Below are positions 1-32,000 of a DNA stretch of 32,000 nt, in pieces. Under the pieces are notes generated by a model that saw only the letters and a list, made by a program, of their open reading frames with translations, searched no databases and had not been told where the DNA came from. The stretch covers positions 14,354 through 46,353 of the forward strand of contig NZ_CP104094.1 in assembly GCF_033372575.1 (NCBI RefSeq), read 5' to 3'. The DNA comes from Candidatus Saccharimonadota bacterium. Its GTDB lineage: Bacteria > Bacteroidota > Bacteroidia > Flavobacteriales > Blattabacteriaceae. A program made the position numbers and the translations under genes. Numbering within the stretch: the stretch's first letter is position 1; each line of letters begins with the position of its first letter.

Positions 1-1
1 T

Positions 2-181
2 TTACCTAATACAAATAAAAAATTATTAAATATTTTAAACTTAAAAAGAAAAGATATAAATAATATAATATTAAATAAAAAAGAATTAAATAATCATAAA
101 ATTAATAAAAATAAAATTATATTTAATAAAATTTATAAAAATGATATTAATAAAATAAAAAATATTTTAAATAATAGATGA
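2..181 (+). CDS. 3' end of an unidentified CDS (C-terminal ~59 codons, entering from upstream of the window)
   Basis: The frame starting at nt 2 is stop-free to TGA 179-181, which overlaps the rsmA ATG as ATGA. The sequence is low-complexity and Lys/Asn/Ile-rich, with no recognisable motif. Confidence 0.3.
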   Translation, partial: LPNTNKKLLNILNLKRKDINNIILNKKELNNHKINKNKIIFNKIYKNDINKIKNILNNR

Positions 182-936
182 AAATAAAAAAATATTATAG
201 TCAAAATTATTTAATTAATAACTATTATATAATAAAAATAATTAATATATTAAAAAAAAGTAATATTAATTATGATTGTATATTAGAAATAGGTGCAGGA
301 ATAGGAAATTTAAGTAAGGAAATTATTAAAATAAAAAAAAAAAAAATTATATTAATAGAAATTGATAAAACATTAATTAATATATTAAAAAAAAAGTTTA
401 AAAAATATAAAATAATTAATAAAAATATTTTAAATTGTAATTTAAAAAAATTAGGTTATAAAAAATATTATATAATTGGTAATTTTCCATATAATATATC
501 AAGTAAATTAATATTATGGATAATAAAGAATAAAAAATATATAGTTGAATGTATTGGTATGTTTCAAAAAGAATTTGTAAATAGTATATTAAGTCTTAAT
601 AAGAAATTTAAAACTAAATTATCAATTAACATTAATTTATATTTTAAAGTAATTAAATTATTTAATATAAATAATAAAAATTTTTTTCCTATTCCAAAAG
701 TAAATTCAACAGTAATTAAGTTAAAAAAAAAAAAAACAAATTTATTAAAAATAAATAATATAAAATATAAAAAATTTATTTTATTTATAAAAGAATGTTT
801 TAAATATAAAAGAAAAATAATAAAAAATTCATTATTTAATTATTTAAAAAATAAAAAAAATAATAAATTGTTTTTTAAAAGAATAGAAGAATTAAATATA
901 TATGAAATAATAAAATTATATAAAATAATAAATTAA
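178..936 (+). CDS. rsmA: 16S rRNA (adenine1518/1519-N6)-dimethyltransferase RsmA/KsgA
   Basis: 252-aa ORF. It has the SAM-binding motif LEIGAGIGNLS, then IEID, then the GNFPYNISS motif typical of KsgA/Erm methyltransferases. Confidence 0.85.
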   Translation: MKIKKYYSQNYLINNYYIIKIINILKKSNINYDCILEIGAGIGNLSKEIIKIKKKKIILIEIDKTLINILKKKFKKYKIINKNILNCNLKKLGYKKYYIIGNFPYNISSKLILWIIKNKKYIVECIGMFQKEFVNSILSLNKKFKTKLSININLYFKVIKLFNINNKNFFPIPKVNSTVIKLKKKKTNLLKINNIKYKKFILFIKECFKYKRKIIKNSLFNYLKNKKNNKLFFKRIEELNIYEIIKLYKIIN

Positions 937-949
937 TATAATATAAATA

Positions 950-2353
950 ATGAAAATTAAAAATAATATATATAAATATGGATTTTATACAAATATAAAA
1001 TCTAATACGTTATCAATAGGTATAAATAAAAAAATAATTAAAAAAATATCAAAATTAAAAAATGAACCAAAATGGATGACAAAATGGAGATTAAAATCTT
1101 TTAAGTATTGGAAAAAATTAAAATATCCTAAATGGTCAAACTTAAATTATAAAAAAATTAATTTTAATTTAATTAGTTATTTTTCAGAAATTGTAAAAAA
1201 AAATAATAAATTAGATAAAAAAATAATAAAAACTTTTGAAAAATTAGGAGTTCCTATAAAAAATAATAAAAAAAATAAAAAAGTATCAATTGATTTTATT
1301 TTTGATTCTACTAGTATTACTACAACTTATAAAAAAATATTGAATAAATATGGTATCATATTTTGTTCAATAAATGAAGCAATAACTAAATATAGTAATT
1401 TAATAAAAAAATATATGGGTACTGTAGTATCTTATAAAGATAATTATTATGCCTCATTAAATTCAGCAGTTTTTTCAGATGGTTCTTTTTGTTATATTCC
1501 AAAAGGAGTAAAATGTCCAATTGATTTATCAACATATTTTAGAATAAATAATAGTTTAATTGGTCAATTTGAAAGAACATTAATAATAGTTGATGAAGGT
1601 GGATCAGTAAGTTATTTAGAAGGTTGTACAGCCCCAATAAGAAAAAAAAATCAATTACATGGAGCAGTAGTAGAATTAATAGCATTAAAAAATGCAAACA
1701 TTAAATATTCAACAGTACAAAATTGGTATCCTGGTAATAAAAAAGGAAAAGGGGGAATATATAATTTTGTTACTAAAAGAGGAATATGCAATAAAAATTC
1801 AAAAATTACATGGATACAGTTAGAAACTGGTTCATTATTAACTTGGAAATATCCATCATGTATTTTAAAAGGAGATAATTCAATTGGCGAATTTAGATCA
1901 GTTTCATTAACTAAAAATTATCAACAAATAGATACAGGAACTAAAATGATACATATAGGAAAAAATACAAAAAGTATAATAATATCTAAAAGTATATGTA
2001 TGGATAAATCAATTAATACATATAGAGGATTAGTAAAGATAAATAAGAATTCTAAAAATTCTAATAATTATACTCAATGTGATTCATTATTAATAGGTAA
2101 TAAATGTAGTACTCATACTTTACCTTATATAATATCTACTAATTCTTCAGCTAAAATAGAACATGAATCAACGATATCTAATATAGAAGAAGAACAAATC
2201 TATTATTGTAATCAAAGAGGAATAAATAATGAAAATGCAATGTCAATAATAGTAAATGGTTTTAGTATGGAAATAATTAAAGAATTACCTTTAGAATTTG
2301 CATTAGAAGCTAAAGAATTATTAAATATAAAATTAAAGAATACTGTAGGATAA
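950..2353 (+). CDS. sufB: Fe-S cluster assembly protein SufB
   Basis: 467-aa ORF with conserved SufB blocks (FERTLIIVDEGGSVSYLEGCTAP, VELIALKNANIKYSTVQNW, NFVTKRG). It lies immediately upstream of sufC. Confidence 0.9.
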   Translation: MKIKNNIYKYGFYTNIKSNTLSIGINKKIIKKISKLKNEPKWMTKWRLKSFKYWKKLKYPKWSNLNYKKINFNLISYFSEIVKKNNKLDKKIIKTFEKLGVPIKNNKKNKKVSIDFIFDSTSITTTYKKILNKYGIIFCSINEAITKYSNLIKKYMGTVVSYKDNYYASLNSAVFSDGSFCYIPKGVKCPIDLSTYFRINNSLIGQFERTLIIVDEGGSVSYLEGCTAPIRKKNQLHGAVVELIALKNANIKYSTVQNWYPGNKKGKGGIYNFVTKRGICNKNSKITWIQLETGSLLTWKYPSCILKGDNSIGEFRSVSLTKNYQQIDTGTKMIHIGKNTKSIIISKSICMDKSINTYRGLVKINKNSKNSNNYTQCDSLLIGNKCSTHTLPYIISTNSSAKIEHESTISNIEEEQIYYCNQRGINNENAMSIIVNGFSMEIIKELPLEFALEAKELLNIKLKNTVG

Positions 2354-2390
2354 AATAAAATAATATAATATAATAGAATATAATATAATA

Positions 2391-2420
2391 GAATAGAATA
2401 GAATAGAATAGAATAGAATA
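2391..2420. repeat. Pentanucleotide microsatellite (GAATA)x6 in the sufB-sufC spacer
   Basis: Six perfect head-to-tail GAATA units read directly. They are flanked upstream (2361-2390) by degenerate TAATA/GAATA units. Confidence 0.9.
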
Positions 2421-2425
2421 AATAT

Positions 2426-3144
2426 ATGTTAGATATAAATAATTTATATGTAAAAATAAAAAATAATTTAATTATTAAAGGTTTAAATTTAAAAATTAAA
2501 AATAATGAAATTCATATCATTATGGGACCAAATGGATCAGGAAAAAGTACATTATCATATGTAATATCAGGTAAACAAAAATATATAATTGAAAAAGGAA
2601 AAATATTATTTAATAATAAATTAATTAATAATTTATCACCTTATGAAATATCAAAATTAGGAATTTATTTATCATTTCAATATCCAATAGAAATAAATGG
2701 TATAACAATGTATAGTTATTTAAAAACTATATTAAAAAAAAAATATAATAATAGAGTAATATTAAAAAAAATATATAAAGTATGTAAAAAATTAAAAATA
2801 AATAAAAATTATTTATATCGTTATTTTAATGTAGGTTTTTCAGGTGGAGAAAAGAAAAAAAATGAAATATTACAAATGTTATTATTAAAACCTAAATTAG
2901 TTATATTAGATGAAATTGATTCTGGATTAGATATAGATACATTAAATATAATATTTAAAAATATAAATAAATATAAAAAAAAATATAAATGTTCAATAAT
3001 AATAATTACACATAATACAAATATTATAAAATATATAAATACTAATTATGTGCATATATTATATAATGGAAAAATAATAAAAAGTAGTAATAAGAATATA
3101 ATAGAAAAAATAGAAAAATATGGATATAAAAAAATAGTAAAACA

Positions 3145-3148
<4 letters not shown>
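2426..3148 (+). CDS. sufC: Fe-S cluster assembly ATPase SufC
   Basis: 240-aa ORF with Walker A GPNGSGKST, ABC signature FSGGEKKKNE and Walker B LVILDEIDSGLD. It ends in TGA, which overlaps an ATG (ATGA at 3145-3148). Confidence 0.9.
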
Positions 3149-4655
<1,507 letters not shown>

Positions 4656-4656
4656 A

Positions 4657-5880
4657 ATGTTTAATAAAAAAGAAATTAAATTAATAAGAAAAGAATTTCC
4701 TATATTAAAAAAAATTATAAATGGCTATAAATTAATATATTTCGATAATTCTTCAACTACACAAAAACCTAAAATTCTAATAGATAAAATAAAATATTAT
4801 TATTATAATTATAATTCTAATCTTTATAGATATAATAATTATTTAAGTGTAAAATCTACAATATATGTAGATGAATGTAGAAAAACAATTAAAAAATTAA
4901 TTAATGCTAATAGTTATAAAGAAATAATATTTACTAAAAGTACTACCGAATCAATTAATTTATTATCAGTATGTTTAAAAAATATTAATAAAAAAAATGA
5001 TGAAATTATTATCTCTCAATTAGAACATCATTCAAATCTAATTCCATGGCAAATATTATGTAAAAAAAAAAAACTTAAATTAAAAATATTAAAAATTAAT
5101 GAAAAATATAATATATCTTTAAAATACTTGAAATATAAATTATCTAAAAAAACTAAAATTGTTTCTATTACTCATATATCAAATGTATTTGGTACTATTT
5201 TACCTATAAAAAAAATAGTAGAAATAATAAAAAATTATAATAGAAACATATTAATTATTTTAGATTGTGCTCAATCAATTGCTCATATCCCTATAGATGT
5301 ACAAAAATTAAATGTAGATATTTTAGTATTTTCTAGTCATAAAATATATGGTCCTACAGGATTAGGAATATTATATTGTAAAGAAGAAATATTAAATAAA
5401 TTAATACCATATCAATATGGAGGAGGAATGATAAAAGAAGTAAGATATAAGAATACTATATATGAGAATGGATATAAACAATTAGAAGCAGGAACAATAA
5501 ATATAGCTTCAATATATAGTTTTATGTATGTAATAAAATATTTAAATAAAATAAAAATTTATAACATTAATATATATGAAAATAAATTAATTAATTATTT
5601 GAAAAAATTATTATTAAAAAATAAAAAAATTATTTTATATGGAAAAGATAATATTAATTCATCATCAATATTGTCATTTAATATAAAAAATAAAAATAAT
5701 TATGATATTGGATTATTATTAAATAACTATGGTATACAAGTAAGAATAGGAAATCAATGTGCAGAACCATTAATGAAATATTTAAAATTAAATGGTACAA
5801 TAAGAGTAAGTTTAGGATTATATAATAATAAAGAAGAAATAGATAAATTTTATTATTATTTAAATAAAATAATAAAATAA
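4657..5880 (+). CDS. sufS: Cysteine desulfurase SufS (class V aminotransferase)
   Basis: 407-aa ORF with the PLP-lysine context FSSHKIYGPTGLGILY and the active-site Cys context RIGNQCAEPL. It follows sufD with a 1-nt spacer. Confidence 0.88.
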   Translation: MFNKKEIKLIRKEFPILKKIINGYKLIYFDNSSTTQKPKILIDKIKYYYYNYNSNLYRYNNYLSVKSTIYVDECRKTIKKLINANSYKEIIFTKSTTESINLLSVCLKNINKKNDEIIISQLEHHSNLIPWQILCKKKKLKLKILKINEKYNISLKYLKYKLSKKTKIVSITHISNVFGTILPIKKIVEIIKNYNRNILIILDCAQSIAHIPIDVQKLNVDILVFSSHKIYGPTGLGILYCKEEILNKLIPYQYGGGMIKEVRYKNTIYENGYKQLEAGTINIASIYSFMYVIKYLNKIKIYNINIYENKLINYLKKLLLKNKKIILYGKDNINSSSILSFNIKNKNNYDIGLLLNNYGIQVRIGNQCAEPLMKYLKLNGTIRVSLGLYNNKEEIDKFYYYLNKIIK

Positions 5881-5896
5881 TATTAATATAATTACA

Positions 5897-6115
5897 TTAT
5901 TTAATATTTAATAGTTTAATAATAAAATTAATACCTTTTTTTTTAATTAATCTAATAGCTGAAGTAGATAGTTTAAGTTTTATCCATTTGTTATTAATAA
6001 AAAATTTTTTATTAAAAAAATTAATTTTAAACCATCTTTTAGTTTTAATATTTGAATGAGATATTTTATTACCTTTAATTGGACGTTTATTAGTAATTTT
6101 ACATATTTTTGACAT
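5897..6115 (-). CDS. rpmB: 50S ribosomal protein L28
   Basis: 72-aa ORF MSKICKITNKRPIKGNKISHSNIKTKRWFKINF..., matching the L28 pattern (C..TGK....GN.VSHSN.KTKR.F.PN). Confidence 0.85.
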   Translation of the reverse strand: MSKICKITNKRPIKGNKISHSNIKTKRWFKINFFNKKFFINNKWIKLKLSTSAIRLIKKKGINFIIKLLNIK

Positions 6116-6162
6116 AAAAAAAAAAAATATTAATAAATAAAATAATTCAATAAATAATAAAA

Positions 6163-6672
6163 ATGGAATATAATACTAAAAAAAGTAAAATAATATTTCC
6201 TCAATATGGAAGAAATATACAAAAATTAATAGAAGATACGTTAAAGAAATTAAAAAATACAAATAGAATAAGTCAATATATATATATATTAAAAATAATG
6301 AAAAATAAAAAAATTATAAGTAATATAAATATATATAAACGTATATTATGGGATCAATTATATTTATTAACTAATAAAAAATTAAAAAAAAAAGAATATC
6401 CATTTAAAAATAAAAAACCTATTTATTATTTAAAAAAAAAAAAAATTAAAAAATTAGATTATCCTAAAAATGGAAATGAATATAAATATTACGGAAAAAT
6501 AATACCAAAATTAATAAAAAGTATTAAAAAAATAAAAAATAAATATAAATATAAATATTATATAGCCAATAAAATGAAAATTAATTATATTAAATGGAAT
6601 AATAAAAAAAATATTAAATATAGTAATATATTAAATGATATAGAATTAATTTCAAAATTGAAAAAAAAATAA
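6163..6672 (+). CDS. DUF4290 family protein (Bacteroidota-typical conserved hypothetical)
   Basis: 169-aa ORF whose N-terminus MEYNTKKSKIIFPQYGRNIQKLIE...ILWDQLY matches my recollection of the DUF4290 signature (MEYN....L..PEYGR.IQK....KLWD.L). Confidence 0.55.
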   Translation: MEYNTKKSKIIFPQYGRNIQKLIEDTLKKLKNTNRISQYIYILKIMKNKKIISNINIYKRILWDQLYLLTNKKLKKKEYPFKNKKPIYYLKKKKIKKLDYPKNGNEYKYYGKIIPKLIKSIKKIKNKYKYKYYIANKMKINYIKWNNKKNIKYSNILNDIELISKLKKK

Positions 6673-6810
6673 TTAATAGTTAATAATAAAAATTAATTAT
6701 AATAAAATTAATTATAATAAAATTAATTATAATAAAATTAATTATAATAAAATTAATTATAATAAAATTAATTATAATAAAATTAATTATAATAAAATTA
6801 AATTATAGAA
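6671..6810. repeat. 15-nt tandem repeat (AATTAATTATAATAA), 7 perfect copies plus degenerate flanking copies
   Basis: Perfect units start at 6691, 6706, 6721, 6736, 6751, 6766 and 6781. Degenerate copies lie at 6671-6690 and 6796-6810. The array ends 16 nt upstream of tRNA-Val. Confidence 0.9.
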
Positions 6811-6825
6811 ATATAATTTCTAAAA

Positions 6826-6900
6826 AGGTGGTTAGCTCAGTTGGTTTAGAGCGTTTGCCTTACAAGCAAAAGGTCACTAGTTCGAATCTAGTACCACCTA
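6826..6900 (+). tRNA. trnV: tRNA-Val (anticodon UAC)
   Basis: Manual cloverleaf: acceptor AGGTGGT/ACCACCT, D-stem GCTC/GAGC, anticodon stem TTTGC/GCAAA with loop CTTACAA (TAC), and T-stem ACTAG/CTAGT with loop TTCGAAT. The discriminator is A and no CCA is encoded. Confidence 0.9.
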
Positions 6901-6911
6901 TATAAAAAAAA

Positions 6912-7673
6912 ATGTTGATAAAAAATAAAGAAGAAATAAAGTTAATAAAAAAAAGTTCAATATTAACTTCTAAAACATTAGGAATAATGTCAGAATATAT
7001 AAAACCTGGAGTAAATTTATTAAAATTAGATAAAATAGCTTATGAATATATTAATGATAATGGTGGAAAACCAGCGTTTTTAGGATTATATAATTATCCA
7101 AATACTATTTGTACATCTATAAATAATGAAGTAGTTCATGGAATACCTAGAAATATTAATTTAAAAGAAGGAGATATAATATCTATAGATTGTGGAGTAT
7201 TAATGAATAAATATTATGGTGAACATGCATATACTTTTGGAGTAGGGGAAATATCAAAAATAAAAAAAAAATTATTAAAATATACAAAAAAATCATTATA
7301 TATAGGAATAAAAGAGAGTAAAATTGGAAAAAGAATAGGAGATATAGGATATAAAATAAATAAATTTATAACTAATAAGGGGTTTAAAGTAGTAAAAGAT
7401 TTATTTGGACATGGAATAGGCAGAAAAATACATGAATATCCAAATATTCCTAATTATGGAAAAAAAAATACAGGGATAAAAATAAAAAATGGAATGGTAT
7501 TATCAATTGAACCTATAGTTAATCAAGGAACAAGTAAAATAAAATTAAGTAAAGATAAATGGACTTATTTAACTAAAGATAATTTGTTATCAGCCCATTA
7601 TGAGCATAATATAGCTATTATAGATAATAAAACAAAAATATTATCAACATTTAAATATATAAATAATATATAA
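6912..7673 (+). CDS. map: Methionine aminopeptidase type I
   Basis: 253-aa ORF with the metal-ligand contexts VHGIP, DIISIDCG, GHGIG and LSIEP, plus the H..HYEHNI motif. Confidence 0.88.
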   Translation: MLIKNKEEIKLIKKSSILTSKTLGIMSEYIKPGVNLLKLDKIAYEYINDNGGKPAFLGLYNYPNTICTSINNEVVHGIPRNINLKEGDIISIDCGVLMNKYYGEHAYTFGVGEISKIKKKLLKYTKKSLYIGIKESKIGKRIGDIGYKINKFITNKGFKVVKDLFGHGIGRKIHEYPNIPNYGKKNTGIKIKNGMVLSIEPIVNQGTSKIKLSKDKWTYLTKDNLLSAHYEHNIAIIDNKTKILSTFKYINNI

Positions 7674-7684
7674 TATATAAATAA

Positions 7685-8155
7685 ATGAGAAAAATAAAAT
7701 TTAAAAAAAGAATTTATAAAAAAGATTATAAATATAATAGTAAATTAGTAACTTATTTTGTAAATAATTTAATGAGAGATGGAAAAAAAAATTTAGCTTA
7801 TAAAATATTTTATAATGCGTTAAATATCATAAATAATAAAATAAAAGATATAAATCCGTTAATAATATTTAAAAAATCGTTAAAAAATATTGCGCCTAAA
7901 AAAATAATAAAAAATAAAAAAATAGGAGGAACTAATTATAATATACCAATTGAAATTAATAAAAGAAAAAAAATATATTTATCAATTAAATGGTTAATAT
8001 TATATGCCAAAAAAAGAAAAGAAAAAACAATGTCTGATAAATTAGCTAATGAAATAATAGCCGCTTATAATGGAATAGGAGAGGCAATAAAAAAAAGAAA
8101 TAATATATATAAATTAGCAGAATCTAATAAAGCATTTAAAAATATTAATATATAA
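7685..8155 (+). CDS. rpsG: 30S ribosomal protein S7
   Basis: 156-aa ORF with LVTYFVNNLMRDGKKNLAYKIFYNAL and the C-terminal AESNKAF motif. It lies directly upstream of fusA. Confidence 0.9.
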   Translation: MRKIKFKKRIYKKDYKYNSKLVTYFVNNLMRDGKKNLAYKIFYNALNIINNKIKDINPLIIFKKSLKNIAPKKIIKNKKIGGTNYNIPIEINKRKKIYLSIKWLILYAKKRKEKTMSDKLANEIIAAYNGIGEAIKKRNNIYKLAESNKAFKNINI

Positions 8156-8164
8156 AATAAAAAT

Positions 8165-10249
8165 ATGAATAAAAATAAATTAAAATATACTAGAAATATA
8201 GGAATAGTAGCGCATATTGATGCAGGAAAAACAACAACAACAGAAAGAATATTATATTATACAGGAAGAAGTCATAAAATAGGAGAGGTACATGAAGGAA
8301 ATACAACAATGGATTGGATGGAACAAGAGCAAGAAAGAGGGATAACAATAACATCTGCAGCAACTAGATGTATATGGAAATATAATAAAAAAGATTATTA
8401 TATAAATATAATAGATACTCCTGGTCATGTAGATTTTACAGTAGAAGTAGAAAGATCATTAAGAGTATTAGATGGAATGGTAGTATTATTTAGTTCAGTA
8501 GAAGGAGTAGAACCACAATCAGAAACAGTTTGGAAACAAGCAAATAAATATAAAATACCAAGAATAGGGTATGTAAATAAAATGGATAGAAAAGGTTCTA
8601 ATTACTTAAAAGTTTGTAAAGATGTAAAAAAAAAATTAAAATGTAATACGATTATATTACAATTGCCATTAGAAAAAGAGGGAAAATTTATAGGTATTAT
8701 AGATATAATATTAGAAAAATATATAATATGGGAGAATAAAAATTATGGAATGAAATATAATATAAAAGATATACCAGAGAATGAAATAGAAAAAATAAAA
8801 AAATATAAAAAAAAAATATTAGAGAATTTATCTGAATACGATGAAGAAATAATGAATAATTATTTAGAAGGAAAAAAAATTAAAAAAAAAAAAATAATAT
8901 CTATAATAAAAAAAGAAACATGTAAAATGAATTTAATACCTATGTTATGTGGTTCTTCATTTAAAAATAAAGGAGTACAAAAAATGTTAGATGCAATATG
9001 TATGTATTTACCTTCTCCTTTAAAATCAAAAAAAATAATAGGAATAGAAAAAATAAATAAAAAAAAATGTATTGTTAAACCAAATTATAAATATCCTTAT
9101 TGTTCATTAGTATTTAAAATATCTACTAATAAATATTATGGTAAATTAGTATTTATTAGAGTATATTCAGGAAGTTTAAAAGTTGGTGATTATGTATTAA
9201 ACTCAAGAACTAATAAAACCGAAAGAATATCCAGAATGTATCAAATGCATGCAAATAAACAAATTCCTATAAATAAAATATGTGCAGGAGATATATTTGC
9301 AGGAGTAGGATTAAAAGATATAAAAACAGGAGATACATTATGTGATGAAAATAATCCAATAATATTAGAAAAAATATTATTTCCTAAACCAGTTATGGGA
9401 ATAGCGATAGAAACAAAAATAAAATCTGAAATAGAAAAATTAAATTTAGCTTTATCTAAAATGGAAGAAGAAGATCCAACATTTAAAGTAAAAATGGATA
9501 ATAAAACAGGACAAATAATAATTTATGGAATGGGAGAATTACATTTAGATATTATAATAGATAGAATAAAAAGAGAATTTAATTTAGATATTAATAAAGG
9601 TAAACCAAAAGTAGAATATAAAGAAAAAATAACTAAAAAAATTACTCATAGAGAAATATATAAAAAACAGACAGGTGGAAGAGGAAAATTTGCAGAAATT
9701 TTATTTACTATAGGACCATATAAAAAAAAAGGATTAAAATTTATAAATAAAGTAAAAGGAGGGAATATTCCAAAGGAATATATAAGTTCAATAGAAAAAG
9801 GATTTAAATATTCTATGCAAATAGGGCCATTATTAGGATATGAAATAGATTCAATGGAAATAGTATTATTAGATGGATCTTATCATTCAGTAGATTCAGA
9901 TTCTTTATCATTTGAAATAGTAGCTAAAAATGGGTATAGAAATTCATCAAAAAAAACTAAACCAATAATAATGGAACCTATAATGAAATTAGTAATTAAT
10001 TGTCAAAATGAAAATATGGGTAATATAGTGAGTGATATAAATAAAAGAAGAGGAATAATAAAAAATATAATAGATAATAAAAATAATGAAAAAATAATTA
10101 ATGCTTTAGTACCTTTATCAGAAATGTTTGGGTATGTGACAATATTAAGATCATTATCATCAGGTAGAGCATATTCAAATATGATATTTTCACATTATGA
10201 AGAAGTACCAAAAAATATTTTAAATAAAATAATAGATAATAAATTATAA
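8165..10249 (+). CDS. fusA: Elongation factor G
   Basis: 694-aa ORF with GTPase motifs AHIDAGKTTTTERIL, DTPGHVDF and NKMD, plus conserved domain IV/V blocks. It is the most G+C-rich gene in the window. Confidence 0.95.
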   Translation: MNKNKLKYTRNIGIVAHIDAGKTTTTERILYYTGRSHKIGEVHEGNTTMDWMEQEQERGITITSAATRCIWKYNKKDYYINIIDTPGHVDFTVEVERSLRVLDGMVVLFSSVEGVEPQSETVWKQANKYKIPRIGYVNKMDRKGSNYLKVCKDVKKKLKCNTIILQLPLEKEGKFIGIIDIILEKYIIWENKNYGMKYNIKDIPENEIEKIKKYKKKILENLSEYDEEIMNNYLEGKKIKKKKIISIIKKETCKMNLIPMLCGSSFKNKGVQKMLDAICMYLPSPLKSKKIIGIEKINKKKCIVKPNYKYPYCSLVFKISTNKYYGKLVFIRVYSGSLKVGDYVLNSRTNKTERISRMYQMHANKQIPINKICAGDIFAGVGLKDIKTGDTLCDENNPIILEKILFPKPVMGIAIETKIKSEIEKLNLALSKMEEEDPTFKVKMDNKTGQIIIYGMGELHLDIIIDRIKREFNLDINKGKPKVEYKEKITKKITHREIYKKQTGGRGKFAEILFTIGPYKKKGLKFINKVKGGNIPKEYISSIEKGFKYSMQIGPLLGYEIDSMEIVLLDGSYHSVDSDSLSFEIVAKNGYRNSSKKTKPIIMEPIMKLVINCQNENMGNIVSDINKRRGIIKNIIDNKNNEKIINALVPLSEMFGYVTILRSLSSGRAYSNMIFSHYEEVPKNILNKIIDNKL

Positions 10250-10336
10250 TATATAATATGATAATTAAATATTACTATATATCATACGAGTTAAAAAAAA
10301 TAAAAGAAAATACGAATATAAAAAAAAAGTAAGTAA

Positions 10337-10954
10337 ATGATAGGTTTAATAGGAAAAAAAATAAAAATGATAAATGTATTTAGAAAAGGTAAAATATATA
10401 CATGTACAGTAATAAAAACAGAAAAAGGATTTATTATAAAAAAAAGTAATAATAAAATATTATTAGGGTATATAAAAGTAAAAAAAGTAAATAAACCATT
10501 AATGGGAATATTTAAAAAATATAATAGTAAATATTATAAAAAAATTATAGAATTTAATAGATTAACAGAGAATGAAATAAAATATATAAAAAATAAAAAA
10601 AAAATTGATTTAGAGATATTTAATATAGGAGAAAAAATAGATATAACAGGATATTCTTTAGGAAAAGGTTTTCAAGGAGTAGTTAAAAGACATAAATTTT
10701 CAGGAGTTGGATCAAAAACACATGGACAACATAATAGATTAAGAGCACCAGGATCTATAGGAGCAGGAACTTATCCAGCTAAAGTAATAAAAGGATTGAA
10801 AATGGCAGGAAGAATGGGAAATAAAAAAGTAACCGTTAAAAAAATAAAAATATTATTAATAAAAAAAAATATTTTATTAGTAAAAGGATCAGTACCAGGA
10901 AAAAATAATAAATATTTAATAATAAAAAAAAAATATGGAAAATTTAATAAATAA
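10337..10954 (+). CDS. rplC: 50S ribosomal protein L3
   Basis: 205-aa ORF with GKGFQGVVKRHKFSG...HGQHNRLRAPGSIGA, the L3 signature. Confidence 0.9.
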   Translation: MIGLIGKKIKMINVFRKGKIYTCTVIKTEKGFIIKKSNNKILLGYIKVKKVNKPLMGIFKKYNSKYYKKIIEFNRLTENEIKYIKNKKKIDLEIFNIGEKIDITGYSLGKGFQGVVKRHKFSGVGSKTHGQHNRLRAPGSIGAGTYPAKVIKGLKMAGRMGNKKVTVKKIKILLIKKNILLVKGSVPGKNNKYLIIKKKYGKFNK

Positions 10955-11567
10955 TAATAAGATAAAAAAAAATATAAATATAATAAATAAATATAATATG
11001 TTCAAAAATAAAGAACATATAATTTATTTATATGTAAAAAAATATCTTAATTCAAAAAGAAAAAATACAAGTAAAACAAAAGAAAGAAGTGAAATAAAAG
11101 GAAGTACTAGAAAATTACAAAAGCAAAAAGGAACAGGAAAGGCAAGAAAAGGAGATATAAAAAATCCTATATTTAGAGGAGGAGGAAGAATATTTGGACC
11201 AAAAAATAATAGAAATTATAAAAATAAAATAAATAAAAAGGTTTATAAAATAGTGAAAAAAATTTTATTATGTAATAAAATAATTAATAAAAAAGTATTT
11301 AGATTAAAAAAAATAAAATTTTATTCACATAAAACTAAATATTTTATTAATTATTTTAAAAAATTAAAAATAAAAATAAATAATAAAAAAAAATATTTAA
11401 TAATAACAGATAAAAAATATAAAAACTTACTAATATCATCAAAAAATATTAAAACTGTTACAATTAATAATATAAAACAAATTAATATATATAAAATATT
11501 AATATCAGATTATATAATATTTATAAATAAAAAAATAAAAAATATAATTAATATAATAAAATTATGA
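10935..11567 (+). CDS. rplD: 50S ribosomal protein L4
   Basis: 210-aa ORF with KQKGTGKARKGDIKNPIFRGGGRIFGPK, the L4 signature. It overlaps rplC by 20 nt, so the exact start is uncertain. Confidence 0.85.
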   Translation: MENLINNNKIKKNINIINKYNMFKNKEHIIYLYVKKYLNSKRKNTSKTKERSEIKGSTRKLQKQKGTGKARKGDIKNPIFRGGGRIFGPKNNRNYKNKINKKVYKIVKKILLCNKIINKKVFRLKKIKFYSHKTKYFINYFKKLKIKINNKKKYLIITDKKYKNLLISSKNIKTVTINNIKQINIYKILISDYIIFINKKIKNIINIIKL

Positions 11568-11881
11568 AATTATTAATAAGGCCTTTAAAAACTTATAAGT
11601 CAATTAAATTATATAAAAAATATAATTTATATAGTTATTATTTAAATAATAAAAATATTAATAAAATACAATTAAAAAAATATTTTAAAATAAATTATAG
11701 TTTAATAGTAAAAAAAATAAATATTATTAAAATAAAAAAAAAAAATAAAATAATTAGAAAAATAATAGTAAAATATTTTAATAATAAAAAAAAAATTAAA
11801 TTATTGAATAATAATGAAAATAATAAAAAAAAAATTAAATTATTGATTAATAATGAAAATAATAAAAAAAAAGAGATTTAA
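11564..11881 (+). CDS. rplW: 50S ribosomal protein L23 (divergent, with a repeat-containing C-terminus)
   Basis: 105-aa ORF in the canonical slot between rplD and rplB, with an ATGA overlap onto the rplD stop. The sequence is weakly L23-like and the call rests mainly on position. Confidence 0.6.
   Translation: MKLLIRPLKTYKSIKLYKKYNLYSYYLNNKNINKIQLKKYFKINYSLIVKKINIIKIKKKNKIIRKIIVKYFNNKKKIKLLNNNENNKKKIKLLINNENNKKKEI
11786..11863. repeat. 39-nt direct tandem duplication at the rplW 3' end / rplB start
   Basis: Segments 11786-11824 and 11825-11863 differ by one substitution. Each starts with A10, encodes KKKIKLL(N/I)NNENN in the rplW frame, and contains a copy of the rplB ATG context (AATAATGAAAATAAT). 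Confidence 0.85.
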
Positions 11882-12611
11882 GTACAATAAATTAATATAT
11901 GGAAAATTAAAATCAGGAGGTAGAAATAATCAAGGTAGAATAACGGTAAGATATATAGGAGGAGGCCATAAAAAAAAATATAGATTAATAGATTTTAAAA
12001 GAAATAAATATGATGTAATAGCAACAGTTAAAAAAAAAGAATATGATCCTAATAGATCATCATATATATCATTATTGTATTATAAAGATGGAGAAAAAAA
12101 ATATATTTTATCAGTAAAAGGATTAAAAATAGGAGATAGAATAATATCATCAAAAAAAAAATCATCATTAAATATAGGAGATTCAACTACATTAGATTTA
12201 ATTCCTTTAGGAACTATAATATGTTGTGTAGAAAATATACCAGGAAATGGAGCTATATATTCAAGAAGTGCAGGAACATATTCAAAATTAATATCAAAGG
12301 ATAAAAAATATGCAATTATAAAATTATCATCAAATGAAAAAAAAATGGTATTATTAAAGAGTATGGCAACAATAGGAAGTATATCAAATAAAAATCATAA
12401 ATTTAAAAAATTAAAAAAAGCAGGAAATAATAGATGGTTAGGAAAAAGACCAAGAACAAGAGGAGTAGCAATGAATCCTATTGATCATCCGATGGGTGGG
12501 GGTGAAGGTAAAGCATCAGGAGGACATCCAAAAAGTAGAAAAGGAATTTACGCAAAAGGATTTAAAACACGTAAAAAAAATAAAAAATATTCAAAATATA
12601 TTTTAAAATAA
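11853..12611 (+). CDS. rplB: 50S ribosomal protein L2 (N-terminally short)
   Basis: 252-aa ORF with SGGRNNQGRITVRYIGGGHKKKYRLIDFKR and GVAMNPIDHPMGGGEGK, the L2 signatures. Confidence 0.9.
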   Translation: MKIIKKKRFKYNKLIYGKLKSGGRNNQGRITVRYIGGGHKKKYRLIDFKRNKYDVIATVKKKEYDPNRSSYISLLYYKDGEKKYILSVKGLKIGDRIISSKKKSSLNIGDSTTLDLIPLGTIICCVENIPGNGAIYSRSAGTYSKLISKDKKYAIIKLSSNEKKMVLLKSMATIGSISNKNHKFKKLKKAGNNRWLGKRPRTRGVAMNPIDHPMGGGEGKASGGHPKSRKGIYAKGFKTRKKNKKYSKYILK

Positions 12612-12617
12612 AAAAAA

Positions 12618-12899
12618 ATGCCTAGATCATTAAAAAAAGGACCATATATAGATTATAAATTATTAAAAAAAATAAAAATAAATAATTTAGAAAGAAAAAA
12701 TAAAAAATCTATAAAAACTTGGTCAAGATCATCAGTAATAATACCAGAATTCATAGGAAACACAATATTAGTACATAATGGTAAAAAATTTATTTCAGTA
12801 TTTATTACCGAAGAAATGGTAGGTTATAAATTAGGAGAATTTGCACCAACTAGAAATTTTAAAGGTCATTCAGGAAAAAAAGAAAAAAATAAAAAATAA
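12618..12899 (+). CDS. rpsS: 30S ribosomal protein S19
   Basis: 93-aa [15 protein letters not shown]...[35 protein letters not shown]. Confidence 0.92.
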
Positions 12900-12908
12900 T
12901 AATAAAAA

Positions 12909-13325
12909 ATGGGAAAAAGAAAAAGAAATACAGCGTTAAAAATAAAAAAAAAAAATAAAACAAAATTTTATTCTTATATAAAAAATGTAAGAATATCTCC
13001 AAGAAAAATAAGAAATTTAATAAATTTAATAAAAGGTAAAAAGGTTTTAACAGCAATTGAAATTTTAAAAAATTATATAAGTTATAAAAAATCAAAAATA
13101 TTAATAAATTTAATATTATCAACAATATCAAATTATAAAATAAAAACAGGAAAAAAGGATATAAAAAATTTATATATTTATAGTTTAATAGTTAATAGTT
13201 CAGGAATAATAAAAAGAGTAAAATATGCCCCACAAGGAAGGATAAATGAAATAAGAAAAAGATTAAGTATAATAAAATTAGAAATAAAAAATAAAAATGG
13301 GACAAAAATCAAATCCAATATCTAA
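12909..13325 (+). CDS. rplV: 50S ribosomal protein L22
   Basis: 138-aa ORF in the canonical position between rpsS and rpsC, with the VRISPRKIRNLINLIKGK motif. Confidence 0.8.
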   Translation: MGKRKRNTALKIKKKNKTKFYSYIKNVRISPRKIRNLINLIKGKKVLTAIEILKNYISYKKSKILINLILSTISNYKIKTGKKDIKNLYIYSLIVNSSGIIKRVKYAPQGRINEIRKRLSIIKLEIKNKNGTKIKSNI

Positions 13326-14055
13326 TAGATTAGGAATAATTTATGGATGGAAATCAATATGGATAAAAAATTATTATTTAAATGTAAATGAAGATAATAG
13401 GATAAGAAAATATATAAATAATAGATATAAATATTGTATATCGACAATAATAATAGAAAAAATGAATAATAGAGTAGTAATAACTATATGTACATCTAAA
13501 CCTGCAATAGTAATAGGAAAAAAAGGAAAAGAAGTAGATAAGTTAAAAAAAGAAATAAATAATATAATAAAGAAAAAAGAATATTTATATTATAAAAAAA
13601 AAGAAAAAATAACTAAGAGATTTGTTTATATTAATGTAGTAGATGTAAAATATCCTGAAATAGATTCAATATTAGTATCTAAAAATATATGTAGACAAGT
13701 AGAAAGTAGAATATCTTATAAAAAATCTATTAAATATGCAATAAAATCAGCAATGAAAAAAAAAATAAAGGGAATAAAAATAAAAATATCAGGGAGATTA
13801 AATGGATCAGAAATAGCTAGAACAGAAGTATATAAAGAAGGAAGTATAAAATTGTCAACAATAAGATCAAATATTGATTATTCATTATCAGAAGCCAATA
13901 CTAAATATGGAAAAATAGGAGTTAAAGTCTGGATAATGAAAGGAGAAATATATGAAATGAAAAAATATTTCACTAATTATAATAAAGAATTAAAATATAA
14001 GTCAAAAAAAAAAAAAATAATAAGAGTAGGAAAAACATATAAAAAAGAGGAATAA
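13297..14055 (+). CDS. rpsC: 30S ribosomal protein S3
   Basis: 252-aa ORF MGQKSNPISNRLGII..W.S.W with the KH-domain block PAIVIGKKGKEVDKLKKE and SGRLNGSEIARTE. Confidence 0.9.
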   Translation: MGQKSNPISNRLGIIYGWKSIWIKNYYLNVNEDNRIRKYINNRYKYCISTIIIEKMNNRVVITICTSKPAIVIGKKGKEVDKLKKEINNIIKKKEYLYYKKKEKITKRFVYINVVDVKYPEIDSILVSKNICRQVESRISYKKSIKYAIKSAMKKKIKGIKIKISGRLNGSEIARTEVYKEGSIKLSTIRSNIDYSLSEANTKYGKIGVKVWIMKGEIYEMKKYFTNYNKELKYKSKKKKIIRVGKTYKKEE

Positions 14056-14060
14056 TAATT

Positions 14061-14660
14061 ATGTATATACCAAGAATAAAATTATTATATGAAAAAAAAG
14101 TAATTAATAATTTAAAAAAAAAATTAAAATATAAAAATATAATGCAAGTACCTAAATTAAAAAAAATTGTAATTAATATAGGGGTAGGGGTAAGAAATAA
14201 AAATAATATAGTAGATACTATGGAAGATTTATCATTATTAACAGGTCAAAAATCAACTTATAGATTATCAAAAAAAGATATATCAGGATTAAAATTAAGA
14301 AAAGGAACAAAAATAGGATGTATGGTAACATTAAGAAGAAATATAATGTATGAATTTTTAGAAAGATTAATTTCAGTAGCATTACCAAGATCAAAAGATT
14401 TTAATGGAATAAAAGAAAATAGTTTTGATGGAAAAGGAAATTATAATTTAGGTATAAAAGAACATATAATATTTCCAGAAATTAATTTTGAAAAAGTAAA
14501 AAGAATTTATGGAATGAATATAAGTTTTGTAACAAGTACAAAAGATGATAATTCAGCTAAAGAATTATTAATAAATTTAGGATTACCATTTAAAAATAAT
14601 AATATATATGGAGGAAGATGCAAAAGAATTATAAAAAGAAAAAAAAATAAAAAAAAATAG
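14061..14660 (+). CDS. rplE: 50S ribosomal protein L5
   Basis: 199-aa ORF with NIMQVPKLKKIVINIGVG, LSLLTGQK, LRKGTKIGCMVTLRR and YEFLERLISVALPR..DF.G. Confidence 0.9.
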   Translation: MYIPRIKLLYEKKVINNLKKKLKYKNIMQVPKLKKIVINIGVGVRNKNNIVDTMEDLSLLTGQKSTYRLSKKDISGLKLRKGTKIGCMVTLRRNIMYEFLERLISVALPRSKDFNGIKENSFDGKGNYNLGIKEHIIFPEINFEKVKRIYGMNISFVTSTKDDNSAKELLINLGLPFKNNNIYGGRCKRIIKRKKNKKK

Positions 14661-14663
14661 GAA

Positions 14664-15047
14664 ATGGATACTATCGGAAATTATTTAACATTAATAAGAA
14701 ATGCATGTAATGTTAAAAAAAAATATGTAAAAGTAAATTATTCAAAAATAAATAAAAATATAACTAAAGTATTATATAATAATAATTATATAAAAAAATA
14801 TAAAATATATAAAAATAAAATTAAGAAAATAAAAATATATTTAAAATATATAAATAATAATTCAGTAATAAGAAAAATAAAAAGAATAAGTAAACCAAGT
14901 TTAAGAAAATATTTAAAATATAAAAATATTTATAAAGTATTAAATGGATATGGAATATCAATAATATCTACTTCAAGTGGAGTAATGACAGGAAAAGAAG
15001 CAAAAATTAAAAAAATAGGAGGAGAAATATTATGTATAATATATTAA
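14664..15047 (+). CDS. rpsH: 30S ribosomal protein S8
   Basis: 127-aa ORF with DTIGNYLTLIRNA and the C-terminal GISIISTSSGVMTGKEAKIKKIGGEILC. Confidence 0.9.
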   Translation: MDTIGNYLTLIRNACNVKKKYVKVNYSKINKNITKVLYNNNYIKKYKIYKNKIKKIKIYLKYINNNSVIRKIKRISKPSLRKYLKYKNIYKVLNGYGISIISTSSGVMTGKEAKIKKIGGEILCIIY

Positions 15048-15060
15048 ATAAAATAATAAT

Positions 15061-15615
15061 ATGTCAAGAATAGGAAAAAAATATATAATTATTCCTAATA
15101 ATGTAAATATATATAAAAAAGATAAATATATATATGTAAAAGGAAAATTAGGCAATTTAAAACAAAAAATAAATAATAATATAATAATAAAAATATTAGA
15201 AGATAAAATATATTTAATAAATAAAAAAAAAAATATTAAAAAATATAAAAGTTTACATGGACTTTATAGAATGTTAATATATAATATGATAAAAGGAGTA
15301 AATAAAGGATATAATAAAAAATTAAAATTAGTAGGAGTAGGATATAATGCAATAGGAAATGGGCAAATATTAAATTTAAATGTAGGATATTCACATAAAA
15401 TAGTAATGAAATTTTGTAAAGAAATAAATATAACAACAGAAAAGGAAATAGGAGATAATAATAATATAATAATAAATATTTTTTGTATTAATAAACAATT
15501 ATTAGGAATAGTAGCATCAAAAATAAGATCTTTAAAAAAACCTGAACCATATAAAGGAAAAGGTATAAGATATATAAATGAAAAAATAATAATTAAAAAA
15601 GGAAAATCAGTATAA
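15061..15615 (+). CDS. rplF: 50S ribosomal protein L6
   Basis: 184-aa ORF MSRIGKKYIIIP with GVGYNA and the C-terminal PEPYKGKGIRY motif. Confidence 0.9.
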   Translation: MSRIGKKYIIIPNNVNIYKKDKYIYVKGKLGNLKQKINNNIIIKILEDKIYLINKKKNIKKYKSLHGLYRMLIYNMIKGVNKGYNKKLKLVGVGYNAIGNGQILNLNVGYSHKIVMKFCKEINITTEKEIGDNNNIIINIFCINKQLLGIVASKIRSLKKPEPYKGKGIRYINEKIIIKKGKSV

Positions 15616-15625
15616 TAATATAATA

Positions 15626-15946
15626 ATGAAAGGTAATAATAGAAATATAAGAAATATGAATATACCAAGATTATCAGTATTTAGAAGTAATAAAGAAATA
15701 TATGTTCAAATAATAGATGATATTAATCAAATTACACTAATATCATATTCTTCAATAATAGAAAAAAAAAAAAATAATAAAAAAATGACTAAATCAGAAA
15801 TGTCAAATATAGTAGGAAAAAAAATAGCTGAAAAAATGTTAAAATTAAAGATTAAAAAAATATTTGTAGATATAAAAAAATATAGATATAAAGGAAGAAT
15901 AAAAATTTTAATAGAAGCAATTAGAAAAAATGGAATAAAAATATAA
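15626..15946 (+). CDS. rplR: 50S ribosomal protein L18
   Basis: 106-aa ORF with PRLSVFRSNKEIYVQIIDD, in the canonical position. Confidence 0.85.
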   Translation: MKGNNRNIRNMNIPRLSVFRSNKEIYVQIIDDINQITLISYSSIIEKKKNNKKMTKSEMSNIVGKKIAEKMLKLKIKKIFVDIKKYRYKGRIKILIEAIRKNGIKI

Positions 15947-15953
15947 AAAAAAA

Positions 15954-16442
15954 ATGATAAAAATAAAAGATATTAAAGAAAAGATAGTTAAAATAAAAAG
16001 AGTATGTAAAGTTACAAAAGGAAGAAGAGATTTTAGTTTTACTTGTATAATAGTAAAAGGTAATTATAATGGAATAGTAGGTTATGGAATGGGAAAAGCA
16101 AAAGAAATTCCAAATTCTATATATAAAGCTGAAGTAAAAGCTAATAAAAATTTAATAAAAATTCCAATAGTAAATGAAACTATTCCTCATGAACAAAGTT
16201 ATAAATATTGTAGTTCAAAAATATTATTATATCCAGCTTATAAAGGAACTGGAGTAATTGCAGGAGGATCTGCAAGAATAGTATTAGAATTAGCAGGAAT
16301 AAAAAATGTATACGCAAAATTTATAGGCTCTTCTAATGTATATAATTGTGTAAAAGCAACTTATAATGCATTAAAAGAAATAAAAGAAAATTATTATTTA
16401 AAATTAAAAATTAATGAAAATATCAAAAAACAAAAAAAATGA
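15954..16442 (+). CDS. rpsE: 30S ribosomal protein S5
   Basis: 162-aa ORF with IKRVCKVTKGRRDFSF, VGYGMGKAKEIP and GTGVIAGGSARIVLELAGIKN. Confidence 0.9.
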   Translation: MIKIKDIKEKIVKIKRVCKVTKGRRDFSFTCIIVKGNYNGIVGYGMGKAKEIPNSIYKAEVKANKNLIKIPIVNETIPHEQSYKYCSSKILLYPAYKGTGVIAGGSARIVLELAGIKNVYAKFIGSSNVYNCVKATYNALKEIKENYYLKLKINENIKKQKK

Positions 16443-16518
16443 TCATTAAAAAAAATTTGAAAATGGTATAAAATAAAAATTATATGAAAGTAATACTAAA
16501 AAAACATAAATTAATAAT

Positions 16519-16938
16519 ATGAATAACGAACTAAATAAAAAAAAAATGAAAAAGAAGAAAATTAAAAATAAATTAAAAAAAAAAAAAATATATTATGGGG
16601 ATGGAAATATATATATACATTCTACATTTAATAATATAATTATATCATTAACGGATAAAAAAGGTAATGTTTTAGCATGGTCTTCATCCGGTAAAATGAA
16701 ATTAAAAGGATCAAAAAAAAATACTCCATTTGCAGGACAAATAACAGCTAAAAATATTTGTGAAAAATGTATTCAATTAGGTATAAAAAAAGTAAGTATA
16801 ATAATTAAAGGACCAGGTTCTGGAAGAGAATCAGCTATAAGAACAATAAGTAATAATGGGATTAATATTAGATCAATAAAAGATAGAACACCATTACCTC
16901 ATAATGGATGTAGACCACCAAAAAAAAGAAGAATATAA
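16519..16938 (+). CDS. rpsK: 30S ribosomal protein S11 (with a Lys-rich N-terminal extension)
   Basis: 139-aa ORF with [22 protein letters not shown] and the C-terminal [17 protein letters not shown]. Confidence 0.9.
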
Positions 16939-16949
16939 TATAATAAATT

Positions 16950-17555
16950 ATGTCAAGATATATAGGACCAAGAAATAAAATTTCAAGAAGATTAAATAAA
17001 TATATATACGGAAATAAAAAATATTTTAAAAAAAAACAATATCCACCAGGTCAACATGGTTTATTAAAAAAAAGAATAGTAAAAAAATCTAATTATTATA
17101 TTCAATTATTAGAAAAACAAAAAGTAAAATATAAATATGGAATATTAGAAAAACAATTTAAAAGAATGTTTAATATAGTAAATAAAAAAAAAGGAATAAC
17201 AGGAGAATTATTATTACAAATGTGTGAACGTAGATTAGATAATGTAGTATATAGAATAGGTTATGCAGTATCTAGATATGCAGCTAGACAATTAGTGACT
17301 CATAAACATATTAAAGTAAATAATAAAACTATTAATATACCTTCATTTAATATAAAAATAGGTGATATAATCTCATTAAATGAAAAAATGAAAAATAATA
17401 TAAATGTTTTAAATGCATTAACAATAAATAAAAATAAAAATAAAGATTGGTTAAAATGGAATGAAGAAAATATGTCTTCAGAATGTTTAAAATTACCTAA
17501 TATAAAAAATATAGACATTGATCATCAATTAATTGTAGAATTATATAATAAATAA
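16950..17555 (+). CDS. rpsD: 30S ribosomal protein S4
   Basis: 201-aa ORF MSRYIGPRNKISRRL with an S4 RNA-binding domain (RRLDNVVYRIGYAVSRYAARQLVTHKHIKVN). Confidence 0.9.
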   Translation: MSRYIGPRNKISRRLNKYIYGNKKYFKKKQYPPGQHGLLKKRIVKKSNYYIQLLEKQKVKYKYGILEKQFKRMFNIVNKKKGITGELLLQMCERRLDNVVYRIGYAVSRYAARQLVTHKHIKVNNKTINIPSFNIKIGDIISLNEKMKNNINVLNALTINKNKNKDWLKWNEENMSSECLKLPNIKNIDIDHQLIVELYNK

Positions 17556-17585
17556 TTATATAATAAATAATTATATAATAAATTA
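17541..17585. repeat. 15-nt tandem triplication of the last four codons plus stop of rpsD
   Basis: TTATATAATAAATAA occurs at 17541-17555 and 17556-17570, then TTATATAATAAATTA at 17571-17585. The unit equals the rpsD codons L-Y-N-K-stop. The rpoA ATG follows at 17588. Confidence 0.9.
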
Positions 17586-17587
17586 TT

Positions 17588-18307
17588 ATGAAAGATTTTA
17601 AAATAATAATAAAAAAAAATAATAAAAATTTAGGAATATTTAAAATTTACAATATAAATAGTGGTTATGGAGTTATAATAGGTAATTCTTTAAGAAGAGT
17701 TTTATTATCTTCTATATATGGTTATGCAATAAATTATTTTAAAATAAAGGGAATAAAACATGAATTAAGTTATATAAAAGGGTTTATAGAAGATGTACCT
17801 GAAATAATTTTAAATTTAAAAAAAATAAGATTTAAATTAAAAAATTCTAAAAAAAAAATAAAAACAGAAAAAATAAATATTAAAATAAATAATAAAAAAA
17901 ATAAAATATATGCAGGGGAAATAGAAAAATATTCAAAATATTTTAAAATAATAAATAAAAAATTAATAATTTGTAATAAAGATGAAAAAGCAAAGTTTAA
18001 TATAAAAATAATAGTAAAAAAAGGAAAAGGATATATAGAAAGTGAAAATAAACCAAGATATAAAGATTATATAGCTATTGATAGTATTTATACACCAATT
18101 TTAAATGTAAAATATTTTATTAAACAAATAGATAACTACAATGAAAATATTGAAAAAATAGATATTTTAAGAATAGAAATTTTAACTGATAGTTCAATAA
18201 AACCTCTAAAGGCATTAATAAAAGCTTCTAAAATTTTAATTAAAAATTTTAATAATTTAATAAATAAAAAACAATATTTTAAAATACGTGAGACATATAA
18301 AAAATAA
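17588..18307 (+). CDS. rpoA: DNA-directed RNA polymerase alpha subunit, N-terminal domain only (no alpha-CTD)
   Basis: 239-aa ORF with GYGVIIGNSLRRVLLSSI (alpha NTD signature) in the canonical slot between rpsD and rplQ. It ends about where the NTD ends in ~330-aa alpha subunits, and rplQ overlaps its 3' end. Confidence 0.85.
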   Translation: MKDFKIIIKKNNKNLGIFKIYNINSGYGVIIGNSLRRVLLSSIYGYAINYFKIKGIKHELSYIKGFIEDVPEIILNLKKIRFKLKNSKKKIKTEKINIKINNKKNKIYAGEIEKYSKYFKIINKKLIICNKDEKAKFNIKIIVKKGKGYIESENKPRYKDYIAIDSIYTPILNVKYFIKQIDNYNENIEKIDILRIEILTDSSIKPLKALIKASKILIKNFNNLINKKQYFKIRETYKK

Positions 18308-18659
18308 AAAAAATTTAAGTAGAAAATATTCACATAGAAAAAGTTTGTTATCTAATTTGTCATGTAATTTAATTATTTATAAATCTATATATACTACTTT
18401 ATGTAAAGCAAAAGAATTACAAAAATATATTGAGCCAATAATAAATAAATTAAAAAAAAATAATATTCATACTAAAAGAATAATATTAAAAAAATTAAAA
18501 AATAAAAAAGTAGTAAAAATTTTATTTAATGAAATTTTAAAAAAAACTATTAATAGAAAAGGAGGATATACAAGAATTTTAAAATTTGGATATAGAAAAG
18601 GAGATGCATCTATAATGTCAATAATACAATTAGTTGATTATTATAAAATAAATGAATAA
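18288..18659 (+). CDS. rplQ: 50S ribosomal protein L17
   Basis: 123-aa ORF MRHIKNKKNLSRKYSHRKSLLSNL...TTLCKAKEL...GGYTRILKFGYRKGD. Confidence 0.9.
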   Translation: MRHIKNKKNLSRKYSHRKSLLSNLSCNLIIYKSIYTTLCKAKELQKYIEPIINKLKKNNIHTKRIILKKLKNKKVVKILFNEILKKTINRKGGYTRILKFGYRKGDASIMSIIQLVDYYKINE

Positions 18660-21251
18660 TTATAATTTTAAAATAATAAATAAAAAAATATATAAAATTT
18701 GGTTAAAAAAAAAATATTTTAATTCTAATTTCAATATAAAGAAAAAACCTTATTTATTATTACTTCCTCCCCCTAATATAACAGGAGATTTACATATTGG
18801 ACATATATTAAATAGTACTATATTAGATATATTAGCAAGAAGACATAGAATGTTAGGATATAATGTATGTTGGATACCTGGAACAGATCATGCTTCTATA
18901 GCTACAGAAATAAAAGTAATAAAAGAATTAAAAAACAATGGAATAAATATAAAAAATTTAAGAAAAAAAAAATATTATAAAATATTATTAAATTGGGCTA
19001 AAAAATATAATAAAATTATAATTAAACAATTAAAAAGTATAGGTTGTTCATGTGATTGGAATAGAAAACAATTTACTATGGATAAAAATAATTATAAATC
19101 TGTAATTAAAGTATTTATAAAATTATATGAAAAAGGAATAATATATAAAAAAAATAAATTAGTAAATTGGGATACTTATGCAAAAACTACAATTTCTGAT
19201 GAAGAAATAATATATAAAAAAATAAAAAAAACTTTATATTATATAAAATATTTTACAGAGGATAAAAAAAAATATTTAGTAATAGCTACTACAAGACCAG
19301 AAACAATATTTGGAGATACTGCTGTATGTATTAATCCAAAAGATAAAAGATATAAAAATTTTATAAATTATAAATTAATAGTTCCAATAGTAAATAGAGT
19401 AATACCAATAATAACAGATAAATCAGTAGATAAAAATTTTGGAACAGGATGTATAAAAATTACTCCTGCCCATAGTAAAGAAGATTATAAAATATATAAA
19501 AAACATAAATTAAATATAATTAATATTTTTAATGACGATGGTACATTAAATGAAAATTGTAAGTATTTAAAAGGTAAAGATAGATTTTATGGAAGAAAAA
19601 AAATTTATAAAAAATTGAAAAAATTAGGAAATTTAGTAAAAAAAGAAAAAATAATAAGTAAAATAGCTTATTCAGATAGATCAAATACAATAATAGAAAA
19701 TAAATTATCTTCACAATGGTTTTTAAAAATGAAATATTTAATTCAACCTGTATTAAAAAAAATAAAAAATATAATATTTTATCCTAAAAATAAATATAAT
19801 AATTTATGTAATAAATGGTTAAATAATATTAAAGATTGGAATATTTCAAGACAATTAAAATGGGGACATAGAATACCAGTTTATTATTATAAAAATAATT
19901 TAGTAGTAGCAAAAAATTTTAAAAATGCTATTAAAAAATTAAAAAATAAATATAAAAAAATTAACATAAATAATATAAAACAAGATAAAGATGTATTAGA
20001 TACTTGGTTTTCTTCTTGTATATTACCAATATCAGTATTATATGGTATAAATAAACCTAATAATATTGATTTTAATTATTATTTTCCTATAGAAATATTA
20101 GTTACTGGTTATGATATATTATTTTTTTGGGTTTTAAGAATGATAATGTTAAGTTGTTTTTTAATAAAAAAAAATCCATTTAAAAAAGTATATTTAACAG
20201 GTATAGCAAGAGATAATAATAAAATTAAAATATCTAAATCTTTAGGAAATTATAAAAATTTATATGTATTATTAAACAAATATGGTGCAGATGGAATAAG
20301 AACAGGAATATTAAGTACTAATTTTGAATATGATTTTATTTTTAATGATAATTTATGTATAAAAGGTAGAAATTTTATAAATAAAATATGGAATGCATTT
20401 CAATTAATAATAAAAATTAAATATAAAGTAAAACAAAATAATAAAAAAAAAACAAAAAAACTAAATAAAATAATGGTAAAATGGTTTAAAAATATTTTAT
20501 ATTATAAAATATATAAATTAAATAATTATTTAGATAATTATAAAATATATAAATCATTTATTTTAATAAAAAATTTATTTAAAAAAACATTTTGTTCTAT
20601 ATATTTAGAGTATATTAAAAAACAAATAAAAGATAAATATTTAATTAAAAAAACTTTTAATTATTTTTATATCTTATTAAAAATTTTACATCCATATGCT
20701 CCTTTTATAACGGAATATATTTGGAAATTATTAAAAAAAAAAAAAATATAACAATTTCTAGTTGGCCTAAAATTAAAAAATTTAATAAAAAAATAATAAA
20801 TAAATTTAATAATACATTAAATTTTATAAAATATTTAAATACTATTAAATATTCAAATAATAATAATGTAATTTATATATATAAAAGTAATAAACAGAAT
20901 TTTAAAAATAATATATATATTAAATTAATATATAAATTGACTTTAATAAAAAAAATTAAAATAAAAAGTAAATTAAAAAATAAAAATAAATATTTATTAT
21001 TTATTTATAAAAATATAATTTTTTTTTTATTAAAAAAAAAAATAATATTTAATAAAAATAATGAAAATAAAAAAATATATAAAAAAATAAAGTATTATAA
21101 AAAATATTTATTAAATATAAATAATAAATTAAAAAATAAACAATATTTATTAAAAGCACCTATTAAAATAATAAATTTAGAAAAAAAAAAAAAAAAAGAT
21201 ATTGTAAAATTAATAATAAATTTAAAAAAAAAAATATTAATTAATAAATAA
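18652..21251 (+). CDS. valS: Valyl-tRNA synthetase, split by a frameshift in an A14 run (20733-20746)
   Basis: The 699-aa ORF carries PPPNITGDLHIGH (HIGH) and KISKSLGN (KMSKS) and ends ...LHPYAPFITEYIWKLLKKKKI*. The next ORF, in the -1 frame, continues ...NITISSWPKIKKF..., as expected for ValRS after PFITEE.W, and supplies the C-terminal ~170 aa. Together they give about 875 aa, a normal ValRS length. Confidence 0.85.
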
Positions 21252-21341
21252 AAAATAAATTTTAAAAAATTAATAAAAATAATAATTAATGTTTTTTTTT
21301 ATTAATTAAATCATATATTTAATAATAAAAATTATAAAATA

Positions 21342-21923
21342 ATGAATAATACGGAAAAAATAAAAAATAATAATATGGATATTAATATCGATAAAAAAAG
21401 TAATATCGATAAAAATATTAATATCGATAAAAAAAGTAATATCGATAAAAATATTAATATCGATAAAAAAAGTAATATCGATAAAAAAAATAATATCGAT
21501 AAAAAAAGTAATAAAGAAAATTATAAAGATAAATATTTAAGAACATTAGCAGAATTTGAAAATTATAAAAATAGAAATGAAAAGGAAAATAAAAAAATAT
21601 ATAAAAATTATAAAGGACAAATAATAAATAATATTTTACCTATATTAGATGATTTTGAACGTTATATAAAAGAAGAAAAAATAACAAAAAAAAATGGGAT
21701 ATATTTAATATATAAAAAATTTATAAGTATTTTAGAAAATAATGGACTTAAAAAAATAGAGGTTAAAATTGGTGATAAATTTAATTATGATATACATAAT
21801 GCTATATCTAAAAAAAAAGTGAATAATGAAAAAATGAAAAATAAAATAGTTAAAATATTAGAAGAAGGTTATTATATATACGATAAATTAATTCGTTGTG
21901 CAAAAGTAATAGTAGGTTATTAA
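21342..21923 (+). CDS. grpE: Nucleotide exchange factor GrpE (with an N-terminal repeat expansion)
   Basis: 193-aa ORF with KDKYLRTLAEFENYKNR, ILPILDDFER and the C-terminal KVIV block. It lies upstream of dnaJ. Confidence 0.85.
   Translation: MNNTEKIKNNNMDINIDKKSNIDKNINIDKKSNIDKNINIDKKSNIDKKNNIDKKSNKENYKDKYLRTLAEFENYKNRNEKENKKIYKNYKGQIINNILPILDDFERYIKEEKITKKNGIYLIYKKFISILENNGLKKIEVKIGDKFNYDIHNAISKKKVNNEKMKNKIVKILEEGYYIYDKLIRCAKVIVGY
21381..21513. repeat. 36-nt in-frame tandem repeat (about 3.7 copies) inside grpE
   Basis: ATTAATATCGATAAAAAAAGTAATATCGATAAAAAT occurs at 21381-21416 and 21417-21452 (identical). A third copy at 21453-21488 has 1 mismatch, and a partial copy runs to about 21513. 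The repeat encodes (NIDKKSNIDKNI)n, and each unit holds two ATCGAT sites. Confidence 0.9.
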
Positions 21924-21952
21924 TAAAGAAATAAAATTATAAATAAATTATT

Positions 21953-22999
21953 ATGAAAGATTATTATAAAATTTTAGGAGTCTCTAAAAATGCTTCATTA
22001 AATGAAATAAAACAAGCTTATAGAAAATTAGCAATAAAATATCATCCAGATAAAAATCAAAATAATAAAATAGCAGAGGAAAAATTTAAAGAAGCAGCAG
22101 AAGCTTATAGTGTTTTAAGCGATTCTAATAAAAAAAAAATGTATGATAGAAATAAAGAAAATTATTCAGAAAATTATTCATATACAGAAGAAGCTATGGA
22201 TGATATATTTAGTAATTTTGGAGATATTTTTAGTGAAAGTTTTACAGATTTTAATTTTACAAGAAAAAAAAAAAAATATAATAAAATAAAAGGAAGTAAT
22301 TTAAGAATAAATTTAAATGTTACTTTAGAAGAAATTTATAATGGAGTAGAAAAAATAATAAAAGTTAAAAGATTAAAAGTTGACCCAAATATAAAATTTA
22401 AAAATTGTTATAATTGTAATGGTACTGGAGTTGTAACTAATATAACTAAGACTTTTTTAGGAAGAATGCAAACTACTATTAAATGTAATATTTGTAATGG
22501 TATAGGAAAAGTAATATTTCCACAAATTGCTAATAAGAAAGTGTTAATTAAAGTAGAGGAATTAATAAAAATAAATATACCTTCTGGAGTTACTGAAGGT
22601 ATAGAATTAAAAATACAGGGAAAAGGAAATGAAGCACCTTATGGTGGAAAAACAGGGGATTTAATAATTATAATAAAAGAAAAACAACATAAAATATTTA
22701 ATAGAAAAGGAAAAAATATATATTATAATTTATATATATCTATACCTGATGCTTTATTAGGAACAGTGAAAAATATAAATACATTAAATGATGAAATAAT
22801 TAAAATAAAGATTAAATCTGGAACTCAAAATGGACAAAAAATAAGAATAAAAAAAAAAGGATTACCATCAATTAATGGATATGAATATGGAGATTTTATA
22901 ATAAAAATAATTGTATGGATACCTAAAAGAATAAATAATAAACAAAAAAAAATATTTGAAAAAATAAAAAAAGATAAAAATTTTATTTATGAAAAATAA
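21953..22999 (+). CDS. dnaJ: Chaperone DnaJ (reduced zinc-finger and G/F regions)
   Basis: 348-aa ORF with J domain [31 protein letters not shown]. Only two CxxCxGxG motifs are present ([16 protein letters not shown]). Confidence 0.88.
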
Positions 23000-23930
23000 A
23001 TGAAAAAAGTAGTAATAGCATTATCAGGAGGAGTAGATTCAAGTGTATCAGCATATTTATTAAAAAAAATGGGATATGAAGTTATAGGAATATTTATGTA
23101 TAATTGGAGTAATAATAATTGTATGTGGGAGGATATAAGAGATGCAATGTTAATATCAAATAAATTAAAAATACCATTTTATGTTTTTGATTTAAGAAAA
23201 GAATATAGGAAAGGAGTAATAAATTATATGTATGAAGGATATAAAAAAGGAATTACTCCTAATCCTGATATAATATGTAATGAAAAAATAAAATTTGGGA
23301 TATTTTTAAAGAAAGCATTAAAACTAAAAGTCGATTATATAGCAACTGGTCATTATGTAAGAAAAAAAAAAATTTATAATAAAAAAAAAATTATTTATTG
23401 TTTATTATCAGGTAAAGATAAAAAAAAAGATCAATCTTATTTTTTATGTAGATTAAATCAATATCAATTATCTAAAAGTTTATTTCCATTAGGCAATTTA
23501 ACTAAAAAGGAAGTAAGAAAATTAGCATTAAAATTAAAATTTTATAATGCTTATAAAAAAGACAAAGAAAACATTTAAATATAAAAGGATATAAATATCC
23601 TTTATTTTTATTTTATAAAAATAAAAATAGAAATATATTATATGTATGTAAAAAAAATCATAAAGAATTATATAAAAAATTTATTTTTATAAAAAAAAAA
23701 CTATACATTGGATAAGAAAAAAATATATATTAAATTTAATAAAAAAAAATAAAGGAAAAATAAAAGTAATGTGTAAAATAAGATATAATCAAAATATGGA
23801 AAAAGCAATTTTATTTTTTAATAATTTAGGTATTTTAGTAAAATTTGATAAAAATCAATTTGCAGTTACTCCAGGCCAATTTATTGTATGGTATATTAAT
23901 AATGAATTAATAGGTTCAGGAATAATATGA
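23000..23930 (+). pseudogene. mnmA: tRNA 2-thiouridine synthase MnmA, decayed (two frameshifts plus an internal deletion)
   Basis: Frame A (23000-23578) has the PP-loop ALSGGVDSS and NPDIICNEKIKF and ends ...AYKKDKENI*. Frame B (about 23557-23715) reads KRQRKHLNIKG...NILYVCKKNHKELYKKFIFIKKK. Frame C (23676-23930) reads TIHWIRKK...KIRYNQ...FAVTPGQFIVWYINNELIGSGII*. The DS.GICFIG block that normally follows KKD is absent. Confidence 0.75.
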
Positions 23931-25207
23931 AAAAAATAGCCTTTTTTACTATTGGATGTAAATTAAATTTTTCTGAAACTTCAATAATTAGTAAAAGTTT
24001 TAATAAAAAAAAATATAAAATAGTAGATTTTAAAGATTATGCTGATATATATGTAATAAATACATGTGCAGTTACTCACAAAGCTGAAAAAGATTTAAAA
24101 TATAAAGTAAAATATATATTAAAAAAAAATAATAAGGCATTTATAATAGCATTAGGTTGTTATTCACAAATTGAAAAAAAAAAATTATATAATATTAAAG
24201 GAATAAATTTAGTATTAGGTAATGATAAAAAATTTAATATTATTGATTATATAGAAAAAAAAAAAAATATATATTCTTGTGAATTATTTACATTACCTAA
24301 CGAATATAAAGATGCATATTCAATAGAAAAAAATAGAACTAGATCTTTTTTAAAAATACAAGATGGATGTAATTATAAATGTTCATATTGTACAATACCA
24401 TTAGCTAGAGGATTATCACGTTCTAATAGTATTAAAAATATTATAAATAATATATATTATATTTTAAATAAAGGAATAAAAGAAATAGTTTTAACAGGAG
24501 TAAATATAGGAGATTATAAATATAATAATAAAGATTTTTTATTTTTAATAAAAAAAATAGATAAAATAAAAAAGTTAAAAAGAATAAGAATATCTTCAAT
24601 AGAACCTAATTTATTAACAGATAATATAATAAAATTTATATCTAAAAGTAAAAAATTTTTAAATCACTTTCATATACCATTACAATCAGGTAGTGATTAT
24701 ATTTTAAAAAAAATGAGAAGAAGATATTTAACTAAACTATATTTAAATAAAATAAATAAAATAATATCTATAATACCAGATGCTTGTATAGGTTCTGATG
24801 TAATAGTAGGTTTTCCGGGTGAAAAAAATAAATATTTTATGGAAACTTATAATTTAATAAAATCAATAAAAATATCATATTTACATGTATTTTCTTTTTC
24901 ACCTAGAAAAAACACTATAGCATTAAAAATGAAAAATAAAATAGATAATAATAGAATAAAATATAGAAGTAAAATATTAAGACAAATATCTTATTTAAAA
25001 ACTAGATTATTTTATAAAAAATTTTTAGGTACTAAAAGAAAAGTATTATTTGAAAATAAAAAAAATGATTGGATATATGGTTATACAGATAATTATATAA
25101 AAGTTAAAATAAAAGGTTCTAATAAAAATAGAAATAAAATTATAAATGTAATTTTAGAAAAAATAGAAAATAATAAAAATATAATAATAGGAAAAATTGA
25201 AAAATAA
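23927..25207 (+). CDS. mtaB: Radical-SAM methylthiotransferase, MtaB (YqeV)-like
   Basis: 426-aa ORF. The N-terminus KIAFFTIGCKLNFSET...DFKDYADIYVINTCAVT...LGCYSQ resembles MtaB/YqeV rather than MiaB. It has the radical-SAM motif CNYKCSYC and a C-terminal TRAM-like region. Confidence 0.7.
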   Translation: MKKIAFFTIGCKLNFSETSIISKSFNKKKYKIVDFKDYADIYVINTCAVTHKAEKDLKYKVKYILKKNNKAFIIALGCYSQIEKKKLYNIKGINLVLGNDKKFNIIDYIEKKKNIYSCELFTLPNEYKDAYSIEKNRTRSFLKIQDGCNYKCSYCTIPLARGLSRSNSIKNIINNIYYILNKGIKEIVLTGVNIGDYKYNNKDFLFLIKKIDKIKKLKRIRISSIEPNLLTDNIIKFISKSKKFLNHFHIPLQSGSDYILKKMRRRYLTKLYLNKINKIISIIPDACIGSDVIVGFPGEKNKYFMETYNLIKSIKISYLHVFSFSPRKNTIALKMKNKIDNNRIKYRSKILRQISYLKTRLFYKKFLGTKRKVLFENKKNDWIYGYTDNYIKVKIKGSNKNRNKIINVILEKIENNKNIIIGKIEK

Positions 25208-26894
25208 TAATAAAAAATTAATAATTAATTTATCAAAAAAAATAAATAAACATAATTATAGATATTATATACTTAATAAACCTATAATTTCAAATTATGA
25301 ATATGATAAAATATTAAATAAATTGATAAAATTAGAAAAAAAATATAATTTTATTTATAAAAATTCTCCAATTAAAAAATTTAATAAAAATTTATTAAAT
25401 AAAAAATTTAAAGTAACTAAACATTATTTTAAAATGTATTCTATAAATAATGTATATAGTAAAGAGAATTTGATAATATGGAAAAAAAAAATGGATAAAA
25501 AAATAGGAAAAAAAAATAATTATATATGTGAATTAAAATATGATGGAATAGCAATGAGTTTAATATATAAATATGGAAAATTAAAAAGTGCTATTACTAG
25601 AGGTGATGGAAAATATGGTAATGAAGTAATTAATAATATTTTATTTATAAATAATATTAAAAAATATATAAAAAAAATAAAAAATATAAAAATTTTTAAT
25701 ATTAAAGGGGAAATAGTATTTTCTAAAATAAATTTTTCTATTATTAATAAAATAAATAAAAAAAAATTTTCTAATCCAAGAAATGCAGCTAATGGAACTA
25801 TACATAGTAAATATTATAATAAAAATATTAAATATTTAGATTTTATCCCATATAGTATATATACTAATGATAATAATATTAATTTAAAAATTAATAATCA
25901 ATTTAAATCAATTAAATTAATAGAAAATTTATATTTAAAATATCAAAAAAAAGCTTATAAATTATGTAAAAGTAGTAAACAAATAATTAATTATATATCA
26001 TATTGGGAAAAAAATATATCTATATATCCTATAGATGGAATAGTAATAAAAATAAATGATTTTAATATTCAAAAAAAATTAAAATCTAATAATATTTTTT
26101 ATAAATGGTGTATAGCTTATAAATTTAAAGATAAAGAATTAATAACAAAAGTAAAAAAAGTTAAATTTAATGTAGGTAAAAGTGGAATAATTGTACCAGT
26201 TGTTTATTTTAAACCTATTATTATAAATGGTACAATAATAAAAAAAGCGTCATTATATAATAGTAATATTTATAATAACTATAATTTATCAATAAATGAT
26301 AAAATAATAATAAAAAAATCAGGTAATATAATTCCTAAAATAATTAAAAATATAAATTTTAATAAAAATAAAAATAAATATATCAATTTTCCTTTATATT
26401 GTCCTAGTTGTAATAAATTATTAAAAAAAAAAAATAATATTTTAATTTGTAAAAATGATAAAAAATGTAAAAAACAAATAATTGAAAAAATTAAACATTT
26501 TATTAGTGCAATGAAAATAAAAATTAATAATAATATTATTAATCAATTATTTGATAATAATAAATTAAATAATATTACTGATTTATATTATTTAACTAAA
26601 AATGATTTTTTACTTATTAATGTTAAATCTAAAGTATATATTAGAATTTTAAATGAAATTAAAAATTCTAAAAAAAATAATTTAAATAATTTTTTATTTG
26701 CTTTATGTATTCCTAGTATTGGTAAATATATTTGTAAAAAAATTGAAAAAAAATATAAAAATTTATATAATTTATTAAAAAATATTAAAAAAAATAATAT
26801 TAAATTTTTAGGAAAAAATATAGAAAAAAATATAAAAAAATATTTTAATAGTTTTATTATAAAACAATTTATTAAATTAGGTTTTAAAATATGA
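25197..26894 (+). CDS. ligA: NAD-dependent DNA ligase LigA (no BRCT domain)
   Basis: 565-aa ORF with the adenylation motif CELKYDG, ITRGDG, and the Zn finger CPSCNKLL...ICKNDKKCKKQ, followed by about 140 aa of HhH-like sequence. It is about 100 aa shorter than typical LigA. Confidence 0.85.
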   Translation: MKNNNKKLIINLSKKINKHNYRYYILNKPIISNYEYDKILNKLIKLEKKYNFIYKNSPIKKFNKNLLNKKFKVTKHYFKMYSINNVYSKENLIIWKKKMDKKIGKKNNYICELKYDGIAMSLIYKYGKLKSAITRGDGKYGNEVINNILFINNIKKYIKKIKNIKIFNIKGEIVFSKINFSIINKINKKKFSNPRNAANGTIHSKYYNKNIKYLDFIPYSIYTNDNNINLKINNQFKSIKLIENLYLKYQKKAYKLCKSSKQIINYISYWEKNISIYPIDGIVIKINDFNIQKKLKSNNIFYKWCIAYKFKDKELITKVKKVKFNVGKSGIIVPVVYFKPIIINGTIIKKASLYNSNIYNNYNLSINDKIIIKKSGNIIPKIIKNINFNKNKNKYINFPLYCPSCNKLLKKKNNILICKNDKKCKKQIIEKIKHFISAMKIKINNNIINQLFDNNKLNNITDLYYLTKNDFLLINVKSKVYIRILNEIKNSKKNNLNNFLFALCIPSIGKYICKKIEKKYKNLYNLLKNIKKNNIKFLGKNIEKNIKKYFNSFIIKQFIKLGFKI

Positions 26895-27640
26895 GATATT
26901 TTATAAAATTATCATATAATGGCTTTCATTTTAAAGGATGGCAAAAACAAAAAAATAATAAATTAACTATTGAAGAAGAAATTGAAAATAAAATTTCAAT
27001 TATTTTAAATAAACCTATTAATTTAATAGGTGCCAGTAGAACAGATAGTGGAGTACACGCAAAATTAATGTTTGCTCATTTTGATTATAATAATACAATA
27101 AATAAAAAAAAATTTTTATATAAAATAAATTTATTAATTTCTTCTTATATAATTATTTATGATTTATTTAAGGTAAAAAATAATGTACATGCTAGATTTA
27201 GCGCTATATATAGAATATATAAATATATAATAGGTTATAAAAAAAATCCATTTTATAAAAATTTATATTGGTATTGGAAATATAAAAATAAATTAAATAT
27301 AAATTTAATGAATAAAGCTATTAATATTATTATTAATAGAAAAAATTTTATTTTATTTTCAACTACTAATAAAAAATTAAAAAATTATAATTGTAATATA
27401 TATTATGCTTATTGGAATAAAAAAAATAAATATATTTATTTTATTATAAAATCTAATAGATTTTTAAGAAAAATGGTAAGATTTATCATATCTCTATGTA
27501 TAGAAATAGGATTAAATAAAATAACTATTTATGATTTAAAAAATAAAATTAAAAAAAAAAAAATTTTTTTTAATATTAATATTCCACCATATGGTTTATA
27601 TTTAAAAAAAATAAAATATAATAAAAATATTTTTTTATAA
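26891..27640 (+). CDS. truA: tRNA pseudouridine38-40 synthase TruA
   Basis: 249-aa ORF MRYFIKLSYNGFHFKGWQKQ...GASRTDSGVHA (catalytic Asp motif). Its start overlaps the ligA stop as ATGA. Confidence 0.88.
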   Translation: MRYFIKLSYNGFHFKGWQKQKNNKLTIEEEIENKISIILNKPINLIGASRTDSGVHAKLMFAHFDYNNTINKKKFLYKINLLISSYIIIYDLFKVKNNVHARFSAIYRIYKYIIGYKKNPFYKNLYWYWKYKNKLNINLMNKAINIIINRKNFILFSTTNKKLKNYNCNIYYAYWNKKNKYIYFIIKSNRFLRKMVRFIISLCIEIGLNKITIYDLKNKIKKKKIFFNINIPPYGLYLKKIKYNKNIFL

Positions 27641-27820
27641 AATATTTTTATAAATTTTATTTTTATAATAAATAATATTTTTTTTAATTATTACATTATG
27701 ATATTTTTGATATTTATTTAATTTTTTATTAAAAAATAAAGGAAATAAAAATTTATTTATATTACCAGCTCTTCTTAATTTTTTTTTTGATATTGAAGTT
27801 TTTTTTTTAGGATGTGCCAT
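27635..27820 (-). CDS. rpmF: 50S ribosomal protein L32
   Basis: 61-aa ORF starting MAHPKKKTSISKKKLRR, the L32 N-terminal signature. It lies downstream of a DUF177 gene, as in many bacteria. Confidence 0.8.
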   Translation of the reverse strand: MAHPKKKTSISKKKLRRAGNINKFLFPLFFNKKLNKYQKYHNVIIKKNIIYYKNKIYKNIL

Positions 27821-27826
27821 AATATT

Positions 27827-28237
27827 TTAATAAATTAAACTTTTTATTTTTGGATCAATTCTTTTAAATGGTAACATTAATAAAATATACTCATATATAT
27901 ATTTAGAAATATTTATATTACGAGAATTTAAAGGTATAATTAAATAATTATCAGATTCTACTTTTTTTTTTCCAAAAAATATATTTAATATTTTTTTTTT
28001 TTTTATTTTAAATAAAAATTTATTATTACTAATATCACAAATTAATGTAATTTTACCTAAAAAATAAAATTTAAATATAAAATAATTATTATTATTTATT
28101 TTTTCAAATAATAATTTTATTTTAGGATTTAAAAATTTTTCTTTATTATAATTAAATTTTTTAAAAAATTTATTATTTATATTAAATAAAATTTTTTCAT
28201 TATTAGATAATAATGAAATATTATAACTATTAATCAT
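27827..28237 (-). CDS. DUF177/YceD-family protein (large-subunit rRNA accumulation protein)
   Basis: 136-aa ORF immediately upstream of rpmF (the conserved yceD-rpmF pairing), with the C-terminal pattern ...EYILLMLPFKRIDP. The call rests mostly on synteny. Confidence 0.5.
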   Translation of the reverse strand: MINSYNISLLSNNEKILFNINNKFFKKFNYNKEKFLNPKIKLLFEKINNNNYFIFKFYFLGKITLICDISNNKFLFKIKKKKILNIFFGKKKVESDNYLIIPLNSRNINISKYIYEYILLMLPFKRIDPKIKSLIY

Positions 28238-28241
28238 ATTA

Positions 28242-29162
28242 TTAATTTAAAAGATATTTTTCTACATCTAAAGCCGCCATACATCCAGATCCAGCAGATG
28301 TTATAGCTTGTCTATATTTTTTATCTTGTACCTCACCAGCTGCAAATATTCCAGGTATATTAGTTTTTGTAGATTTTTTTTTAGTAATTATATATCCTGT
28401 TTTATCCATTTTTATTTTATTTTTAAATATTAATGTATTTGGATAACTTCCTATAGCTATAAATACCCCTGATACTTTAATAGTAATAATTTTATTTTTA
28501 TTATTTAATAAATTAATATATTTTAATTTTTTATCACCTAAAAATTTATTTACTTTTTTATTAAATAATATTTTTATATTTTTTATTTTATATAATATAT
28601 TTTGTAAATATTTTGAAGCTTTTAATTTATTTTTTCTAACTATTAAATAAATTTTTTTACATATTTTAGATAATAATATACTATCCTCTAATGCTGTATC
28701 TCCTCCTCCAATAACAGCTACTTTTTTTTTTTTATAAAACATTCCATCACATATAGCACAATATGAAATACCATAACCTAAATATTTTTTTTCATATTTA
28801 ATATTTAAATATTTAGGTAATGAACCAGTTGCTATTATTACTGATTTTGTAATAATTTTTTTATTATCTTTAGTATACAAAATATGTAATTTTTTATTAT
28901 TTAATGATACTTTTAATATTTTATTATATTTTATTTTTGTACCAAATTTAATTGCTTGTTTATACATTTCTGACATTAATTTTCTCCCTAATATCCCTTT
29001 AGAAAAACCTGGATAATTTTCCACAATTGTAGTATTTACTAATTGTCCCCCTGGTAAATCACCAGTATATAAATAATGTTTAATATTAGATCTAGCTAAA
29101 TATATAGCTGATGTATATCCTGCTGGTCCTGAACCAATTATTACACAATCTATAATTTTCAT
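28242..29162 (-). CDS. trxB: Thioredoxin reductase
   Basis: 306-aa ORF with FAD motif IIGSGPAGYTSAIY, redox centre CAICDG, NADPH motif VIGGGDTALED and the C-terminal GIFAAGEV. Confidence 0.9.
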   Translation of the reverse strand: MKIIDCVIIGSGPAGYTSAIYLARSNIKHYLYTGDLPGGQLVNTTIVENYPGFSKGILGRKLMSEMYKQAIKFGTKIKYNKILKVSLNNKKLHILYTKDNKKIITKSVIIATGSLPKYLNIKYEKKYLGYGISYCAICDGMFYKKKKVAVIGGGDTALEDSILLSKICKKIYLIVRKNKLKASKYLQNILYKIKNIKILFNKKVNKFLGDKKLKYINLLNNKNKIITIKVSGVFIAIGSYPNTLIFKNKIKMDKTGYIITKKKSTKTNIPGIFAAGEVQDKKYRQAITSAGSGCMAALDVEKYLLN

Positions 29163-29220
29163 TTTATTAATTTAATATATATATTTATTATATATATATA
29201 ATCCATACAATTTACTTAAA

Positions 29221-30345
29221 ATGTTATTAAATGAAATATTGGAAATAATAAGTGAAGGAGTTTTAGAAATTAATAATGAAAATTATGGTTTTTTAAGATC
29301 TTCAGATTATAATTATATTACTTCACCTGATGATATTTATGTATCTAAATCACAAATTAAATTATTTGAATTGAAAAATGGTGATACTATTAAAGGACTT
29401 ATAAGACCTCCTATAAATGGAGAAAAATATTTTCAATTAGTAAAAGTAATTAAAATAAATGGTCTATCACCTTCTAAAACAATTGATAGATTAACTTTTG
29501 AACATTTAATTCCTCTTTTTCCTAATGAAAAATTTAATTTATCAGGGAAAAAATCTTCTATATCAACTAGAATAATAGATTTATTCGCACCTATAGGGAA
29601 AGGTCAAAGAGCATTAATTGTTGCCCCTCCTAAAGCAGGAAAAACTAATTTAGTAAAAGATTGCGCTAATTGTATTGATAAAAATCATCCAGAAGTTTAT
29701 CAAATAATATTATTAATAGATGAAAGACCAGAAGAAGTAACAGATATGAAAATAAATGTTAATGGTGAAGTAATTTCATCTACATTTGATGAACATCCTG
29801 AAAAACATGTAAAAGTAGCTAATATAGTATTAAATAAATCTATGAGAATGGTAGAATGTGGTCATGATGTAGTTATTTTATTAGATTCTATTACTAGATT
29901 AGCCAGAGCTTATAATAGTATTACTCCTACTTCAGGTAGAATATTATCAGGTGGAATAGATTCTAAGGCATTACAAAAACCTAAAAGATTTTTTGGATCA
30001 GCTAGAAATATTGAAAATGGTGGCTCTTTAACAATAATAGCTACTGCAATGATAGAAACAGGTTCTAAAATGGATGAAGTAATTTATGAAGAATTTAAAG
30101 GTACTGGAAATATGGAATTACAATTAAGTAGAAAAATAGCTAATAAAAGAATTTTTCCAGCTATAGATTTAATTTCATCTAGTACTAGAAGAGAAGAATT
30201 ATTATTAGATAAATATACTTATGATAAAATGTCAATATTAAGAAAATATATATCAAATATAAATTCTATAGATGCAATAGAATTAATAAAAGAAAAATTA
30301 TTAATTACTAAAAGTAATAAAGAATTTTTAGATTATATGAATTAA
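29221..30345 (+). CDS. rho: Transcription termination factor Rho (lacking the N-terminal helix bundle)
   Basis: 374-aa ORF starting at the OB-fold region ([15 protein letters not shown]...PDDIYVS.SQI), with Walker A PPKAGKT, Walker B ILLIDE and the [12 protein letters not shown] loops. Confidence 0.92.
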
Positions 30346-30348
30346 TAA

Positions 30349-31815
30349 TTATTTCATTTGTGGAAATAATATTACTTCTTGTATATATTCATTATTAGTA
30401 AATAATGCTATTAATCTATCAATTCCTATTCCTATACCTACAGTAGGTGGCATACCAATTTTTAATGATTTTATAAAGTCTTTATCAATTACTTTTTTAT
30501 TTTGTTGTTTAAATCTATATAATTGTTCAATTGGATCATTTAATTCTGAATATGCATTAGCTATTTCTTTACCATTAATATATAATTCAAATCTTTCAGT
30601 TAAATTATTATTATTATTTTTACATTTAGCTAAAGGACTCATATATTTAGGATAATCTGTAATAAATATAGGTTTTATAATATTTTTTTTACAATAAGTA
30701 TCAAATATATTATCAATTAATTTATCTTTTTTTTTTATATTTATATCAATATTTAATTTTTTACTAATTTTAATTAATTCTTTAAATGAAAATTTTTCGT
30801 TAATATATAAATTAGTATTTTTATTTATATAATCAAATAATTTTATTTTTTTTATTTTTTTTGAAAAATCTATAATTTTATTATTAATATTTATTGTATA
30901 TTTATTAAAAGTTTTTTTACAAATATATTTTAATAATTTTTGTAAAAAATTCATCATCCATTTATAATTTTTATAAGCTACATAAAATTCTAAAATAGTA
31001 AATTCCGGATTATGATTTTTATCTATACTTTCATTTCTAAAATTTCTTGAAAATTCATAAACTCCTTTAAAACCCCCTACTATTAATCTTTTTAAATATA
31101 ATTCATTAGAAATTCTTAAATATAAATTTTTTTTAAATTTATTATGATATGTTATAAAAGGTTTAGCATTTGCCCCACCTGGAATATTTTGTAATATTGG
31201 AGTATCTACTTCAATAATATTATATTTGTTTAAAAATTTTCTTATATTTTTTATTATTAATGATCTAATTAAAAATAATTTTTTAATATTCTTATTTACT
31301 ATAAGATCTATATATCTCATTCTATATCTTTTTTCTTTATTATTAAATTTATCATATATTATATCATTTTTAGTTTTTACATTAGGAATAGGATAAATAC
31401 ATTTAGATAATAAAATTATTTTTTTTACTAATACAGTATATTCTTTTACTTTAGTAATAAATAAATTACCTTTTATAAATATAATATCACCTATATCTAA
31501 ATATTTTTTAAATAAATTAATATAATATTCATGTTTTTTATATTTTTTATTTAAATTATTAATATTATAATATAATTGTATTTTTTTTTCACTATAATCT
31601 TTTATATCAATAAAAGATGAAGATTTCATATTTCTTATACTTATTATTCTACCTGAAATTAATATTAATTCATTATTTTTAATAATTTTTTTTTTATTTT
31701 TTAATAATAATTTAATATTATAATTAATATTATATCCTTTAGAAGGATACGGATTAATACCTAATATTTTTATATTATTTAGTTTTTCTAATCTTATTTT
31801 TTCTTGTTCTGACAT
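30349..31815 (-). CDS. lysS: Lysyl-tRNA synthetase, class II
   Basis: 488-aa ORF with RYRMRYIDL, class II motif 2 (FRNESIDKNHNPEFTILEFY) and motif 3 (GIGIGIDRL). Confidence 0.9.
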   Translation of the reverse strand: MSEQEKIRLEKLNNIKILGINPYPSKGYNINYNIKLLLKNKKKIIKNNELILISGRIISIRNMKSSSFIDIKDYSEKKIQLYYNINNLNKKYKKHEYYINLFKKYLDIGDIIFIKGNLFITKVKEYTVLVKKIILLSKCIYPIPNVKTKNDIIYDKFNNKEKRYRMRYIDLIVNKNIKKLFLIRSLIIKNIRKFLNKYNIIEVDTPILQNIPGGANAKPFITYHNKFKKNLYLRISNELYLKRLIVGGFKGVYEFSRNFRNESIDKNHNPEFTILEFYVAYKNYKWMMNFLQKLLKYICKKTFNKYTININNKIIDFSKKIKKIKLFDYINKNTNLYINEKFSFKELIKISKKLNIDINIKKKDKLIDNIFDTYCKKNIIKPIFITDYPKYMSPLAKCKNNNNNLTERFELYINGKEIANAYSELNDPIEQLYRFKQQNKKVIDKDFIKSLKIGMPPTVGIGIGIDRLIALFTNNEYIQEVILFPQMK

Positions 31816-31945
31816 ATTTATTTATTTTTTAAATTATTATTAATTTTAAATTTAATTAAAATGTTTATTAAAAAAAAAAAAAATAAATTATTAAATTTTA
31901 ATATATTAAAAAATATAATAAATTTAATTTTAAAAAAAATTTATT

Positions 31946-32000
31946 ATGAATAATAAATATTTAATAGTTGGATTAGGTAATCCAAATAATAAATTTAAAT
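31946..32000 (+). CDS. pth: Peptidyl-tRNA hydrolase, 5' end (runs off the window)
   Basis: The ATG at 31946 is followed by NNKYLIVGLGNPNNKFK, matching the Pth N-terminal signature (LIVGLGNPG..Y). Only 18 codons are visible. Confidence 0.55.
   Translation, partial: MNNKYLIVGLGNPNNKFK

Follow-up and report, generated by a model that had tools for sequence, protein, structure and literature searches.

How does a bacterium make valyl-tRNA synthetase (ValRS) when its valS gene is split between two reading frames at a homopolymer? The question arises in 'Candidatus Shikimatogenerans bostrichidophilus', a Bacteroidota beetle endosymbiont with a genome of 157 kb (156,922-bp contig), of which one stretch of 32,000 nucleotides, the window, was analysed here. 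An earlier reading made from the letters alone (the sequence-only reading) had placed a frameshift in valS at a run of 14 adenines (A14) and had suggested that transcriptional slippage repairs it. Our analysis confirms that valS, otherwise intact, has a -1-nt lesion within its poly(A) tract. Sequence alone cannot choose between a real defect that is repaired by slippage and a homopolymer miscount, and our preference for the former is tentative.

The run was correctly located by the sequence-only reading; it counts exactly 14 A's, with TT before it and T after it (Table 1). Upstream, the N-part of valS contains the Rossmann fold and the editing domain, together with some two thirds of the anticodon-binding domain. 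It matches the Pfam families tRNA-synt_1 (PF00133, E=7e-110) and Anticodon_1 (E=3e-11), the latter through residues 610–697, which cover profile positions 2–96 of 148 and end at the frameshift, and residues 7–707 of T. thermophilus ValRS (1gax) align to it (E=4.5e-136). The class-I motifs HIGH (residue 48) and KISKS (the KMSKS equivalent, residue 526) uphold the earlier assignment of this frame to ValRS. The N-part closes with ...PFITEYIWKLLKKKKI (LLKKKKI*) and the stop codon TAA at 20749–20751, a position that had been given correctly apart from the trivial omission of the final Ile codon (ATA).

The C-part starts with NITISSWPKIKKF..., in a frame one nucleotide back relative to the N-part, and its length agrees with the continuation of about 170 codons that had been read there. 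It comprises the distal anticodon-binding region and the C-terminal tRNA-binding coiled-coil arm; the ValRS C-termini of sister strains align to it over its whole length, and a match to Val_tRNA-synt_C (PF10458) is weak (E=8e-4, 20 bits, under the 25.9-bit cut-off). No stop interrupts its frame between 20661 and the terminal one at 21249–21251. Since the two off-frames of valS are dense in stops (109 and 142 per 866 codons, ~13–16%), 167 open codons are unlikely to have arisen by chance (p ~1e-10). The open frames confine the shift to 20661–20748, and homology puts it within the A-run, between KKKK and N/D-ITIS.

Table 1. Features of the split valS gene, in window coordinates
Feature	Position	Strand	Basis
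valS N-part	18652..20751	+	ORF list, Pfam and motifs; ATG at 18652, 699 codons plus TAA
TTG, sole candidate start for the C-part	20721..20723	+	Start of the C-frame ORF in the ORF list
A14 homopolymer, site of frame change	20733..20746	+	Sequence; 15 nt required for frame
valS C-part, -1 frame	20745..21251	+	167 codons plus an Asn codon overlapping the run; NITISSWPK...LINK*

In the sequence as given, the anticodon-binding domain and the coiled-coil arm do not lie on one polypeptide, and they are joined only once an A is added. This addition in silico gives a stop-free ValRS of 866 aa; the sequence-only reading was right that one A more or two fewer restore the frame and somewhat high in its size of about 875 aa. 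The lesion inside the A-run is the only one in valS, and the several inactivating lesions that mark an eroding pseudogene were not found. The 32,000-nt window holds no second valS, and the 156,922-bp contig contributes only one ValRS protein among the 120 matches listed (E<=1e-100). The 699-aa product has no exact match among the proteins on record, and a metagenome scan with the strain-specific flanks and 11–19 variable bases between them returned no match.

The sequence-only reading had proposed a comparison with sister genomes, and these show the frameshift to be private to one strain. We compared six sister strains at the run (L001, L002, L004, L005, L006 and L007). All six encode a single frame at this site, hence the lesion is strain-specific. 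L001 (A13-G-A) and L004 (A3-T-A11) each have 15 nt in frame, L005, L006 and L007 have an A11 in frame, and L002 has AAAAAATAAAGAAGA, in frame and without a long run. The run in the window is probably an A15 that has lost one A.

Our leading explanation, held with less than even confidence, is that the strain did lose this A and that RNA-polymerase slippage rescues valS. The A-tract would be a hypermutable lysine-coding homopolymer, in the ancestor most probably TTA-(AAA)4-AAT, i.e. A15, and now A14. RNA polymerase would slip backwards on the 14-nt A:T hybrid and add one A in a sizeable fraction of transcripts, restoring the frame, and ribosomes sliding on poly(A) might make a -1 contribution. 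Unslipped mRNA would yield the truncated 699-aa product, ending one codon past the run. We propose that full-length ValRS is still needed and made, because valS is not decaying, and the difference from the in-frame sisters would be quantitative, since mRNA lengths would be heterogeneous at either A14 or A15. The true genomic count of 14 A's, the occurrence of slippage and its efficiency are what we infer here.

What makes slippage a plausible rescue is the error that long A/T runs favour: in E. coli and Buchnera +1 insertions are the commonest there, and their rate climbs exponentially as the run lengthens (PMC5574713). According to a summary of Tamas 2008 given in PMC5009743, 12–50% of transcripts are corrected in poly(A)-frameshifted genes of Buchnera and Blochmannia. 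Blochmannia vafer has eight such frameshifted genes, including dnaG, dnaX and pth (PMC3017870), and homopolymeric A makes E. coli ribosomes slide (PMC4363877). The slippage rates given in the papers cited here come from polymerases outside the Bacteroidota and from tracts of up to 11–12 nt. The earlier suggestion that valS shows the same phenomenon as these symbionts holds for the anatomy of the lesion and the +1 error needed, and falls short in that the frameshift is not conserved; for this reason the strongest comparative argument available in Blochmannia, selection keeping an old frameshift, is absent here.

The sequence-only reading had itself named a homopolymer sequencing error as an alternative. 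In that case the genome would truly carry A15, or a population mix of A14 and A15, valS would simply be intact, and PCR stutter, an Illumina phasing error or bulge-collapsing in a de Bruijn assembler would have produced the A14. The contraction of a 15-nt mononucleotide run by one base is the commonest in-vitro artefact, and valS is otherwise perfect. An A15 would read KKKKN-ITIS, with an Asn that L004, L005, L006 and L007 also have at this position. The miscount is nearly as likely as slippage, given the k=127 de Bruijn-graph artefacts that a mixed-strain sample has left in the assembly. Among the longest exact matches of the window genome to L001 or L004, six are exactly 127 or 128 nt long and lie beside structural 'deletions', and match lengths also spike at 56 nt. 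Judged from the sequences, these lengths are a SPAdes-like k=55/127 signature of mixed-strain co-assembly, and from this k-mer signature alone we infer the sequencing platform. The mnmA gene has two lesions in the window, a suspicious 196-nt gap at 23560/23561 and a 1-nt lesion (A9-T-A to A10) that lies 139 nt from a junction of the 127-nt type and is the sole other intragenic 1-nt lesion.

These artefacts reach valS itself in two of the sisters. The N-terminal 126 codons are absent from valS in L001 and L004, which could be taken as decay of the gene in the clade; this was rejected as a de Bruijn-graph artefact, since 127–128-nt exact matches to the window flank both junctions on both sides. 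A chimeric path between co-assembled strains was likewise rejected as the source of the A14: SNPs private to the window strain lie within a few bases of the run, and no 127-nt match ends there. Its private bases on the two sides include T20703 and, directly downstream of the run, ATAACA in place of the ATTACT of the other strains.

The window holds 95 A-runs of at least 9 nt (37 in shuffles) and 13 of at least 14 nt (1.3 in shuffles). The A14 itself is ordinary for the window, and the frame change alone is unusual. Against a miscount, all 22 other A-runs of at least 11 nt inside intact ORFs are in frame, including runs from A13 to A17 (five A13, six A14, one A17), so the per-run miscount rate of the assembly must be low. 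In-frame A14 runs lie at 333, 723, 6432, 14004 and 16575. Our frameshift catalogue was built from nucleotide alignments and a list of non-3n indels; split-gene detection by tblastn without composition statistics was unreliable, as Lys-rich off-frames align through frameshifts, and left valS unflagged. Over ~25 kb compared with L001 and L004, intragenic non-3n indels occur only in valS and mnmA. L001 and L004, which apparently came through the pipeline used for the window, have no clear counterpart to the valS homopolymer frameshift over the regions compared; rpsS, rpsC and the miaB-ligA junction contain a few non-3n indels of uncertain origin. sufD has A-tracts of A28, A59, A30 and A102; the five tracts of its 490-codon body lie in one open frame, with the sufD ATG in a different frame.

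Less probable than either of these, and in our view unlikely, is that no rescue takes place: the 699-aa ValRS would be a working enzyme, and the strain would have taken the first step in the erosion of a C-terminal tail that is becoming dispensable in the genus. The tail is disrupted in three other strains. In L005 (CP099821) the frame is lost 25 codons past the site, with at least three frameshifts and an in-frame stop, L006 (CP099824) has a T5/T6 shift and an A39 run in the coiled coil, and L002 (CP099827) is without the last ~40 residues. By alignment, the break corresponds to a point around residue 700 in the ValRS of T. thermophilus, reportedly close to the end of the helix-bundle domain. 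Rates of change are also higher in this part, with dN of the C-part about twice that of the N-part in all comparisons (0.067–0.29 vs 0.032–0.14). Against erosion, the 167 tail codons are still open and recognisably conserved, most strains have a full-length gene (856–879 aa), and truncation costs about one third of the Pfam anticodon-binding model.

Selective constraint bears on the same question. Among the window strain, L001 and L004, dN/dS of the N-part is 0.23–0.35. In the C-part it is well under 1 for the pairs with L001, which also argues against erosion (0.28 for the window, 0.34 for L004), and reaches 0.76 between the window and L004. Private amino-acid changes number 15, 5 and 15 in the C-part and 25, 14 and 35 in the N-part for the window, L001 and L004, respectively; the window strain's C-part excess relative to its N-part is not significant, though its count is three times that of the L001 C-part. 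The 0.76 ratio and the private C-part changes would fit early relaxation, with a difference that is not significant.

Independent erosion of the ValRS C-terminus in three other strains also weakens the argument that rescue is needed. The sequence-only reading had held ValRS to be indispensable and without a second copy. The window agrees on the copy number, and few synthetase genes are retained as widely as valS across insect Bacteroidota symbionts (bioRxiv 10.1101/2025.10.31.685726). The claim is less clear for the 167-aa tail, and given its disruption elsewhere full-length ValRS may not be strictly required.

A wider form of the slippage explanation, which we regard as doubtful, is that in the smallest Shikimatogenerans genomes (152–160 kb) the frame of several housekeeping genes is set after the DNA level, by polymerase slippage or ribosome sliding at long A-tracts such as the valS A14 and those of sufD. 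The valS frameshift would then be real and tolerated through frame-heterogeneous mRNA, whatever the A-count.

We give little credence to the idea that valS is a fresh pseudogene in one of several co-resident and mutually dependent strains, a Hodgkinia-like arrangement in which the others supply the product. The k=127 signatures imply one sample for the three 152–160-kb genomes, and among these only L001 has rplP-rpsQ-rplN-rplX and rpsN; no L14 protein is on record from the 156,922-bp or the 151,789-bp genome, and the junctions of these losses are without the k-mer signature and resemble real deletion scars. A more speculative addition to the wider explanation is that several lineages whose losses complement each other live together, this strain among them, as the genes confined to L001 (rplP-rplX, rpsN) might suggest. 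Against a co-resident pseudogene, most of the patchwork has a simpler explanation in the mis-partitioning of a mixed assembly graph, valS has only one lesion, and we know of no way in which bacterial cells share synthetases. An accession search of the literature found no paper describing CP104094–CP104096, and Kiefer et al. 2023 (PMC10284843) is silent on frameshifts, homopolymers and pseudogenes.

Equally improbable is a two-piece enzyme, raised in the sequence-only reading, in which the 699-aa N-part and a C-part initiated at the TTG would assemble non-covalently. Split class-I synthetases exist elsewhere, e.g. the LeuRS of Aquifex, and the C-frame ORF begins with the TTG, 12 nt before the run. 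This alternative found no support from other sides: no ATG or GTG occurs in the C-frame between 20661 and the run, no evidence of an initiation signal was seen, conserved N-part codons (W-K-L-L) contain the TTG, no relative has a split gene, and the lesion is a 1-nt homopolymer change, not an evolved gene boundary. Programmed -1 ribosomal frameshifting of the dnaX type on A_AAA_AAA, setting a ratio of short to long ValRS, is the least probable and was rejected, since the overlapping A AAA AAA heptamers within the run and the 0-frame stop two codons later are accompanied by neither downstream structure (the 100 nt at 20747–20846 fold at -3.8 kcal/mol, z=+0.85, with 163 of 200 shuffles folding at least as well) nor conservation (a two-frame arrangement in none of the six sisters).

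If the A14 is real, dependence of an essential translation gene on slippage, known from gammaproteobacterial symbionts, would also occur in the Bacteroidota, in a symbiont whose genome is among the smallest known and on a tract longer than those studied so far; it would suggest, too, that a sizeable share of the ValRS mRNA in these organisms is frame-incorrect. Should the count be wrong instead, a single homopolymer base is enough for annotation pipelines to class an essential gene as a pseudogene. Inferences on gene content and pseudogenes from the three 'complete' genomes need raw reads, because the genomes carry k-mer-sized signatures and differ in essential ribosomal-protein genes.

Several known systems resemble this locus in part. 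dnaX slippage and frameshifting (PMC5009743) also involve an A-rich slippery tract and two products that differ in their C-terminus, whereas dnaX sites are conserved, the ribosomal ones with stimulators, and the valS site has neither conservation nor downstream structure. The ribosome sliding described by Koutmou et al. 2015 (PMC4363877) would suit the four AAA codons within the A14 and the out-of-frame stop directly after it; in their reporters sliding mostly cuts output via premature termination, and for valS it is a possible contributor and not a defined system. In Citrobacter rodentium tssM, poly(A) slippage gives truncated and full-length variants, as might be the case for valS; as far as the account in PMC4256274 goes, that case is experimentally demonstrated and both variants are functional, whereas the valS variants are predicted. 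The human DMD c.2281delG allele is a Pol II gene with a much shorter run, and the ancestral state of valS (A15 or A13-G-A) is itself a reconstruction; as outlined in PMC12946587, loss of the interrupting base there (A4GA5 to A9) left a longer pure run slippery enough for partial rescue, perhaps the same type of lesion (cf. the A13-G-A of L001).

The closest comparison is with the slippage-rescued genes of Buchnera aphidicola and Blochmannia (Tamas et al. 2008; Wernegreen et al. 2010; PMC3017870). Those hosts are Gammaproteobacteria and not Bacteroidota, Williams & Wernegreen (PMC3017870) cite tracts of up to 12 bp for obligate symbionts against the A14 here, and the frameshift in those genes is conserved across populations or species, whereas that of valS is private and read from an assembled sequence. 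A lack of clear rate acceleration downstream may be shared, with dN/dS of the window C-part mixed (0.28 and 0.76) and the differences not significant. To the extent that these accounts describe them, the likenesses are a tiny, AT-rich obligate insect endosymbiont and a single indel in an A-run of at least 9 nt of an otherwise intact housekeeping gene whose frame one additional A in the mRNA would restore.

Valyl-tRNA synthetase (ValRS) is encoded in the window in two frames, which meet at a run of 14 adenines, as the sequence-only reading had recognised. The 699-aa N-terminal ORF matches PF00133 (E=7e-110) and Thermus thermophilus ValRS (1gax, E=4.5e-136), and the -1-frame product can be aligned over its length to the C-termini of other ValRS. 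Because 12.6–16.4% of off-frame valS codons are stops, the 167 open codons of this C-terminal part are not expected by chance (p ~1e-10). One additional A yields an 866-aa protein, where about 875 aa had been estimated. TGA serves as a stop codon, as in sufC and mnmA, where it ends the gene, so genetic code table 11 applies. The protein database contains the window's own ValRS product (P0001) from a 156,922-bp contig.

Coordinates of features, in the window unless a strain is named
Feature	Position	Strand	Detail
valS start ATG	18652	+	HIGH at residue 48, KISKS at residue 526
valS A14 run	20733-20746	+	sequence
valS N-part stop TAA	20749-20751	+	directly after ...LLKKKKI
valS -1 frame	open 20661 to 21251	+	encodes NITISSWPKIKKF...
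127-128-nt exact matches	15472-15599, 17029-17156, 19028-19154, 23561-23687, 24278-24405, 28585-28712		vs L001 and L004
sufD	3145-4655		between sufC and sufS; ATG 3145 overlaps sufC stop
sufD A-runs	3213-3240, 3275-3333, 3335-3364, 3366-3467, 3482-3496		A28, A59, A30, A102, A15
mnmA	23000-23930		broken
mnmA gap	23560/23561		196 nt vs L001, 205 nt vs L004
mnmA A10	23691-23700		A9-T-A without its T
Ribosomal-cluster loci	14055-14061, 14660-14664, 16442-16519; L001 2976-5078		
rpoA	17588-18307		239 aa
GrpE N-terminal repeats	21342-21560; L001 8563-9000		
Methylthiotransferase/ligA overlap	25191-25207		11 nt, two frames
Fused methylthiotransferase-ligA	L004 15165-18146		993-aa ORF
valS 3' damage	L005 12150-12600; L006 6440-6600; L002 8480-8520		

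By tblastn, the only close relatives of the 699-aa ORF are strains of 'Candidatus Shikimatogenerans bostrichidophilus', a Bacteroidota endosymbiont of bostrichid beetles, with amino-acid identities of 93% (best segment) in L001 (NZ_CP104096, strain C, 160,463 bp) and 74% in L002 (CP099827, 200,477 bp). We compared the site with six such genomes, which localised the shift to the run itself and showed all six in frame: where the window reads KKKKI* from A14, L001 has A13-G-A (KKKKD), L004 (CP104095) A3-T-A11 (NKKKN), L005, L006 and L007 A11 (KKKN), and L002 AAAAAATAAAGAAGA (KNKED). At precisely this place the window has one nucleotide fewer than L001 and L004, hence the lesion is private to this strain, and the in-frame ancestor would most simply have been TTA(AAA)4AAT, i.e. 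A15. Long runs of A are unremarkable for this genome: the window, with a G+C of 16% and A making up 51% of its + strand, has 95 of at least 9 nt and 13 of at least 14 nt against 37 and 1.3 in shuffled sequence; the sole oddity of the valS run is its frame change.

A real lesion rescued by slippage is the reading we tentatively place first, at slightly less than an even chance. To shift the frame back by one, the mRNA would need one A more or two fewer. [quoted passage not shown] At 14 nt, the mRNA pool would be heterogeneous in length whether the DNA holds 14 or 15 A's, and in-frame sisters with A11–A13 would produce many wrong transcripts too. Translation may contribute as well, since ribosomes of E. 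coli are known to slide where AAA codons follow one another (PMC4363877). Classical programmed -1 frameshifting is improbable, as the sequence 3' of the run is unstructured over 100 nt (z=+0.85) and the arrangement is not conserved.

In codon-based alignments of L001, L004 and the repaired valS of the window (866 aa), dN/dS was 0.23–0.35 for all three pairs in the N-terminal part (codons 143–698); C-terminal values were 0.28 (window vs L001), 0.34 (L001 vs L004) and 0.76 (window vs L004). Private changes in the window, L001 and L004 numbered 25, 14 and 35 in the N-terminal part and 15, 5 and 15 in the C-terminal part. In each lineage the tail evolves at roughly double the rate of the core. These alignments gave no significant extra acceleration of the window's tail, and no second lesion was found in its valS. 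The change would be either very recent or not real, or the tail may still be under selection.

A consensus miscount at the A-run is a serious competitor that we rate somewhat lower, and the evidence on the trustworthiness of the A14 call forms two lines running in opposite directions. In support of the assembly, nucleotide alignments with L001 and L004 over ~25 kb of the window show intragenic indels that are nearly all multiples of three; among the window's genes, only valS (at this site) and mnmA (twice) depart from this. Moreover, the other A-runs of at least 11 nt inside intact ORFs are all in frame (22/22, including six A14, five A13 and one A17). The five tracts of the sufD body were kept out of this count and handled separately, because they are not in frame with the sufD ATG.

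Against this, the longest exact matches to L001 and L004 cluster at exactly 127–128 nt (n = 6), and another peak stands at 56 nt; such lengths correspond to k and k+1 for de Bruijn assembly with k set to 55 and 127. The three 152–160-kb genomes would therefore have been separated from one mixed-strain short-read graph, with shared segments given to only one strain. Segments of 3.4 and 1.9 kb are 'missing' from L001 (rplR to valS codon 126) and L004 (rpsD C-terminus to valS codon 126), including the first 126 valS codons, and are edged on both sides by 127–128-nt stretches identical to the window. These structural 'deletions', including the N-terminally shortened valS of both strains, are almost certainly assembly artefacts. 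It is also conceivable that bulge collapsing left a homopolymer of the wrong length. A14 itself is flanked by window-private SNPs and no 127–128-nt junction adjoins it. Exact-protein look-up and a metagenome scan for strain-specific flanks found no independent assembly or reads of the site, and an accession search no paper describing CP104094–CP104096.

Several neighbouring genes are also unusual. The sufD ATG frame stops right after A28, while a body of ~490 codons with conserved C-terminal SufD motifs is open one base back, lacking ATG, GTG or TTG over most of its length; its nearly pure poly(A) tracts would encode ~85 lysines. The CP104095 strain lacks this expansion (KQKKNKIKDK) and has TAA at codon 36, the remainder being open. 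By its sequence, sufD is a second window gene with a frame that hinges on poly(A), and such run lengths are untrustworthy from any platform. In mnmA (tRNA 2-thiouridylase), the gap removes the DSQGLCF catalytic-Cys motif and is probably an assembly artefact, because a 127-nt three-way identity comes next; the lost T is a lesion of the valS type. The S10-spc-alpha cluster lacks rplP, rpsQ, rplN, rplX, rpsN, rplO, infA, rpmJ and rpsM, which the 190–200-kb strains carry; rplP–rplX and rpsN lie at the syntenic place in L001 and are absent in L004, which keeps a diverged rplX 3'-end scar. An L14 protein is recorded for neither the 156,922-bp nor the 151,789-bp genome, and the k-mer signature was not seen at these junctions; the assembly could be incomplete, the genes could have been relocated, or strains that occur together could have undergone complementary losses. 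RpoA lacks the alpha C-terminal domain (314–318 aa with PF03118 in L002, L006 and L007), and the end of rpoA overlaps the GTG with which rplQ begins. The GrpE N-terminus is a variable tandem-repeat region with large in-frame indels, (NIDKKS/NIDKNI)n in the window, a far longer (NVTE/NVTNE)n array with an ambiguous base in L001, and different again in L004. A radical-SAM methylthiotransferase gene (UPF0004, Radical_SAM domains) overlaps ligA, the two being joined in CP104095 through a 5-nt junction difference.

Real erosion of a dispensable tail we consider improbable. In an alignment with T. thermophilus ValRS, the break falls near residue 700; the coiled-coil arm is cut off, as is the final third of the anticodon-binding domain model of Pfam. 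Judged from their assemblies, the same 3' region is damaged independently in three other published strains: L005 loses frame 25 codons past the site, with at least two further frame changes at A-runs and an in-frame stop; L006 has a T5/T6 shift and 39 nt of pure poly(A) in place of KKIIKIERKKKK, a mixed Lys/Ile/Glu/Arg stretch; and L002 lacks the last ~40 residues and the coiled coil. Either constraint on the tail is weak in this genus, or all these projects had difficulty assembling 3' ends rich in A/T. Most strains among the matches listed nevertheless keep a ValRS of 856–879 aa, and valS is one of the best-conserved synthetase genes in Bacteroidota symbionts (bioRxiv 10.1101/2025.10.31.685726). 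The premise that ValRS is indispensable applies to the enzyme as a whole, whereas the tail damage weakens the case for rescue of the C-terminal part at least. More exotic readings take the remaining probability.

The frame change noted from the sequence is confirmed, and its interpretation finds support in part. Slippage rescue of a real lesion is a sound mechanistic expectation, and the anatomy of valS fits the known endosymbiont class of poly(A) frameshifts, in which corrected transcripts make up 12–50% for Buchnera and Blochmannia genes (PMC5009743). However, a single assembly carries the frameshift, one with demonstrable graph artefacts; in Blochmannia, quite the opposite, the frameshifts are conserved, which is taken as a sign of selection (PMC3017870). 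If real, the valS case would be one more example in this already known class.
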